A DNA stretch of 64,000 nucleotides from a virus. Position numbers and translations under genes: made by a program. Where the stretch lies: IMG/VR virus record IMGVR_UViG_3300031999_000009, positions 19,274-83,273 of that record. One strand, given 5' to 3'. Positions 1 to 64,000 of the stretch are shown here, one piece after another. How positions within the stretch are numbered: position 1 is the stretch's first letter; each line of letters begins with the position of its first letter. The notes under the pieces are model-generated. The model was not told the DNA's origin and searched no databases. It was given only the letters and a program-made list of their open reading frames with translations.

Positions 1-34
1 TCACGGCACGCGCCACCATGGATCAGAACTTCTA

Positions 35-538
35 ATGGGCATCCTCCTGACCTTCTCCGTGACCGGCGCCGAATCGGTGCAAAAGGGCCTGGCGGCTATT
101 CAGGCGGCCGTGCAAGACCTGACGCCGTTCTGGAAAGACGTGTTCGCGCCGAAGTATTTCGCGCTTGTGCAGGACCAGTTCAACACCGGTGGTCGCCCGC
201 GCGGCGAAGGTGGTCGGTTCAGTGGTGGCGCGTGGGCTCGCTTGTCACCGAAGTATGCAGCCTGGAAGAAAGTGCACTATCCAGGCGCGAAGATTCTGCA
301 GCGCACGGGCGATTTGCAGGAATCGCTTCGGTGGAACGGCAACGACCTCGGCAACGGTGGGATCTTCGACGCGCAGCCCTCGTTCGTGATTGCCGGCACG
401 TCGGTGCCGTATGGCCGGTATCACCAGGATGGCACGGGCTCGATGCCGGCGAGGCAGTTCATGCCGCAGCCTGATCCGGCAGTGTTCGCGCCGCTGATGC
501 TGAAGTGGATTCTGAAGGCGCAGGCCGGTGCAGCTTGA
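35..538 (+). CDS. Phage virion morphogenesis / tail completion (neck) protein
   Basis: 167 aa; W-x-x-LSPKY...ILQRTGDL...YGRYHQ-x-G...MPARQF pattern typical of HK97 gp10/Mu gpG-like neck proteins; lies upstream of the tail genes. Confidence 0.75.
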   Translation: MGILLTFSVTGAESVQKGLAAIQAAVQDLTPFWKDVFAPKYFALVQDQFNTGGRPRGEGGRFSGGAWARLSPKYAAWKKVHYPGAKILQRTGDLQESLRWNGNDLGNGGIFDAQPSFVIAGTSVPYGRYHQDGTGSMPARQFMPQPDPAVFAPLMLKWILKAQAGAA

Positions 539-1005
539 ACCACATTACGCAGGCGAAGCGCAAGCTGCGGGATTTGTTCCTGTTGCAGCTTCCCGGCAAG
601 TTGGCGGCAGCGGACGGTGCCGCGGCCGACGGGATTTCGACACCGGTGCCCTACGAGATTCACACGACGGACAAAGTGGATCTCGGCGGGATGCCATCGC
701 TCGAGTTGATCGTAACGGATTCGTCGCCGACCAAGGACAGCTACGCGCAGATTGTCAGGCACCGCGTCGTGGTTGGCGTCTCGCTCGGTGGCGACACCGA
801 GGAAGTCATATCGGCACAGATCGAACGCTACATCTGGGCGTTGCGGCAAATCTGTCGGGACACGCACTTGACGCCTATCGAGGGCACGGGGCCGCTGGAC
901 ACCGGTGGCGAGCAATACACGCCGTTGCAGCAGCGCCCAGGAACGGTGGAATCGCCCTTCGTGAAAGGCGCATTCATCGAAGTCTTTGTCACGACTGTTG
1001 AGTAG
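535..1005 (+). CDS. Putative tail terminator / head-tail joining protein
   Basis: TTG start overlaps the previous stop (TTGA); ~156 aa; assigned mainly by position between neck and tail tube genes. Confidence 0.45.
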   Translation: MNHITQAKRKLRDLFLLQLPGKLAAADGAAADGISTPVPYEIHTTDKVDLGGMPSLELIVTDSSPTKDSYAQIVRHRVVVGVSLGGDTEEVISAQIERYIWALRQICRDTHLTPIEGTGPLDTGGEQYTPLQQRPGTVESPFVKGAFIEVFVTTVE

Positions 1006-1013
1006 GAGAAACC

Positions 1014-1352
1014 ATGGCGCTTCTGACACCGTTGGTTCCCGTCATCACCGGCCCACTGCTTGGCGCAGTGGCCGCGGCTGGCGGTGGTGATTCGTTCTCC
1101 AACACGGGGAAAGAGCTGTTTTACGTCAAGAACGCCAGCGGCGGCGCCATCACCGTGACGTTCGACTCGCCTGCCACATGCTCGTTCGCAGGCGCGGCCC
1201 TCGCCGCGCATGACAACTCGGTCAGCGTTGGCGCGGCCGAGGAGCGTCTCATTGGCCCGTTCCCGGCGGTGCGCTTCAACGATGGCAGCGGCAACGTCAT
1301 CGTCACTTACTCGGGCGTCACGTCGCTGACGGTCGCCGTCATCCGGCCATAA
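1014..1352 (+). CDS. Small virion protein, paralog A
   Basis: AGGAG RBS; GGDSFSNTG...IGPFP..RFNDG; clearly similar to the next ORF. Confidence 0.6.
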   Translation: MALLTPLVPVITGPLLGAVAAAGGGDSFSNTGKELFYVKNASGGAITVTFDSPATCSFAGAALAAHDNSVSVGAAEERLIGPFPAVRFNDGSGNVIVTYSGVTSLTVAVIRP

Positions 1353-1362
1353 GGGGACATTC

Positions 1363-1725
1363 ATGGCAATTCTTGCAGTCCAAAAGCCCGTCCTGGCTGG
1401 CGCCACGCTGTCACTCGCAGCGGCGGCGGCCGGTGGGGACTCGTTTCCGAACACCGGGGTCGAGTATTTCCAGATCCTGAACTCCCACGCGACGTTGCCG
1501 CGCACGGTGACGTTCGATTCGCCTGGCACGTGCAATTTCGGGTTGGCTGCGAATGCCGCGCACGACATGGCGGTCGTGGTGCCTGGCGTGAGCGGCGCCC
1601 CCGCCAATCGCGTGGTCATTGGACCCTTTCCTGTGGGCCGCTTCAACGACGGCAACTCCAGGGTTCAGGTCACCTACAGCGATGCGGCTGCGGATCTCAC
1701 GGTCGCCGTGCAAGGGGCGGCGTAG
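1363..1725 (+). CDS. Small virion protein, paralog B
   Basis: GGDSFPNTG...IGPFP..RFNDG; tandem paralog of 1014..1352. Confidence 0.6.
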   Translation: MAILAVQKPVLAGATLSLAAAAAGGDSFPNTGVEYFQILNSHATLPRTVTFDSPGTCNFGLAANAAHDMAVVVPGVSGAPANRVVIGPFPVGRFNDGNSRVQVTYSDAAADLTVAVQGAA

Positions 1726-1727
1726 TC

Positions 1728-2009
1728 ATGCCGTTCTACCGTGTCCGCGACGGTCATCGACTCGGCCACAACGGTCAGACGTTGGAAGCCGGGACGGTGA
1801 TCGAGGTGTCGACCTACATCGGTCGCGAAGTCGCGGAGAAGTTGGAGCCATGCACTGCGGAAGGTGAAGGGCTTGGCCACCTGTCACCTGCCGATTTGCT
1901 GGTGGCGCAAGCGGCTCCGCACGAGCGAGCGTCGTTGATGCCACCGGCTGCGGTGCCCACGATAACCAAGGCGAAGGCTCCGGTCGAGACGGACTCGATC
2001 AAGTCGTAA
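1728..2009 (+). CDS. Hypothetical protein (structural operon)
   Basis: ATG at 1728 (MPFYRVRDG...), tightly packed between neighbours. Confidence 0.5.
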   Translation: MPFYRVRDGHRLGHNGQTLEAGTVIEVSTYIGREVAEKLEPCTAEGEGLGHLSPADLLVAQAAPHERASLMPPAAVPTITKAKAPVETDSIKS

Positions 2010-2035
2010 CGCGCCAAGTCTGACGGAGACGATAC

Positions 2036-2614
2036 ATGGCTCAATCACCAGCAAACATCCACATTGGCGCTGCGAGACTCTTCCTGGGCATCACAGCGCC
2101 GGCGACCGGCACGCCTCCGACGCTGATGACGCACACGGATGGTGTGCCAGCGACGGGCATCGAGGCCGGCTACACGCAGGACGCGGCGACGTTCACCTAC
2201 AAGCAGAACAAGCAAGAGGTGACCGCCGAGCAGTCGCTGAACCCGGTTGACGTCTTCGTGCTGAACGAAGAAATCTCGATCGAGTTCACTGCGATGGAAC
2301 ACGTCTACAACACGCTGAAGACGGCGTTCGACAACGTCGGCACGGTGGATGACGTGAACAAGTCGCTGTTCTACGGCGGCGATGGCGCCGGCCTCGTCAG
2401 CGTGACGACGCAGGCGGTCATGCTGTCCTCGCGTATCCGCACGGCGCCCACCAAGTTCGAGATCCTGGTGCTCTACCGGGTCTACAACATGGAAGGCATC
2501 ATCATGCCGTATGCGCGGACGACGCCGGCCGTCTACAAGATCATGCTCAAGGGCCTGGTCGACACCACGAGGAACGCGGGCGACCGTTCGTTCCAGTGGT
2601 TCAAAGAGAAGTAA
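2036..2614 (+). CDS. Major tail (tube) protein
   Basis: 192 aa; N-terminal NIHIGAARLF and GYTQD-like motif, beta-rich; upstream of chaperone and tape measure genes. Confidence 0.7.
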   Translation: MAQSPANIHIGAARLFLGITAPATGTPPTLMTHTDGVPATGIEAGYTQDAATFTYKQNKQEVTAEQSLNPVDVFVLNEEISIEFTAMEHVYNTLKTAFDNVGTVDDVNKSLFYGGDGAGLVSVTTQAVMLSSRIRTAPTKFEILVLYRVYNMEGIIMPYARTTPAVYKIMLKGLVDTTRNAGDRSFQWFKEK

Positions 2615-2625
2615 GCTCTCCTCGT

Positions 2626-2658
2626 GGTGGCCGGCGTGGATGCCGGCCACCGTCTTTC
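2626..2658 (+). terminator. Probable intrinsic terminator or stabilising hairpin after the tail tube gene
   Basis: GGTGGCCGGC (2626-35) pairs with GCCGGCCACC (2642-51), 6-nt loop; followed by a weak U-tract (GTCTTTC). Confidence 0.5.
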
Positions 2659-2726
2659 GTCCTGAGCAGCTCAGCTCTTTCTGGGCATTTCGGGTTGATT
2701 CGCCGCCCGAATAAAGGAGTCAGTTC

Positions 2727-3092
2727 ATGGGTATCACCAACAAGCAGCGTGGTCGGCAGATTTTCGAGGGCGGCGCATCGACGCAGCCTCAGAAGGCATA
2801 CGCGGCGGATGGCGCGATCAGCGCGCACCGCGACGAAATCGCGTTGCTCACGAAGGCAGGCGTCGGCGCCTACACGCTGGCCGCGCCCACGCGTGACAAC
2901 ATCCGCCTGACGATCATCAACCGGACAGCCAACGCGCATGTGGTGACGGCGACCGGCCTGCTCGATGATGGCGTGGTCGGCGGCTCGAAGAACACCATCA
3001 CCATGCCCGCGTTCGCTGGCGGGTCCGCCGAGCTCGTCTCGCATGGCGGCAAGTGGAACACGGTGGCGCTCAAGGCTTCCGTCGTCGCGTAA
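2727..3092 (+). CDS. Hypothetical virion protein
   Basis: AAGGAG RBS; 121 aa, Ala/Gly/Thr-rich. Confidence 0.5.
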   Translation: MGITNKQRGRQIFEGGASTQPQKAYAADGAISAHRDEIALLTKAGVGAYTLAAPTRDNIRLTIINRTANAHVVTATGLLDDGVVGGSKNTITMPAFAGGSAELVSHGGKWNTVALKASVVA

Positions 3093-3104
3093 TAGAGGAG
3101 CCAC

Positions 3105-3527
3105 ATGGCAGCCAGCACCATCAAAGCGTCGGCCGTGCAGGCCGGCGCTGGAACTGTTCTCGGATCGGCGATTGCGCTGAATCCAGCAATTACCTCCGGG
3201 CGGTTCGTCCTCGACGTGACCGCCGCGGCGACGCTTGCTGGGGACACGCTCGACGTGTTCGTGCAGACCTCCAGCGACGGTGGCGTGACCTACGACGACT
3301 TCGTGCACTTCACGCAGGTGCTGGGCAACGGCGGCGTGAAGACCTTCATCGCGCAATGGTCACGTGACATTGCGCCGACGTCAGCGCTGCACGCACGGCA
3401 AGATGGCGTGGTGTCGGCTGGCGTGTTGCAAGGCGCGCTCGGGTCATTCATTCGCGCGAAGTCGGTGACGGTTGGCACGGGCAGTTTCACGTTCGCGGTG
3501 ACGGCAGACCTGCTGCGCCAGAGGTAG
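3105..3527 (+). CDS. Hypothetical virion protein (beta-sandwich, decoration-like)
   Basis: GAGGAG RBS; LDVTAA...LDVFVQTSSDGG.TY.D pattern common in small phage structural proteins. Confidence 0.5.
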   Translation: MAASTIKASAVQAGAGTVLGSAIALNPAITSGRFVLDVTAAATLAGDTLDVFVQTSSDGGVTYDDFVHFTQVLGNGGVKTFIAQWSRDIAPTSALHARQDGVVSAGVLQGALGSFIRAKSVTVGTGSFTFAVTADLLRQR

Positions 3528-3530
3528 GCG

Positions 3531-4058
3531 ATGGGCACGCATCGACGGAGCGCCCGCGCTCTCCTCGACGTGCCTGCTGGCTGGGCAGTCATGCGGCAAA
3601 GCATGATTGTCCTCACCGACGCCCAAATTAAAGCTCTCCCAACAACAGGCATTGAAGTGGTTCCCGCTCGTTCGGGGATCACGCACATCGTTTCGCCTCC
3701 CTTGAGCCAGTGGTGGGTGGACACAACGGCAGGTGTTTACGCGACAGCCGCGGCGGCATCGTGGTCGTTGTTGGTCGGCCCCAACGAAGTGACTGGCTCC
3801 GCGTTGGTGCGGAACGCGCTACAGGCGGCGGGCATTTTCGGGCACCATTTCATCAGCGATGGCGATAACGGGGTTGGAGCGTTCAGCGGCACATTTGTCA
3901 GCAACTTCCACCCTTTCAGCGAGCGCGTCAACCAGCCGGTCCTCATTCGCGACTTCTTCGGCACCGTGGCAAACTACACGGGAGGGCACGCATCGAACCG
4001 GGCGCGCATTTGCGTGGCTTACCTCAGTTTCGACGAGACGCTCGGCGTCTACGTCTGA
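3531..4058 (+). CDS. Hypothetical virion-associated protein
   Basis: 175-aa ORF in the operon. Confidence 0.45.
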   Translation: MGTHRRSARALLDVPAGWAVMRQSMIVLTDAQIKALPTTGIEVVPARSGITHIVSPPLSQWWVDTTAGVYATAAAASWSLLVGPNEVTGSALVRNALQAAGIFGHHFISDGDNGVGAFSGTFVSNFHPFSERVNQPVLIRDFFGTVANYTGGHASNRARICVAYLSFDETLGVYV

Positions 4059-4074
4059 TGTTCCACGTGAAACA
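4059..4074. promoter_or_regulatory. parS: parS-like site 1
   Basis: TGTTCCACGTGAAACA matches the chromosomal ParB/Spo0J consensus TGTTNCACGTGAAACA; intergenic. Confidence 0.75.
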
Positions 4075-4094
4075 ATCGCGTTAGACTGGTCCTT

Positions 4095-4700
4095 GTGACC
4101 TTCGTCTTCCGCAACGGCGTCGTTCTTCCCGTCCCACCAGGCTACGCCGAAGACCCTGACCACCAGGCGCTTGTCGCCAAGCTATCCACCACGAACAGCT
4201 ACGCAGAAGCCGTAGCGGTCCTTGGGGGCGCCCCACTTTCGTCATGGCTCGCGGCCGACCTGCTCACCGGCGCGCCATGGGCTCGCCGCTTCTTGAACAC
4301 CACGGCACGGCTGTGGTCACAGGACAGGAAACTGGCCGAATCGGGCATCCGCGCCATGATGCGCGTGCTGTCGGGGCAAGAATCGAAGGCTGGGCGGCAC
4401 CGAACACTGCCGTTGACGCCGGCTGAACAGACTCTGGCGACCTCGGCCGTGGCCGCCTGGCGCGTATTGGTGGATGCCGCCTGGTCTACAGACCGCCCCG
4501 GACTGGCCCAGGCGCTCGCCAGGCACGCGAACGCCAGGTTCAAGCTCTCCAAGGCCCACGGGAAGGCGCTCGTGGCCCTGACGAGGCGCAGGCGGCTCAG
4601 ACGCGCCGACGTGGTCGTGGCCTTGGCCTCGTGGGAAACGGGGATACCCGCCAGGCGCCTTGGACCTCCACAAGCCGTCGCCGACCTGATCTACGGCTGA
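4095..4700 (+). CDS. Hypothetical basic, probably helical protein inserted in the tail operon
   Basis: 201 aa, Ala/Arg/Leu-rich, unlike its structural neighbours; weak RBS. Confidence 0.4.
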   Translation: MTFVFRNGVVLPVPPGYAEDPDHQALVAKLSTTNSYAEAVAVLGGAPLSSWLAADLLTGAPWARRFLNTTARLWSQDRKLAESGIRAMMRVLSGQESKAGRHRTLPLTPAEQTLATSAVAAWRVLVDAAWSTDRPGLAQALARHANARFKLSKAHGKALVALTRRRRLRRADVVVALASWETGIPARRLGPPQAVADLIYG

Positions 4701-4715
4701 TACCGCCGGCGGTAT
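4700..4715. repeat. Perfect 16-bp palindrome ATACCGCCGGCGGTAT, copy 1
   Basis: Identical copies at 33326, 54375 and 60501. Confidence 0.9.
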
Positions 4716-4809
4716 GGCTGGCAACAATTCTCGGGCAATTTCCGCCCACCCTTTCTTGCTCGACAATGAGGCTCTCAATGTCTGAGACGATTATGTCGAA
4801 GGAGAAGGT

Positions 4810-5328
4810 ATGAGCGACTTGAAGCTGCTGAACGCGCGGGCCCTGCGGCGAGAGAACGAAATCGAGGTTGACCTCGGCGATGGCACGATGGTCAAGGCAC
4901 GAAAGATGGACATGACGCTGCTCGTGTTCGAGGGCCTCGTGCCGATGCCGATGCTGTCGGCGGTGCAGCGGATGTTCGACGATCCTGACGCGACGCCCAC
5001 GGAGCAGGTCGAGAAGCTCGGCGACCAGGGGAAGCCCATGGTCGATCTTCTGCGCCGGCATGCGTCGATCGTCACGATCCAGCCGAAGATTTCCGTGGAG
5101 GACACGAACGATCCGGACACAATCCCGGCCTCCTATCTGAACATCCAACAACTCATGGCGATTTGGACTGCGACCGCTGTTGTGCCGACCTTCGGCACCA
5201 GCCAAGCCACGCGATTTCGTGGAGGAGCAGTCCCCGATGATGCTCCTGATGCACCAGCTGTCGAAGTCATACCAACGGGCACCGAGCTCGTGGTTGGTGG
5301 GCGACTCGTCGAATATATCGGTCAGTGA
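4810..5328 (+). CDS. Tail assembly chaperone (gpG-like)
   Basis: AAGGAG RBS; lies before the tape measure gene; overlapped by a second frame running to 5449. Confidence 0.7.
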   Translation: MSDLKLLNARALRRENEIEVDLGDGTMVKARKMDMTLLVFEGLVPMPMLSAVQRMFDDPDATPTEQVEKLGDQGKPMVDLLRRHASIVTIQPKISVEDTNDPDTIPASYLNIQQLMAIWTATAVVPTFGTSQATRFRGGAVPDDAPDAPAVEVIPTGTELVVGGRLVEYIGQ

Positions 5329-5449
5329 GCAGGCGTTCGCGCTGGATTTCGATGCGGCGTGTCTGCACCTGGGTCTTGACGCCGAGCGAAAACTCAAAGA
5401 AGGTCAGAACAAGAACACGCGCACGATTCGGCGCGTGATGGGGCGCTAA
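5216..5449 (+). CDS. Tail assembly chaperone frameshift extension (gpGT-like, +1 frame)
   Basis: In-frame TTT CGT at 5215-5220; +1 frame reads FVEEQSPMMLL...RRVMGR and stops 5 nt before the tape measure start. Confidence 0.6.
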   Translation, partial: FVEEQSPMMLLMHQLSKSYQRAPSSWLVGDSSNISVSEQAFALDFDAACLHLGLDAERKLKEGQNKNTRTIRRVMGR

Positions 5450-5454
5450 GACCA

Positions 5455-8400
5455 ATGGCTGACGACGAAGTTCTTATCAAGATCGCGGCCGACATCGCGT
5501 CGGCGGTCGAAGGACTCAGCACGCTCACTGAAAAGATGAGCGAGGTCGTCGGCCAGATCACGGACGTCGGCGCCAAGTCCGAAGAGGCCGAGGGCGCAAC
5601 CAAGTCGTTCTGGGAAACCTGGGTCGGCGGGGCTGAGAACGGCACGACGGCGAGCGTGCTCTGGGGCGAGCAGATGTCCCAGGCGTTCGACACGCTGAAG
5701 GAGGGGGTCGGCAACGCCATCAAAGCGTTGCCGAACCTCGTCGCCAATTCGGCGGCGGTTGGCGACGAGCTCTTCACGATGTCGAACCGGCTGAACATCG
5801 CCGTGGGCAGCATTGGCGAGCTGGAATACATCGCTGGGCAGAGCGGGGCGTCGATGCAGGGCATGGCCCGCACGATTCAGACGCTGGGCACGTCCCTGTC
5901 GGACGTGGAAGGCAAGTCAGCGAAGGCTATTTCTGCGCTCGGCCTGAGCGTATCTGACCTCAAGAAACAGAAGCCAGAGGAGGCGTTCTACCAGATTCTC
6001 GACGCCATCAAGCAGACCGTCCCCGTTGCGGACCAGAGCGCGAAGGCGATGGAAATCTTCGGCGGTCGGTTCCGTGCGAACACGATGCTGCTGAAAGAGG
6101 ACATCGCGGGACTCCGCGCGTCCTACAAACAGCTCGGCATGGCCGGCGAGGATCTGAACAAGCTGGCCGTCGAGGGCGATCGTTACTCGGACAACCTGAA
6201 GAACATCCAGCTGGTGCAGGACAGTTGGAAGAACAGCATCGCGAACGCGTTGCTGCCGACTATCAACGACCTCCTCGAAACGATGCCCGGCCTCGGCGGC
6301 GCGGTGCTGACGCTCGGCGAGGGGTTCATGTCGACCGCTTCCAGCGTGCTTCCGCTACTGGGCAACGTCGCGCTCCTGAAGGGTAGCGGCTTGGCGACGT
6401 GGGCCATGGAAGCGGCGAGCGCGATCCCTGGCGTGACCACTGCCGCCACAGCCTTGAAGGGATCGCTTGGGTTCCTCGGCTCGGCGGTGGCGGTCGTTGG
6501 CGTGGCGTTCGCGGCCTGGGAAATCGGCAAGTGGATCTCGAACCTGCAACTCTTCAGTGGTGAGCTGAAGACGATGTCGCAGTGGGTCGAGTATGCCGGC
6601 GCCAAGACCCTGCAGTTCTTCGGGATTGCCGAGAAGACCAGTGATGCCGACCTAAAGCTTGCAATCTCCTCGCGCGCGGCCGGCGAGGCGCACAAGGACC
6701 AAGCTAAGGCCACGGCAGAGGTTGGTGCCGCTGCGGTCAAGGCGGTTGACGGATTCGCACAACTCAACGCTGCCACGGCGAAGACGAAAGCTGAATACGA
6801 CGCGCTTCTGCCTACGCAGCGCGCGTCCATCAAAGCAGCGATTGAGCAAGGCGTCTCACTCAAGGACATCCACGACGCCACGCAAATCTCGACGGACGCT
6901 CTCACGCTCTTCAAGCAGGAAATGGAGAAGGCGAAGAAGGTATCCGACTCCGGCCCTCTCGGGAAATTCCTCAAGGAAGTGACGGACATGGCGCCGGCTA
7001 TGAAGGCGGCCCTGGCGTCAGGCGCCAACATGTCGTTGGTCGTCGAGCAATTCGGGAAAGCCGCCGACGATGTCGTGAAGAAGGCCACCCTGATCCCTGG
7101 TGCGCTGGAGAAGGTGCCAGTAGAGGTCAGGAAGATCGCGGATGAGTTCCAGAAAGCTGAACTCGCGAAAGTGATGGAGGGCATCCACAAGAAAACCATT
7201 GAGTTGGCGGCGGCGTTCCAAGAGAAGTTGCGCAAGGCTGCTGAAGAGACGATGAAGGCGATCAACGCCTCTGTGCTGGCCGCCTACACGAACATCGTCA
7301 AGATTGACGACGCGCTGGCGATCAGCGCCAAGACTGGCTCGGAGAAGCGCCTCGCCATCATCGCGAAGGCGCAACAGGACGAAGAGAACATCGCCAAGGG
7401 CCGGTATGGCGTAAGCGACGCGCTGCGAGAGAAAGAGCTCGACGCCATCAAGCGCAAGTATGACGAACAGCGAGCGCTGTCCGAGAAATACACCGGCGAC
7501 GTCGTGCGCGATGCGGAACTGCGCGGCATCAAGACCAAGGCTGAAGCCGAGAAGGAGCTTGCCGTAGAGCAGAAGGTGCTCGCCGACATGCTCGCTGCGC
7601 GTGGAGAGTTCACCTACAAAGATATCGAGAAACAGAAAGAAACCGTCAAGTCTGCCGAGGTTGCGGCCGGCAAGATGAAGGTCGACTGGGGCACGGCGCT
7701 TGACTCGATCAACGCGTCGTTCACGCAGATGGCCACGATCGCTGGTGGCTCCTTCGGCGGCATCTTGAAGGGCGTCGCTGAAGTTTCAAGCGGACTGGGC
7801 GTGATGAAGTCGTCGTTCGGCAGCGCGATCGGGATGTTCAAGGGCGCTGGCGGGCTCGGAGGCATTGCTGGCTCGTTCAAGAATTTGAGCGGTGGCGTCG
7901 GCGGATTGATTGGCGGGATCACCAAGGGCCTCGGGACCGTCATGCCGATGGCTGGCGCGATCATCGCTGGCGTCGGCAGCGCGATCAAGGTTGGCAAGAA
8001 GCTCTTCGACGTGTTCAACAAAAGCGCGGGCGAGAAGGCAGCCAAGGAGGTTGGTAAGAACTTCGGCACGACAATCACCGAGGAAGCGGGTAACGCGATC
8101 GCGAAGACCGCGAAGGACATGTTCAAGGGCGACCGCTTCGCCGCGTCGATCTACGAGATGAACTCCATCATCCAGACGGCCGGTGGCATCACCGAGAAGA
8201 ACTTCTCGCAGATGACCGCTCGCCTGCGTGACGTGTTCTCGATGGTCGAGACTGGGAAGTTCACCGTCGAGCAGGCAACGAAGGTGCTTGAGGAGAACTT
8301 CGGCGCGTTCGCCGACTACGTCACGAGTTCTGGCAAGGTTGCCTCGAAGGAATTCACCGACATCATCGCGCTCAACGCGAAGTTCGGCACGCAGTCCAAG

Positions 8401-9684
8401 CAGGTCATGGACTTCGTGGCTGGCCAGACGTCTCGTCTGGGCGGCGCGCTGGCCAAGATGGCCGGCTCGATGGATGAGAACGCCGAATCTGTCGCGAGGT
8501 TCGAGCGTCTGGCGGTGGCCGGATTCAACGCCGCAATCTCCGCGGGCGTGCCGTATCTCGACGCCATCGATCAGATGGGCCCGGCTCTCGACAAAATCTC
8601 TGAGAAGAACAAGAAGCTCGGACTCGCCGGCGGCGCCGCCATCCAAGAACTGCTGAAGTTCCGCGAGGTGGTGAACGCCAACAAGGATCTGGTCGAGTCG
8701 GCCGGCGCGTTGAACGAGGTCATGTTGGCGTTGTCCAACACGGGCGCCTTGAACGCGGAGACGATGGCCGACCTTGAGGCGCAGGGCTCCTCGACCTTCG
8801 CGCAGTTGACCGCGGCTGGGTTCACGGAGCAGCAGGCCCTGCAGCAGATGAAGGGCTATCTCGAGAACGTGCGTGACGCACACGAACGTCTCGGCCTTCC
8901 GATCGACGAGAACACGCAGAAGATGCTCGATCAGGCGACTGCGAGTGGCGTGCTGAAAGAGCAGGAGATGTCGACGAACGACGTCATGATGCAGGGACTC
9001 GGCGCTATCATCAAGGCGCTGGGCGGAGACTTGCCCGCGTCGTTCAAGAAGATGACCGATTCCGCGGTGGCCTCAGCCAACACCGTCGCTGGATCGATGA
9101 CCGGCACGGTCGGCGGAGCCGTCAAGGCCACCTCCGACCAGATCAAGGCGACCCCGTGGCAGGAATACGCCACGAAGGGTGTTGCGGCCGGGAACATCAC
9201 ATCCTCCGCCGTGAACAAGACGGCCAACGCGGTGGATGCCGTCGGCAACCAGCTGGAGAACACGGACTGGAGTGGGTGGGCTGACGAGCTCGTTTCGGCG
9301 GCCAACGCGGCCCAGGAAGCGGTGGACGGCGTCTCCTTGGGCCACTCGCCAGGCGGCCTGAAGGAGATCCCGCTCAAGATCAAGGACGCGATGGCGGCGT
9401 TCAAGGACTTCGAACACATCGGTGTTGGATCAGCCGAAGAAGTCCAGAAAAGCGTGGACGCGTTGAGCAGCGCTCATGCGAACATTGGCATCGCAGGTGA
9501 TGCAGCCGGTGGGGCGGCGACTGCAGGTGGCGGCGGCGGTGGCGAGACGTTCCACATCACCATCCAGGCGCTCGATTCCGCAGGAGTCGACGGCCTCACG
9601 GAGACGAAACTCATCCCCGCTATCGTGAAAGCGTTGCGGAAGGGTGGCCGCAACCTGAGCGACGTTCAAGGGGTCATCCAGTAA
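5455..9684 (+). CDS. Tape measure protein
   Basis: 1409 aa, Ala/Gly/Lys-rich helical composition; late GHSP motif; canonical position. Confidence 0.92.
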   Translation: MADDEVLIKIAADIASAVEGLSTLTEKMSEVVGQITDVGAKSEEAEGATKSFWETWVGGAENGTTASVLWGEQMSQAFDTLKEGVGNAIKALPNLVANSAAVGDELFTMSNRLNIAVGSIGELEYIAGQSGASMQGMARTIQTLGTSLSDVEGKSAKAISALGLSVSDLKKQKPEEAFYQILDAIKQTVPVADQSAKAMEIFGGRFRANTMLLKEDIAGLRASYKQLGMAGEDLNKLAVEGDRYSDNLKNIQLVQDSWKNSIANALLPTINDLLETMPGLGGAVLTLGEGFMSTASSVLPLLGNVALLKGSGLATWAMEAASAIPGVTTAATALKGSLGFLGSAVAVVGVAFAAWEIGKWISNLQLFSGELKTMSQWVEYAGAKTLQFFGIAEKTSDADLKLAISSRAAGEAHKDQAKATAEVGAAAVKAVDGFAQLNAATAKTKAEYDALLPTQRASIKAAIEQGVSLKDIHDATQISTDALTLFKQEMEKAKKVSDSGPLGKFLKEVTDMAPAMKAALASGANMSLVVEQFGKAADDVVKKATLIPGALEKVPVEVRKIADEFQKAELAKVMEGIHKKTIELAAAFQEKLRKAAEETMKAINASVLAAYTNIVKIDDALAISAKTGSEKRLAIIAKAQQDEENIAKGRYGVSDALREKELDAIKRKYDEQRALSEKYTGDVVRDAELRGIKTKAEAEKELAVEQKVLADMLAARGEFTYKDIEKQKETVKSAEVAAGKMKVDWGTALDSINASFTQMATIAGGSFGGILKGVAEVSSGLGVMKSSFGSAIGMFKGAGGLGGIAGSFKNLSGGVGGLIGGITKGLGTVMPMAGAIIAGVGSAIKVGKKLFDVFNKSAGEKAAKEVGKNFGTTITEEAGNAIAKTAKDMFKGDRFAASIYEMNSIIQTAGGITEKNFSQMTARLRDVFSMVETGKFTVEQATKVLEENFGAFADYVTSSGKVASKEFTDIIALNAKFGTQSKQVMDFVAGQTSRLGGALAKMAGSMDENAESVARFERLAVAGFNAAISAGVPYLDAIDQMGPALDKISEKNKKLGLAGGAAIQELLKFREVVNANKDLVESAGALNEVMLALSNTGALNAETMADLEAQGSSTFAQLTAAGFTEQQALQQMKGYLENVRDAHERLGLPIDENTQKMLDQATASGVLKEQEMSTNDVMMQGLGAIIKALGGDLPASFKKMTDSAVASANTVAGSMTGTVGGAVKATSDQIKATPWQEYATKGVAAGNITSSAVNKTANAVDAVGNQLENTDWSGWADELVSAANAAQEAVDGVSLGHSPGGLKEIPLKIKDAMAAFKDFEHIGVGSAEEVQKSVDALSSAHANIGIAGDAAGGAATAGGGGGGETFHITIQALDSAGVDGLTETKLIPAIVKALRKGGRNLSDVQGVIQ

Positions 9685-10487
9685 TGTCGAACTTCCTCTA
9701 CACACGTCCGACTGAGCGCTTGGCCGGGACGTTGGCGGTGAACTCAGGCGTTGTCGACTCGGCCTATTTGCCGGCGAACCTCGACGACGGATTCCCGCAC
9801 AAGCCCGCGAAGCTGACGGGCACGACCGGGTCATGGACTCGCGATCTCGGGTCCGCGCTGCAGGTTGACTTCTGCGCGGTCTTCCATCACAACTTAGCGG
9901 CGGCCGTCGACTTGCGACTGCAGGGCCACACGTCTGATGCGTGGGGCGGGCCAGACGTGAACCTGGCGTTCACTGTGGTCGCTGCGCACGCGGATGGCTT
10001 CACCAAGAACGTCTACATCGACTTGACAGGGTTGCTATCGGCAGCAGGACGCACCAAGCGCTGGTGGCGGTTGCTTGTCAATTCCGCGAACACGTCTGCC
10101 GTCGCCGTGGGCGAGTGGGCCATGTATTCAGCCGTCCGCAACTTCGGTGTTCGCAACATCAGCAAGGGGTCCGATCGCACGACGCGTCGTCCTGCGCTGA
10201 CGCACGAGACAGAGCTCCTGGTCAAGCGGTCCTACGACCTCGGCACGACCATCCGCGGGGTCAAAGTGACCGCTGAGTCCACCGACCTGACGCTCGCGGA
10301 CATTGACGCCTGGCATCGCTCCTCGTCCGGCGGCGTGAAGCCGTTCACGATCGTGCCGAACAAGGACGAAGACGAGCCGTGGTTCGTGACGTTCCAGGCC
10401 GAGGATCTGGCGTGGAAGCGCGAGAACCGCAACTACAATCCGCTGAGCCTTGAGTTTCAAGAGGTGTCGCGCGGGCTGACACTCTGA
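9684..10487 (+). CDS. Distal tail (Dit-like) protein
   Basis: TAATG-coupled to the tape measure gene; 267 aa ending LEFQEV. Confidence 0.6.
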   Translation: MSNFLYTRPTERLAGTLAVNSGVVDSAYLPANLDDGFPHKPAKLTGTTGSWTRDLGSALQVDFCAVFHHNLAAAVDLRLQGHTSDAWGGPDVNLAFTVVAAHADGFTKNVYIDLTGLLSAAGRTKRWWRLLVNSANTSAVAVGEWAMYSAVRNFGVRNISKGSDRTTRRPALTHETELLVKRSYDLGTTIRGVKVTAESTDLTLADIDAWHRSSSGGVKPFTIVPNKDEDEPWFVTFQAEDLAWKRENRNYNPLSLEFQEVSRGLTL

Positions 10488-10494
10488 GGTAAAG

Positions 10495-11229
10495 ATGTCC
10501 AACGTCGCTACGCACATTTTCGTGTCGGTGGGCCCGGACGGGGCCGACGCGACGCAGATCCAGCCACTTCGCGATTGGAACGAGGGCCACAAGTTCGGTG
10601 GCGGTTCGAACAACCAGTTCCTCCAGCGCGATACCGGCGACGCGACGTATGGGGCCAAGTGGAGCACGGGCCTGACCTACGACGGCACGACGCTGTCGAT
10701 TGCCAGCGCCATCGCCATCGCCGGCAACACGAACAACACCATCACGGGCACGGTGGCTGGCGCCTACACGACCACCATCACGAACTCCTCAGCGAACGCG
10801 GCGGCCTATGCCGGGCTCGCGCTGACCACGAACTCGGTGTCGCCGTCGTTGCTGCGGGCGATGTCCTCGGCCTTCACGCCGGTGAACGGCGCTCGCGCGG
10901 ATGGCGCACAGTGGATCAACGCTGCGGGTGCTGGCGGCCTGGACCTGGCCGCAGGCCACGCCAGCGGAGTTATCACGTTTTGGACGAACGGCGCGGAACG
11001 CCTCCGCATCACGGCAGCTGGCCTGCTCACGTTCGGTGGCACGTCGAACGCGTTCCCCGCCTTGAAGCGGTCCAGCGCCGACGTGCAGGTGCGACTGGCT
11101 GACGACTCGGCTTACGCCACGTTGGATTGCCTGGGGTTGAAGGCCAGCGGCGCAGCCGGTGCGAGCTTTGGTCCAGCGGCGGTGGCGTCGATTACGGTGG
11201 TGAACGGTATTGTGACGGCGATTTCGTAG
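10495..11229 (+). CDS. Tail fibre-like minor virion protein
   Basis: F.TNGAERLRITAAG fibre repeat motif; C-terminal ITVVNGIVTAIS. Confidence 0.6.
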   Translation: MSNVATHIFVSVGPDGADATQIQPLRDWNEGHKFGGGSNNQFLQRDTGDATYGAKWSTGLTYDGTTLSIASAIAIAGNTNNTITGTVAGAYTTTITNSSANAAAYAGLALTTNSVSPSLLRAMSSAFTPVNGARADGAQWINAAGAGGLDLAAGHASGVITFWTNGAERLRITAAGLLTFGGTSNAFPALKRSSADVQVRLADDSAYATLDCLGLKASGAAGASFGPAAVASITVVNGIVTAIS

Positions 11230-11248
11230 ACAAAGGAGACGATGACGA

Positions 11249-11635
11249 ATGAAGAGGGAACTGACGTTCGAAGCGGATCACGGCAAGTTGTTCGAGTCGC
11301 TACACCTCGCGTTGCGCCTTGGCCGGAGCAATCAGCAGTCCGCCCCCGGCAAGGCCACTCTGCGCGCCGAGCGTGACATCTACCGCACGTTCGAGGCCAT
11401 CTCCATGCCTGACCCGAAGAAACAGGAGGTCCGGTGCACGTGCGGGCGCGTGGTGTTCGAGCAGGACACCAAGGCTCGCGTGTTGCGGCCAGCTGGCGGC
11501 ACCGTCGTGCTGACTCAGGCCGAGGTTGAACTCCTGCAGGACCGCATCGACAAGGGCTTCTGGAGCGGCGACACCGGATTCGACATGGCCGATGCGTTGG
11601 ACTTCCTCGGCACGGCGAGGGAACGAAAGGATTAG
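11249..11635 (+). CDS. Hypothetical protein (possible fibre chaperone)
   Basis: AAGGAG RBS; 128 aa following the fibre gene. Confidence 0.45.
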   Translation: MKRELTFEADHGKLFESLHLALRLGRSNQQSAPGKATLRAERDIYRTFEAISMPDPKKQEVRCTCGRVVFEQDTKARVLRPAGGTVVLTQAEVELLQDRIDKGFWSGDTGFDMADALDFLGTARERKD

Positions 11636-11636
11636 C

Positions 11637-12800
11637 GTGGGCTTCTACGGCGGCCAGAACGGTGGTTACGATCCGGTTGGCTTCTTCACTGAAGGAGAGG
11701 TGTCCCTTCCTGAGACGGGCACGTTCCTGACGTGGGTCGAGTTCACCGACAGCGCGGATGCGACGAACGTCTGGTCGATGCAGGCGCTGGTTGACCCGTC
11801 CACCTACTACGGCGGTTTCAAGGAGCCTCGCGTCATCGAGATGGGAGCCCTGGTGCGTGCGTTGTCCGACATCAACGGCACGTATCAGGGCGCTGACTTC
11901 CAACTCGTGCTGTCCGACAACGACCGCCTGGTGCGTGGGAAACTCAAGGCGTCCTCGACGAAGTTCTTCCTGAATCGGTCCTTGGTCGTGCGGATGATCG
12001 ACGACGCATCCCGCCGCGAGGGATTGACGCCGAGAACCATCATGCGCGGGCTCGTGGCTGATTACCGCCCACTGCCAGACCTCAAGTTCTCCCTGGGTGC
12101 GCAAGACGTCATCACGCGTCGCTTCTCGTCACAAATCGCGTCGCAGAGCCAGGTGCCGAAGCGCACGATCACGTTGGATGACTTCCCCGAGGCTCCACCT
12201 GACACGGTGGGCAAGCCCGTGCCGATCATCTACGGCGTGGTGTCTGACGAGAACGAGCAAAGCGTCATCGTCGGCACGCAGCCCAAATTCGTTGCGACCG
12301 GGAACATGACCTACACGAACCATGGCACCGCCGGCACGTGGAACGTGACCTACGTGGTGACACTCGTGGGCGATGAGACGGCCTACCCGCCGTGGGCGGG
12401 CGAGAACCAGCAGGACGAGCGCGTGATTGGCACGCTCGTCATCCCGAACTGCATTGGTCCGAACGAATTCGTGCAGGGCTCTCGCTACACGACGATCGAA
12501 TGGGACCAGCCATTCGGGTTCGCGACGAAAATCTATGGCCGCTTCAAGGATGGGAACAGCTTCAAGGGTGGCACGTTCGGCTACATGGCCTACGTGCCGA
12601 AATACATCACTGAGGGCGTGCTCGCGACCGACCGCGTGATCTTCCTTGAGGGGTGGTTCAACGCTTCGCAGGACCAGTTCCAGCCACCGACGAACAACAT
12701 GTATGTCTCGGGGACGTTCGCGGCGGGGAACACGGTGCTGGTCGACAACGCCAGGGGAGTCATTCAGCCGATCTACGTCGGCCCCAAGCGGTTCAAGTAG
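11637..12800 (+). CDS. Baseplate hub / tail tip protein, N-terminal part
   Basis: GKPVPIIYG motif typical of tail-tip (lambda gpJ-like) hub proteins; ends abruptly at PIYVGPKRFK. Confidence 0.6.
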   Translation: MGFYGGQNGGYDPVGFFTEGEVSLPETGTFLTWVEFTDSADATNVWSMQALVDPSTYYGGFKEPRVIEMGALVRALSDINGTYQGADFQLVLSDNDRLVRGKLKASSTKFFLNRSLVVRMIDDASRREGLTPRTIMRGLVADYRPLPDLKFSLGAQDVITRRFSSQIASQSQVPKRTITLDDFPEAPPDTVGKPVPIIYGVVSDENEQSVIVGTQPKFVATGNMTYTNHGTAGTWNVTYVVTLVGDETAYPPWAGENQQDERVIGTLVIPNCIGPNEFVQGSRYTTIEWDQPFGFATKIYGRFKDGNSFKGGTFGYMAYVPKYITEGVLATDRVIFLEGWFNASQDQFQPPTNNMYVSGTFAAGNTVLVDNARGVIQPIYVGPKRFK

Positions 12801-15800
12801 ATGGCGCGCATCGGAGCGTTCGGCCCACTTGTGGGTTACGACTCAGCAGACTGCGGCGCTAGCGGTTTCACGGCTGGAAACAGCGGCGCGCCCATGCCTC
12901 GCAACTCTCACGACGGCACGGGTATGGGCTACGCGCTTCGCTCCTACAGCAATAGCTTGATGTCGCCTCGCTATGGCGACAACGGCGTGACTCAGGTCGC
13001 CAAGCTTGCCGCTTACACACGCTTCTGGATGCGGATTCGCCGGTATCCGCGCGCGATTCCTACGGACCTTGTCGGAGAGTGTTCGTTCTTCGGTTGGCAA
13101 GGTAACCAGCAGGGCGGGCCAATGGCGACGCTCTACCTCACTCCTGGTGGCCAGATTCGCGTGATGAACGAGGGAAACGCCCTCGCAGCGAACTACAACT
13201 CCATGTATCTGTCGCCACCCGTTCCGCTGAACGAATGGTTCAAATACGAAGTCGCAGTCATCCCCTCGCACAACGCCGGCGTCATCAAGTTTCGCGTGAG
13301 CCGTGAAGACGGCACCTACCTATTCGACGCAGGGAACCTCGGCAGCAGCCTGCTTGAAGAAGGGATCAACGCCTGGAACGGTGTCACCAGCCAGCAAGTC
13401 GTCATCACGACGTTCGGTCGCCACGTCGGGTCGACGAATTTGGGGTGCGACCTCGACCTATCGCATGGGGCATGGGATGACGCTGATTTCCCTGTCGACT
13501 CAAGGATGTCGCTCGTTCCAGTGGTCGGGTTGGGCACGTATAACTTGTGGACCGGCGGTCGTCCCGACTGGCAGGCCCGTAACATGCAGAGCGGCAGCGG
13601 TGGCGCTGAGCAAGTATCCACGACAGCTGCGGCTGACTTCAACAACCGCCAGAGCTACCGACTGAAGAATCTGCGCGAGTGTGGAATCACAGGGAATATC
13701 TACCACTGGCGGATCGCGCTCAACAACACCGCAGGCGGCGCCAGCGGTGCGATTCGCTACTTCATCCGCATCAACGGCACCATTTACGAGACGCCAACGC
13801 TGAACACGGCAGGGTCGCCGCTGAACTGGCAATCATGGACCTTTTCCGGTGTCGTTATCACTCCAGACGACGATCTCGAAATCGGTGTCGGCGGCGGCAG
13901 CGCTGGCACGATGGGGATGGGCGGCATGTGCCTGCTTGTCGACCACGACTCACCTATCACCGAATTCGCTGGTGGCGACTTCGAGATCCAGAATGTGTCT
14001 TGGGTTGGCACTGGAGGGGCTGGCCAGTCGGTGACGTTGCCGTTCATTCCCCACATGCTTCTGTGGTGGCCGCGCACGGACGTGACGATCGGTAGCGGGA
14101 GCTATCCACCCGGAGGCATGTGGTGGGACACGCTGTCTGGGTGCCACGACCAGGCGTCTCCTGGCCCTCGCCGTGACCAGATCAGGGTCTTCGAAGACCG
14201 CGAGGCGCAGACGGCCACGCTCTCGATCGTGGGCAACTACACCCACATGAACGCGGCAGGCATCACGTATGACTGCCTTTGCGTGCGCGATCCACAGAAC
14301 CGTATTCACGCGCGCGGAAACATCTCCCAGCGCGCGCAGACGATTCCCGTGAATACCGACGATGCGGATTATCCCATCAACGCCGGCACGTCCACGCCAG
14401 AGTTGTTCAGCGTGTTCGCGCCGGAAGCGATGTTTCTCTATGGGGAGTCTGACAACACGTCCCTGACGGCCTACTTTCGCGGGCTGAAGCAATCGGGCGA
14501 TGCCACGTTGCCGTGGGGCCCCGCCGTCGCCGTGACGGACGTGATTCAGGCATTGACCGCCAGTGGGTGGCAAGCTGGCACGCTTGCTTACCAGACGAAT
14601 CAGATTGACGGCGTATTCATCGGGTTTCGCACGAATTCGTTCCAGACGTCGAGTCCATTCGCGATCGCGTTCTATCAGGGAGACGCGAGCGGCGGTGGGC
14701 TGGCGCCTGGGATCAATCGCACGATCCCGCTGGCGCTGGGCGGGAAAGTTCCAGAATGGGTCGTCGTCTTTCCCCCCACAAGCGCGCAGCGTTACATGAA
14801 GAGCGCCTTCACGCTCGGCAAGATTGTCGCCTCCTACAGCGAGTCCAACAAGGACAGCGCGGAGACGCTGAACGCTGCGGGCTTCACGCGGACGGCCCAG
14901 ACGTTCCAGACATCAAACCCTGCTGGATCAGTTGAGAAGATCACGTTCTATCTCAAGAAGACCGGCGTGCCGACTGGCACGATGCGGGCGAAGGTGTGGT
15001 TGACCAGCGCTGGAGCGCCGACCGGCGCACTCCAGATCGCATTGAGCGCCACCGTGGACGTGTCAACGCTTTCTGACTCAGCGTTCGCGCTCGTGGACTT
15101 CACGTTTCCGTCAGACGAGAAGATCGTCCTCCTCAACAACACCACCTATGCCGCGGTTCTCGAGTATCTCGGTGGCGATGCGTCGAACTACGTCGAGGTC
15201 GGACAAGACGCCAGCGCTCCTGCCGCGACTGGGTCCAAATACAACTGGAACGGTGCGGTCTGGGCCATTGACACCGAAGATCTGTGCTTCTACGTGTATC
15301 TCGAGAGTGCTCGTGTCTGGGCCGCGGCCGGTGACACGACGAACGCGATCGTTGACTTGGTCGCGGACGGCGTGGTTGTCAACAACTCGCTGAACGATGG
15401 CGTGCTGCAGGGCTCCTACCCTGAGTCCAACTTCGCGGCCTCTACCGAGAAGCTCGACGGCAGCCCCACGGCGACCGCCCAGACCTTCACGTCGGCTTCG
15501 TCGGGAGAGCTCGCCTCTGCGATGTTCTACCTCAAGAAGACTGGTCTGCCACTGGGCACCTATGCGGCAAAGCTCTATGCGACGGTCGCTGGCGTGCCGA
15601 CCGGCGCCGCGCTGGCGACGAGCGACGCGCAGTTGGCTGGCGATCTCGACAACACCAACTACGAGATGATTCGTCTCACGTTCACTGGCGCGAACCGGAT
15701 CACGCTTGCTGCGGCGACCGTCTACGCCATCGCGATTGAATATACCGGCACGGCGTCCGACTACATCGACGTCGCCCAGGACAACACGGCCCCGACCCAC

Positions 15801-17219
15801 GCGGGCGTCAAATACAATTTCACGGGGGCGTGGGCGAGCGATACCCCAGACCTGATCTTCTACCTGTTTACAGCCAGCGCCGGCTGGTATACCGCCCTGG
15901 CGTGGACGACCGGGCTCGACGCCTTGGGCGTGCTGCCGGACGGTCTGTGGCACAAGTTCTTGGTTGCTGGCCACGCGTGCAAGTCGATCGACTCATGGTA
16001 TGTCGGTGGCATCAGGCAACCGACGTTCAGCGCCCAGGGCGACCCGGACACGGAAGCCTATTTCCTGATTCCCGGCTATTCTGCCTACGACAACGCCTTC
16101 GGCACGAACGTCACGACCGAGACGATCAATGGTCGCCTCTACACGGTGTGCTATGTGAAGGAGGGCGGGAACAGCCCGATCGACGTCGAGAGCATCCGAA
16201 ATGGGTCGACACCGTTCTCGTTGAACGTGCAGGGCATTGAAGACGTGGGAAACGGGACTGGCACGGTCATCTCGCGTTCCTTCGACATCTACAAGCACGC
16301 GATGCAGAACTGGGTCTTCGGAGACTACCAAGCGGGGGCCTGGCTGTCGACGCCGACGTTTCCTGATTCTGAGGGTGTCCTGTTGATGCGCGAGGAGAGC
16401 TTCAGCGAGGCGTCCGCGCTCTCCGCCCGTCGCGTCGGTGGAGGTTACGTTGGCGCCGGAGGGTTCGGGCTCGACGGCAATTTCATGTCGGTGCGCGAGG
16501 CCGTCCGCGTCCTGAACGTGTCCTGTGACTGCGACTCCGGGCTCAATCGCCTGTGCCAGTTCTTCGTCTCCATGACCGACGACGCGGCGGCTGTGCTTAC
16601 AGCTAGCCCCGTCTTCGTGGACGCGGATGATGTGAAGCGCGGATCGTTCTCTGTTGATGACGATTTCGCGAATCACTTCAACGTGGTGCCCTTCGCTTAC
16701 GCGAAGGACTACGTGTCCGGGTCGAAGACGCCGTGGCGTGGGGTTGATGAAGCTCGCGACCAGGCGTCCATTGACGGCTACGAAGACACACTGACCATGC
16801 CCGTTCAAGAGCTGGGCTTCGTGCGTGATCAAGTCACCGCCTCGGATATTGCACATCGGAAACTGCTGCGCCACAAAGATCCGCCGCGTCGCGTGCAGTT
16901 CACGACGCCTGTGCAGGGCTACAACGCGGAGCTCGGAGACGTTCGCCTGCTCTCTCACTACGAAGGTGTCGGCGCGACCGGGTGGAGTCGCCAGCCTCTG
17001 CGCGTGCATCGCCACGCCGCCAACCTGAACGACGACACGGTGCAGTTCGAGTGCTACGACTTGAGTCGTCTGTTCGAGTCGGCGTTCATCCTCGGCAACG
17101 AGGTCGTGCTGAACCCATCGTGGGCGGCAGCCCCGCCGCTGGATCGCGTCTATGGCTACTTGGCTGACGAGACAACTGAGGTCTTCTCAGACGGCGAACC
17201 TGGGAAGCGAGTGCGCTGA
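12801..17219 (+). CDS. Tail tip / receptor-binding protein paralog 1 (variable N-terminal domains + conserved hub-like C-terminus)
   Basis: 1472 aa; last ~430 aa (GLWHKFLVAGHA...YGYLADE...PGKRVR) shared with the next two ORFs. Confidence 0.75.
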   Translation: MARIGAFGPLVGYDSADCGASGFTAGNSGAPMPRNSHDGTGMGYALRSYSNSLMSPRYGDNGVTQVAKLAAYTRFWMRIRRYPRAIPTDLVGECSFFGWQGNQQGGPMATLYLTPGGQIRVMNEGNALAANYNSMYLSPPVPLNEWFKYEVAVIPSHNAGVIKFRVSREDGTYLFDAGNLGSSLLEEGINAWNGVTSQQVVITTFGRHVGSTNLGCDLDLSHGAWDDADFPVDSRMSLVPVVGLGTYNLWTGGRPDWQARNMQSGSGGAEQVSTTAAADFNNRQSYRLKNLRECGITGNIYHWRIALNNTAGGASGAIRYFIRINGTIYETPTLNTAGSPLNWQSWTFSGVVITPDDDLEIGVGGGSAGTMGMGGMCLLVDHDSPITEFAGGDFEIQNVSWVGTGGAGQSVTLPFIPHMLLWWPRTDVTIGSGSYPPGGMWWDTLSGCHDQASPGPRRDQIRVFEDREAQTATLSIVGNYTHMNAAGITYDCLCVRDPQNRIHARGNISQRAQTIPVNTDDADYPINAGTSTPELFSVFAPEAMFLYGESDNTSLTAYFRGLKQSGDATLPWGPAVAVTDVIQALTASGWQAGTLAYQTNQIDGVFIGFRTNSFQTSSPFAIAFYQGDASGGGLAPGINRTIPLALGGKVPEWVVVFPPTSAQRYMKSAFTLGKIVASYSESNKDSAETLNAAGFTRTAQTFQTSNPAGSVEKITFYLKKTGVPTGTMRAKVWLTSAGAPTGALQIALSATVDVSTLSDSAFALVDFTFPSDEKIVLLNNTTYAAVLEYLGGDASNYVEVGQDASAPAATGSKYNWNGAVWAIDTEDLCFYVYLESARVWAAAGDTTNAIVDLVADGVVVNNSLNDGVLQGSYPESNFAASTEKLDGSPTATAQTFTSASSGELASAMFYLKKTGLPLGTYAAKLYATVAGVPTGAALATSDAQLAGDLDNTNYEMIRLTFTGANRITLAAATVYAIAIEYTGTASDYIDVAQDNTAPTHAGVKYNFTGAWASDTPDLIFYLFTASAGWYTALAWTTGLDALGVLPDGLWHKFLVAGHACKSIDSWYVGGIRQPTFSAQGDPDTEAYFLIPGYSAYDNAFGTNVTTETINGRLYTVCYVKEGGNSPIDVESIRNGSTPFSLNVQGIEDVGNGTGTVISRSFDIYKHAMQNWVFGDYQAGAWLSTPTFPDSEGVLLMREESFSEASALSARRVGGGYVGAGGFGLDGNFMSVREAVRVLNVSCDCDSGLNRLCQFFVSMTDDAAAVLTASPVFVDADDVKRGSFSVDDDFANHFNVVPFAYAKDYVSGSKTPWRGVDEARDQASIDGYEDTLTMPVQELGFVRDQVTASDIAHRKLLRHKDPPRRVQFTTPVQGYNAELGDVRLLSHYEGVGATGWSRQPLRVHRHAANLNDDTVQFECYDLSRLFESAFILGNEVVLNPSWAAAPPLDRVYGYLADETTEVFSDGEPGKRVR

Positions 17220-20200
17220 TGGCCCGCATTGCGGTCTGCGGATTCGAAATTCCATCGGCCGGCGCCGAGGCTTTGCAGGCTGGCGCGCAGGGCGCCGGAG
17301 ACAATGGTCGGTGTGGCGGTGTCGCGTTCACGATGGACAACATCCGGGTTGGCAGCAGCCGAAACTACCGGGTGGACTTCAACAACATCGGGACTATCTA
17401 CGTTCGTTTCTATATTCGATTCCGAGAATACCCGGTCGCAGGGACTGGCGCTCCAGTCGCGACGACTGGCACTGTCATCTTCGTGGCGGACGGATCGATC
17501 GAGGGAGGGGCCGGCGAGTTCTACATGACCGCTGAGTATGGTGGATCGCTGAAATGTTGGTCGGATGGGAACGCGGCAGCTCCGACACAAATGGGCGCCT
17601 CCACCCAGACGATGGCGCTCAACAAGTGGTATCGGGTCAATCTGACGCTCGCGTGGGGGAACGGCTCGGTTAATTCGGGCTCTGCCATTGTGGCCATCAC
17701 AGACCCAGACGACCTGGACCACCCCACGTCGACGCTGCACAGAAACGGCGCCAACGTGAACGGTATCAATTCGAATGGCACCATCACCGGGATCTACATG
17801 GGGTCGCAAAGCTCGACGCTTCCCGTCAACGGGGGCAAGATCGACTTTGACGACCTTGTTGTGGATAACGCCAGCGCACCGGGCCCAGGGTTCATCACGC
17901 TGTGTCGAATTGTTGGCCAGGGTTCTTACAATGGATGGGGAGCCCCAGACTATCGAGGGATGAGAAAGTTCCCCATCGACACCATCGCTCCATTCGGCTG
18001 TTCGACAACCACTGCTGGCGACCGCGTTTCGTTCCAAGTGGAGTCGCCAGGCGCGGCGCTCGGCGTGACTGGCACGATCAATGTGCTTCGCATGATTGCC
18101 CACGGCTCGCTCTCTAAATCCAACTGGCGGCTGATACTCCGCGCTAACGGCGTGGAGTCTTCGTCTCCGCTTCAGGCTGCGTCGCCTACGGGCAATTGGA
18201 AGAGCATCCTGACAGGCCAATTCCAAGGTGGTTGGTGGTTCGACGGGCCCATCGCCCCCGGTGGCACTTACGAAGTAGGCATAGATGGTGGCGATACTCC
18301 CGCTGGGTCGGATTCTTGCCAATTCCTCGGCCTCATCGTCGAGCATTCCTCGCCGGATTGGACACCGCCGATTGAGACTGGCGACATCCAGATCAAACGC
18401 GGAAGTTTCGTTGGCACTGGCGCGAACTTCATCGACGTGGCCATCGGGTTCGCCACGCCTGCTCGACCCACGGCGATCTTCGCTCGAATTTCATCTGGCG
18501 ACACAGGGGCATTCTGGTGTCAGGCGAATGGTCGCCGCGGCGAATACTCCACGCGCTTTAATGATGGCAACACGCTGGCCGGCATTGCACACGTCGATAC
18601 AGACGTGTTCACACTGGCGAAGCTGAACGGCCTGAACAATCTTGGCGCCACGATTTACTGGCTGGCAATTTCCGACCCGGAGAAGCGGATGGTCGAGTCC
18701 GTCACGCGTGACTCGACTGGCGATGACACTGACAACGACGTCGTCAAGCTGACTCAACCAGGCTTCGTGATTGAGGCCATGATCGCGACGGGTCAGTCCG
18801 ACGTGGTGACGACCACGTTTTCGCATTACAAAGGGTTGCAGCATGGTGATCTCAGTAGCCATTTGAACCAGAACCTGGCCCCGCAGGCCGATGCGATTCA
18901 GAGAATGGGCACTGGAGAGTTCGAGCTCGGCCTCCTGTCAGGCTTTGGGAGCTTCAACGTCACGCGCGTCCCAGCGATGTGCTTTCGCCGCGCTGGTGTG
19001 TTCTACGTGAACACCCTCTGCGAGATCGGTAGCTACGTCGGCGACAACACCATTGGACGGGTCATCCCGTTCACGTGGAACGCGACCGCTCTTGGCATGC
19101 TGTTGGTGGTCCCGTCCGTGGTGACGACGAAGCGCGCGCTGCGATGGGGGATGGCCGCCACCAACAACGAATGGAACGCCACGGGCGCCTTCGCCACGGG
19201 CATCACGGCGGCTGACCATACAGGATTCACGGTCAGCACCGTCACGAATAATTTCAATGCGACCGGCGTGACGTATCACTACTTGGCCTTTGCCGACGGT
19301 GTCGACGCGGCGCCGTTCGTGCCGTTCCTGCCCGCCGGCGTCTGGCACGAGTATTTGGTTGCCGGCCACGCGGTGAAGTCCATCGACTCGTGGTATGTGG
19401 GCGGCGTGCGCCAGGAGATCGCGAGCGCGGAAGGCGACCCCGATCTCGATGCCTATTTCCTCATCCCTGGATATTCAGCCTGGTCTGCAGTCTTCGGTGC
19501 TGGCGCCGCGCCTCGACAGGTCGTTCGAAACGGGCATACCTACACGCTGATCTACGTGAAAGAGGGCGGCGTCAGCCCGCTCGACATCGAAGCGATCCGT
19601 GGAGGCACGACGCCGATCACGCTCAACGTGCAGGGGGTCGAGACGGTTGGCGACACCACGGGCACGGTGATTCAGGACTCGCTCGATATCTACAAGCACC
19701 TGATGCAGAACTGGATCTTTGGCGACTACCAAACGGGCGCATGGTTGGCGACGCCGACGTTCCCAGATAGCGACGGGTTGCCCATGATGTTCGAGCCGAG
19801 CTTCGACGCCGCCAAGACGCTCGCGTCAAGCCGCGTGGGCGGAGGCTATGTGGGCGCGGGAGGGTTCGGGCTCGAGGGCGCCTTCATCAACATCCGAGAA
19901 GCCATCCGTGTGCTGAATCTGTCGTGCGACGTTGACGCTGGCCTGAACCGCCGCTGCCAGTTCTTCGTGGCTATGACCGACGATTCTGCGACGGCGTTGA
20001 ACTATTCCCAGGAATTGGTTGACGCGAATGATGTCGTGCGTGGGTCGCTGGACGTCTTAGACGACTTCTCCAACCACTTCAACATCATCCCGTTCGTCTA
20101 CGCCCGCGACTACGTGGGCGGGTCCAACACGCCCTGGCGCGGCACCGACGAAGTGCGCTCGGCTGAGTCGATTGTCACCTACGAAATGTCACTCGTGATG

Positions 20201-20617
20201 ACGTCGCAGGAATTGGCCTTCGTGCGCGACCAGGCGACTGCCATCGACATTGCCAGGCGGAAGTTGATCCGACACAAAGACCCGCCTCGGACGGCACGAT
20301 TCCGCATGCACGTGGGCGGCAACAACGTCGATCTCGGAGACGTCAGACTCCTGACGCACTACGGCGGGATCGGCGGGTCTGGCTGGTCGCAGCAGCCCCT
20401 GCGCGTGCAGCGTCACACGGTGGCGCCTGACAATACCGTTGAGTTCGAGTGCCTTGACTTGAGCCGCCTGTTCGAAGCCGTCTTCATTCTCGGCGACGAG
20501 CTGGTGTTGCCATCGTCCTGGCCGGCGGCCTCGACCGCGCAGCGACTCTATGGCTACTTGGCCGACGAGCTCACGGCCGAATTCTCCACCGGCGATCCCG
20601 GAAAGCGGGTGCGGTAG
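17219..20617 (+). CDS. Tail tip / receptor-binding protein paralog 2
   Basis: 1132 aa; MARI start; GVWHEYLVAGHA...PGKRVR C-terminus. Confidence 0.75.
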   Translation: MARIAVCGFEIPSAGAEALQAGAQGAGDNGRCGGVAFTMDNIRVGSSRNYRVDFNNIGTIYVRFYIRFREYPVAGTGAPVATTGTVIFVADGSIEGGAGEFYMTAEYGGSLKCWSDGNAAAPTQMGASTQTMALNKWYRVNLTLAWGNGSVNSGSAIVAITDPDDLDHPTSTLHRNGANVNGINSNGTITGIYMGSQSSTLPVNGGKIDFDDLVVDNASAPGPGFITLCRIVGQGSYNGWGAPDYRGMRKFPIDTIAPFGCSTTTAGDRVSFQVESPGAALGVTGTINVLRMIAHGSLSKSNWRLILRANGVESSSPLQAASPTGNWKSILTGQFQGGWWFDGPIAPGGTYEVGIDGGDTPAGSDSCQFLGLIVEHSSPDWTPPIETGDIQIKRGSFVGTGANFIDVAIGFATPARPTAIFARISSGDTGAFWCQANGRRGEYSTRFNDGNTLAGIAHVDTDVFTLAKLNGLNNLGATIYWLAISDPEKRMVESVTRDSTGDDTDNDVVKLTQPGFVIEAMIATGQSDVVTTTFSHYKGLQHGDLSSHLNQNLAPQADAIQRMGTGEFELGLLSGFGSFNVTRVPAMCFRRAGVFYVNTLCEIGSYVGDNTIGRVIPFTWNATALGMLLVVPSVVTTKRALRWGMAATNNEWNATGAFATGITAADHTGFTVSTVTNNFNATGVTYHYLAFADGVDAAPFVPFLPAGVWHEYLVAGHAVKSIDSWYVGGVRQEIASAEGDPDLDAYFLIPGYSAWSAVFGAGAAPRQVVRNGHTYTLIYVKEGGVSPLDIEAIRGGTTPITLNVQGVETVGDTTGTVIQDSLDIYKHLMQNWIFGDYQTGAWLATPTFPDSDGLPMMFEPSFDAAKTLASSRVGGGYVGAGGFGLEGAFINIREAIRVLNLSCDVDAGLNRRCQFFVAMTDDSATALNYSQELVDANDVVRGSLDVLDDFSNHFNIIPFVYARDYVGGSNTPWRGTDEVRSAESIVTYEMSLVMTSQELAFVRDQATAIDIARRKLIRHKDPPRTARFRMHVGGNNVDLGDVRLLTHYGGIGGSGWSQQPLRVQRHTVAPDNTVEFECLDLSRLFEAVFILGDELVLPSSWPAASTAQRLYGYLADELTAEFSTGDPGKRVR

Positions 20618-23600
20618 ATGGCTCGCATCCTCACGTCTGGCTTTGAGCTGTCAGGCACGGGAGGGTCTGGCGAGGGCTGGGGCTTCGCCCGCGCGAGCGA
20701 CAACGTCACGTCTGGGCGGCTCGGTGGTCGCTGTGCTGCGCTGTCCGGTTACAGTTCCGGTGTTGCTGGCGTGGTGGGGTCGAGTAACTCGTTCAACACC
20801 CAGGCGCAGGAGTTCTGGATTCGGTTCTACCTCTACGTCGACACGCTTCCAGGGCCAGGCGGCTTGCGCATCCTCGGCGGCTTCGGCTCTGGCGATCCCG
20901 GATCTGAGCATGCTTGGTATTTGGTGCTGACTTCCGCCGGAAGGCTGGATGGCTACAACGACGGCGCTGACGTGCGCACCAAGATCGGAACAGGCTCGTC
21001 CGTGCTCAGCGTTGGCCGGTGGTATCGGATCAACGTCCACGTCCGATTCAGGGATCGGGTCGGGAACAACTCCAACAATCTGTCAGTGACGATTGACGGC
21101 GGGCTCGACTGGAGTGTTTCTACTACTGGCGCCCTGAGTGGCGGGTTGAACTTCTGGACGGTGAACCAGGACACTTCAACCGCTTCCACGTTCGGCACCG
21201 GGCTGTCGATCAACCCATTCAACGCCACGGACGCAGAACGCGACGGCGGCTTCGTGCTGATCGACGATCTCGTTGCTGACAACGCTTTCATTCCGGGCGC
21301 TGGTGGCGTCACGCTCTTGCATGTGACGGGGCAGGGCACCGACAACGCCTGGACGACATCTGGAGACTGGCGAAACGTGGTGGCGGCTCCTCCACGCAAG
21401 GGCCAGAACCTGTCGAATAGCACAGCGTCTGCGTTGGCGACGACTTTCACCATCGAAAGTATGGCCAGCAAAGGCTTGGCTGGCGTCACGATCAAGTCCG
21501 CTCGCCTACTTCTGGCTGGGCGACCTATCCGGGCTAACTGGAGCTATCGACTTCGAAGGAACGGCGCGGTAATTGACAGTCCGCTGACTGGCGCCGGCAT
21601 TGAAGGTTGGTTCACGAAGTCGCCCGGTGATATTGGGAGTGGCACGAGCGGTTGGTTTCTCGACGTCGGCACGGTCCCGCTGTCCACGACAGACGTGCTT
21701 GAGATTGGCGTCGTTGACGGACCCGCCGGCGCTGGCACCTCGTTTCTTTACGGCGCCTACCTGGTGGTCGATTGGGAGGGCGCCGACCCGGCAACGTCCG
21801 TGCTGAACGGCACAATCAAAACCGTGTCCGGAACCTACGTGGGCAACGGCACGTCGCAGCTCGTTGCGTTCGCCGATCCTACGTTCAAGCCCACGCTGTT
21901 GTTCATTGCCGGCGACAATAACGGGGCCGGCGACCGGGTCATCTGGTGCGATGGCTGGGGCGCGGAGGGCGACGGCGCCGTGCGCTGGTCCACTTCAGAT
22001 TCCTCGGTTGCCGATCTTGTGCGCGCGACGACCGGCAGCTTCAGTGTCAAGGGTGCATCGAACTCACTCAACCAGTCCGCCGAGACGTATCGGTATTTCG
22101 CTGTTCGCGATGAAGCCGGACGGTTCACGCGGAGCGGCATGCGCGCGGTGAACGTCTTCGGTGGCACTGGCGACAATTGGAACGTGCCGCTTAATGTCGG
22201 GCTTGTGGCCCCGTCGTTCCGTGTGGATGCCCTGCTGGCTTATGGACAGTTTTTCGGAGTGTCCAACCAGGTGCTCTACCGAGACACATTCTACACAGGC
22301 GATTCGTCGTCGGTGATGGCGACAAACACCTCGCCTGTAGCTGACGGAATCCAATCGCTCGGCATCAACACGTTCCAGATGGGCAAGCTCCACACGGTCG
22401 GTGGCAGCACAGACACCACGGCCTGGCTCGCCATGAGCAACCAGGCGAGCTTGTTCACGCTGCGTCGCTTGTTGACGGTCGGAACCTACACAGGAGACGG
22501 CTCCGGCGCTCGCGTGATTCCAGTCGCCGGCTTGGATGTAAATCCGTCCTTCCTGTTCGTGGTCCCAGAAAGCGCCGGGCTGCGCTACTACCGTTTCTTC
22601 GCCGATGGCGCTGGCGCGAACTCTCGTGACTGGATCGCCGGCAACGCCGTCGCCACCGCCATCACCGCGTTCGATACGGTGGCGCAGTTCAGCGTGTCGT
22701 CGACGCTGAACGTCGCAGGCACGGTGTATCACTACGTGATGTTCGGCGAGGGCGATGACCCCAGCGGCGTCCCGCCAGAGGGGTTGTGGCACGAATTCCT
22801 CGTGTGTGGTCACGCGGTGAAGGCGGTCGAGTCCTGGTATATCGGCGGTGTGCGCCAAGAGGTCGCGAGCGCGGAAGGCAGCCCCACGGACGCCTATTTC
22901 CTTGTGCCGGGCTATTCCGCGTGGAACGTGGCATTCCCCGGTGTGACCACCGTGACGCGAAACGGTCGGCGTTACACCGTGATCTACCTGAAGGAAGGCG
23001 GCACGAGCCCACTCGACGTGGAGGCGATCCGCGCGGGCGATACTCCGCTCACAGTGAACGTCCAAGGCATTGAGGACGTGGGCGACGGTAGCGGCGCGCT
23101 CGTGACCAACGCCATGGCGGCCTACCGGCACGCGATGCAGAACTGGGTCTTGGGAAACTACCAGGCTGGAAGCTGGCTCGCTTCGCCGACGTTTCCAGAC
23201 TCAGAGCTCGTCTCCATGATCGACGAGGTGAGCTTCACGGTCGCTGACGAAGCCGCACAACTGCGCCTTCCTGGTGGCTACGTGGTCGCCGGCGCGGTGG
23301 GGTTCGACGGCAACTTCGTCAGCGTTCGTGACTTCGTGCGGCAATTGAACGCGTCGTTCGATGTCGACTCTGGCCTGAACAGACGTTGCCAGTTCTTCGT
23401 GTCGATGATCGACGATTCCGTCAGCGGACTGACGCCACAGCTTGAATTGAGCGACGTGGCTGATGTGCTGAGGGGGTCGTTCGAGGTTGACGACGACTTC
23501 GCTGCGCAGTTCAACATCATCCCGTATCGCCTGCGCCGCGAATACGTCTCAGGCGCGGACCCGGAGTGGCGTCTCTCCGCCGAGGCTCGGTCAGGGGAGT

Positions 23601-24052
23601 CGATCGCGAACTACGAGGGTGAGTTTTCGTTCCCCGTCATCGACATGCACATGACCCGCGATCCGGCCACGGCGGCCGACATCGCGACTCGGAAGCTTCT
23701 GCGTCACAAGGATCCGCCCCGACGCGTGAAGTTCCGACTGTCTGCCCCCGGCCTCAACCTCGAGATCGGAGACGTGCGCGCCTTGACACATTTCGGCGGG
23801 GTTGGCCCGGCAGGCTGGAGCCGTGTGCCGGTGAGAATTCACCAGCTGGCTGCCAATCTGGCCGATAATACCGTCTCTATCGAAGGCTACGATATGTCAC
23901 GCCTCTTCTCGACGGTCTTCATCCTGGGCGACGAAGGCACGTTGAACCCTGCGTGGACCACGGCGACACTGCCTGAACGCGTGTATGGTTACTTGGCGGA
24001 CGAGGTGACGGGTGATTTCAGCAACGGCGATCCGGGGAAGCGAGTGCGCTGA
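20618..24052 (+). CDS. Tail tip / receptor-binding protein paralog 3
   Basis: 1144 aa; MARI start; GLWHEFLVCGHA...PGKRVR C-terminus. Confidence 0.75.
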   Translation: MARILTSGFELSGTGGSGEGWGFARASDNVTSGRLGGRCAALSGYSSGVAGVVGSSNSFNTQAQEFWIRFYLYVDTLPGPGGLRILGGFGSGDPGSEHAWYLVLTSAGRLDGYNDGADVRTKIGTGSSVLSVGRWYRINVHVRFRDRVGNNSNNLSVTIDGGLDWSVSTTGALSGGLNFWTVNQDTSTASTFGTGLSINPFNATDAERDGGFVLIDDLVADNAFIPGAGGVTLLHVTGQGTDNAWTTSGDWRNVVAAPPRKGQNLSNSTASALATTFTIESMASKGLAGVTIKSARLLLAGRPIRANWSYRLRRNGAVIDSPLTGAGIEGWFTKSPGDIGSGTSGWFLDVGTVPLSTTDVLEIGVVDGPAGAGTSFLYGAYLVVDWEGADPATSVLNGTIKTVSGTYVGNGTSQLVAFADPTFKPTLLFIAGDNNGAGDRVIWCDGWGAEGDGAVRWSTSDSSVADLVRATTGSFSVKGASNSLNQSAETYRYFAVRDEAGRFTRSGMRAVNVFGGTGDNWNVPLNVGLVAPSFRVDALLAYGQFFGVSNQVLYRDTFYTGDSSSVMATNTSPVADGIQSLGINTFQMGKLHTVGGSTDTTAWLAMSNQASLFTLRRLLTVGTYTGDGSGARVIPVAGLDVNPSFLFVVPESAGLRYYRFFADGAGANSRDWIAGNAVATAITAFDTVAQFSVSSTLNVAGTVYHYVMFGEGDDPSGVPPEGLWHEFLVCGHAVKAVESWYIGGVRQEVASAEGSPTDAYFLVPGYSAWNVAFPGVTTVTRNGRRYTVIYLKEGGTSPLDVEAIRAGDTPLTVNVQGIEDVGDGSGALVTNAMAAYRHAMQNWVLGNYQAGSWLASPTFPDSELVSMIDEVSFTVADEAAQLRLPGGYVVAGAVGFDGNFVSVRDFVRQLNASFDVDSGLNRRCQFFVSMIDDSVSGLTPQLELSDVADVLRGSFEVDDDFAAQFNIIPYRLRREYVSGADPEWRLSAEARSGESIANYEGEFSFPVIDMHMTRDPATAADIATRKLLRHKDPPRRVKFRLSAPGLNLEIGDVRALTHFGGVGPAGWSRVPVRIHQLAANLADNTVSIEGYDMSRLFSTVFILGDEGTLNPAWTTATLPERVYGYLADEVTGDFSNGDPGKRVR

Positions 24053-24429
24053 TGGTTGTGTATGAGATCGCCGACGGAGCGGACGATGCCAGACGCGCCG
24101 TCCTTGAATCCCTGACGCCGATGCACCTCATTCACGGCTACCGCACGGTCGAGGAGCTCAGCGCGTTTCTGGACGCTGGCTTGGGCGACATGCGCCGCGC
24201 ACAATTGAACGCCCAAATCCCAGCCGACATGCCGATCGCCTTGACTCGGGTCTGGCTGTTCTACGTGGACCGCGCGGCGGTGGACGTGTGCGCACTGCGG
24301 ATGGCGCCTGGCGCCCGCTGCGAAGCGTGGGCCCAGCCGACTGGATGGACCGAATTCTACAAGCGCATCGACGAGCTTCGCGCGATGGCGCGCCGTTACG
24401 ATCCGGCATTCACGCCGGTTCACGCATGA
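24052..24429 (+). CDS. Hypothetical protein
   Basis: TGATG-coupled, 125 aa. Confidence 0.5.
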   Translation: MVVYEIADGADDARRAVLESLTPMHLIHGYRTVEELSAFLDAGLGDMRRAQLNAQIPADMPIALTRVWLFYVDRAAVDVCALRMAPGARCEAWAQPTGWTEFYKRIDELRAMARRYDPAFTPVHA

Positions 24430-24436
24430 GGGCACC

Positions 24437-24964
24437 ATGCCGCTGACCTGGAGTGTGATTTCCGCGTTCGTGCTGGACCAAGTGTTCGGCTACCAATCGG
24501 CCAACAAGTTCCGCGAGAACCTGATCATCTTGGCTGCGCGCCGTCCTGGTCGACACCTGGGTGGGTCGCGGTTCTATCCGAACAACCTTGCCATCTCGCT
24601 GCGTGGCCAGGTGCGGGCCAAGTCCTGCACGCTGGGCCCGAGCGACTGCTTCGACTACGTGGACGTCGAGATCGACGGCACGGACCAGGCTGGAATCACT
24701 TACCAAGCCGCGGTGCAGGTGCGTGTGGCAGATCCGCTGCAGAGCATCACGCCGAAGATTCGGAACGTCACGGCGGGGAGCGATGCTGGTGTCGGCGTGG
24801 CATGCACCGCCACGGCGCCAGACTATTCAGGCGCCAACCAGCAGCAAACGATCGCGTTGAACCTCGTCACGGGGTTGAACAAGTATCGGTTGCAGTTCAC
24901 CCAAGGCTCGGTCAGCTACGATACGTGGATGACCGGCGAAATCGAGAGCTTCGCCACCTTATAA
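24437..24964 (+). CDS. Putative minor tail protein
   Basis: 175 aa; N-terminal W...ANKFRENL pattern seen at the start of fibre/baseplate proteins. Confidence 0.45.
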   Translation: MPLTWSVISAFVLDQVFGYQSANKFRENLIILAARRPGRHLGGSRFYPNNLAISLRGQVRAKSCTLGPSDCFDYVDVEIDGTDQAGITYQAAVQVRVADPLQSITPKIRNVTAGSDAGVGVACTATAPDYSGANQQQTIALNLVTGLNKYRLQFTQGSVSYDTWMTGEIESFATL

Positions 24965-24974
24965 GGAGTAGACG

Positions 24975-25547
24975 ATGCCAGCACGCGATTACATGGAAAC
25001 GCTGATTACCGCCGGGACTGATGGCACAGCCCTGACGGCAGCAGCGAGAAACTCTGCGCTCCCAGCCGCGGCGATCGTCACGCTTCCGCCCAACTTCTTC
25101 GACTTCATTGGCAAACAGGTGCTGCTCAAGGCCAGCGGCAAGGTCAGCGTGGTCATCACCACGCCAGGCACGCTGCGGTTCGACGTGAACTTCCTCGATT
25201 CGGCCGCGGCGAACGCCATCGTGTCCGACACGGGGGCGATTCTGGGCAACATCGTGGCCAAGACGGACACGCCGTTTTATCTCGAATTGCTCTTGACCTG
25301 TCGCGCCATCGGCACCTCCGCGAACATCATGACCGGTGGCTACCTGTTCACAGCCGCGACGATCCTGACGGCGGCGATTGCGACTGGCCCTGGCCCCGGC
25401 GGCTCACTTTACCCGTGGAACGCGGCGCCCGTGGTCGGCGCGAACTTCAATTCGACGCTGGCGCAGCAAGTCGACCTCCGGTTCACGCAGACCGTGGCGA
25501 CCGGTTCGCTGACCCTCCAGCAGTATTCGCTGATCAGGATGAACTGA
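24975..25547 (+). CDS. Putative virion protein
   Basis: TAAGGAG RBS; 190 aa, Ala/Thr/Gly-rich. Confidence 0.5.
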   Translation: MPARDYMETLITAGTDGTALTAAARNSALPAAAIVTLPPNFFDFIGKQVLLKASGKVSVVITTPGTLRFDVNFLDSAAANAIVSDTGAILGNIVAKTDTPFYLELLLTCRAIGTSANIMTGGYLFTAATILTAAIATGPGPGGSLYPWNAAPVVGANFNSTLAQQVDLRFTQTVATGSLTLQQYSLIRMN

Positions 25548-25594
25548 GGCTTTCGCAGTAGTTTACGGATGTTCTCCTGTTCGCTAGGCTGGCC

Positions 25595-25603
25595 TGTTAG
25601 AAT
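25595..25603 (+). promoter_or_regulatory. Possible extended -10 promoter for the lysis cassette
   Basis: TG-T-TAGAAT in the intergenic gap, upstream of a GGAGG RBS. Confidence 0.35.
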
Positions 25604-25621
25604 CATCACTCGGAGGCTGAA

Positions 25622-25957
25622 ATGATTGAGCCACCGTCCACAAAGGAACCGATGTCCATAGAGTTCAATGTGCAGACGTTCCTGTCGGAAATGCGGAAGG
25701 AACTGCGCGAGGACCATCGTCTCTTGGTGGCCCGCGTGGACGATGGCTTCGCTGAAGTCACGGCGACCGCGCGCGCCGTCCGCGACGAGCTGGTCAACCA
25801 CACATCTGAGGACTACAGGACAGCGCAGGCGCTTGATATCCGCCTTCAGCCCATCGAATCAGCCCTGAAGAACGTCAAGTGGATGACGCGCACCATCGTC
25901 GCCGCCGTTGTTCTTGGCGCGATAGATTTGCTGTTCCATTGGAAGGGCACTCCGTGA
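25622..25957 (+). CDS. Holin/antiholin-like membrane protein
   Basis: Coiled-coil-like N-terminus plus one C-terminal hydrophobic helix; directly before the endolysin. Confidence 0.45.
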   Translation: MIEPPSTKEPMSIEFNVQTFLSEMRKELREDHRLLVARVDDGFAEVTATARAVRDELVNHTSEDYRTAQALDIRLQPIESALKNVKWMTRTIVAAVVLGAIDLLFHWKGTP

Positions 25958-26433
25958 CCTTCGATGGAGTGTTCGACAGATTGATCGGACATGAAGGCGG
26001 CTACGTCAACAACCCGAACGACCCAGGCGGGGAGACGAACTGGGGCATCAGCAAGCGAGCCTACCCGAACATCGACGTCAAGGCGCTCACGCGCGACGGC
26101 GCGAAAGTCATCTATCGGCGTGACTTCTGGGATCGCCTCAAGGCCGACGGGTTCCACGATGGCGTGGCCTACCAGCTCTTCGACTTCGCAGTCAATTCGG
26201 GTATCGAGACGGCCGTCCGCTACTTGCAACGCGCCGTTGGCGTGGCTGACGACGGACACTGGGGCCCCGCCAGTGCCGCCGCCGCGACGGCTTTGTCTGA
26301 GTCGGACACGATCATGCGGCTCAATGCCGAGCGTCTCGACTTCATGACCAAGCTCAAGAACTGGCCCGATGCCAGCCGTGGGTGGGTCCGTCGCATCGCT
26401 GGAAACTTGCGTTACGGCGCTGAGGACTCGTAG
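25954..26433 (+). CDS. Endolysin, glycoside hydrolase family 108
   Basis: HEGGYVNNPNDPGGETNWGIS catalytic motif, FDFAVNSG, and C-terminal RGWVRR peptidoglycan-binding motif. Confidence 0.92.
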   Translation: MTFDGVFDRLIGHEGGYVNNPNDPGGETNWGISKRAYPNIDVKALTRDGAKVIYRRDFWDRLKADGFHDGVAYQLFDFAVNSGIETAVRYLQRAVGVADDGHWGPASAAAATALSESDTIMRLNAERLDFMTKLKNWPDASRGWVRRIAGNLRYGAEDS

Positions 26434-26443
26434 ACTCAGCCTC

Positions 26444-26695
26444 ATGTCTGAGCAAGACCTCATGGCGTGGTTCGCCGCGCACCCTTTCATCCGGAACGAG
26501 CTTCTGTTGATCCTTGGGGCGGTCAGCGCCATCGCCAAGAAGGACTGGGAGTCGTTCAAGAAACACCAAGCGGGAGAGCCCACGGCGACGTTCAACTGGC
26601 GAGTGGCTGGTTGGCAATACCTTCAGGGCGTGATCATCGGCGGTGTGCCACCGATTGTCGCCGAAATCTGGCACATCCTCGGAGGCGTAGCGTGA
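26444..26695 (+). CDS. Putative holin
   Basis: 83 aa with two hydrophobic segments; follows the endolysin. Confidence 0.45.
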   Translation: MSEQDLMAWFAAHPFIRNELLLILGAVSAIAKKDWESFKKHQAGEPTATFNWRVAGWQYLQGVIIGGVPPIVAEIWHILGGVA

Positions 26696-27147
26696 AGCGA
26701 TTGATTCCTCTCCTGTTGGTGCTCAGCCTGGTCAGCGCGACTGCCTGCACGGCTGGGCGCGTCATCTCGGGCTCTGGCATCCCCGCTACGGTGAGCACTG
26801 AGGGCAAGCTGGCTATCCAGGCCCGCGCGGTGATTGCCGCGTCTGAGGGCGTCCTGGCGGCCACAGAAGCCGCCGTGAACGCGAAGCTGCTCACCCCCGC
26901 CCAGGGGCTTCCCGTCGCGCAGGCGACCCAGCAGGTCGGCAAAATGGGCGACCGGCTGGCCGTTGTGCTTCGCATCTACGAATCGGCGACTGGTGGTGCT
27001 CGCGCTCAGGCGGCCACTGAAGCCATCAAATTGTTGACCGACATGGCGGGGTCGATGACGTCCCTGCCCGATGCCGTCCGCGGCGTGGTCGCAGCGCCGC
27101 TCGCGTCCATGCTTGAGCTTGTGGCTGGCCTGAAGTCGGCCCTGTAG
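26692..27147 (+). CDS. Lipoprotein (possible spanin-like lysis protein)
   Basis: MKRLIPLLLVLSLVSATA-C lipobox-like signal; helical body. Confidence 0.55.
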   Translation: MKRLIPLLLVLSLVSATACTAGRVISGSGIPATVSTEGKLAIQARAVIAASEGVLAATEAAVNAKLLTPAQGLPVAQATQQVGKMGDRLAVVLRIYESATGGARAQAATEAIKLLTDMAGSMTSLPDAVRGVVAAPLASMLELVAGLKSAL

Positions 27148-27154
27148 GAGACAC

Positions 27155-27412
27155 ATGCCTGACATCGACGCAATTCTCGGCGCAGCGTCCGCAGCTTCGC
27201 CCCTCATAGGGATGGTGCCGATCGTCGGCCAAGCCCTGCCACTGGCGCTTCAGATCATCGGGCTCTACCGCAAGACGCGCGACGGCATCGAGGCGATGAA
27301 TCCTGGCACGTCCGGCATGATGACGGATGCCGAGCTCTTCGACGCACTCCAGAAGGATTCTCAAGCGCTCGAGGCGCACTCAGCCGCGCTGATCGCCAAG
27401 TGGTCTGCTTGA
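27155..27412 (+). CDS. Hypothetical membrane-associated protein
   Basis: AGGAG RBS; 85 aa. Confidence 0.5.
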   Translation: MPDIDAILGAASAASPLIGMVPIVGQALPLALQIIGLYRKTRDGIEAMNPGTSGMMTDAELFDALQKDSQALEAHSAALIAKWSA

Positions 27413-27429
27413 TCCTGTAGAATCGCAGG

Positions 27430-27897
27430 ATGCGAAAAATCCTGCTTCTACTCTTGCTACTGCCAGGGACGGCGGTTGCTCAGACGTCGTCGCCGGCACT
27501 TCCGAACAGTGTGGACGTGATGATCATTCCCGCCGTCGGCGACCCGGTCACGATACCGCCGATCGCCACCAGGAACACCGTCATCGCGGCGGCCACGAAC
27601 TGCAACCTGGCCGCCTCGCCGCCAGGTGGTGCTGGCACACTGGTGAATCCTACAATCGCAGAGTTCGACGATCCCTTCACCACCGGGCGCGTGTGCCGAG
27701 TGCCGTTGCCGACTGGACTCCCGGTTGGCAATGGATATCGCGGCGTGGCGGTCATGATCGCCAACACGTGCGACGTGGGTGGTGTGCCGACGGCGAATTG
27801 CCGCAGCCCGAGGTCTGCGGTGGCCATTCCCCCTTTCAACGTGCAGCTGATCCTAACGGCCCCTGCGTCCCCGACCAATCTGGGAATCAGACCGTAA
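27430..27897 (+). CDS. Secreted protein with signal peptide
   Basis: MRKILLLLLLLPGTAVA-Q; four Cys; C-terminal PASPTNL. Confidence 0.6.
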   Translation: MRKILLLLLLLPGTAVAQTSSPALPNSVDVMIIPAVGDPVTIPPIATRNTVIAAATNCNLAASPPGGAGTLVNPTIAEFDDPFTTGRVCRVPLPTGLPVGNGYRGVAVMIANTCDVGGVPTANCRSPRSAVAIPPFNVQLILTAPASPTNLGIRP

Positions 27898-28309
27898 AGT
27901 TGGTCGTCGGTGACTGGACGCGCGTCGCGGCGCCGGGCAACAATGGCCGCGTCACCTACAGTCTTCTGACGAGCACGAGCGCCGTGATTGAGTTGATCGT
28001 GAAGCTCGACGGCGTTCAACAGGATCGGTTGACAGGCTCTGACCTGCGGAAAGTGGCCGGCTCATACTTCCAGCTTCCGCTCCGTCGTGGAAGCTACGCG
28101 CTCACCGTGGAAGCCAAGGATGGCATCTGCACGGACGGCTCGACTCGACCGATGACGGTGGTCGTGCAGTGATCTCGTTCGCCGCTGGTATGCTGGTGGT
28201 TGCGCTCGCGTTCTTCGTGTGGGATCGTAGATTCCGTCACCGGCGCTCGTCTGGCCCGCACGAGACGCTGATTATTCACATCGGGCCAGTTTCAGAACAG
28301 GAGCGTTAG

Positions 28310-28624
28310 ATGTTGATTCTCACAGACACGCAGAAGTGCTCGCTTGCGGTCGAGCCGCGCAACTCCAAGGGCAATCTCGCCCCCGTTGACGGTGTTCCGC
28401 AGTGGTCGTCGTCGAACCCCGCCGTGGCTGACGTGCAGCCGTCGGCGGACGGCCTCACCGCCGTGGTGGTGGCTGGCGCGACGGGCAGCACGCAGATCAG
28501 CGCGACGGTGGATGCGGACCTGGGCACCGGCGTGCGCAGCATCAACGCTGTGCTCGATGTCACGGTTGCGGCGAGCGAAGCCGTGACGCTCGGCATCTCG
28601 GCTGGCGTTCCCGAGGCTCAGTAA
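28310..28624 (+). CDS. Ig-like (Big_2) domain protein
   Basis: WSSSNPAVADV...G.TQISAT motif; AGGAG RBS. Confidence 0.7.
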   Translation: MLILTDTQKCSLAVEPRNSKGNLAPVDGVPQWSSSNPAVADVQPSADGLTAVVVAGATGSTQISATVDADLGTGVRSINAVLDVTVAASEAVTLGISAGVPEAQ

Positions 28625-29004
28625 GACGGCATCGGGAGAGGCTGCATCCGGCAGAAGGGGGCCAAGCGGCCCGCTGGGACTGCCGGGCCCCATGCAGTCT
28701 CTCTCGTGCTAAGCTGGCGACTTTGGTGACGGAGGAGGAAACGACGATGGAAGATACGCTTCAAGGATTGTCCTATCTGCCGGATGTGTCCGGTCGCCGC
28801 TTTGGCACGGTCGACTTCGGCTATGACCGCATCAACAAACTCCGCGAGGAATACACCGCGCTCCTGGCGCTGGCGTCGTTGGTGTTGGGCGCACCGCCCG
28901 AGTCGTTGACGGCCGTCCAGATCGCCAACTGCATCGGACTCCTGCAGTCCGGCGCCCTTGTGATTTCCCGCCCGTAAAAGAATTCCAGAATTCTTCCGTG
29001 CGCC

Positions 29005-29033
29005 TTGACTTCTGCCAGGATTGATAGTATCAT
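29005..29033 (+). promoter_or_regulatory. Early promoter P1 (TTGACT-N17-TATCAT)
   Basis: sigma70-like hexamers with 17-bp spacing; one of eight copies; AT-rich upstream element. Confidence 0.85.
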
Positions 29034-29231
29034 CGTCCTAGATGAAGCACGTCCAATGACGGACGGCTAGGAGGTGCCACATGGGAAAGCGCAGCGAGGT
29101 TTGCGCCTGCGGCGTGAAGGTCAAGGTTCATGCGCGTCGCAGCCGCCGGAATCAGCTCCCCGGCGTGAAGACCGATCGGTTCGGCGTTCCCCGTCCTGGT
29201 GCTGGTCGCCGCGTGAAGAAGGAGGTCGCTC

Positions 29232-29492
29232 GTGGCTGACGACATGTCGGCGCGGCTCCTGGCCGCCGTTCACAAGCTGGAGGAGATCGCCCAGTCTCCG
29301 TCAGACCCGTTTCTTGACGCCGCCTTCAGGGAAGAGGCGACGCGCGTCCTGGCTCCGTTCTTCCATGTCGAACTCGATGCCGCCACTGGCGAGTGGGGCA
29401 CGCGGATGGACGTCGAATTCCAGAAAGCCTATGAACAGCAGGTTATCTACCCGGAATTGCTCAAGACCTTCTCGTCGAAGGTGAAGCATTGA
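29232..29492 (+). CDS. Hypothetical protein
   Basis: AGGAGG RBS, GTG start. Confidence 0.5.
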   Translation: MADDMSARLLAAVHKLEEIAQSPSDPFLDAAFREEATRVLAPFFHVELDAATGEWGTRMDVEFQKAYEQQVIYPELLKTFSSKVKH

Positions 29493-29839
29493 GAGTCGGG
29501 TTCACGGGCACACGCGCGGGCATGTCGTCGAAGCAACTCGATGCGTTCGCCGCCGTCTTGAAAACCTATGCGATTGACGAATTCCACCACGGAGGCGCGC
29601 GTGGCGCTGACACCGAGGCGGATGCGGCCGTGAAGCTGATCGCCCCGCTTGCCGCTGTTCACGTGCTCAGGCCCAAGGGCCGCGGCGACGAGTTGGCTCG
29701 GAATCGCGTAATCGTGTCGCGCGTCGATGTGCTGATCGCGGCGCCACTTCAGGACGAGGAAATCACGCGAAGTGGCACGTGGGCCACGATTCGCTACGCA
29801 CGGGCGGCTGGAAAGCCCGTGATTCAGTTGCCGCGATGA
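29489..29839 (+). CDS. SLOG-superfamily (YspA/DprA-like) protein
   Basis: GFTGTR...HHGGARGAD...ARNRVIV...SGTWATIRYARAAGKPV. Confidence 0.75.
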   Translation: MRVGFTGTRAGMSSKQLDAFAAVLKTYAIDEFHHGGARGADTEADAAVKLIAPLAAVHVLRPKGRGDELARNRVIVSRVDVLIAAPLQDEEITRSGTWATIRYARAAGKPVIQLPR

Positions 29840-30279
29840 CGATTCTGCCGACACATACGTGCTTCGACGACGCTATGGAGGTCGTCAACTTGCTGCTGAA
29901 GGAGGGCGACGCCGGTCGTATCGACAAGGCCAGGCTGGTGCATGGGATCTGCCTCGCGCCAGACGGCCCACTGGCCGGCACGCCGTTCGCGCACGCTTGG
30001 GTAGAAGACGGCACCGCGTGTATCCAAGCCGGCATGCTGAACGGCGAAAAGGTGTTCTTCGGCGTTGAGCGGGAAGAGTATTTGCGCTCCATGCGCGTGC
30101 AGGCGAGCACGTCGTATACGCTCTTGGAGGCGTGCGTGCAGAACCTCGCGAGTTTCCACTTTGGGCCGTGGGAACCTGCATATCTGGCCATCATTCGTCC
30201 AGGCGATCGGACGATTTTCTCGGAGGACGACCATGGGCGCGACGGCGGGAGCGAACAAGGACCGGAAGCTGCTTCTTGA
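29836..30279 (+). CDS. Hypothetical protein (Cys...HAWVE; possible transglutaminase/papain-like fold)
   Basis: CFDDA...LVHG...HAWVE motifs. Confidence 0.4.
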   Translation: MTILPTHTCFDDAMEVVNLLLKEGDAGRIDKARLVHGICLAPDGPLAGTPFAHAWVEDGTACIQAGMLNGEKVFFGVEREEYLRSMRVQASTSYTLLEACVQNLASFHFGPWEPAYLAIIRPGDRTIFSEDDHGRDGGSEQGPEAAS

Positions 30280-30553
30280 GAAGCGGCGCCTGATTCGGTG
30301 CGGCCACTGCCGTTACCATCGGGTCGAGAACCAGGGTCGACAGGCCAGGCCGGATCGCTACAAGGACCGGAGGCGCACGTGAGGTTGCGCTACTGCACGA
30401 ACTGCGGCGCAGACACGCGGTGGCCTCGGTGGTGCGGTGACTGTTGGCGCATGGTGTGGAAAACCGTGCTGGTGCAACTGGTGGCCGCAGCGGTCACGTG
30501 GTTGGTTGGTCGCTGATTCTGAATAATTATTCACGAATTCGCGTCTGCTGCCG

Positions 30554-30582
30554 TTGACTTCCGGCAGCGTTGATAGTATCAT
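30554..30582 (+). promoter_or_regulatory. Early promoter P2
   Basis: TTGACT-N17-TATCAT; upstream of the AAA ATPase operon. Confidence 0.85.
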
Positions 30583-30603
30583 TTGGTGGTAGAGGAGACA
30601 CAC

Positions 30604-30819
30604 ATGAAGCGACGTTCGATTGTGGAATTCGAGAAGACCCTGCTCGCATCTATCGTGGAAGAGAAGGCCACTCTCGCGGCGATGAACGACAATGCTGCGG
30701 TGGCGCAGCGAGCGATTTCTGATCAGTCTGTGCGCGTAGCCACTCTCGAAGGCGTGGCGTTGCAGCTGTCGAAGACGGAACCCACGGAAGAGGCCGCCGA
30801 GATCGCGCAGACCGAGTAA
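30604..30819 (+). CDS. Hypothetical coiled-coil protein
   Basis: GAGGAG RBS directly after P2. Confidence 0.5.
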   Translation: MKRRSIVEFEKTLLASIVEEKATLAAMNDNAAVAQRAISDQSVRVATLEGVALQLSKTEPTEEAAEIAQTE

Positions 30820-30874
30820 GGTTCGTTCACCCGGCGGCTGATTGACGGCCGCCAAGACAGAGGAGATGACGACG

Positions 30875-32452
30875 ATGGCGAAGAAGATCCCTCCCGTGCC
30901 TGACGACGTGACCGTCATTGCACCCGTGCCCACCGAGAAGCCGACCGCGGCTGAGAGCGCGCTTCTCCAGGCGTTCAAGGCTGCGCGCCGCGTCTCGACG
31001 CCGATCGTGGCGATCGAGACTCCTGACGCGGCGGCCACAATCGCCATGATTCGGAAGGTGCTGAACGACAAGGCACCGACGCTCTCGTGGGATTGTGCGC
31101 GCGGCCTGAAGGGCCTCAACGATCTCGGCAAGCAGGCGATGGCCAACCTCGGTATCGACCCGCAGCTCACCGTGAACGCCACGGAGACGTTGCTGGCGTG
31201 CGAGAACCTGCCCGAATTGTCGGTGGTGTTCATGCACAACTTCCACCGTCAGGTGAACGAGGCGTCAGTTATCCAGGCGCTCTGGAACCTGCGCGACGTG
31301 TTCAAGGTCAACAAGCGGATGATCGTGCCGTTGGGCTCGAGCTTCCAGATGCCGCCGGAACTGGCCGGCGACGTCATCACCCTCGACGAACCGCTTCCGA
31401 CCCGCGAGGAGCTGTCGGCGACGCTCGACCAGCAGCACAAGAACGCGGAGCTGCCGTTGCCGTCCGAGGAAGTCAGGGAAGCAGCGTTGGACGCCCTTGT
31501 GGGGTTGTCGAGCTTCACGGCGGAGCAGGTGGCGGCGATGTCGCTCACGAAGCAGGGCGTCAACGTCGCAAAGCTGTGGGAGCGCAAGGTCAAGGCCATC
31601 CAGAACACCGACGGCCTGCGCGTGTGGCAGGGACGCCCCGGCGACACGACGATGGACGAGCTGCGCGGCATCGACAACGTGGTCGAGTTCATGCGGAAGT
31701 TGGTGCACGCCGACGCGTTCGGCGCCATCGTCTTCATCGACGAGATGGACAAGGCGTTCGCGGGTGGCATGTCCGAGCACACCGGTGACTCGGGCGTCAG
31801 CAAGGATCAGGTCGGCACGGTGCTGAGCTACATCGAGGACACGGGCTCACTCGGCGTGTTGCTGGCCGGCGTGGCTGGCACGGGCAAGACCCAGCTGGCG
31901 AAGGCCACTGGCGTGGAAGCGGGCAAGCCGGTCATCGTGTTCGACCTCGGCGGGATGAAGGGCGGCACGGTTGGCCAGTCGGAGCGCACGATTCGCGCCG
32001 CGCTCAAGGTGGTGACGGCCACGGCGGAGGGCCGCGTGCTGTTCATCGGAACGGCGAACCGGACCACGCTGTTCACGCCAGAGCTCAACCGACGGTTCCC
32101 CGACCAGTTCTTCTACGACACGCCAGACGACGCCGGTCGCTCGGCAATCTGGCCTGTCTACGCGGCGAAGAACGGACTGACGGCCTCGCAGGCGCACGTG
32201 CCGCAGGGCTTCGACGCTGGGTGGACTGGCGCGGAAATCAAGCGCGCCTGTGAGCGGGCGGCCTTGTTCGGCTGCACGGTGGTCGAGGCGGCGCGGTTCA
32301 TCATCCCGTCCAGCGTGAGCGGCAAGCGCCAGATCGAGGCGCTCCGGCACGAAGCGGCTGGTCGGTTCCTGTCCGCCAGCTACGACGGGTTCTACCAGGT
32401 GCCGCAGGCGCCACAGGTGCCCGTCCAGCAGCGGTCGATTGAGGTGCAGTGA
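30875..32452 (+). CDS. AAA+ ATPase (Ycf46-like) with permuted motif order
   Basis: IVFIDEMDK (Walker B), GVAGTGKT (Walker A), VGQSE, TAN (sensor 1), PELNRRF (Arg finger), WTGAEI; degenerate N-terminal AAA-like domain. Confidence 0.88.
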   Translation: MAKKIPPVPDDVTVIAPVPTEKPTAAESALLQAFKAARRVSTPIVAIETPDAAATIAMIRKVLNDKAPTLSWDCARGLKGLNDLGKQAMANLGIDPQLTVNATETLLACENLPELSVVFMHNFHRQVNEASVIQALWNLRDVFKVNKRMIVPLGSSFQMPPELAGDVITLDEPLPTREELSATLDQQHKNAELPLPSEEVREAALDALVGLSSFTAEQVAAMSLTKQGVNVAKLWERKVKAIQNTDGLRVWQGRPGDTTMDELRGIDNVVEFMRKLVHADAFGAIVFIDEMDKAFAGGMSEHTGDSGVSKDQVGTVLSYIEDTGSLGVLLAGVAGTGKTQLAKATGVEAGKPVIVFDLGGMKGGTVGQSERTIRAALKVVTATAEGRVLFIGTANRTTLFTPELNRRFPDQFFYDTPDDAGRSAIWPVYAAKNGLTASQAHVPQGFDAGWTGAEIKRACERAALFGCTVVEAARFIIPSSVSGKRQIEALRHEAAGRFLSASYDGFYQVPQAPQVPVQQRSIEVQ

Positions 32453-32868
32453 TGGCAGCCGCACAAGCCGGTTGGACCGACTACGCCATCCTGCAGGCGT
32501 CCTCTGGCAACGGGAAGCAGTGGAAGGTGCAGGTCAACGTCGAGGGCTTGTTCCGGTGCAACTGCCCGTCGTTCATCTTCAGCAAGATGTCGCCCAAGAC
32601 GTGCAAGCACTGCAAGCGCTGTGAGGAGCAGCGGCTGACGGAAACGAAGGTCAAGCCGGTGGCTCGTCCGGCAATCGCGCCCTACTGGGACGAGGCGATG
32701 GGCTTCCTCGATAAGATGCTGACGCAGGCCAGCGCGTCCGTGACGGCCGCACAGAAGAAGGTCATGTGCGACGTCCTGGCGACCAAGCTGGCGCTGTTCA
32801 GGCCCATGGCGGCAGCGGTGGAAGTCACCGAGGTCGTGGGCATCCGGCGGATCACGTTCGACGACTGA
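32452..32868 (+). CDS. SWIM zinc-finger protein
   Basis: CNCPSF...CKH; ends RRITFDD. Confidence 0.7.
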   Translation: MAAAQAGWTDYAILQASSGNGKQWKVQVNVEGLFRCNCPSFIFSKMSPKTCKHCKRCEEQRLTETKVKPVARPAIAPYWDEAMGFLDKMLTQASASVTAAQKKVMCDVLATKLALFRPMAAAVEVTEVVGIRRITFDD

Positions 32869-32913
32869 TCGTAAATCACCCGGCATGCGCCGGGTTCACC
32901 AAGGAGCAGGCAG

Positions 32914-33321
32914 ATGGCGAGTCTCAACAAGGTTCAATTGATTGGCAATCTCGGGCGCGACGCAGAGCTGAAGTATCTCGCGTCCGGGGCAGCGGTGGCG
33001 ACCATCAACATGGCGACCACGGAATACTGGAACGACAAGGCTGGCCAGAAGCAGGAGAAGACCGAGTGGCACCGGGTCGTCATTTGGGGCAAGACCGCGG
33101 AGGGCCTGGCCGAGTATCTCGTGAAGGGCAAGCAGATCTACGTCGAGGGCCGGCTGCAGACCCGGCAGTGGGACGACAAGGACGGCAACAAGCGCTACAC
33201 GACCGAGATCCGTGGCGATCGGGTCATCCTGCTCGGTGGTGGCAAGGGCGGCGCGGCGCACCCGGCGGCTTCCGGTGAGGAGCCAACCGGCCAGATGCCG
33301 GACGACGACATCCCGTTCTAG
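32914..33321 (+). CDS. ssb: Single-stranded DNA-binding protein
   Basis: [13 protein letters not shown]...TEWHRVV...[14 protein letters not shown]...DDIPF. Confidence 0.97.
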
Positions 33322-33325
33322 GTCG

Positions 33326-33341
33326 ATACCGCCGGCGGTAT
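33326..33341. repeat. Perfect 16-bp palindrome, copy 2
   Basis: ATACCGCCGGCGGTAT, intergenic after ssb. Confidence 0.9.
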
Positions 33342-33346
33342 GAACA

Positions 33347-33362
33347 CGTTCCACGTGGAACA
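33347..33362. promoter_or_regulatory. parS: parS-like site 2
   Basis: CGTTCCACGTGGAACA with perfect palindromic core GTTCCACGTGGAAC; 5 bp from palindrome copy 2. Confidence 0.7.
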
Positions 33363-33376
33363 CTCTGGGAGACGAC

Positions 33377-33697
33377 ATGCTGCACTACAAGCTCGACACT
33401 GACGGACAGCCTGTCGCCTGCGATCTCTTGGAGTGGGCCACGTGGTTCGAGGGCGCCGGCGCCTCACGTATCGTCGCCCAGGACATGGTCGGTGACGTGC
33501 AGGTGAGCACGGTCTTCCTCGCGCTGGACCACGACTGGTCTGGCGCGGGGCCTCCCGTGCTCTGGGAGACGATGATCTTCGGCGGACGACACTCGGACTA
33601 CCAGCGCCGCTACTCGTCGCGTGAGGCGGCCGTGGCGGGCCATGTTGAGGCGCTGGCGCTGGCGTCTGTGACACGGAACATCGAGTTGGAGGACTGA
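33377..33697 (+). CDS. Conserved phage hypothetical protein
   Basis: VSTVFLALDH...WETMIFGG...RYSS; ends RNIELED. Confidence 0.65.
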   Translation: MLHYKLDTDGQPVACDLLEWATWFEGAGASRIVAQDMVGDVQVSTVFLALDHDWSGAGPPVLWETMIFGGRHSDYQRRYSSREAAVAGHVEALALASVTRNIELED

Positions 33698-33978
33698 TGA
33701 AACGGATCACGGTGACGTGGCAGGAGACGACCACCTACGCGGTGTCGATTGTCGTGCCGGACGACTACCCGGAGACACTCGAAGAGTTCGCCTCGCCTGA
33801 GTGGAGCGCCTACCCACCGAGCGGTGATGGCGAGGAAGACTGGTGGGCCCGCGTCGAGGAGCAGTCACCTGATTGGATCCGGACTGGGTGCATTGAAGTG
33901 ACCGACCGCACGCTCACGGACCTTGAGCTCGACACGGGGCCGGAGTCCGACCACAACCCCGCCGAGCCTCCGCTCTGA
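33697..33978 (+). CDS. Acidic hypothetical protein
   Basis: TGATG-coupled; 93 aa, D/E-rich. Confidence 0.5.
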   Translation: MKRITVTWQETTTYAVSIVVPDDYPETLEEFASPEWSAYPPSGDGEEDWWARVEEQSPDWIRTGCIEVTDRTLTDLELDTGPESDHNPAEPPL

Positions 33979-33992
33979 TTCCGAGGTGACTC

Positions 33993-34163
33993 ATGACTGT
34001 TGTCGACAACGTCGTTGCAGCCTACAGACTCGCGCTGACCGTGGCCTCCTCGCGTGAGGACGTGACGAACATCATCGCCGAATTGACCCAGAGCATCCGC
34101 GCGCTCGACGTCGTGCGCCTCGAAGGGATCGAACAGCGTCGGAAGATGGGCACGCCCGCGTGA
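33993..34163 (+). CDS. Small hypothetical protein (below ORF-track cutoff)
   Basis: GAGG RBS; 56 aa, MTVVDNVVAAYRLAL... Confidence 0.45.
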   Translation: MTVVDNVVAAYRLALTVASSREDVTNIIAELTQSIRALDVVRLEGIEQRRKMGTPA

Positions 34164-34344
34164 AATTATTCGGAGCCGCCTTGGTTGCCGCCCCGTTGCT
34201 TCTTCTCACGGCCTAGTGCGCGAGTCGGGATGGCGCGTGGCGATGGCCACGTGGTTGATCGTGTCCGCCGTGGTCGCGTCGATCTCTGTCGGCGCCTGGC
34301 TCCTCGCGCACTGAAATTAGTTAAAGATTTCGGGCGTGAGGGTG

Positions 34345-34373
34345 TTGACTCCTGCCGCGATTGATAGTATCAT
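34345..34373 (+). promoter_or_regulatory. Early promoter P3
   Basis: TTGACT-N17-TATCAT. Confidence 0.85.
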
Positions 34374-34409
34374 TGTCTTATGTTGATGGAGACGATGATG
34401 GAGACAAAC

Positions 34410-35192
34410 ATGACCACTTGGGAATTCCCGAGCACCACGACAAGCGAGATTCACACCGTCACCCTGGTCGACCCGCGCACGAAGTTTCTGACGTGCACCT
34501 GCACTGGTTTCAAGTATCGCCGCGACTGCTGGCACACCAAGGCGGTCGCCGAAAAGATTTCCCCGGCGGTGGCACCGGCTGACAACAAATTTCTTCGAGC
34601 CGCGCTCGACTATCACAAGATGGGCTACCACGTGATTCCGGTCGAGCCGAACGGCAAGCGGCCACTCGTGCAGTGGAAAGATTTCATGACCGTCAAGCCG
34701 ACGCTGGGCCAGATCAAGACCTGGTGGATGCGCACCCCGAACGCCAACGTGGCGATTGTGCTCGGCCAGAACCGGTTTGCGGTGGACCTGGACGGCGGCG
34801 CCGAAGCCGAAAAATTATTGGCGGACGCGGGCATCGAGCTTCCCGCCGACGCGCCCCGCAGCAAGACAGGCGGCGGCAATCACGTGTTCCTGTCCGCGCC
34901 CACGCCGCAACCTGACCGAATCGGTCTGCTGAAGGCGGCCGAGCCGCTGGCCGGCGCACTGCCCACGCCGAAGGGCAAGCTGCGCCACGCGCAAATCGAC
35001 ATCCGCGGCCTCGGAATAATTATCGCGGCCCCGTCCGTGCACCCGAGCGGTGCCGTCTACACGTGGCTGTCGCCGCTGACGGCCACGCCGCCGATGGCGT
35101 CGGACGCGCTGCTGGAGCTCATCGCCTACGTGCCTCCGCCGCCACCGAAGAAGCCGCGGGCGCCGCGCAAGGCAAAGGTCGTGGTGTCATGA
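34410..35192 (+). CDS. SWIM finger fused to a bifunctional primase/polymerase (Prim-Pol, AEP) domain
   Basis: CTCTGF...CWH, then G..VIPV...KRP...W...PNANVAI...AVDLD...TGGGNH...DIRG...APSVHPSG..YTW. Confidence 0.85.
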   Translation: MTTWEFPSTTTSEIHTVTLVDPRTKFLTCTCTGFKYRRDCWHTKAVAEKISPAVAPADNKFLRAALDYHKMGYHVIPVEPNGKRPLVQWKDFMTVKPTLGQIKTWWMRTPNANVAIVLGQNRFAVDLDGGAEAEKLLADAGIELPADAPRSKTGGGNHVFLSAPTPQPDRIGLLKAAEPLAGALPTPKGKLRHAQIDIRGLGIIIAAPSVHPSGAVYTWLSPLTATPPMASDALLELIAYVPPPPPKKPRAPRKAKVVVS

Positions 35193-35262
35193 AGAAAATA
35201 ATTCTCCTGGCCACCTTCTGCTGGCTCGTGCTGCTGCTCGGTCAATACGCGGGGCAGCACGG

Positions 35263-35490
35263 ATGGTAGTCGCGACCTACCCGTCGTCGACTGAGCCTGG
35301 CGTCACACACACCGTCACGGTGAAGACGCGCCCCGGCACCAGGCAGGTGGCGTTGAAGTGCACGTGTAAAGGGTTCACGCGCGCGGCGCGCTGGCACTCC
35401 TGCTGGCATGTCCGCGAGGTGGCTCAACGAAATAATTATTTGACCGTGGTCGGCGGCGAGCTGTTCGGCTACACACCGGAGGCCAAATGA
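35263..35490 (+). CDS. Stand-alone SWIM zinc-finger protein
   Basis: CTCKGF...CWH. Confidence 0.65.
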   Translation: MVVATYPSSTEPGVTHTVTVKTRPGTRQVALKCTCKGFTRAARWHSCWHVREVAQRNNYLTVVGGELFGYTPEAK

Positions 35491-36635
35491 CCTGGGAGTT
35501 TGCGTCGAAGTCTAGCAGTGCTGTTCACACCGTGACGCTCCACCCCTCTGGCGAACTCGTGTGCACGTGCAGCGGCTGGCGTTTCAAGAAGCCTGGCAAG
35601 CCACGTGAGTGCACGCACATGACGGGGCTCATCAAAAAGAATTCGTGGTCACGGGACGTGAAGGGCGACCTCGTGATCATCAAAGAATCCGTCGAAAATA
35701 GTCCGAATTCGGTCGTGCCTCTCTTGACTCCGCCTGTCGATGATAGTATCATTGTTCTTGTAGGAGGGACACCAACAATGAACACAACGATGACCACCCC
35801 CACTCAGACGGCCCCGGACGCGCAGCTTGCGGTGGGCATGACCACCCCGGTGAGCGGTGCGGCGTTCAACGAAAAATATGGCGACGGCACCTGGTCGATG
35901 GACGAGAAGCTCGACGGCCACCGGTGCTTGGTCGTGAAGCGCGGCGAGGACATCAAGTGCTGGTCACGCGGCGGCGCCGGTCGTGCCAGCCTCGAAAAGA
36001 AAGTGACCCCAGCCATCCTGTCCGCCATCGCGCAGATGCCCGACGGCATCTACGACGGCGAGCTGATGATTCCCGGCGGCAACTCATGGAACGTGGTGGA
36101 CCTGGCCAGGCAGCACGAGCTGGTGGTCATCCTGTTCGACGTGCAGGAGATTCTGGGCCAGAACGTGTGCAAGGAACCACAGTCCATGCGGCGCGACCTG
36201 CTCGCGCAGGCGGTGGCGCACGTGAAGACGGACGCGGTGCGGTTGGTGGCCAGCTTCACGCCGGAGTGGGCGGTCATCGAAAAGATTTGGGCCGAGGGTG
36301 GCGAGGGCGTCATCGTCAAAAAGAATTCTGCCCCCTACCGCCCCGGCTACCGGTCGGATGCGTGGGTCAAGGTGAAGCAGCTGATGTCGGTGGTCGGCGT
36401 CATTACCGGGTTCAAGGCTGGCTCGTTCGGTCCCCACTCAGTAACCTGCGTGACCCTGGACAGCGGCGTCAAAACCCAGGTCAAGACACTGGACACCGTG
36501 ACGCTGGCGGCGATCGAAAAAAATCCCGAATCTTTCCTCGGCCACCGACTGGTGATTCAGTGCCAGCAGGTGGTGGCGTCGAGCGGCTGCCCGCGTCATC
36601 CGATGTGGGACCACATGGCGGGAGACACGGAATGA
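35487..36635 (+). CDS. ATP-dependent DNA ligase with N-terminal SWIM finger (alternative internal start at 35778)
   Basis: CTCSGW...CTH; ligase motifs EKLDG, YDGEL, LFDV, EGVIVK, WVKVK, PRHP. Confidence 0.9.
   Translation: MTWEFASKSSSAVHTVTLHPSGELVCTCSGWRFKKPGKPRECTHMTGLIKKNSWSRDVKGDLVIIKESVENSPNSVVPLLTPPVDDSIIVLVGGTPTMNTTMTTPTQTAPDAQLAVGMTTPVSGAAFNEKYGDGTWSMDEKLDGHRCLVVKRGEDIKCWSRGGAGRASLEKKVTPAILSAIAQMPDGIYDGELMIPGGNSWNVVDLARQHELVVILFDVQEILGQNVCKEPQSMRRDLLAQAVAHVKTDAVRLVASFTPEWAVIEKIWAEGGEGVIVKKNSAPYRPGYRSDAWVKVKQLMSVVGVITGFKAGSFGPHSVTCVTLDSGVKTQVKTLDTVTLAAIEKNPESFLGHRLVIQCQQVVASSGCPRHPMWDHMAGDTE
35724..35752 (+). promoter_or_regulatory. Early promoter P4 (inside the ligase ORF)
   Basis: TTGACT-N17-TATCAT followed by AGGAGG and in-frame ATG at 35778. 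Confidence 0.8.
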
Positions 36636-36949
36636 AAAATAAATTCCGCGCACTGCTCGCCCACTTGCGGCATCGCCTGTTTCACGGTGAGCACCATCAC
36701 CTGCAGGAGCACGGCGACCGCGAAATATTTCTTCGATGCTCACTGTGTGGGCTTCGATCGCCAGGCGTGCTCCTGGGGCCAGGGCCTCGTCCGGCGCTGG
36801 CTGGCGACCCCGTCCGTGCCAAGGCTCTTGTCGCCTCTGTCTCGCGCATCGTGCCACCGCTCGTGGCCGCGCCAGTGACAGCAGACGAGATTCGGTGGTT
36901 GGTCCACGAAGACGAAGACGACTTTCCTTCGATGCGACAGGTTCATTAG
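36632..36949 (+). CDS. Hypothetical protein (His-rich, CxxC)
   Basis: ATGA overlap with the ligase stop. Confidence 0.45.
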   Translation: MKNKFRALLAHLRHRLFHGEHHHLQEHGDREIFLRCSLCGLRSPGVLLGPGPRPALAGDPVRAKALVASVSRIVPPLVAAPVTADEIRWLVHEDEDDFPSMRQVH

Positions 36950-36958
36950 GAGACGACG

Positions 36959-37417
36959 ATGAAGGTATCAGAGGTCGGCTTGCTCGACGAATGCTTCACG
37001 CACATCGCGGAAGACGGAAAGCAGACCAGCTACGCGGTCACCAAGCTGGTTGAGTATCTGGCCGCCCACAATTGGGAGAAGGTGGTGGTGCCCGTCGAGG
37101 AGTTCCACGCGGCCTACTGTGTCAACAACCGCGGTGTCGAGCCTGACCGCATCGCTCGCCTGCTTCAGTGCGTGCCGGCGTTGGTGCGGCCGATCGTGTT
37201 CATCCACATGCCGGACAACTCGCACCTGTTGGTGGATGGCACGCACCGCTACGTGGCGCTCTTCGGGCTGAATCGAACGGAAATCTTCGCGCACATGGTG
37301 CCGTGGGACATCGCTAAGGACTTCATCCTCGAGGACATTCCCAACACGACACCCGAGCGGTTGATGCAGCACTCGCACCTCTCGCAACTTCGCGAGCTTC
37401 TCGGGATCGATCGGTAG
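36959..37417 (+). CDS. ParB/Srx-like N-terminal domain protein
   Basis: PIVF...LLVDGTHRY motif. Confidence 0.6.
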   Translation: MKVSEVGLLDECFTHIAEDGKQTSYAVTKLVEYLAAHNWEKVVVPVEEFHAAYCVNNRGVEPDRIARLLQCVPALVRPIVFIHMPDNSHLLVDGTHRYVALFGLNRTEIFAHMVPWDIAKDFILEDIPNTTPERLMQHSHLSQLRELLGIDR

Positions 37418-37568
37418 ATGCCCACGCTGGTCATCACGATGGCAAATGGGTCCGTCCAGCGGCACAAGGGATGGACGCTGGAAATGGCCGAGCGGCTCAA
37501 GGCATCCTGGGCGCAGATCACCCCTCCACCGGTCTTCACGATCGCGTGGGAGGACATAGGAGACGACG

Positions 37569-37874
37569 ATGGCGGTTACAAAAGCGGCAAAGCTCGACGA
37601 CCTCAATCTCGGTGATTTCGTCTATGACATGCACGACGGTTTGCGCCCGTTGCGCGAGCGCTTCGGCATCATCTCCATGGTGCAGTGGCACCACTCCAGC
37701 GAAAACGTCCAGCCGTTCGTCGGGCCCAAAGGGTGGAAGTTTCCGAACAAGGAGCTGCGCGTGATCGGCTTCACGGATGAAGGCCACGCCGTGTGTGGCT
37801 TCACCTACGACGGTATCCGCAGCGGCATTCTGGTGCTGTCGGACTTGGTCACTGGCCCAGACCCGAGGGATTGA
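37569..37874 (+). CDS. Hypothetical protein
   Basis: AGGAG RBS; 101 aa. Confidence 0.5.
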   Translation: MAVTKAAKLDDLNLGDFVYDMHDGLRPLRERFGIISMVQWHHSSENVQPFVGPKGWKFPNKELRVIGFTDEGHAVCGFTYDGIRSGILVLSDLVTGPDPRD

Positions 37875-37986
37875 GCATGTCAAGGTTCGTGGGAGTTGTG
37901 ATCGGTGCGTGTTTCGTCGTGGGCTGCCTCGCGCTGGCGATCGCCTTCGCCGCGTGGTCCGTCCATCTGGCGTGGAGCCAATTTCA

Positions 37987-38292
37987 ATGACCTTCCAGGT
38001 CTGGCATCGTCGCCTTCCCACGTTCATGGAGAGCCGGCCGGAGGAACTTGTCGCCTTCCCGCAAGGGTGGCAGCACGTTGCTGACGTGGACGTGGACGCA
38101 TTGAACCAGGTCTTCGAGCGGACCAATAGCATCGACGCGCTGTGGACCGACAACCTGGAAGTGACGCTCCGCGTGGCTCCACCGCTTCGGTCGACGTCAG
38201 TCGGGGACGTGATCGTCGCGCCCAATGCGGTCGGCCTGAACGGACAGCCTGCCAGGCTTGAAATCGCGATGCTCGGTTACAAGGAGTTCTGA
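37987..38292 (+). CDS. YodL-like hypothetical protein
   Basis: VFERTN...RSTSVGDVIV motif. Confidence 0.5.
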   Translation: MTFQVWHRRLPTFMESRPEELVAFPQGWQHVADVDVDALNQVFERTNSIDALWTDNLEVTLRVAPPLRSTSVGDVIVAPNAVGLNGQPARLEIAMLGYKEF

Positions 38293-38293
38293 G

Positions 38294-39211
38294 ATGGTCA
38301 AGAACAGGAAGCGGGCCTACGCCGGCGTGCTGGACATTCCCGAGGGCGAGCAGAACGGCATCCGGATTCGCCACAAGCATCAACCGCCTGGCACTACGCT
38401 CCAGTCAGGCAACTTCCGCACGGCGTTGTTCGGCCAGAAATCGGAGAGCGTCACGTTCAAGGCCGCGACTATCTGGCACGAGCTGTCCGAGAAGGGCCAG
38501 GGCGTGTGGATGACGGACCTCCCGATCGAGCAGCGCCAGATGGACGAGCTCATCACCAAGGCCCGCGGACGGGTGCTGGTGGGCGGGCTTGGGCTGGGTT
38601 ACGCGGTGGTGGCGTTGTCGGCGATGCGCTCTGTTGAGGAAATCGTCGTGGTCGAGCGCAACCCTGACATCGTGGCGCTCGTGTGGGCGGCGACGGTCGC
38701 CAAGTGCCGCAAGGGCGTCCCCGTTTCCGTGGTGACCGAAGACTTGTTCGACTACTTGCTGTGGGCGACAGCCAAGCAGGAGAGGTTCGATTGGGGCCTC
38801 TTCGACATCTGGCAGGGCGACGGTGAAACGACCTTTCACCAGACCGTCGTGCCGCTGCGCGCCGCCGCCGCGCGTGTCGTTCGCGAGCTGGAGTGCTGGA
38901 ACGAAGACGTCATGCGCGGCCAGCTGATGATGGGCCTCCGGACGCGCCTGATGTTCCTGGGCGCAGCGGAAACGGCGAGTGTCGTGGGGTCTGATCTGAC
39001 GAAGGGCATGCCGACCCTCGAGTTCCTGTGCGAGCCGCACCAATCCATCTACACCGACTGGTCGGTGGCGTTCTGGCGCTGGTATCGCGAAAACGCTGGT
39101 GCCGCCAACATCGACGTGATGCTGGCACTTTACGCGTCCAGCTACGGTCGCCCAGAACGGGCAGCAACGCTAGCGCGATTCGAGGCACGCCATGAGCTTC
39201 AAGCTCGGTGA
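38294..39211 (+). CDS. Class I SAM-dependent methyltransferase (spermidine-synthase-like)
   Basis: WMTD.P.E...GRVLVGGLGLGY...VVERNPDIV...FD...DIW. Confidence 0.75.
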   Translation: MVKNRKRAYAGVLDIPEGEQNGIRIRHKHQPPGTTLQSGNFRTALFGQKSESVTFKAATIWHELSEKGQGVWMTDLPIEQRQMDELITKARGRVLVGGLGLGYAVVALSAMRSVEEIVVVERNPDIVALVWAATVAKCRKGVPVSVVTEDLFDYLLWATAKQERFDWGLFDIWQGDGETTFHQTVVPLRAAAARVVRELECWNEDVMRGQLMMGLRTRLMFLGAAETASVVGSDLTKGMPTLEFLCEPHQSIYTDWSVAFWRWYRENAGAANIDVMLALYASSYGRPERAATLARFEARHELQAR

Positions 39212-39677
39212 GTTGCTCGGATCGGAAGAGATTCACGTGCGCCTGGAGTGTGCGACTGGGAAGGCTCCCTTCGATAGTCGACAGGACGCCAACCGCGCCC
39301 TCAAGCGATTGCCTCGGTCTGGGCCCACGCGGATGACGGTGTTCCGATGCGGCTATTGCGAGAAGTATCACCTCGGCCACCGTCGAGGAGCAGTTCTGTG
39401 AGTAAACGATGCCCACGATGCGAGTCGCCGGACCCGGCACGGCATCCCGCCATGCAGTTCGAGGGGGAAGTGCAAATCTGTGAGCACCCTTGGCACGGCA
39501 TACCAATCGACACGAGCACGAAGCGATTGGGAGCCCAGGCCAGAGCGGCCGAGGAGGGGAAGTGAGGGGACCAACTCCTCGGCGTCTTGGGCGCCACAAT
39601 CCCCGGCGCACGATACTGTTGCGACATCGACTCACGACATCCCTGTGGGGTCTTGGCCGCGAGCGAGGAGGAGAACG

Positions 39678-40112
39678 ATGAGTGCCAAGAGAAAGGTTCA
39701 GATTCCGTCCATTGGCGACCTGTTGGTGCTCGCCGCACCGTGGCAATTCCACGTGGTGAATGAGCATCGGAACGCCACGCTTGTCGCTCACATGGGGAAA
39801 ACAGTGCCAGGCCGGTCCTATTACCCGCTGGGCGTCACCCAAGCCGCGTCATGGCACCCGTTGCCTTCGACGCTCTGGTGCACGATCCCCTCCGGCGCCG
39901 TGCTCCGCGTCTCGCGTATCTACATCCGCGCTGGTGCGGCCGCCTACGACTCAGTGACGTTCTGGTGGAAGCCATCGCCGAAGGCGAAATCGGTTCGATT
40001 CTTCGCTCGACTGCCAGATGTGAACAAGATGTCGGTGCGCTCTGATGCCTGGACCGCCCGAGACGAGGCCGACCCGGTCCTTGGTGCCCGAGCGATCGAA
40101 TTGGAGGAGTGA
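39678..40112 (+). CDS. Conserved phage hypothetical protein
   Basis: GAGGAG RBS; IP.IGD...EHRN...RIYIR...YDSVTF...RFFA; ends RAIELEE. Confidence 0.6.
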   Translation: MSAKRKVQIPSIGDLLVLAAPWQFHVVNEHRNATLVAHMGKTVPGRSYYPLGVTQAASWHPLPSTLWCTIPSGAVLRVSRIYIRAGAAAYDSVTFWWKPSPKAKSVRFFARLPDVNKMSVRSDAWTARDEADPVLGARAIELEE

Positions 40113-40481
40113 TGACATGCGTGAACTGCGGTAAGAATGAGGCGCCGCTGGTGATTTGCGACCAGTGCCGCCAGTCCTATCCCGGCGACCCGCAGGTGCT
40201 CGAAATGATGGTGCACGCGTTCCAGCTGTATCGCGTGCCTGTCCTTGAGGCGTCCCCGGCTCCGTCGTGGCCGAAGAAGGTCGATCCGCAATGAGCTTCA
40301 TTCGCGTGCTCTGGGCACAGCGCGGCGGCCACATCCATTGTCGCGTGTTCGTTTCGAAGACGGAGGACGGCCCAGGCCATGCGTCCGGCAATCTCGTGTT
40401 CGACGTAGACGAGTGGCCCTGGGTGGCCCGCCGACTTGCGTATGTGGCTGGGATGGTTGTCGTTCACGAAGGAGACAACAC

Positions 40482-41714
40482 GTGAGCTTCGTCCTGCGCG
40501 ACTACCAAGAAAACGCCGTATCGCGAGGCGTGCAATTCTTGAAGTCTGGCACTGGCGGCGGCTTGGTCGTGCTGCCGACCGGTGCTGGCAAGTCGTTGGT
40601 CATCGCCGGCATCGCCAGTCGCCTGGATGGTCCGTGCCTGATTTTCCAGCCGTCGCGCGAAATCCTCCAGCAGAACGCAACGAAGTTGCTGGCGTATGGC
40701 TACGAGCCGTCCGTCTACTCCGCGTCGATGGGCGTGAAGGAGGTTGGCCACATTACGCTGGCGACCATCGGAAGCGTGAAGGCGCGACCGGACTTGTTCG
40801 ACGCCTTCCCCTACATCATGGTGGATGAGGCCCACCTGGTGAATGCCAAGTCCGGCATGTATCAGGAGTTCATCGAGTCCATGGGCGACGTGCGCGTCCT
40901 GGGGTTGACGGCAACGCCGTTCCGACTGTCGACCGATGGCTACGGTGGTTCGCAGTTGAAGTTTCTGACACGCACCAGGCCGCGCTTCTTTCACACGGTC
41001 GTGGCCTATGCCCAAATCCCAGACCTGATCCAGCGCGGCTATCTGTTCAAGCCGGAATACCAGGCCGTGACTGGCTTCACGGCCTCGGCTTTGAAGCTGA
41101 ACACGACAGGCGCGGACTACACGGACGATTCCGTGAAGCGCCATTTCAACCAGATCGGCTTCGCTGACCGCCTGCGCCGCATCGTCCTGCGTCTCTTGGA
41201 AGTGGGGCGCCGGAATGTGCTGGTCTTCACGCGGTTCGTAGATGAGGCCGAAGCGCTGGCGCGCACCGTGCCTGGCACGGCCGTCGTGACGGCAGCTACG
41301 AAGTCGCACGAGCGCGAGCAAATCATCGCAGACTTCAGGTCTGGCGTGATCAAGGTGGTGGCGAACGTCGGCGTGCTGGGCTTGGGCTTCGACTTCCCTG
41401 AGCTGGAGACGGTGGTGCTGGCCAGGCCGACCGTTTCGCTGGCGCTCTACTATCAGCAGGTCGGGCGCCTGCTGCGACCACACCCCGCGAAGACGTCCGC
41501 GTGGGTGGTGGACATGGTTGATCAGGTCCGTCAGTTTGGGCCGATCGAAAACTTGTGGCTTCAACCAGGCGGACCCAGTGGGATGCTCTGGGAGATGGTG
41601 ACGCGCACGGATGGCGTGACGAAGCCGTTGACGAACACGTATTTCGGTGGCGATCCGACGGGACGACGAAAGAAGTGGGATCGCAAGCGGAAGTGGGGAA
41701 CCAATGGACGTTGA
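40482..41714 (+). CDS. SF2 DEAH helicase (RadD/YejH-like)
   Basis: LRDYQ, LPTGAGKS, DEAH, GLTATP, GFDFP, ARPT, QQVGR. Confidence 0.93.
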   Translation: MSFVLRDYQENAVSRGVQFLKSGTGGGLVVLPTGAGKSLVIAGIASRLDGPCLIFQPSREILQQNATKLLAYGYEPSVYSASMGVKEVGHITLATIGSVKARPDLFDAFPYIMVDEAHLVNAKSGMYQEFIESMGDVRVLGLTATPFRLSTDGYGGSQLKFLTRTRPRFFHTVVAYAQIPDLIQRGYLFKPEYQAVTGFTASALKLNTTGADYTDDSVKRHFNQIGFADRLRRIVLRLLEVGRRNVLVFTRFVDEAEALARTVPGTAVVTAATKSHEREQIIADFRSGVIKVVANVGVLGLGFDFPELETVVLARPTVSLALYYQQVGRLLRPHPAKTSAWVVDMVDQVRQFGPIENLWLQPGGPSGMLWEMVTRTDGVTKPLTNTYFGGDPTGRRKKWDRKRKWGTNGR

Positions 41715-41940
41715 GCAGGCAGATTCGTCGCATGAGAAATGGGCAGACACAGCCGAATTGGTGGCCGAGAACCCGGCCGCGGCCACCGCGAAGTCGTTGC
41801 GGTTGGCGTTGGCGTATCTGTCGTATCGGCGGGCGGCGCTCATCTTGAACGCGCGCCGCAAGAAGCGAGAGCCCTCCGAAAAGAAGTTGGCAGCGATCGA
41901 CGCGCGGTTGCAGCACTACGCCGAATTGCTTCAGAAATAG
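41704..41940 (+). CDS. Hypothetical protein
   Basis: 78 aa overlapping the helicase stop. Confidence 0.45.
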   Translation: MDVEQADSSHEKWADTAELVAENPAAATAKSLRLALAYLSYRRAALILNARRKKREPSEKKLAAIDARLQHYAELLQK

Positions 41941-41964
41941 TCAAAGAATTCGGAGACGAAGGTG

Positions 41965-41993
41965 TTGACTCCTGCGCCCTTTGATAGTATCAT
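41965..41993 (+). promoter_or_regulatory. Early promoter P5
   Basis: TTGACT-N17-TATCAT. Confidence 0.85.
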
Positions 41994-41999
41994 TATTCT

Positions 42000-42410
42000 T
42001 GTAAGGAGGGGTGGGCGGCCGGAGGGGCTGTCACCGCGCCGGGTCAGAAGAGGGCCCGAACGCTCACCCACTTTGACAACTGAATCAGTCCAACGTGACC
42101 GGGCCCGAGTGGGTCGGGTTGCAGGAGACGGCCGACATATCCGGTAGGGACGCCAGCGCCGGACACACTAAGGCCGGGAGACATCTCCCCTGTAGGAACG
42201 CTGAAGTTACGTTGGACTGATTGGGTTGTCGGGGACACACGCCGGCGCGCGCAAGGGCAAGCGATTCCGCACGGACAAGCACTTCCGGGCGTTGCCCGAT
42301 ACGAAGGCGCCCTGTATCGGGAAAGGCGACGGCGGCCTTGACGACCCGCACTCTGCGTCGGATGTTAGGTTCAAGTAATTGGACCCATGCACGAAAGGTC
42401 CGACGCGCAC
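42000..42410 (+). ncRNA. Candidate structured ncRNA or long leader
   Basis: No convincing CDS after P5; 14-bp perfect long-range helix 42083-96/42209-22 extended by G-U pairs, plus several further stems. Confidence 0.6.
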
Positions 42411-42420
42411 TTTGGAGGCG

Positions 42421-42798
42421 ATGATGACGACTCAGTTCACGCTCATTCAGTTCACGCTCCTCACCAAGCAACGCCGCCGTATCGTCCGCCAGGAACCGTG
42501 CTGGCTGGCGACGGCGTCGTTCGCTGACGGGCCAGGGATGAAGGTCAAGAAGATGACCACCACGCGAGATATCCAGAAGGCGGCTCGCTTCAGTCTCGTG
42601 ACTGCGCACAACATCGCGGTCCAGTTCTCACACCTGCCGGCATCGCTGGTTCGACCGGACGGGTCGGTCCTCGAGGCCGAGTCGTCTGCGGTGCAGGCGG
42701 AACAGCGTCGGCGACACGACGAGCACCACCGCCTGAAGCGGGACATGAACCGAGACTTGAACGCCCTGTTCGAGTCGGCTGCGGAGATGCTGCGATGA
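42421..42798 (+). CDS. Hypothetical protein
   Basis: GGAGG RBS at the end of the structured leader. Confidence 0.55.
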   Translation: MMTTQFTLIQFTLLTKQRRRIVRQEPCWLATASFADGPGMKVKKMTTTRDIQKAARFSLVTAHNIAVQFSHLPASLVRPDGSVLEAESSAVQAEQRRRHDEHHRLKRDMNRDLNALFESAAEMLR

Positions 42799-42943
42799 GC
42801 AAGACCAGCGACTGGGCCATCCGCGTGCTGAACGAGGAGCCGCCCTTGAACAAATACGAGCGCGTGGTGCGCTACGACGCGTCGATGCTCAGGATGCAAC
42901 GCATCTGGGCCTACCTTCTGAAAAGAAAGATGAGGCTCTACCG

Positions 42944-43270
42944 ATGAAGCGCACACGCGCCAGTCTGCAGTTGGCCGAACTTCGGAAGCTGCGTGAGATT
43001 GCCCACGAGTGCCTCGAAGGTCGCGCCTGCCCATTCTGCGGCGAGCCGCTGCTGACGACCACCAACATCTACGCACCTGGTGACGGGATGGCGTCCCCCA
43101 TCAATGCGGACCTCACACTGCATCACCGCGACGGCAACCACGCGAACAACGCGAAGACGAACCGCGTGTGGGCACACCGGCGTTGCCACAAGTCGTTCCA
43201 CATGACCGAGCGCCATTTGGCCCGAAAGAAAGCATCGAATTTAGGCAAAGAATTAGCCCACACAGCTTGA
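42944..43270 (+). CDS. HNH endonuclease
   Basis: CPFC...LHHRDGNHANN..TN...HRRCH...H. Confidence 0.8.
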   Translation: MKRTRASLQLAELRKLREIAHECLEGRACPFCGEPLLTTTNIYAPGDGMASPINADLTLHHRDGNHANNAKTNRVWAHRRCHKSFHMTERHLARKKASNLGKELAHTA

Positions 43271-43295
43271 CTCGCTGCCGGATTGATAGTATCAT
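43267..43295 (+). promoter_or_regulatory. Early promoter P6 (upstream of Ku)
   Basis: TTGACT-N17-TATCAT. Confidence 0.85.
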
Positions 43296-43357
43296 CGTTT
43301 GGTAAGGTGATGACGACCACTTCGGCAACCACGGTGACTACGAAGGAGACGACGACA

Positions 43358-44158
43358 ATGGCCATGCGCTCAATCCTCAACTTGAACATCAGCCTCGGAA
43401 TGTTCGGCTTCCCGGTCAAGGTTTACAAGGCAGTGAACGACCCCGCGGAGGGCATCTCGTTCCGCCAGGTGCACGCAGCGTGCGGCACCCCGATCAACCA
43501 GGTGAAGCGCTGCTCCTGCTGCAACGTCGACGTGACGCAGGCGGAGCTGGTCAAGGGCTACGAGCAGCCCGGTGGCCCGATGCTGATCTTCCAAGAGGAC
43601 GAGATCAAGGCCCTCAAGCCCGAGGCGATGGGCACGGTCAAGGTCGACGGCTACCTCGCCGCTGACGAAATCGACCCCTGTTACCAGGACGGCCCCATCT
43701 ACTACTTGTCACCTGACCGCGGCACCAACAAGAAGGGCGACTGCGACACGTTCACCACCTGGCGCGACGCGCTGGCTGGCCGGTGGGCCATCGGCAAGGT
43801 CGTCATGTATGGCCGCGAGCACGTGGTGGCGATTCGCAGCGTCGACCGCCTCTTGGCGATGCACTTCATTCGGACCCACTCGGAGATTCGCAACGTGTTC
43901 GACGTGCCGGCCTACGACACGGTGCCGGAGACGAGCAAGAGCGAATACGCCGAGCTGATGGGCCAGCTCATTCGCAAGTCCACCATCGCGTTCGACGACG
44001 TGGTGCTGGAGTCTGACGCCTACACGGACTCGGTGAAGGCGCTGATCGAGTCGCGCAAGGCAGGCCAGCCCGCTCCGGCGCAGGCTGAGTTCAAGCCCGC
44101 GTCCACCGGTGGCGACCTGCTCGCGATGCTGAAGGCGTCATTGGCGGCTCAGGCGTGA
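43358..44158 (+). CDS. ku: Ku protein (DNA end binding)
   Basis: ISLG...PVKVYKA...ISFRQVH..CG..I....C..C....LVKGYE...IDP.Y...YYL.P...DLLAMLKASL. Confidence 0.9.
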   Translation: MAMRSILNLNISLGMFGFPVKVYKAVNDPAEGISFRQVHAACGTPINQVKRCSCCNVDVTQAELVKGYEQPGGPMLIFQEDEIKALKPEAMGTVKVDGYLAADEIDPCYQDGPIYYLSPDRGTNKKGDCDTFTTWRDALAGRWAIGKVVMYGREHVVAIRSVDRLLAMHFIRTHSEIRNVFDVPAYDTVPETSKSEYAELMGQLIRKSTIAFDDVVLESDAYTDSVKALIESRKAGQPAPAQAEFKPASTGGDLLAMLKASLAAQA

Positions 44159-44224
44159 TCAAGATGGTAAACCCGCAACTGGGAGCAGGTGCGCCCTGTT
44201 CCCCTCTCTCTCTGGAGGAGGACC

Positions 44225-44695
44225 ATGTCAGAACCGATCGGGATTGCACCGAAACGAAAGTTCACTGTCAACCAGTTCGATCTCGCGAATGCAATTCCTA
44301 ACTGCCCGGCGCACTGCGCCATTGCGCTCGCTATTGAGCGGACCTATGGCGCAACGAATGTGAGGGTCGGTAGCACCAGGGACGGCCGGATCGCTTTCAC
44401 CATCGGAAACAAGCGTTACGTTTACCCGGGCATTCCCCGTGCGGCGATCGAGTGTCAGTATCTCGTTGACGCCGGACAGGCCAACCGCGTAGCTCCATTT
44501 ACCGTGAATCTTGAGCACGGCTTCGTTCACAAAGTTGGGCAAAGCCCCTCCAGCAACCCAAAGCGGAAGCGCCGTGGTCACTGGCAGCGGAAGGCGTCGC
44601 GGAGCCCGCGTGGCGTGCCCTACTCTCGGACGCTAAGGCGCGAGCTCGAACAGCGACAACTCGAGGCTCTTTCCACTGGGACACACGTCAGATGA
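44225..44695 (+). CDS. Hypothetical protein
   Basis: GGAGGAGG RBS; basic C-terminus. Confidence 0.5.
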   Translation: MSEPIGIAPKRKFTVNQFDLANAIPNCPAHCAIALAIERTYGATNVRVGSTRDGRIAFTIGNKRYVYPGIPRAAIECQYLVDAGQANRVAPFTVNLEHGFVHKVGQSPSSNPKRKRRGHWQRKASRSPRGVPYSRTLRRELEQRQLEALSTGTHVR

Positions 44696-44985
44696 TCATC
44701 AAAATCATTCCGTCCGACGGGAAGCCCCCGACCAAGGTGGCCGACGCCGAGCTGCACTTCCGTGTCGAGGATGGCGTGCTGTCCGGCCTGAAGCTGATTG
44801 GATTCGGGGTCTGGCGCCGCGGCAACGGCGAGCACACCGTCACCTTTCCCGCGCGGCAGTATTCCGTCAACGGGGAGCGCCGGAGCTTCGCGCTCCTGCG
44901 TCCGATCGAGCATGTCGGCGCACAGAACACCATCCGCGACGCCATCCTCATGGCCTACGCAGAATCCGAAGGGAGCGTGAAATGA
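44692..44985 (+). CDS. SpoVG-like nucleic-acid-binding protein
   Basis: A.A.LHF...GLKL.GF.VW....VTFPAR....IRDAIL.AY pattern. Confidence 0.5.
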   Translation: MIIKIIPSDGKPPTKVADAELHFRVEDGVLSGLKLIGFGVWRRGNGEHTVTFPARQYSVNGERRSFALLRPIEHVGAQNTIRDAILMAYAESEGSVK

Positions 44986-46109
44986 GTCACTTTTCCGTGT
45001 TGGTCATCGGCGAGGACCACGAGGCGCAGCTCGCGCCGTTCCACGAGTTCGAGTGCACGGGACGCGTCGACGAATACGTGCAGACCGTGGACAAGACCGA
45101 GGAAGCGCGAGCGACCTACGTCAAGGACACCACGCGCATGCTGAAACTCGTGGACGGCACGCTCGTGAGTCCCTACGTCGGAGGGAACTACAACCCAGGC
45201 TACCTGCGTCCGCCGACCATCGAGGAGCGCGAGGCCATCCAGAAGGCTGGCCCTCTTGGACTCGGCGGCAAGCCTCCGTTCGAAACGGTGGGCTACGGCG
45301 ACAGCGTGCGCGTCGTGCAGTTCCCGGCCGGCGCCGAAGACATCCAGGTGCCGACCGTGGATCACGAGTCGTTCGCCGAGTGGGCAGCGGGCTACTACGG
45401 GGCGCCCATCGCGCACGGCATGTCGGAGGTTGACCTCGATGACACGCACAAATACGGCTACACGCTCGTCGAGGTCGACTCGGTGCCCTCGGTGCAGGTG
45501 TTCGACCGGACCAACCCGAACCGGAAGTGGGATTGGTATTCGGTCGGCGGTCGCTGGACGGGCTACTTCAAGGTCAAGGCGGGCGCGGACGCCGCCGTTG
45601 GTGATCCCGGCATCCTGACGGAGCCGGCTGAGAAAGGGTGGGCCGACGTCTGCCTCAAGGGCGACATCGACATCGTCGGAATGCGCGCCGAAGCCATGGC
45701 CACCGCCGCCGAGAACTTCGACCGCATCCACGCCATCCTTGACGACCGACCGCTGATCGAGCCGTGGGACCACGTGCGCGTGCGCTTCACCGAGCAGGGT
45801 ATCGACGCGGCTCGCAAGTTCTACAACGCCCAGGAGGGGCTCGTGGCCTTGCGTGAGGCCAAGGAGAGTGTTTGGAACATCGAGCCCTTCCTTGTGCAGC
45901 GGGACGAGTTCATCGAGACGGCGCGGCAGAACGCGCTCGTGCCGTTCGCGCTCGTGATGGACGGCCAGTGGTTCGAGTCCGGCTCGATGGGGTGGTGGGG
46001 CATGGTGTCTGACGAGAAGAACCAGGCCGAGTGGATGGCGATGGTGAACCAGCTCCTCGACGGCTTGCCGGACGGCACGCTGATCACAGCCGTGGACTGT
46101 CACATATGA
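44982..46109 (+). CDS. Conserved phage hypothetical protein
   Basis: MSHFSVLVIG...NPN.KWDWY.VGGRW...G.MGWWG...VDCHI. Confidence 0.7.
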   Translation: MSHFSVLVIGEDHEAQLAPFHEFECTGRVDEYVQTVDKTEEARATYVKDTTRMLKLVDGTLVSPYVGGNYNPGYLRPPTIEEREAIQKAGPLGLGGKPPFETVGYGDSVRVVQFPAGAEDIQVPTVDHESFAEWAAGYYGAPIAHGMSEVDLDDTHKYGYTLVEVDSVPSVQVFDRTNPNRKWDWYSVGGRWTGYFKVKAGADAAVGDPGILTEPAEKGWADVCLKGDIDIVGMRAEAMATAAENFDRIHAILDDRPLIEPWDHVRVRFTEQGIDAARKFYNAQEGLVALREAKESVWNIEPFLVQRDEFIETARQNALVPFALVMDGQWFESGSMGWWGMVSDEKNQAEWMAMVNQLLDGLPDGTLITAVDCHI

Positions 46110-46672
46110 GCGGCGGGGCACGCGGGCATTCGGTGGGCGGCGCCGTGCGAGGGTATCGAATCTTCGAGTGGTCCGGGCCCGATGTGGATAACGGCAGTCG
46201 GAAGCCGTTTTCCACGGCCGCGGAGGGCTCCTTCGACAAGGAGTGGCACGCGACACTCGCTGACGCGCAGGCGTGGATCGCCGCCGCGCCAACGCTGACG
46301 AAGTTGCGAGTGGAGTTCACCGCCTACGTCGTCGCTGGCAGCGCGACAGAAGACGAGCTGGAAGAGTGGGTGCGGTTCAACCTTCACGCCACGGGGTCGC
46401 TCACGAAGAGCCCCGTTTCTGAGAAGGAGCTCGAGGCGGTCGACGTCTCCGTCGACATCGAGGACTGTCGATGATGAAGTTTCGCGTCGTGGCGCATCGC
46501 ACGGCCGTCTACGAAGTCGAGGCCGAAACGAGCGAAGAGGCCATCGACCTCATGATCGGCGGCGCAGGTGACGAAGTGGATGGGTCCACCGAGGACATCA
46601 AAGCGATACCGATCTGCGGCAACTGCGACGCTGACCTCGTAGACGGTCGGTGTCCACAGTGTGGAGACAAGG

Positions 46673-47152
46673 ATGGCTGATTTCACGGGCACGCTCCTCT
46701 CGACCGGCTTCCGCGCGAAGGACAACTCGGCCTTCTTGACCGACCCGGAGGCGCAGCGCGCCATGGACCACATCGTGAAGGGCGAGGGCGGGTTCTTCGA
46801 CTGCCACGATGGGTGGTGGGCGTTCGGGTGGTATGGCCAGTATCCGGGGTCCGTCCTGCAGTTGACCTGCCAAACCTGCGACGGCGAAGGCGCCACGTGC
46901 TCAGAGTGTGACGGCGAGGGAAACGTCGAGGTTGACCTGACCGACATCGTGCAGCGCCACATCCACGATGACGACATTTGCGCGATCGCCGTCAGCGGCA
47001 ACGAGAAGCTCCGCTACAACGGTGGCACCACGGCCTACGTGTCGACCAAGGGCACCGTCTACGTCGATGGTGGCGCCGAGTGGGGCACGCACCTCACCCG
47101 CGCGGATCTCAAGGGGATCGCGGAGAAGATGAAGAAGCTGGAGGACTTGTGA
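46673..47152 (+). CDS. Hypothetical protein with a DnaJ-type CxxCxGxG zinc finger insert
   Basis: CQTCDGEG..CSECDGEG. Confidence 0.55.
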   Translation: MADFTGTLLSTGFRAKDNSAFLTDPEAQRAMDHIVKGEGGFFDCHDGWWAFGWYGQYPGSVLQLTCQTCDGEGATCSECDGEGNVEVDLTDIVQRHIHDDDICAIAVSGNEKLRYNGGTTAYVSTKGTVYVDGGAEWGTHLTRADLKGIAEKMKKLEDL

Positions 47153-47490
47153 CTCAACACATCGTCTTGGTGCCCATCGACGGTTCGCGCCCCTCGCAGG
47201 TCATCGCCCGAGGGTCAGGCGTTGTGTGCGAGAGAACCGCCTGGGAGGCCGGCGGGAAAGTGAAGGCTTACTACGAGGGCAATCTCTACGGGTCCGAGAA
47301 CATGGTGCGCTTCGAGGACCGCGTGCTTCACGCCTCTGGGCGACTGGCGCGGCACTATCCGACGGTGGCGTTCGGCGTGTGGGACAGTTCGGACTTCGTC
47401 GCGGCTGGCACGTTCGACTTCTCCGATGACTTCAAGCAGCGGCACCTGGAAATCACGGACGTGTTCGCGCTGGCGCGGTGGTCGCTGTGA
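47149..47490 (+). CDS. Hypothetical protein
   Basis: GTGA-coupled at both ends. Confidence 0.45.
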   Translation: MTQHIVLVPIDGSRPSQVIARGSGVVCERTAWEAGGKVKAYYEGNLYGSENMVRFEDRVLHASGRLARHYPTVAFGVWDSSDFVAAGTFDFSDDFKQRHLEITDVFALARWSL

Positions 47491-47873
47491 AGTTCGACCC
47501 GGCCATCTTCAAGCAGCGCGCGCCGTGTGCTGACTGTCCGTTCCGTCGCGAGGGTGGCGTGCGGCACAGCCTGCGGATGATGGCCAGCTACATCAGCTAC
47601 TTCATCGGGCCTGTGCCCGCGACGTTCCCGTGTCACAAGTCGGTGCCCAAGTCTGACCCGAGGAACAAGTGGTCGGCGTGGCAGGACGGTCAAGTGATCT
47701 GCGCGGGTGGGCTGATCTTCGCGCTCAAGCAGCAGCACTGCAACAAGCTCATGACGGCGGGCTTGATGAGTGGGGCCTACGACCCGGCGCAGCACCTGGA
47801 GGTGGACGCCGTATTCAACACGCCGGCTGAGATGCTGGCGTCAGCGGAGGGTGACGATGCGGACAAGGGATGA
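47487..47873 (+). CDS. Cys-rich protein (DUF6283-like)
   Basis: PCADCPFR...FPCHKS...ICAG. Confidence 0.55.
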   Translation: MKFDPAIFKQRAPCADCPFRREGGVRHSLRMMASYISYFIGPVPATFPCHKSVPKSDPRNKWSAWQDGQVICAGGLIFALKQQHCNKLMTAGLMSGAYDPAQHLEVDAVFNTPAEMLASAEGDDADKG

Positions 47874-48315
47874 CAAGACCATGGCGGCGCTGATTCCGCG
47901 CCGGCTCTACATCATTCGGTCGAGGAATCTGCTGGCCGGCGTGTGGAATCCGGAGCTTCGCGGGTTCATGGGCGTGCGGACCAAGTTCGACCACCGCTTC
48001 CTGGCAGTCGAAAACCACACTGAGACAGGCCCGCCCTTTGGCACCGCGTGGGAGCTGGAAGACACGGGGATCGACCTGCCGCCAGACATCGGCATGCACC
48101 AGAGCGAGCCGACGGCCTGCGAGCACTGCCGTCAGCCTGTGCGGTGGTCAGGTCCGCCCGCGCCTGCGCCATGGGTCCACGAGGAGCCTGCCTACGATGT
48201 CGGTTGCACGGCCTCGCCGCAGTCGAGACAGAACGAGCCGCTCTACCAGTGGCTGGAAGCTCAAGAGGCCGCACTTGGCGAGGAGCGCCTCGAGAATCCG
48301 AAGAGGAACGTATGA
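47857..48315 (+). CDS. Hypothetical protein
   Basis: SRNL..GVW...GF.G.RTKF motif; CxxC. Confidence 0.5.
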   Translation: MRTRDDKTMAALIPRRLYIIRSRNLLAGVWNPELRGFMGVRTKFDHRFLAVENHTETGPPFGTAWELEDTGIDLPPDIGMHQSEPTACEHCRQPVRWSGPPAPAPWVHEEPAYDVGCTASPQSRQNEPLYQWLEAQEAALGEERLENPKRNV

Positions 48316-48671
48316 GGTTGCCTGACGCCATCGAGCGCGACCTCCAGGCCATCGAGGCCGAGTATTTCTCACGCGGTGGACAGCAGGCGGGGACGCCACG
48401 GTTGCGCGCCCTTCGCGCGTCTCTTCAGATTGCGTTCCAGCAATTGCACTACCAGTATGGATTCGTTCCGACGGCCGTGCTGTCCGGGTCCGAGGCGCGG
48501 CTGGTGCTGGAGGCCATCGACAGCCATCTCTACTGGCAGTTGGCCGAGTCGAACAACCGGAACAATGGGGACGTGATCGCGGACACGGAGGAGATGCGGC
48601 CCTTCCGCGAGCTGGAAGCCAGGCTTGAGAACAATCTTCGCGGGTTCGACGCCGTAAAGATTCCCAAATAA
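48312..48671 (+). CDS. Hypothetical protein
   Basis: GAGG RBS, ATGA overlap. Confidence 0.45.
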   Translation: MRLPDAIERDLQAIEAEYFSRGGQQAGTPRLRALRASLQIAFQQLHYQYGFVPTAVLSGSEARLVLEAIDSHLYWQLAESNNRNNGDVIADTEEMRPFRELEARLENNLRGFDAVKIPK

Positions 48672-48685
48672 ATAGTCCACAGGGC

Positions 48686-48714
48686 TTGACTCGCTGCCCG
48701 ATTGATAGTATCAT
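48686..48714 (+). promoter_or_regulatory. Early promoter P7
   Basis: TTGACT-N17-TATCAT; next ORF ATG at 48721 could be leaderless. Confidence 0.85.
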
Positions 48715-48720
48715 TCTCTT

Positions 48721-48969
48721 ATGGTCAACAGCACACGTAAGCTCTCATTGGTTAGCAGGCGCATCCTGGGCATTCGCGAGGACGAGCTCGCGCCCGAGGT
48801 GCCACCTGCGCAGTGGGGTGTGCGGATGAACAACGTCCCGGTCTTCATGGGGCCGAACCTGCACTGGGTGGATGTCACTCGCGCATTTCGGTTCGACTCC
48901 CCCGAGCTTGCCCAGTCCTACGCGGACAACATGGGTTACTCGGACGTCGTCACAGTGGAGGCGTTGTGA
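48721..48969 (+). CDS. Hypothetical protein (possibly leaderless)
   Basis: ATG 6 nt after the -10 box of P7; no RBS. Confidence 0.4.
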   Translation: MVNSTRKLSLVSRRILGIREDELAPEVPPAQWGVRMNNVPVFMGPNLHWVDVTRAFRFDSPELAQSYADNMGYSDVVTVEAL

Positions 48970-49211
48970 GCGAGCACACCTTCCGCATCGAGGACGGGCA
49001 CTTGCGCTTCGTCTACGACGACGCGGTGGCGGAGCTACTCGACGAGGGCACGGTGGCGGTCTGCCGTGTCAGCCACGTGGAGCCAGCAGAGGGCGGCGGA
49101 TGGACGGCCGACATGAGTCCGGTGGATGGTCCCGTGTTGGGGCCGTTCCAATTGAGGCAGCAGGCGCTCGACGCCGAGCGTGCCTGGTTAACGAAAGAGA
49201 GGGGATTGTGA
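48966..49211 (+). CDS. Conserved hypothetical protein of the AAA/DUF1257/DUF2997 module
   Basis: R.SHVEP...W.AD.SPV.GP.LGPF..R..AL.AE.AWL. Confidence 0.6.
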   Translation: MSEHTFRIEDGHLRFVYDDAVAELLDEGTVAVCRVSHVEPAEGGGWTADMSPVDGPVLGPFQLRQQALDAERAWLTKERGL

Positions 49212-49651
49212 GTCACGTAGCAGACGTCGATATCAAGTTCCGCGACTTGGCCGCCTGCGCAGCCGCAGCGAAGGCCCTGGGCGGGGAGTTCATGGAGGGC
49301 CAGCGGACGCACAAGTGGTATGGCCGGTTCATGAACGACTGGAACTCGCAGGACGCCGCGGCGAAGCGGCGCGACCCGAAGACCTTCGGGAAGTGCGACC
49401 ACGCCATTCGGTTCCCCGGCGTGGACTACGAGATTGGGCTCTGCAAGGAGCCCGATGGCACCTTCACCGCCGTCTACGATTCGTGGGGCAGCGGTCAGGG
49501 CATCGTCAAGGCGTGCGGCGGCCTGAAGCTGCCGTTCCTGGCGAACGAATACGCGGCGGCGGTCACGACGCGGATGCTGGCTCGGAAGGGGTTCCGGGTC
49601 ACGCGCACGGTCGACAAGCAGGGCGCAATTGTCCTGAAGGCGGTGAACTGA
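49208..49651 (+). CDS. DUF1257 (Ycf35)-like protein
   Basis: MSHVA.VD....DL....AA...LG...YEIGL......D.W...Y......ARKGF.V. Confidence 0.65.
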   Translation: MSHVADVDIKFRDLAACAAAAKALGGEFMEGQRTHKWYGRFMNDWNSQDAAAKRRDPKTFGKCDHAIRFPGVDYEIGLCKEPDGTFTAVYDSWGSGQGIVKACGGLKLPFLANEYAAAVTTRMLARKGFRVTRTVDKQGAIVLKAVN

Positions 49652-49818
49652 TGGCGTCTCTCACGGTGCGGATTGTCGACGGCGAGGCGGTGGTTACCGC
49701 GGACGGATCGCCGACGTCCTGCAAGGCGGCTCACGACGTGGAGGCGGCGCTCGGGAAGGTCACGAAGTCTGTGGCCACGGGCACCAAGGCCGAGACGACC
49801 AAGCTGGTGCAGAAGTGA
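49651..49818 (+). CDS. DUF2997-like small protein
   Basis: 55 aa; I.DG...V...G...SC......EAALG; TGATG-coupled. Confidence 0.55.
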   Translation: MASLTVRIVDGEAVVTADGSPTSCKAAHDVEAALGKVTKSVATGTKAETTKLVQK

Positions 49819-50126
49819 ACCGGGGCCCCGAGCCGGCTTCGAATGTCGTGCTGATGTGCGCGGAGCACGCGTCGAAGCCGGACCCCAAGTGGCATGGATG
49901 GCCCTTGGCGAAATACGTGGGACTCCACGTCAAGCGGTCCTTCCCGATCGCTGGGCGCGTCGGGAACGAGCACATGTGGGTGCGCGTCAAGTTCGTAACG
50001 CCCATAGGGCAGCTGACGGGCGTCCTCGACAATGATCCGCAGTTCGACGTCGGCGTGATGTGCGGCGACATGGTCACCTTCGACGTGACCGACATCGAAG
50101 ACGTGATAGTATCAAAGGAAGGGTGA
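49815..50126 (+). CDS. DUF2314-like hypothetical protein
   Basis: EHMWV.V.....G.LDNDP......GD.V.F...DIED. Confidence 0.5.
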   Translation: MNRGPEPASNVVLMCAEHASKPDPKWHGWPLAKYVGLHVKRSFPIAGRVGNEHMWVRVKFVTPIGQLTGVLDNDPQFDVGVMCGDMVTFDVTDIEDVIVSKEG

Positions 50127-50131
50127 CGACG

Positions 50132-51082
50132 ATGACGGCGACGACGATTTCATCCGGCGAACTAGTTGCGGCCAAGACCATCTGCCTCGCGCTCAAAGTG
50201 GGCAGCTTCGGCAACACGAAGCAAGCCTCCCTTGCGGGGGTGCAGTGGGACGTGAACCAGGGCGCCGCGGACGATGACCCCAGCTCCCACCAGCCAGACA
50301 AGACGCTGCTGCGGCTGTCGAAGACCCTGCTCGATTCGCCAGAACTGACGGCGGTCAAGAAGGCCGACCGCGAGCTGGCCGTGGCCATTCGCACCATGGC
50401 GTTCTCGTCGCTGTTCAAGGGTGGCGTCTACATGCTGCCGTTGGCGATGGTGCCCACCGCAGAGGAGTTGCTGAAGGGTGCGATTGCTCGGCGCACGGTG
50501 TTGGTCGAGGCGGCCTGCGCGGCTTACCAGACCCGCATCGACGAAACGGCCGAGCGCCTGGGCGTGACGTTCAACGCGGGCGACTACCCGAGCCCAGAAC
50601 GCTTCCGGGCGTGTTTCTACCTCGAATACTCCTACGTGACATTCGAGACACCGTCACGGTTGAAGGCCGTCAGCGCCGCGTTGTTCCAGGCCGAGACGGA
50701 GAAGGCTCGCGTCCGGTTGGAGTCCGTCGCCGAGGAGTGTCAGCAGACGATGCGCGCTGGGCTCCTGTCGCTGGTCGATCACCTGGCCGAACGGTTGACG
50801 CCGTCCGACGATGGCAAGGCGAAGCGCCTGTCGAACAGCACCATCGGCAACCTGAACGATTTCCTCGCGACGTTCGAGCTTCGGAACGTGACCGACGACG
50901 CCCAACTCGGCGACATCGTTGCGAAGGCTCGTCAGGTCATGCAGGGCCTGGATCACAAGTCGCTGAAGAGCGATGACCTGATTCGGCAGAAGGTCGTGGC
51001 TGAACTGTCCGCCTTGACGGCCGCACTGGACCCGCTGATTGTCGAGAAGGGCACCCGGTCCATCTCGTTCGAGGATGAGTAA
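50132..51082 (+). CDS. DUF3150-like helical protein
   Basis: SK.LLD...G.Y.LP...F...DYP...R..F; ends RSISFEDE. Confidence 0.55.
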   Translation: MTATTISSGELVAAKTICLALKVGSFGNTKQASLAGVQWDVNQGAADDDPSSHQPDKTLLRLSKTLLDSPELTAVKKADRELAVAIRTMAFSSLFKGGVYMLPLAMVPTAEELLKGAIARRTVLVEAACAAYQTRIDETAERLGVTFNAGDYPSPERFRACFYLEYSYVTFETPSRLKAVSAALFQAETEKARVRLESVAEECQQTMRAGLLSLVDHLAERLTPSDDGKAKRLSNSTIGNLNDFLATFELRNVTDDAQLGDIVAKARQVMQGLDHKSLKSDDLIRQKVVAELSALTAALDPLIVEKGTRSISFEDE

Positions 51083-51260
51083 CGTGGCCGGGCTGGCCTG
51101 TATCGACTGCTCCATGCAGGCGTTGGCGGACGGGAAGCCCGTGCCCTATTTCTACGAGACGGCCGAAGAGCACATGGCTCGCGTGCATCCGGACCTAGAG
51201 CTGACGCGCCTCAACCGGGCAAAACTCGAGCGCCAGCTGCGCGAGAAACTGAAGTGACAG

Positions 51261-51701
51261 ATGCCACTGCAACCAACGGCGTCGACGTGGGTCATGAAGG
51301 ACCAGGACGGCGTGCCACACTTCGTGCGCGTCGTCGACATGACCGACACGCACCTCTGGCGCTGGGTCCGCTTCTTCAGGCGGAAGTGGCGAGACAAGGG
51401 GTTCAACGGATCGGACGAGGCGCTCGATCAGGCCATTCGACAGAGCATCGTCACGGCGCCGGCGATCTACGCCGAAGCCTTCAAGCGGAAGGTCGTGCCA
51501 GGTTTGGCCGACCCCGCTCCGAAGGCCCAGCCGAAAGTGCTCCAGCTGTTGTCTCTTGCTTCCTTGATCTCCGTGATGGCTCCACCCGTTGTGGCGCCCA
51601 AGAAGAAACGTCCTCGGTCGGTGGCGACGGTGGCGAAGGCGACGGTGGCGAAGGTCGAAGCTGCTCCAGGCAAACGCCGCATCACTTTAGACGAGGATTA
51701 A
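51261..51701 (+). CDS. Hypothetical protein
   Basis: W..KD.....DMTDTHL motif; ends RRITLDED. Confidence 0.55.
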   Translation: MPLQPTASTWVMKDQDGVPHFVRVVDMTDTHLWRWVRFFRRKWRDKGFNGSDEALDQAIRQSIVTAPAIYAEAFKRKVVPGLADPAPKAQPKVLQLLSLASLISVMAPPVVAPKKKRPRSVATVAKATVAKVEAAPGKRRITLDED

Positions 51702-51703
51702 CG

Positions 51704-51904
51704 ATGTCGAACACCAAGAACGACGCGGCCGTGCTTCCAGGGCAAGTCTCTCTGTTCAGAGGGAAGGTCCGGGCGCCGGTCAGCATCACGTTGACGCCAG
51801 AACACCACGCGAAAGTGAACCGAAACATGCGCCGTCTCGGTGTCACGAGGGCCGACTTGATTGGCCTGCTGATTGAGAAGTATGCAGACGGCGTGAAGAT
51901 CTAG
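51704..51904 (+). CDS. Ribbon-helix-helix-like DNA-binding protein
   Basis: 66 aa; PVSITLT strand followed by two helices (GVTRADLIGLLI). Confidence 0.5.
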   Translation: MSNTKNDAAVLPGQVSLFRGKVRAPVSITLTPEHHAKVNRNMRRLGVTRADLIGLLIEKYADGVKI

Positions 51905-52117
51905 GAGCTCGCTGTGAATCGAACGCGTTGGTCTGACAGAGGCGAAGGCCGTGGGTCGCAACGCGCGAGTGGATCGGCTGGGGCCCACCGCCAGACGAAG
52001 GCCCGTGCACGGGCTGACGCACAGCGAGGGCTCGGTGAGGTCTAAAGCCTTGGAGCTCCACCAGTGACCTACCCTGTCACGGGTGCGTGACAACATGTGG
52101 AGATGGAGACGACGACG

Positions 52118-53311
52118 ATGCAATCAGAACTGATCGTAGGCGAGGAAGTTGGCTTGGTTCGGCGCCAGGCCAAGGACGTGGTGCTGATGCCGGTCATGGA
52201 CGTGCCGCAAGCCCTGAAGCGGTTGGAGCAACTGCAGGAGTTCTGCGCGTCCTATCTGCAGGAGAGCAAGGACGGTGGCGGAGACGGTGGCGACTACGGC
52301 GTAATCCCAGGCGCGGGGAAGAAGAAAGTCCTCCTCAAGTCCGGAGCGGAGAAGCTCTGCGACGTCTACGGCCTGGCTGACCGCTACCGCATCCTGTCGA
52401 AGATCGAGGACTTCGAGCACGGACTGTTCGACTACACCATCGAGTGCACACTGGTGCGCAAGACCGACGAGATGTTCGTCGGGAGCGGCCTCGGGTCGTG
52501 CAGTTCCTACGAGGCCAAGTATCGCTGGCGTGATTCTCAGCGGAAGTGCCCGCAGTGCCAGGCTGAAGCCATCATCAAGGGCAAGGAAGAATTCGGCGGC
52601 GGCTTCCTCTGCTGGGCCAAGAAGGGCGGTTGCGGCGCGAAGTTCTCCGCGACGGACCCGGCAATCATCGACCAGAAGGTGGGACGCACCGAGAACCCTG
52701 ACCTGAACGACTCCAAGAACACCGTCCTGAAGATCGCCAAGAAGCGCTCCAAGATCGACGCGGTCATCGGCGTGACGCAGTCGTCTGGTATCTTCACGCA
52801 AGACCTTGAGGAACACGAATACGTGGCCCCTCCGGTCGAGCCCGCCGCCGCGGTTCCGGCGGCGACGCCGGATTCCTCGGCCGGTCGCCAGGCTGGCGAG
52901 ACGCACGCCGAGAAGATTGCGCGCGTGAAGGCAGAGGCCGAGGCTGCGAAGTCCGCTGCGCCGGTTCATGCTCCCGCTCCCGCTCCGGTCGAGCCTGCTG
53001 CCAAGCCTGCTGCCGCCAAGCCGACCGTGGAGGCATCCGCTGATGGGTCGACGCTCGTCACTGGCATCAACGTGCGGAATGGGCCGATGGTTGTCAAGGA
53101 CGGCAAGACGGTGCCCTCGTGGGGTCCGCTCTACATCATCGCCTTCGGTTCGAAGGTGTCTGCTCCAGACGGCGTGATGGTGACAGACGCCACGACCTTC
53201 GACCAGAAGATCGCGGCCGCGGCGGAGTTGGCCCGAGACGAGAAGCGTGCTGTGACGCCGACGCTGGAGGCCGGCAAACGGAAGGGCAGCTACAACTTGG
53301 TGTCCTTGTAG
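52118..53311 (+). CDS. Putative single-strand annealing / recombination protein
   Basis: DYGVIPG...LLKSGAEKL...NTVLKIAKKR..IDAV...SGIFTQDLE; Zn-finger insert; Pro/Ala linker; near an exonuclease. Confidence 0.6.
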   Translation: MQSELIVGEEVGLVRRQAKDVVLMPVMDVPQALKRLEQLQEFCASYLQESKDGGGDGGDYGVIPGAGKKKVLLKSGAEKLCDVYGLADRYRILSKIEDFEHGLFDYTIECTLVRKTDEMFVGSGLGSCSSYEAKYRWRDSQRKCPQCQAEAIIKGKEEFGGGFLCWAKKGGCGAKFSATDPAIIDQKVGRTENPDLNDSKNTVLKIAKKRSKIDAVIGVTQSSGIFTQDLEEHEYVAPPVEPAAAVPAATPDSSAGRQAGETHAEKIARVKAEAEAAKSAAPVHAPAPAPVEPAAKPAAAKPTVEASADGSTLVTGINVRNGPMVVKDGKTVPSWGPLYIIAFGSKVSAPDGVMVTDATTFDQKIAAAAELARDEKRAVTPTLEAGKRKGSYNLVSL

Positions 53312-53323
53312 GAGGCGACTGCG

Positions 53324-53785
53324 ATGGCTTTGACGGAGACGAAGTTTCAGTTCACGGACACGATGGCGACGGGATCGTGTCTCCCAGCAGACGTGCAAGC
53401 GATGAATCGCCGCGGTAACTTTGCGGGGTTCAAGATGCCGTTCGAATTCGCTCGCCAGCTGAACCTGTTGATGGAGCCTGACCCTGAAGAATCACAGCGG
53501 GTGCGACTCGTCGACGATGCGGGTCAGCGATGGCGAGTGGTCTGCTCAGGTCCAGGCGCGGATTTCAGTCTGGAGGCGAGCGTCAACAAGGGCGCCGGCC
53601 GATCCTCGGACGATGAGCGCCTGGCGCATGACCAGTCCAGCTTGCGGGGCTACATCTTGTGCGACGTGGCGGACTGGCCAGAAGTGCACGTCGTCATCCG
53701 CAACAAGGCGCATTTGATCGGCGTGAAGCAAGTGCTCCGGAGCACGTTCATGGCCTGGTTCTATGGAACGGCGTTACCTTTCTGA
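53324..53785 (+). CDS. Hypothetical protein
   Basis: AGGAGG RBS; 153 aa. Confidence 0.5.
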   Translation: MALTETKFQFTDTMATGSCLPADVQAMNRRGNFAGFKMPFEFARQLNLLMEPDPEESQRVRLVDDAGQRWRVVCSGPGADFSLEASVNKGAGRSSDDERLAHDQSSLRGYILCDVADWPEVHVVIRNKAHLIGVKQVLRSTFMAWFYGTALPF

Positions 53786-53799
53786 CGTAACATGCCGCG

Positions 53800-54375
53800 G
53801 TGCCTCTGGAGCGCCTCGCGGTTCGCTATCGGTCGACGTCTGGCACGCCGCTGATCTCGGTCACGCAGGTGCTGACGTTGGCCGGTCGCATCGACACGAC
53901 TTGGTTCACGGAAGAGGCGGCCAAGCGCGGGCAGCTGGTGCACGACTTGACCGAGGTGTTCGACCGGGGCGACCCGTTGGATATCCCGCCAGGGCTCGAA
54001 GGCTACATGGACGCCTACGCCAGTTTCGTGGCGATCGTGCGGCCGGTCTACTCCGCCAGCGAAATCGAGGTGTGGAACGGAGCCTTGGGGCTTGGCGGAC
54101 GGATCGACAGGATCTGCGCAGAGCTGTTCGGCGCGCCTGGCGTGCTCGACTTCAAGACCGGCGACCCCATGCCATGGCATGGGCAGCAGTTGGCCGCCTA
54201 CAACGTCCTGCGGCCCACAGGCGCACGGTGGGCGTGCTATTTGAGCAAGACAGGCCAGTATCGGCTGAGGGCCTACAACGACCCAATTGACCACCGTCGG
54301 TTCATGTATGATCTGGCCCGCACGCGGGGCACGGTGGAGGCGGATGGGAACCATTGGGTAAGGATCGCCGCGTGA
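53800..54375 (+). CDS. PD-(D/E)XK exonuclease
   Basis: SVTQVL...RG..VH...E...GRIDR...VLDFKTG...QLAAY; start codon uncertain. Confidence 0.8.
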   Translation: MPLERLAVRYRSTSGTPLISVTQVLTLAGRIDTTWFTEEAAKRGQLVHDLTEVFDRGDPLDIPPGLEGYMDAYASFVAIVRPVYSASEIEVWNGALGLGGRIDRICAELFGAPGVLDFKTGDPMPWHGQQLAAYNVLRPTGARWACYLSKTGQYRLRAYNDPIDHRRFMYDLARTRGTVEADGNHWVRIAA

Positions 54376-54390
54376 TACCGCCGGCGGTAT
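54375..54390. repeat. Perfect 16-bp palindrome, copy 3
   Basis: ATACCGCCGGCGGTAT immediately after the exonuclease stop. Confidence 0.9.
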
Positions 54391-54418
54391 GGATACGACG
54401 GTTGCGGAGGAGACGACT

Positions 54419-55267
54419 ATGGCGAGAACCACCAAGAGCGACGAAGTCTACGAGCCTGAACCCGCCGCGCTAGTCCGCGCGGTCGATGCCGAACTCGACA
54501 TCAAACTGACCAGCCAGGCGGCGGTCGAAGTGCTCGCACAGGCTCTCCGCGGAGCCGCTTTCGAATTCGACCCCGACGACCTCGTCACGATCGCGACGGC
54601 AGAAGCCCTCAAAGTCGTGGACGCAGACGAATACGCCCAAGGCTACGAGCTGCTTCACGAGCTGGGCGCCCTCGAGACTCGTGTAACTAGCCACTACGGG
54701 CGATTCGACAAGCCGCTCAACTTCCTGATCGGCGTCGTGCGGAAGGTGAAGAGTCCGCAGGTGGCGCAAGTCACGCCTGTCAAGCAAACCCTGTCCAAGC
54801 GACTCGGCACCTGGAAGGCAGAGCAGGACGAGCGCGATCGACAGGAAGCGCGGCGTCAGCAGGAGGTTGCCGATGCCGCCGCCAGGGCTGGCCAGGAAGC
54901 GAAAGCCGCCACGCTGGAGCGCGTGGCGCAGGTCGAGCCCGATCCCAAGTTGGCGGAGTCCTTCAAGAAGGAAGCCGAGATGGTGCGCTCGGTGGACGTG
55001 CATGCCGCACCGGTCGAAGTGCAGAAGACCGCGCCCACGATCGTCGGTGGTTACACCAGAGCCACATGGAAGTGCGAGTTCGTCAACCTGAAAGAGTTGC
55101 TGCAGGCGTATGTCGAGGGACGGTGCTTCCTCGACGAAGAGGCCATCAAGGACGGGCTTCAGCAGTCGATGGATCGCCAGGCGGTCAGCTTGACGACGAA
55201 TCTTGGCAAAGCCTTCCCCGGCACCCAGGCGGTGCCGTCCTACGGCGCGGTGGCGAGGAAGCGGTGA
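54419..55267 (+). CDS. Coiled-coil protein of the recombination cluster
   Basis: GGAGGAG RBS; long charged helix, then R.TWK.E...PG. Confidence 0.55.
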   Translation: MARTTKSDEVYEPEPAALVRAVDAELDIKLTSQAAVEVLAQALRGAAFEFDPDDLVTIATAEALKVVDADEYAQGYELLHELGALETRVTSHYGRFDKPLNFLIGVVRKVKSPQVAQVTPVKQTLSKRLGTWKAEQDERDRQEARRQQEVADAAARAGQEAKAATLERVAQVEPDPKLAESFKKEAEMVRSVDVHAAPVEVQKTAPTIVGGYTRATWKCEFVNLKELLQAYVEGRCFLDEEAIKDGLQQSMDRQAVSLTTNLGKAFPGTQAVPSYGAVARKR

Positions 55268-55971
55268 AGCGGCACCTGATTCCTGGCCATCGCGCTCGCG
55301 TGGCGGAACTACTTGCCCTCAATCCAGAGCGCACAAACTGGTCTATTGGGCACGAGGTTGGTGTCTCGGCAAGCTTCGTGGCTGACAGCCGGACCCAGTT
55401 AGGCATGAAGACCACTGACGAGCTTCGCGTCGAGCACGTCGAGCTGCTTCTGAGCCAAGGCAAGGCGACGTATGAAATTGTTAAGTTAGCGAAGACCAGT
55501 CCAGGCCGCGTCGTGGAGATCCGGAAGATGCGTGCGGATCGTGGATTGGTCGACCCCACCGCCGCCTCGCTGAAGCTGAAGGCCATGGCGACGATGGCAG
55601 CCGATGGTTATAACTCCGAGCAGATCTCCGAGGCGCTAGGTGTGGAGCCTGAACGCGTGCGTCTCAGATGCCGTCAAGAAGGGATCGATGTTCCTGGCGA
55701 CATTCACGCTGGCCAAAAGCGCAAGGTCAACGGTAATCGCGTCATGCACCACATCGTGGAGGACGCTGACGACTTGACGTCAGACGTCAAACTGATCGAC
55801 TTCACGACGCTCGACAAAAACGAGGTTCCTGGCTGGCTAAAGATGCTACGAGGATCTCGTCGGAAACTGACGCAGCTGATCGATCGGTTGCAAATTTATG
55901 GAGGCGGCAACGGCAATGACCAAGACCAAGACGCAGGCGCTCCCGAATCATCCAGAGGTGGCGCAGCCTAG
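55264..55971 (+). CDS. Multi-HTH DNA-binding protein
   Basis: NWSIGHEVGVSASFV, TYEIVKLAKTSPGRV and SEQISEALGVEPERV HTH-like segments. Confidence 0.55.
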   Translation: MKRHLIPGHRARVAELLALNPERTNWSIGHEVGVSASFVADSRTQLGMKTTDELRVEHVELLLSQGKATYEIVKLAKTSPGRVVEIRKMRADRGLVDPTAASLKLKAMATMAADGYNSEQISEALGVEPERVRLRCRQEGIDVPGDIHAGQKRKVNGNRVMHHIVEDADDLTSDVKLIDFTTLDKNEVPGWLKMLRGSRRKLTQLIDRLQIYGGGNGNDQDQDAGAPESSRGGAA

Positions 55972-56773
55972 ACATACATCGAAGGTCCGCGGCGTCCCGA
56001 TTCACCAAATGCGCGTCCCGCCTGTCCACATTACGCAACGTCCGTTCAGGAAGGCGCACGGCGACAGGCTGGCTGCGAACTTGGATCTCGAGCTCCTTGG
56101 TCTACCAGTGATCAACTACCGTGACGGGATTTACTGGGTCGTAGAAGGACAGCATCGTGTCTACGCACTTCGCCAGCGTGGCTTCGACGGCGACATGCTC
56201 GACTGTCAGGTCTACAACAATTTGTCGGACGAGGAGATGGCGAACCGTTTCCTCGGCGGCGCTGACACCTTGCCATGCAACCCCTACGACAAGTTCTTCA
56301 TTTCCATCACAGGTAAGCACGTGCGCGAGTGCGAGGTGCAGCAATGTGTCGAAGATCTCGGCTTGAAGGTGAGCAAAGGCAAGTCCGAGACGTCCCTGGG
56401 ATGCGTATCAACCCTTTGTCGCATTTACGATCGGTTCGGCTTGTCTGTCCTACGGCATGTGCTGCAGGCGCTGAAGTTGGCCTTCCCAGGCGATAAGAAT
56501 GCGTTCGAGTCCGCATTGGTGGACGGCCTCGCGCTCGTCTACGGTCGCTATAGTTCCAGTGTGCGCGATGACGAAATGTCGGTGCGCCTGATGACGATCC
56601 ATGGTGGCCCACGCGGTCTTCTGCGTCGGGCTGAAAACCAGCGCGAGCGCACTGGCGGTCAGAAGCCTCAGTGTGTGGCGGCCGTCATCGTCGAGGTCTA
56701 CAACAAAGGGGTGGGGTCTAAATCCAAGGTTCGCTTGCCGTCGTGGTGGAAGGAGATCTCGTCGAATGCGTGA
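55916..56773 (+). CDS. ParB-like (DUF6551-like) protein
   Basis: QRP...G.PVIN.R.G.YWVVEGQHR..AL...YNKG. Confidence 0.65.
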   Translation: MTKTKTQALPNHPEVAQPRHTSKVRGVPIHQMRVPPVHITQRPFRKAHGDRLAANLDLELLGLPVINYRDGIYWVVEGQHRVYALRQRGFDGDMLDCQVYNNLSDEEMANRFLGGADTLPCNPYDKFFISITGKHVRECEVQQCVEDLGLKVSKGKSETSLGCVSTLCRIYDRFGLSVLRHVLQALKLAFPGDKNAFESALVDGLALVYGRYSSSVRDDEMSVRLMTIHGGPRGLLRRAENQRERTGGQKPQCVAAVIVEVYNKGVGSKSKVRLPSWWKEISSNA

Positions 56774-56978
56774 AGAGTTAGTGGATCATCCTGCGCACTA
56801 TGGAGGCGCCGACAATCCCTACGAGGCGATCAAAGTGATCGAGGCGTGGGGCCTCGGGTTCAGCCTTGGCAACGCCGTGAAATACATCAGTCGTGCTGGC
56901 AAGAAAGGTTCTCGCCTCGAGGACTTGAAGAAGGCGCAGTGGTATCTGACGAGGGAGATTGAGCGATGCCAGTCCTAA
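56766..56978 (+). CDS. DUF3310 family protein
   Basis: VDHPAHY...GFSLGNAVKYISRAGKK...EDLKKAQWYL.REI. Confidence 0.9.
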   Translation: MREELVDHPAHYGGADNPYEAIKVIEAWGLGFSLGNAVKYISRAGKKGSRLEDLKKAQWYLTREIERCQS

Positions 56979-57211
56979 AGATCGTGCTCGAAGAACCGGC
57001 GTGGCCAGACTTGGCTGCGAAGGACGTGATCCACACGAAAGACCCGATCGGCGTCACAGTGTTGAAGGGCGGCATGGAATCAGGAAAGCCGAGCGTCGCT
57101 TTCCGCATTGACCTTCCTGACGGAACGGTCATTCTCGCCGAGACATCACTGGCGTTGTTTCTCACCGCTGCGGATGCCTTCAAGGCTCGCTATGGAGATC
57201 CGCGGTCATGA
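56966..57211 (+). CDS. Hypothetical protein
   Basis: GGMESGKPSV..RIDLPDG...AETS. Confidence 0.55.
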   Translation: MPVLKIVLEEPAWPDLAAKDVIHTKDPIGVTVLKGGMESGKPSVAFRIDLPDGTVILAETSLALFLTAADAFKARYGDPRS

Positions 57212-57963
57212 GAACACAAGTCCTAGACCACGGCTACGTCGAGCTCGTCGAACACTGGGGCTCTGACGAGCGCATCATCGAAGCGGCGCGGATGTCCACC
57301 GGGAAAGGGTTCCTCGGGTGGGGCGCTGGCGGTAACTGCGAAATCAAACCGGCCTCCTCGCGGATCTGCGAAAACGGCACGTCGGCGTGCGTGGTCAGGC
57401 ACGAGGGTGACGAGAAACTGCTCCGGCGTCTCTGGAACGACAAGCACGCCACGCCCTTCGAGATGGCCGGCATGACGATCGAAGTGCAGGCGCCCATCTT
57501 CGTGTTCCGTGAGTGGCATCGGCACCGAACGCAGAGCTACAACGAGTTGTCGGCTCGGTATACGCCCGTCCCAGACGTGAACTACATGCCCAGCGTAGAG
57601 CGTTTGATGGTGAACGCGAACACGACGAACCGTCAAGCGAACCGCGTGGCCGACGCGCCTCCACTGACGGAGTTTCACGCGCGAGCGTTTCAGCTCAATC
57701 TTGGGAAGTCCTACATCGAAGCCGAGGCGCAGTATCAGCGCGCGCTGGCTGATGGCGTGCCGAAAGAGCTGGCGCGCTGTTTCATGCCCGTCGGTCGCTA
57801 TTCACGGATGCGCGCCTCAGCGAACTTGCGCAACTGGTTGGGGTTTCTGACGTTGCGTCTCTCAAAGGACGCGCAGTGGGAAATCAGACAATACGCGACA
57901 GTCGTGTCGGCAACCGTGGAGTCTCTCTTCCCGCGCACGTTCGACTTGTTTTCCAAAACCTAG
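57208..57963 (+). CDS. thyX: FAD-dependent thymidylate synthase
   Basis: AARMS, H.TPFE, RHR..SYNELSARY, KELAR, NLRNW, AQWEIR. Confidence 0.95.
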   Translation: MRTQVLDHGYVELVEHWGSDERIIEAARMSTGKGFLGWGAGGNCEIKPASSRICENGTSACVVRHEGDEKLLRRLWNDKHATPFEMAGMTIEVQAPIFVFREWHRHRTQSYNELSARYTPVPDVNYMPSVERLMVNANTTNRQANRVADAPPLTEFHARAFQLNLGKSYIEAEAQYQRALADGVPKELARCFMPVGRYSRMRASANLRNWLGFLTLRLSKDAQWEIRQYATVVSATVESLFPRTFDLFSKT

Positions 57964-58192
57964 TCCCTGTCAAGTCTCCTTGTGCCACTCGCGATCTGGT
58001 TGTCCCAGATGTAGTGGCTTGTTCCTTTCCTGCTGATCTCGTAAAGTCCATGAGCGCTGGGGCGGCGGTGGCGGCGGTGGATTTCTTCACATCCGTTTCT
58101 CTCTCGCACGCCACGAACGTGTGAGGGGCCCCAGCGCATACCTTTCGTGGAGGTATTGGACTATGAGTTTCTCTGTGGCGGCGGCGACGTAG

Positions 58193-60358
58193 ATGGGCGT
58201 AGCGCTCGATCGAATCCTCAGCAAGTTGAACGGCGTCAAGCCTATCTCCGGCGGATGGGTGGCTCGCTGTCCTGCTCACGAAGACCACGTGCAAAGCCTC
58301 CAAGTATCCGAGCGTTCGGATCTCAGTGTGGGCTTACATTGCCACGCCGGGTGCGCCAAGGACTCCATCACTGGCGCCATCGGCCTGTCGTTCGGCGATC
58401 TCTTCGAACCCAAGGACGACGACGACAAGCAGATCGTCTCGGTCTTCGATTACCGATCGTTCGACGGAAAATTGCTCTACCAGTCCGTGCGGTTCTATCC
58501 GAAGGAGTTCAGGCAGCGGCAGCCGCAAGGGTCCGACTGGACTTGGAGCATGGCCTCGCTGAAAGGGCAGCATGTGCCCTACCGCTGGCCGGAACTGAAG
58601 GGCCACAACGTCGTCGTCGTCGTTGAAGGCGAGAAGGACGTTGACCGCCTGTGGGCGCTGGGGATCGCCGCAACGACCAATATCGGCGGCGCCAAGAAGT
58701 GGAGCACGAACGAGACGAAGTGTCTCACGCAAGCCGGCGTCAGCCGCATCATCATCCTGCCAGACAACGACGAGGCCGGAGCCGCCCACGCGGTCATCGT
58801 GGCGAAGTCTGTCAAGGCGGCCGGGATTGCGGTGAGCGTCATCGCCCTGCCTGACCTTCCTCCGCATGGTGACGTGAGCGATTGGTTGATGAACGGTGGC
58901 ACCAAGGAAGCGCTTCAAGACCTCTTGGCCGCCAAGCCTTACGTGTTGTCGCCGGGTCACGACCCGTCGCCGTTGCCCGCGTCGGTGATTCCTGACGACG
59001 AGCTCGACCTGACGCAATATCACCTGACAGACCTCGGTGCCGCTGAGACGCTCCGCGATCGGTTCAGCGACCGTCTCCGCTACGACCATCAACGTGAGCA
59101 ATGGTTGATGTGGGACGGACACTTCTGGGCGCCCGACTTGGACGAGGGTGCCTCGCGCGCGGCGAATGAGCACGTGCGCTTGCTGCAGCGTGACGCCTTG
59201 CGCATCCCTGACTACGTGCAGCGCAAGCAGTATCTCGACTTCGCCATGGGCCGTGAGAAGCGGGGCCCGCTTGTGGCGATGATGCAGCAGGCGTCTGCGT
59301 TGAAGCCGTTGGCGATCGTGGGCGACGCCTGGGATGCTGACGGCTGGACGCTCGGGTGTCCCAATGGCATCGTCGACCTTCGCACGGGTGCCTTGCGCGA
59401 TGGCGATCGGAGCGACTTCATCACCCTGCAGACCGGCGCACGCTATGAGCACGCCGATTGCCCGCGCTGGATGCAGTTCCTTGGGGAAATCTTCGACGGC
59501 AACCTGGACCTGATCGACTACATCTGGCGCGCTATCGGCTATTCCCTGACGGCGGACATGCGCGAGCAGTGCTTCTTCGTGATGTTCGGGTCGGGGTCCA
59601 ACGGGAAGAGTATTTTCATCGACGCGCTTGAGCACGTCTTCGGCACCTACGGGCACCGCGCCGACATGCGGATGTTCGCCGGCAATACCGCGGACGCGAG
59701 CAGCTTCCAGAATGCGGACTTCCGTGGCAAGCGGCTCGTGTTCGCCGCCGAGGTTCGCCCTGGCGCCCGCATGAACGAGCACATCCTGAAGCACTTCACG
59801 GGCGGCGAGACGCTCCGGGCCGAATACAAATACGGGCGCTCGTTCACCATCCGACCTGTGGGCAAGATTTGGTTGGGCGTCAACCACCGGCCGAAGGTGG
59901 CGGACGATTCCTTCGGCTTCTGGCGGCGCGTCCGCCTGGTGCCCTTCCTGCGGACCTTCACGGGCTCCTCAGAGGACCGTTCGCTTCGGGAGACGCTGAG
60001 GGCTGAGGCGCCGGGAATTCTATCCTGGGCGGTCCAGGGCGCCCTGGAATGGCAGCTCCGCGGCTTGGTCGCGCCAGCCATCGTTCAGGATGCGACCAAC
60101 GACTACCAGACAGGCGAAGACCCGTTGGCCGACTTCTTCGCCACGCGCACCAACGATGTTGAGGACAGCATCGTTCCGTTCGCCAAACTCTACGCTTCCT
60201 ACCGCGATTGGGCGACCAGTATGGGTATCTCAGACCGCGAGAAGCTGGCGGCCAAGGCATTCGTCAATTCGCTCCAGAGCCGGCCATATGAGCGTATCAA
60301 GCACAATAACGCCAATTGCTACAAGGGTTTAGAGTTAGTTTCGACTAATCTGTTTTAA
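58193..60358 (+). CDS. Primase-helicase (Zn finger + Toprim + D5/SF3 helicase)
   Basis: CPAHED...CHAGC; VEGEKD; PDND; GDVSDW; GSGSNGKS; NHRP...FWRR. Confidence 0.93.
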   Translation: MGVALDRILSKLNGVKPISGGWVARCPAHEDHVQSLQVSERSDLSVGLHCHAGCAKDSITGAIGLSFGDLFEPKDDDDKQIVSVFDYRSFDGKLLYQSVRFYPKEFRQRQPQGSDWTWSMASLKGQHVPYRWPELKGHNVVVVVEGEKDVDRLWALGIAATTNIGGAKKWSTNETKCLTQAGVSRIIILPDNDEAGAAHAVIVAKSVKAAGIAVSVIALPDLPPHGDVSDWLMNGGTKEALQDLLAAKPYVLSPGHDPSPLPASVIPDDELDLTQYHLTDLGAAETLRDRFSDRLRYDHQREQWLMWDGHFWAPDLDEGASRAANEHVRLLQRDALRIPDYVQRKQYLDFAMGREKRGPLVAMMQQASALKPLAIVGDAWDADGWTLGCPNGIVDLRTGALRDGDRSDFITLQTGARYEHADCPRWMQFLGEIFDGNLDLIDYIWRAIGYSLTADMREQCFFVMFGSGSNGKSIFIDALEHVFGTYGHRADMRMFAGNTADASSFQNADFRGKRLVFAAEVRPGARMNEHILKHFTGGETLRAEYKYGRSFTIRPVGKIWLGVNHRPKVADDSFGFWRRVRLVPFLRTFTGSSEDRSLRETLRAEAPGILSWAVQGALEWQLRGLVAPAIVQDATNDYQTGEDPLADFFATRTNDVEDSIVPFAKLYASYRDWATSMGISDREKLAAKAFVNSLQSRPYERIKHNNANCYKGLELVSTNLF

Positions 60359-60500
60359 TTGCGTTTAACTCACAACAATAGTGACCAATGACGTAACGGC
60401 AGTTTGGCGGAGATTTTCTATACTCTTCTCTCATAGAGACTTTCTAGAAAGAGTAGATATGTTATTATTCTCAGTTCCTGGACTTGGTCCAAGGAGGCCC

Positions 60501-60516
60501 ATACCGCCGGCGGTAT
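60501..60516. repeat. Perfect 16-bp palindrome, copy 4
   Basis: ATACCGCCGGCGGTAT; flanking bases inverted relative to the other copies. Confidence 0.9.
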
Positions 60517-60531
60517 CGACTGGAGGTGCCG

Positions 60532-60936
60532 ATGTCTGCGCACGATTGGGAGCGGGAAGAGTGGAAATGCGAGGCCGTCCGATGCCGTCACATCGCGGTG
60601 CCGGACGTCGGGGAATCAGAACGCGTGCTGGTCGCGGACGTGTTGGCTAGGAAGGCGTGGTTTCCGGTGGCCGGCCTGTTCATCCTTCGGGATGGAGATG
60701 CCGTGCAGTATGTGGGACTGGCGTCAAACCCCTTGCGGCTTCGGCTGACGGTGGCGATCTCGTCTGGCAAGACGTGGACGAAGGCCGATTACCGCACATG
60801 GACCGTGACGTTGCAGCGCGCCCCTTCAGATTATCCAGACGACCTCGCGCTAGAACGGCGGATCATCGCCGAGCACGCGCCACCGTTCAATGTTCTTGGG
60901 CGTCCACGGCGCGAAATGCGCGCCATCGTGCAGTGA
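60532..60936 (+). CDS. GIY-YIG-like nuclease
   Basis: GLF.L.....YVG....LR.RL...LE..II....PPFN. Confidence 0.6.
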   Translation: MSAHDWEREEWKCEAVRCRHIAVPDVGESERVLVADVLARKAWFPVAGLFILRDGDAVQYVGLASNPLRLRLTVAISSGKTWTKADYRTWTVTLQRAPSDYPDDLALERRIIAEHAPPFNVLGRPRREMRAIVQ

Positions 60937-60990
60937 ACCAATAACTCAGGGTAAGATTCACCGCGCGCAATATTTGAGGAGGCGGCGACG

Positions 60991-61215
60991 ATGGCAACGC
61001 TCAAGGGCACGATCAAGTCACTGAAGAAGGCCGAGGGTTTCGGGTTTATTACCCACACTGCCACCGGCATCGACCATTTCTTCCACCGCACAGGACTCTT
61101 CAACCACCCGAACCCGCCGATTCCCTTCGCGGATTTGCGTGAAGAGCTGCCCGTGGAATTCGAGGCTGAGGAAGGCCCGAAAGGACTCCGCGCCGTCGAG
61201 GTTCGACCACTTTAA
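60991..61215 (+). CDS. Cold-shock domain protein
   Basis: GFGFI (RNP1), FFH (RNP2), GPKGLRA..V. Confidence 0.9.
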   Translation: MATLKGTIKSLKKAEGFGFITHTATGIDHFFHRTGLFNHPNPPIPFADLREELPVEFEAEEGPKGLRAVEVRPL

Positions 61216-61229
61216 CGACGGAGGCGGCG

Positions 61230-61463
61230 ATGGAAATCCGGCGGCTTTCCCCTCACGACATCGCTCAGCAACAGGCGGGATCTACGCGTATCGCGCCTGG
61301 AATTTGGATGGACGCCTCTGGCGGCGTGCACTTCAGTGTGCCCGAGTTGCTCGAGATGGTCGACCTCGAAGACAACGCGACGAACCGCGAAGCCGTGGTG
61401 CGCATCGCCACCGAGATCGCGCTCGCTCACAACCTGAAGGCCATCCGCCAGGAAGTGCAGTGA
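61230..61463 (+). CDS. Hypothetical protein
   Basis: GGAGG RBS; 77 aa. Confidence 0.5.
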   Translation: MEIRRLSPHDIAQQQAGSTRIAPGIWMDASGGVHFSVPELLEMVDLEDNATNREAVVRIATEIALAHNLKAIRQEVQ

Positions 61464-61622
61464 ATCCGCTTCCGCCCATGCCGACCCCTGCCGATTACGA
61501 GGCATGCGTGCTCGCCAACGCCGACAAGGAAAATCCTCACGCCTGGTGCGCGTGGGTGCAGGCGTCTCGCTGGATCGGCCTCGCCATGAAACTCTCAGAC
61601 GGTCCCCCACCGGAGCCTGCGA

Positions 61623-62090
61623 ATGATCTTCATCGGGGTTGACGTGGGCGCGGCCGGCGGTATCGCGTTGATTGACGCGACGGGATCAATGCTGCGCGCG
61701 GTGCACATGCCGGAGACGGACGTCGACATCCTGTCCGTGTTGGAACACGCCCGCGGGCTTGGATGGCATCATGGCGACCCGGAGGCGTCAGGCTGCCGCG
61801 CTGTGCTGGAGAAGGTGCACGCCTCGCCGCAAATGGGCGTGGTGTCGGCGTTCAGCTTCGGCGGCGCCTATCGGTCGGTGCGCATGGCGCTGGCCGCGAA
61901 GGAAATCCCATTCGACGAGGTGTCTCCGATGAAGTGGCAGCGTCGGATGGAGTGCCTATCCGGCGGCGACAAGAACGTGACGAAGGCCCGCGCGCAACAA
62001 CTCTTCCCCGGCGTGAAGGTGACGCACGCCATCGCCGATGCGTTGTTGCTGGCGGAGTTCTGTCGGCGCACCCAAATGGATCTCTCGTGA
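61623..62090 (+). CDS. RuvC-like Holliday junction resolvase
   Basis: IGVDVG..GGIA...LEKV...F.FG...P.KW...K...ADALLLA. Confidence 0.8.
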   Translation: MIFIGVDVGAAGGIALIDATGSMLRAVHMPETDVDILSVLEHARGLGWHHGDPEASGCRAVLEKVHASPQMGVVSAFSFGGAYRSVRMALAAKEIPFDEVSPMKWQRRMECLSGGDKNVTKARAQQLFPGVKVTHAIADALLLAEFCRRTQMDLS

Positions 62091-62096
62091 GGGACG

Positions 62097-62531
62097 ATGA
62101 GCAAGATCGCGCAGGAGATGCAGCGCCTCGCCGACGAAATTTTCAAGAGGAAGACCGCGCCCTCTCGGGAGGATCGCAAGGACGAGAAGAAAAAGTCCCA
62201 GACGGCAGTCATCACGTCGGTGCGCGCAGCAGTGTTCAAATTGGACAAGGCGTGCCTCTGCGGGAAATGCCAACCAGCGGAGACGGACGAGATGCACGAG
62301 GTGGTGCCGAGGTCCAAGACGCGCGGCCTGCCGCCGAACGTGCGGTTCAGCACTTCGAACTGCGTCCGTCTGAGCCGGCGCTGCCACGCGAAGGTGACGG
62401 GAGAGTTGGGACACGGGAAGCGGCTGACGATCACGTTCGCGGACCCCGTGGAGGGAGCCAACGGATTGGTGACGCTGATATGGAAGGACGGAAAGTCCAA
62501 GACGTATCGCCGCCTTCAGCCGGTGTCGTAA
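62097..62531 (+). CDS. Degenerate HNH/NinG-like protein
   Basis: CLCG...HE..PRS...N...L...CH. Confidence 0.5.
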   Translation: MSKIAQEMQRLADEIFKRKTAPSREDRKDEKKKSQTAVITSVRAAVFKLDKACLCGKCQPAETDEMHEVVPRSKTRGLPPNVRFSTSNCVRLSRRCHAKVTGELGHGKRLTITFADPVEGANGLVTLIWKDGKSKTYRRLQPVS

Positions 62532-62811
62532 CTGAACCGAAATGGAAGCGCGACCCGGCTGGCCGAAAGCTTGTGCGCGTCAACCGTCACTATTGGATAG
62601 ATCCGGGCACGAACTACCAGTTGGCGCACCTCGTGCCGAGTCCTATGCCGAAGGGCACCCATGAGGCCGACGCTGTCTGTGAAGCGCCGCCGAATAAGCC
62701 GCTTCTGTGGCCGCTTGTTGGGATCGGCGTTCCTGCGGTCCCGCTCAACCGCGCCTGCGCTCGGTGCCTCGATTTGATGCCAAAACATAGTGTCGTTATC
62801 TGAGGTCTGAC

Positions 62812-63426
62812 ATGGATGAATTTGACGAGACGGAAGCACCAGTTTGCACGCACGGTCCCTTTCTCCTGATGAAGACAGGCGCGCAGGTGCCCGACAATGT
62901 CGTGCCGTTCGACATCTGGCAAGCCGCGGTCGTGTGGTGCATGGAGGTCGAGAAGGCGTCACCGTTCTGGGTGGGCGACCTGCAGCTGTATGGCGAGCAC
63001 TACGGAGAAGACGCCTCACAGGTGTTGGACGGCACCGACTACGCGTTGCAGTCCATCCGCAACGCGCGCTACACCTGTAAGGCCATCCCGCCTGAGCGCC
63101 GCCGAGCTGACGTGCCGTTCTCGCACCACCAGGAGATCGCTTCGTTGCGCGTGCCTGGCACGGCGACGACGGAGAATCCAGGTGGCGTGCCCGATGTCCC
63201 TGCTCAGACGTTCTGGCTCGATAAGTGTGAACAGGAGAACCTGACGCGTGACCAGCTGCGCGTGCAGCTCAAGGCGGCGAAGGCGACGGCCGCCGGCCAG
63301 CAGGTCGAGCTGTGGCTGATGGTCAAGTGCTCCACGGTTGATGCTCAGGAAGAACTCGCCGATCGGTTGCGACTCGAAGGCTACAGCGTGAAGCTGCAGG
63401 CGAAAGACGTCCACGTCCACACATAG
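62812..63426 (+). CDS. Hypothetical DNA-binding protein (LmbU-like N-terminus)
   Basis: FWVGD...YGE.YGE...RR..VPFSHH.E.A. Confidence 0.55.
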   Translation: MDEFDETEAPVCTHGPFLLMKTGAQVPDNVVPFDIWQAAVVWCMEVEKASPFWVGDLQLYGEHYGEDASQVLDGTDYALQSIRNARYTCKAIPPERRRADVPFSHHQEIASLRVPGTATTENPGGVPDVPAQTFWLDKCEQENLTRDQLRVQLKAAKATAAGQQVELWLMVKCSTVDAQEELADRLRLEGYSVKLQAKDVHVHT

Positions 63427-63435
63427 GAGGTCACA

Positions 63436-63636
63436 ATGGCAAAGAAGTCGACCAAGCGGAACCCGCAAGACGCCACTCTTCGCAATACCAGGGCTGCGCT
63501 GAAGCGCCACCGTGAGCTGGCCTCGCGTGTCGTCACGCTGGAAACCCGTCTCGATGCACTGTTCGGTGCTGTGTGGGAAGGACGGAACCGCCTGGCGTTG
63601 GGGCTCAACGCGCCCCGTCGTCCCAGCGCAAAATAA
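63436..63636 (+). CDS. Small basic hypothetical protein
   Basis: AGGAGG RBS; 66 aa. Confidence 0.5.
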   Translation: MAKKSTKRNPQDATLRNTRAALKRHRELASRVVTLETRLDALFGAVWEGRNRLALGLNAPRRPSAK

Positions 63637-63669
63637 CTCATATTTCGGCAAAGAATTCCCGCATGGCGC

Positions 63670-63698
63670 TTGACTTCTGCGCCCTTTGATATTATCAT
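63670..63698 (+). promoter_or_regulatory. Early promoter P8
   Basis: TTGACT-N17-TATCAT (TGATATTATCA variant). Confidence 0.85.
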
Positions 63699-63750
63699 TG
63701 TTCTTGTAAGGTGATAGGCGCTTCCGATGACGGAAGGCCACTAGGAGGCA

Positions 63751-63960
63751 ATGATGGCTACGACGATGACGACGACGATGACGGCGACGATGACGGCGAC
63801 CCAGGACGAGGTTCAGGACGCCAACCGACGCATGCTGACGCAACTCCGGAAGTTCGGCGTTCCTGTTCAACCCTTCCCCGCGCGCACCCGCACCCCGATC
63901 ACGCTCCACTTCGGTGGGGCCGTCGGCGCCGTGCAGCTCACCGTATCGGAGGTCAAGTAA
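63751..63960 (+). CDS. Hypothetical protein with Met/Thr-repeat N-terminus
   Basis: AGGAGG RBS; ACG/ATG tandem codons. Confidence 0.5.
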   Translation: MMATTMTTTMTATMTATQDEVQDANRRMLTQLRKFGVPVQPFPARTRTPITLHFGGAVGAVQLTVSEVK

Positions 63961-64000
63961 TGAAATGGCTTGACGACGAAAGCAACGTCTGGAAATACCG

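What the first reader, a model, noticed from the sequence alone, without database searches (positions are those of the whole stretch)
42000..42410. Promoter-driven ~410-nt structured RNA with a boxA-like motif
Seen: directly after P5, GGGTGGGCG (42009-17) pairs with CGCTCACCC (42061-69). A long helix GACAAC..AATCAGTCCAACGTGAC (42075-99) / GTTACGTTGGACTGATT..GTTGTC (42206-30) encloses a ~105-nt branched domain. Further stems are CCCGATAC/GTATCGGG (42295-42321) and GCGTCGGA/TCCGACGC (42355-42406), the latter containing a GGTTCAA-GTAA-TTGGACC GNRA hairpin. Several mismatches are G-U compatible on the + strand, which favours RNA-level selection. CTTTGACAACTGAAT (42071-85) resembles rRNA-operon boxA antitermination sequences. 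Inference: an unannotated phage ncRNA (decoy/sponge, 6S-like, or RNase III-processed) or an antitermination leader.
Basis: partly seen in the sequence, partly recalled or inferred. Interest (0 to 1): 0.72.

Follow-up and report, generated by a model that had tools for sequence, protein, structure and literature searches.

The report
Phage early leader with one long RNA helix
Behind one of eight near-identical early promoters, this uncultured sediment phage has an unusually long untranslated leader whose only feature beyond chance is one 29-base-pair long-range helix next to an imperfect copy of the bacterial boxA signal, so it looks like an ordinary processed phage leader and not a large new RNA.

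Summary
The "410-nt highly structured RNA" does not hold up as described.

- **Fold:** the whole stretch folds better than shuffles (z -5.1). The excess comes almost entirely from one long-range helix, 42071-42099 paired with 42206-42234 (z -6.65, + strand only). This is the best inverted repeat in the window.
- **Other stems:** the first hairpin domain, the 106-nt interior and the whole 3' half fold no better than shuffles.
- **3' half:** it carries a weak coding-like signal in the frame of the downstream gene. It has no proper start codon and no homologue.
- **Rfam and ORFs:** Rfam gives nothing, and no leader ORF is a conserved protein.
- **boxA-like motif:** the 15-mer is letter-for-letter a widespread bacterial motif that often sits just upstream of 16S or 23S rRNA genes. 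The phage copy lacks the G-Y-U prefix, including the G that E. coli/lambda work calls critical.
- **Context:** the leader lies in a 1.6-kb accessory block that the closest relatives lack.

Best reading: a cis-acting 5' leader of lambda/T7 type with a probable RNase III-type helix. Interest is modest.

The parts
41704..43266 (+). Accessory block between the helicase and Ku genes. It holds a 78-aa ORF, promoter P5, the long leader, a 125-aa ORF, a 50-aa ORF and a 108-aa ORF. The closest relatives lack it.
   Evidence: In L007 and L008 (helicase 73-74% identical) the helicase match ends at window 41603 and the Ku match resumes at 43344. Only about 228 nt lie between them in L007. A DNA search with 41700-43300 in G001 (100% complete), G002 and G003 gave only matches of 27 nt or less, E >= 0.038.
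41965..41993 (+). Early promoter P5 (TTGACT, 17 nt, TATCAT). Transcription probably starts near 42000.
   Evidence: 8 matches to TTGAC-N18-TANNAT, all on the + strand, against 0.06 expected. Consensus scan. The copy at 63670 is 93% identical to it over 42 nt. The start point is inferred from spacing and was not measured.
42009..42069 (+). First hairpin domain. The outer stem pairs GGGUGGGCG with CGCUCACCC, and there is an inner GGGCCC-type hairpin. It starts exactly where similarity to the other promoter copies ends.
   Evidence: Pair probability of the outer stem is 0.80. The domain alone is no more stable than shuffles: z -1.02, 33 of 200. Promoter-copy contexts.
42071..42085 (+). boxA-like 15-mer CTTTGACAACTGAAT. 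The prefix is CCA where boxA has G-Y-T. A CGCTC lies 6 nt further upstream.
   Evidence: The exact 15-mer occurs in more than 120 stretches of prokaryote genomes. Of the 80 fetched, 52 carry the prefix GTT, GCT or GAT, and 12 of those lie 48-252 nt upstream of a 16S or 23S gene (Rfam confirmed 5 of 18 loci). The phage prefix CCA occurs in none of the 80 genome hits or 82 viral hits.
42071..42099 (+). 5' strand of the long helix (11 bp, one G-G mismatch at 42082, then 17 bp).
   Evidence: The 17-bp part has mean pair probability 0.92. The outer 11 bp drop to 0.07 when the 3' flank up to 42440 is included.
42100..42205 (+). The 106-nt interior enclosed by the long helix. It is predicted to be branched but is not more stable than chance.
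   Evidence: z -0.97, 34 of 200 shuffles as good. No Rfam match and no tRNA. No coding-like frame.
42206..42234 (+). 3' strand of the long helix.
   Evidence: Five G-U pairs are possible only on the + strand: two inside the 25-nt arms and three in the CUUU/GGGG extension, read directly from the sequence.
42205..42378 (+). Stretch with coding-like codon usage in the frame of the 125-aa gene. It is closed by TAA at 42376-42378, which sits in the GUAA loop. It has no ATG or GTG start.
   Evidence: 0.25-0.32 bits per codon, as in real genes. Simulated sequences reach this in 1.1% of 1000 trials. No homologue by word search. In the exhaustive search, none of 35 hits aligns with identities in residues 1-57.
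42289..42327 (+). Hairpin with the CCCGAUAC/GUAUCGGG stem.
   Evidence: Pair probability 0.99. z -2.44, 2 of 200 shuffles as good.
42348..42418 (+). Terminal hairpin (GCGUCGGA/UCCGACGC with the GGUUCAA-GUAA-UUGGACC tip). Its base is predicted to pair 42348-42354 with the Shine-Dalgarno GGAGG at 42414-42418.
   Evidence: Stem probability 1.00. The Shine-Dalgarno bases pair with 42348-42354 at 0.66-0.89. z -2.50, 4 of 200 shuffles as good.
42421..42798 (+). Conserved 125-aa gene of unknown function, the first gene served by the leader.
   Evidence: 10 homologues at 48-67% identity begin at the same N-terminus. 35 clusters found in the exhaustive search. No match in Pfam, PHROGs, PADLOC or NCBIfam.

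Best explanation
The stretch is the long (about 420 nt) 5' untranslated leader of a small accessory early operon, made by host RNA polymerase from promoter P5. Its one selected structural feature is a 29-bp long-range RNA helix (42071-99 paired with 42206-34) that closes off a 106-nt loop domain.

I infer that this helix acts in cis as a double-strand-specific processing or stability element, that is, an RNase III-type site. This would resemble the leader between pL/nutL and gene N in lambda, or the R0.3 site behind the T7 early promoters.

The 5' strand of the helix begins with a degenerate boxA-like sequence. It may still load the host's Nus factors onto the polymerase while the untranslated leader is being made. 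Its missing G-Y-U prefix makes that step doubtful.

At the 3' end, a hairpin whose base pairs with the ribosome-binding site probably limits translation of the 125-aa gene.

**Shown:** the promoter family, the absence of conserved ORFs, the + strand-specific helix and the motif identity.

**Inferred:** transcription of the leader, cleavage, Nus loading and translational control.
For: - **Promoter:** 8 copies against 0.06 expected.
- **Leader length:** the other seven leaders are about 15-92 nt. Only P5 has about 412-420 nt.
- **Helix stability:** the helix domain gives z -6.65 as RNA on the + strand. The 236-nt 5' part gives z -6.23 on + and -2.82 on -. It ranks first of 1081 windows on + and is ordinary on -.
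- **Strand:** five G-U pairs are possible only on the + strand.
- **No protein:** no Pfam or PHROG match for 8 leader ORFs. No homologue for the one coding-like frame.
- **Downstream gene start:** homologues begin at the same Met, so the leader is not a lost exon.
- **Motif:** the 15-mer is identical to a widespread rRNA-operon boxA plus its flank.
- **Precedent:** T7 has a boxA anti-termination element downstream of its early promoters (passage in PMC3709561).
- **Ribosome-binding site:** predicted paired at 0.66-0.89.
Against: - No homologous leader DNA could be obtained, so there is no covariation evidence.
- No RNA data exist. All listed sequencing runs are DNA and carry the identical sequence.
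- Apart from the helix, the leader folds no better than shuffles.
- The outer 11 bp of the helix are unstable in a longer context, with pair probability 0.07.
- The boxA-like motif has C where G2 should be and A where U4 should be. Transversions at position 2 are reported as not tolerated in lambda (PMC3177189).
- The 9-mer core is not enriched in the window: 6 matches at up to 1 mismatch against 8.3 expected.
- No + strand terminator that would need antitermination was found in 33000-47000.
- The block is an orphan insert, so the long spacer could simply be a recombination scar.
Confidence: 0.45

Rival explanations
1. Neutral spacer. The 1.6-kb block was spliced in behind a copy of the P8-type promoter. 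The 420 nt are leftover foreign or decayed sequence, partly a dead reading frame. The inverted repeat would be tolerated and not selected.
For: - The block is absent from G001, G002 and G003.
- P5 is 93% identical to the promoter at 63670 over 42 nt, and the similarity ends at about 42007.
- The 3' half has a coding-like frame without a start codon and with an in-frame TAA.
- Most of the leader folds like shuffled sequence.
Against: - A 25-nt, 88% complementary repeat, extended by G-U pairs on the transcribed strand only, is the best in 64 kb. It gives z -6.65.
- The identical sequence is held in four other sediment runs. These may be one campaign and show no variation either way.
Confidence: 0.2
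2. A DNA-level element: paired 25-bp sites for a DNA-binding or recombination protein, a single-strand initiation hairpin in the replication module, or a relic of a miniature inverted-repeat element.
For: - The repeat is strong at the DNA level, 22 of 25 Watson-Crick pairs.
- As single-stranded DNA the + strand still gives z -3.59, and the - strand -2.30.
- It lies among replication and repair genes: helicase, Ku and ligase.
Against: - RNA parameters on the + strand give the strongest signal.
- I saw no target-site duplication at the arm ends when reading the flanks.
- It is single-copy in the 83-kb record, and no true match to an arm was found in IMG/VR.
- No iterons: direct repeats are 14 nt or shorter, in two copies each.
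- The region is not AT-rich, at GC 0.64.
Confidence: 0.13
3. A free-standing non-coding RNA. The stem-bounded 164-nt domain is cut out or terminated and then acts in trans, for example as a decoy for Nus factors or another host protein.
For: - Strong promoter, with the helix directly after a boxA-like word.
- The layout of hairpin, boxA-like word and long stalk around an insert copies the order seen in rRNA operon leaders. In L067 the motif lies 131 nt upstream of the 16S gene.
- Earlier notes of this scan describe large structured RNAs behind boxA in phiEco32-like phages (unchecked by me).
Against: - The 106-nt interior is not more structured than chance.
- No Rfam match.
- No terminator-like site on the + strand.
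- The boxA prefix is missing.
- Most of the boxA-like word is sequestered in the helix: mean unpaired probability of CUUUGACAA is 0.19.
Confidence: 0.12
4. The 3' half encodes a short upstream peptide (TTG 42226 to TAA 42376). Its translation would melt the terminal hairpin and free the ribosome-binding site of the 125-aa gene, giving translational coupling.
For: - Codon usage of 0.25 bits per codon in that frame, with both other frames looking like off-frames. p is about 0.01 against simulations.
- The stop codon lies in the loop of the hairpin whose base pairs with the Shine-Dalgarno sequence.
Against: - No ATG or GTG, and no Shine-Dalgarno sequence before TTG 42226, which lies inside the 3' strand of the long helix.
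- No homologue anywhere.
- The window's own 125-aa product is on record (P0001), yet the search with this frame found no candidate at all, not even the window's own. It therefore seems no gene was called here.
Confidence: 0.1

Closest known systems
Phage T7 early control region (host promoters A1-A3, boxA, RNase III site R0.3, gene 0.3)
   Same: Host-type early promoter, then a boxA-type word, then a long double-stranded RNA element, then the first early gene. A boxA anti-termination element downstream of the T7 early promoters is stated in PMC3709561 (passage read).
   Different: No sequence similarity. The word here lacks the G-Y-U prefix. The helix spans 106 nt and is not a local hairpin. 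Only one of eight promoters has it. The T7 R0.3 details are recalled and come from no call.
Lambda pL-nutL-N leader (boxA, boxB, RNase III-sensitive structure ahead of N)
   Same: A leader of a few hundred nt behind an early promoter, with a boxA-type element followed by a large helix and an occluded ribosome-binding site.
   Different: I recognised no boxB hairpin. No family match of any kind was found in the four cassette proteins, so no N-like protein is evident. The lambda boxA keeps G2, C5 and U6 (PMC3177189), while this one has C at position 2. The lambda leader anatomy is recalled.
Bacterial rRNA operon leader and spacer (hairpin, boxA, processing stalk around the rRNA)
   Same: The identical 15-mer occurs 48-252 nt upstream of 16S or 23S genes in 12 loci, 7 of them Acidobacteriota by record title. 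The order of hairpin, boxA word and long-range stalk is the same.
   Different: The stalk encloses 106 nt with no rRNA similarity. The G-Y-T prefix, present in 12 of 12 rRNA-adjacent hits, is absent here. There is no extended similarity to any of the 80 loci.
BoxA elements in mRNA leaders (suhB and others; Baniulyte et al. 2017, PMC5725501)
   Same: A boxA-type word in the 5' untranslated region of a protein-coding operon. 27 of 39 assessable prefix-bearing genome hits here are also not next to rRNA.
   Different: The published consensus GYTCTTTAANA is not met at its G and T. The suhB boxA lies 6 nt from the ribosome-binding site, whereas this one lies about 340 nt from it.

Membership tests
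boxA (NusB-NusE binding site) | Sequence consensus GYTCTTTAANA (gamma-proteobacteria), with G2, C5 and U6 making specific NusB contacts. Transversions at positions 2, 5 and 6 are not tolerated in lambda. | tested here: not met
   The phage reads CCACTTTGACA. C5, U6, U7 and U8 and the 3' part match. Position 2 is C and position 4 is A. The consensus comes from PMC5725501 and the critical bases from PMC3177189. All 12 rRNA-adjacent genome hits have G-N-T.
boxA (NusB-NusE binding site) | Lies in nascent RNA shortly after a promoter and ahead of untranslated or structured RNA. | tested here: met
   The motif starts about 71 nt after the inferred start site of P5 and precedes about 340 nt without a gene.
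boxA (NusB-NusE binding site) | Binds NusB-NusE and renders the polymerase termination-resistant. | not testable with these tools
   Needs a binding assay or a reporter. The host is unknown.
RNase III processing site | About two turns (20 bp or more) of mostly regular double-stranded RNA. | tested here: met
   11 bp plus 17 bp stacked across one G-G mismatch. The 17-bp part has pair probability 0.92. The size criterion is from general knowledge.
RNase III processing site | Cleavage by RNase III in vivo or in vitro. | not testable with these tools
   No RNA run holds the sequence.
Any Rfam family (riboswitches, 6S, ribozymes, introns, GOLLD/ROOL/HEARO, T-box and others) | Covariance-model score at or near the family threshold. 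| tested here: not met
   There were four matches in two searches. The lowest E-value was 1.6 and the highest score was 19.7 bits, and every score was far under its family's threshold of 32-70 bits. All four were eukaryotic or archaeal snoRNA or miRNA models.
Miniature inverted-repeat or insertion element | Terminal inverted repeats, flanking target duplication and multiple copies. | tested here: not met
   Inverted repeats are present. I saw no duplication at the flanks. It is single-copy in the record. The arm 17-mer gave only chance hits in IMG/VR.
Conserved small protein | An ORF in the stretch with homologues or a family match. | tested here: not met
   8 ORFs gave no Pfam match. PHROGs gave only one weak match, E = 0.1, for the ORF at 42095-42220. 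The frame-1 peptide has no homologue. All 35 exhaustive hits fall on the 125-aa part.

The most novel reading that the evidence does not exclude
The element is a miniature copy of a ribosomal RNA operon front end: promoter, hairpin, boxA-derived word and a long processing stalk. It encloses a 106-nt cargo in place of the rRNA. The phage would use it to borrow the host's rRNA transcription and processing machinery and release a stable small RNA, or to soak up Nus factors early in infection.
Probability: 0.1. Interest if true: 0.65.

Novelty: new member of a known kind. Interest (0 to 1): 0.3.

Why it matters
If the helix and the boxA-like word are functional, this would be an example from an uncultured high-GC sediment phage of the promoter, boxA and double-strand processing site layout so far worked out in coliphages. 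It would also show that accessory gene cassettes can bring their own leader logic with them. As it stands, this is an orphan sequence with one strong helix. Its main value is as a corrected annotation: about 230 nt of leader that matter, not 410. It also points to a small conserved gene family (35 clusters at 50% identity, counting this phage's own protein if it is on record) whose upstream regions could settle the question.

Tried and rejected
**Searches for a homologous leader: nothing usable**
- blastn of 41900-42500 against phage records gave no match.
- The 17-mer of the helix arm in IMG/VR gave 2 loci that match only the 17-mer, so they are chance hits.
- The 125-aa protein or its alignment A1 found no relative in IMG/VR, in phage records or in genome contigs.
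- The metagenome scan gave one locus, L036. I rejected it: the match is out of frame inside what reads as an ATPase gene with a Walker A motif, 19 aligned columns.
- A1 was not found in 5 genomes, nor in 401 and 401 genomes sampled from the phyla of two genomes that hold the 15-mer. Those two are labelled Acidobacteriota and Acidimicrobiia.
- The 78-aa ORF found no relative in IMG/VR.

**Sequencing runs**
- No RNA holder was listed.
- Contigs of four other sediment runs cover parts of the leader with no differing letters, so they give no variation to test.

**Other negative results**
- The Ku leaders of relatives (about 150 nt, conserved between G001 and G002) are not related to this leader: local alignment score 22 against a null of 19 +/- 2.7.
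- There is no extended similarity between the leader and the 80 genome loci that hold the 15-mer.
- The Atlas gave no informative neighbour for the 125-aa protein. All scores were 0.80 or lower, and TM by the query's length was under 0.5.
- PADLOC and NCBIfam gave nothing for the four cassette proteins.
- My first rRNA check with primer-like motifs found only 7 of 80 loci. I replaced it with blastn using the rRNA genes of L067.
- Downstream genes of 10 boxA-bearing loci not next to rRNA showed no common theme.

**Limits**
- Supplementary Table 2 of PMC5725501, which gives the boxA positions, could not be seen because supplements are closed.
- Savalia et al. 2010 was not read. PMC2941873 is not held.

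Full report
**Where it lies.** The window is bases 19274-83273 of an 83,273-base IMG/VR virus record, about 68% complete. The same sequence is held in sediment metagenome runs. GC is about 62%, and all long ORFs read on the + strand. The finding lies in the early and replication region, between a superfamily-2 helicase (40245-41714; ResIII and Helicase_C domains) and a Ku gene (Pfam Ku, 1.4e-26).

The non-coding gap runs from the stop of a 78-aa ORF at 41940 to the ATG of a 125-aa ORF at 42421. That start is secure: ten homologues at 48-67% identity begin at the same N-terminus.

**The promoter is real.** TTGAC-N18-TANNAT occurs 8 times in the window, all on the + strand, against 0.06 expected. 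The copies share an extended TGATAGTATCAT and an upstream AAAGAATT word. Relatives G001 and G002 have the same promoter architecture.

The other seven promoters are followed by a Shine-Dalgarno sequence and a start codon after about 15-92 nt. Only P5 has a leader of about 412-420 nt. P5 is 93% identical over 42 nt to the promoter at 63670. That similarity ends at about 42007, two bases before the first stem.

**What is structured.**
The opposite strand gives z -2.33.
- Splitting the stretch shows where the signal sits. Region 42000-42235 gives z -6.23 on + and -2.82 on -. Region 42236-42420 gives z -0.79 on + and +0.19 on -.
- Splitting further, the long-helix domain 42071-42234 alone gives z -6.65.
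- The first hairpin domain gives z -1.02 and the enclosed 106 nt give z -0.97, so both are ordinary. The two 3' hairpins are modest at z -2.4 and -2.5.
- Against the phage's own sequence, which is a fairer null than shuffles, the 5' 236 nt is the most stable GC-adjusted window of 1081 on the + strand (z -3.76). On the - strand 248 of 1081 windows are as stable. The 411-nt window ranks 5th of 425.
- The repeat 42075-99/42206-30 is the best of 20 inverted repeats in the window.
- Of its three non-Watson-Crick positions, two are G-U on the + strand. The four-pair extension CUUU/GGGG adds three more G-U pairs. These would be A-C mismatches on the other strand.
- As single-stranded DNA the asymmetry is weaker: z -3.59 against -2.30.
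- In a longer context the inner 17 bp stay paired (probability 0.92), but the outer 11 bp do not (0.07).

The evidence therefore supports one + strand RNA helix. It does not support a 410-nt architecture.

**Is it coding?**
- No leader ORF matches Pfam. One ORF (42095-42220) has a single weak PHROG match at E = 0.1 (8 ORFs tested).
- A codon-usage score trained on 19 long genes shows nothing coding-like in 41990-42200.
- Region 42208-42378 does score like a gene (0.25-0.32 bits per codon) in the frame of the 125-aa gene, with both other frames looking like off-frames. Simulated leaders reach this in 1.1% of 1000 trials, or 0.6% if the frame must also be open.
- That frame has no ATG or GTG. 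Its first TTG (42226) lies in the helix's 3' strand, and it ends at a TAA in the GUAA loop.
- The peptide has no homologue by word search.
- An exhaustive HMMER search with the frame read through the TAA as X gave 35 hits. Their best-scoring stretches lie on the 125-aa part in 34. The stretch for P0028 begins at residue 47, but its BLAST alignment shares only two residues before residue 58, where the TAA was read as X.
- N-terminally extended relatives such as P0014 show no similarity to the peptide.
- I leave this as an unexplained weak signal: a dead frame, a short upstream peptide, or chance.

**The boxA-like word.**
- The 9-mer core is exact once in the window. At one mismatch it is not enriched: 6 matches against 8.3 expected.
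- The 15-mer CTTTGACAACTGAAT is a different matter.
- Of the 80 loci fetched, 52 have GTT, GCT or GAT just before it, against about 4 expected by chance.
- Of those 52, 12 lie 48-252 nt upstream of a 16S or 23S gene, 13 have too little downstream sequence to judge, and 27 have 700 nt or more downstream without rRNA.
- None of the 28 loci with another prefix is next to rRNA. Rfam confirmed rRNA next to 5 of 18 loci tested.
- The 15-mer is therefore the 3' two-thirds of a widespread boxA plus its flank.
- In viral contigs, 29 of 82 occurrences also carry the canonical prefix.
- The phage copy is preceded by CCA, a prefix seen in none of those 162 occurrences.
- The published consensus is GYTCTTTAANA (PMC5725501, passages).
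- The NusB-NusE-BoxA structure paper names G2, C5 and U6 as making specific contacts, and says transversions at positions 2, 5 and 6 are not tolerated in lambda (PMC3177189, abstract and passages). The phage has C at position 2 and A at position 4.
- A CGCTC lies six bases further upstream, inside the first stem's 3' strand. The motif reads like a boxA split by six bases. I cannot tell whether that is descent or coincidence.
- I put a working NusB-NusE site at about one in four.

**Context.** The closest relatives in IMG/VR (L007 in the complete 122-kb G001, and L008; helicase 73-74% identical) pass from the helicase through one promoter straight to Ku. The whole 41704-43266 block has no counterpart in G001, G002 or G003.

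The block's four small proteins have no Pfam, PADLOC or NCBIfam match. The 108-aa ORF matches part of a PHROG annotated as HNH endonuclease (9.4e-08). The leader thus belongs to an accessory cassette that carries a copy of a resident promoter.

**How it most likely works.** Host polymerase starts near 42000. The first hairpin and the boxA-like word emerge first. About 130 nt later the 3' strand completes a 29-bp duplex, long enough for a double-strand-specific nuclease.

The last hairpin's base pairs with the ribosome-binding site at probability 0.66-0.89, so translation of the 125-aa gene is probably held down until the leader is remodelled or cut.

This is the logic of the lambda N leader and the T7 early leader. 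T7's boxA downstream of its early promoters is in print (PMC3709561, passage). The rest of those two anatomies I recall from memory. Every step after "the helix is there on the + strand" is inference.

**Comparison and novelty.** No Rfam family fits and there is no tRNA. The element works like a known kind, a processed and possibly antiterminated phage early leader, without being a sequence member of any family.

Earlier notes of this scan describe large structured RNAs behind canonical boxA copies in phiEco32-like coliphages. I did not check them. The present case is smaller, has a defective boxA and has no conservation data.

**Verdict.** This is a new member of a known kind, with interest about 0.3. 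The decisive test is covariation in the upstream regions of the 125-aa gene's homologues.

Noticed in passing
window 29005, 30554, 34345, 35724, 41965, 43267, 48686, 63670: Eight near-identical early promoters (TTGACT-N17-TATCAT). Each has a palindromic TGATA-G-TATCA over the -10 box and an AAAGAATT word about 12 nt upstream of the -35 box. Relatives G001 and G002 use the same layout with different spacer sequence.
   Followed up: partly
L039:135-290 (G001) and L044 reverse strand (G002): The Ku genes of the two closest relatives have a conserved leader of about 150 nt with several GC-rich hairpins. In this phage the Ku leader is only about 56 nt and is unrelated to it.
   Followed up: partly
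L076, L083, L095, L104 (Acidobacteriota by record title): In four loci where the canonical boxA 15-mer is not next to rRNA, an ORF of exactly 91 aa starts 26-366 nt downstream. It has no Pfam match. It may be a conserved boxA-led small gene.
   Followed up: partly
window 35724-35778: One promoter copy lies inside the long ORF 35487-36635 (ligase-like by PHROG). An ATG with a Shine-Dalgarno sequence follows 19 nt after the inferred start, so the real ligase gene may begin at 35778 (285 aa).
   Followed up: no
window 42342-42355 and 42401-42414: There is a 14-nt direct repeat, CGACCCGCACTCTG and CGACGCGCACTTTG. The first copy ends at the first base of the terminal hairpin stem and the second copy overlaps its last six bases. 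The first copy supplies the bases predicted to pair with the ribosome-binding site.
   Followed up: partly
Genome-contig hits L053-L125: 7 of the 12 rRNA-adjacent occurrences of the exact 15-mer are in Acidobacteriota by record title. This is a weak hint to the host phylum of this sediment phage.
   Followed up: no
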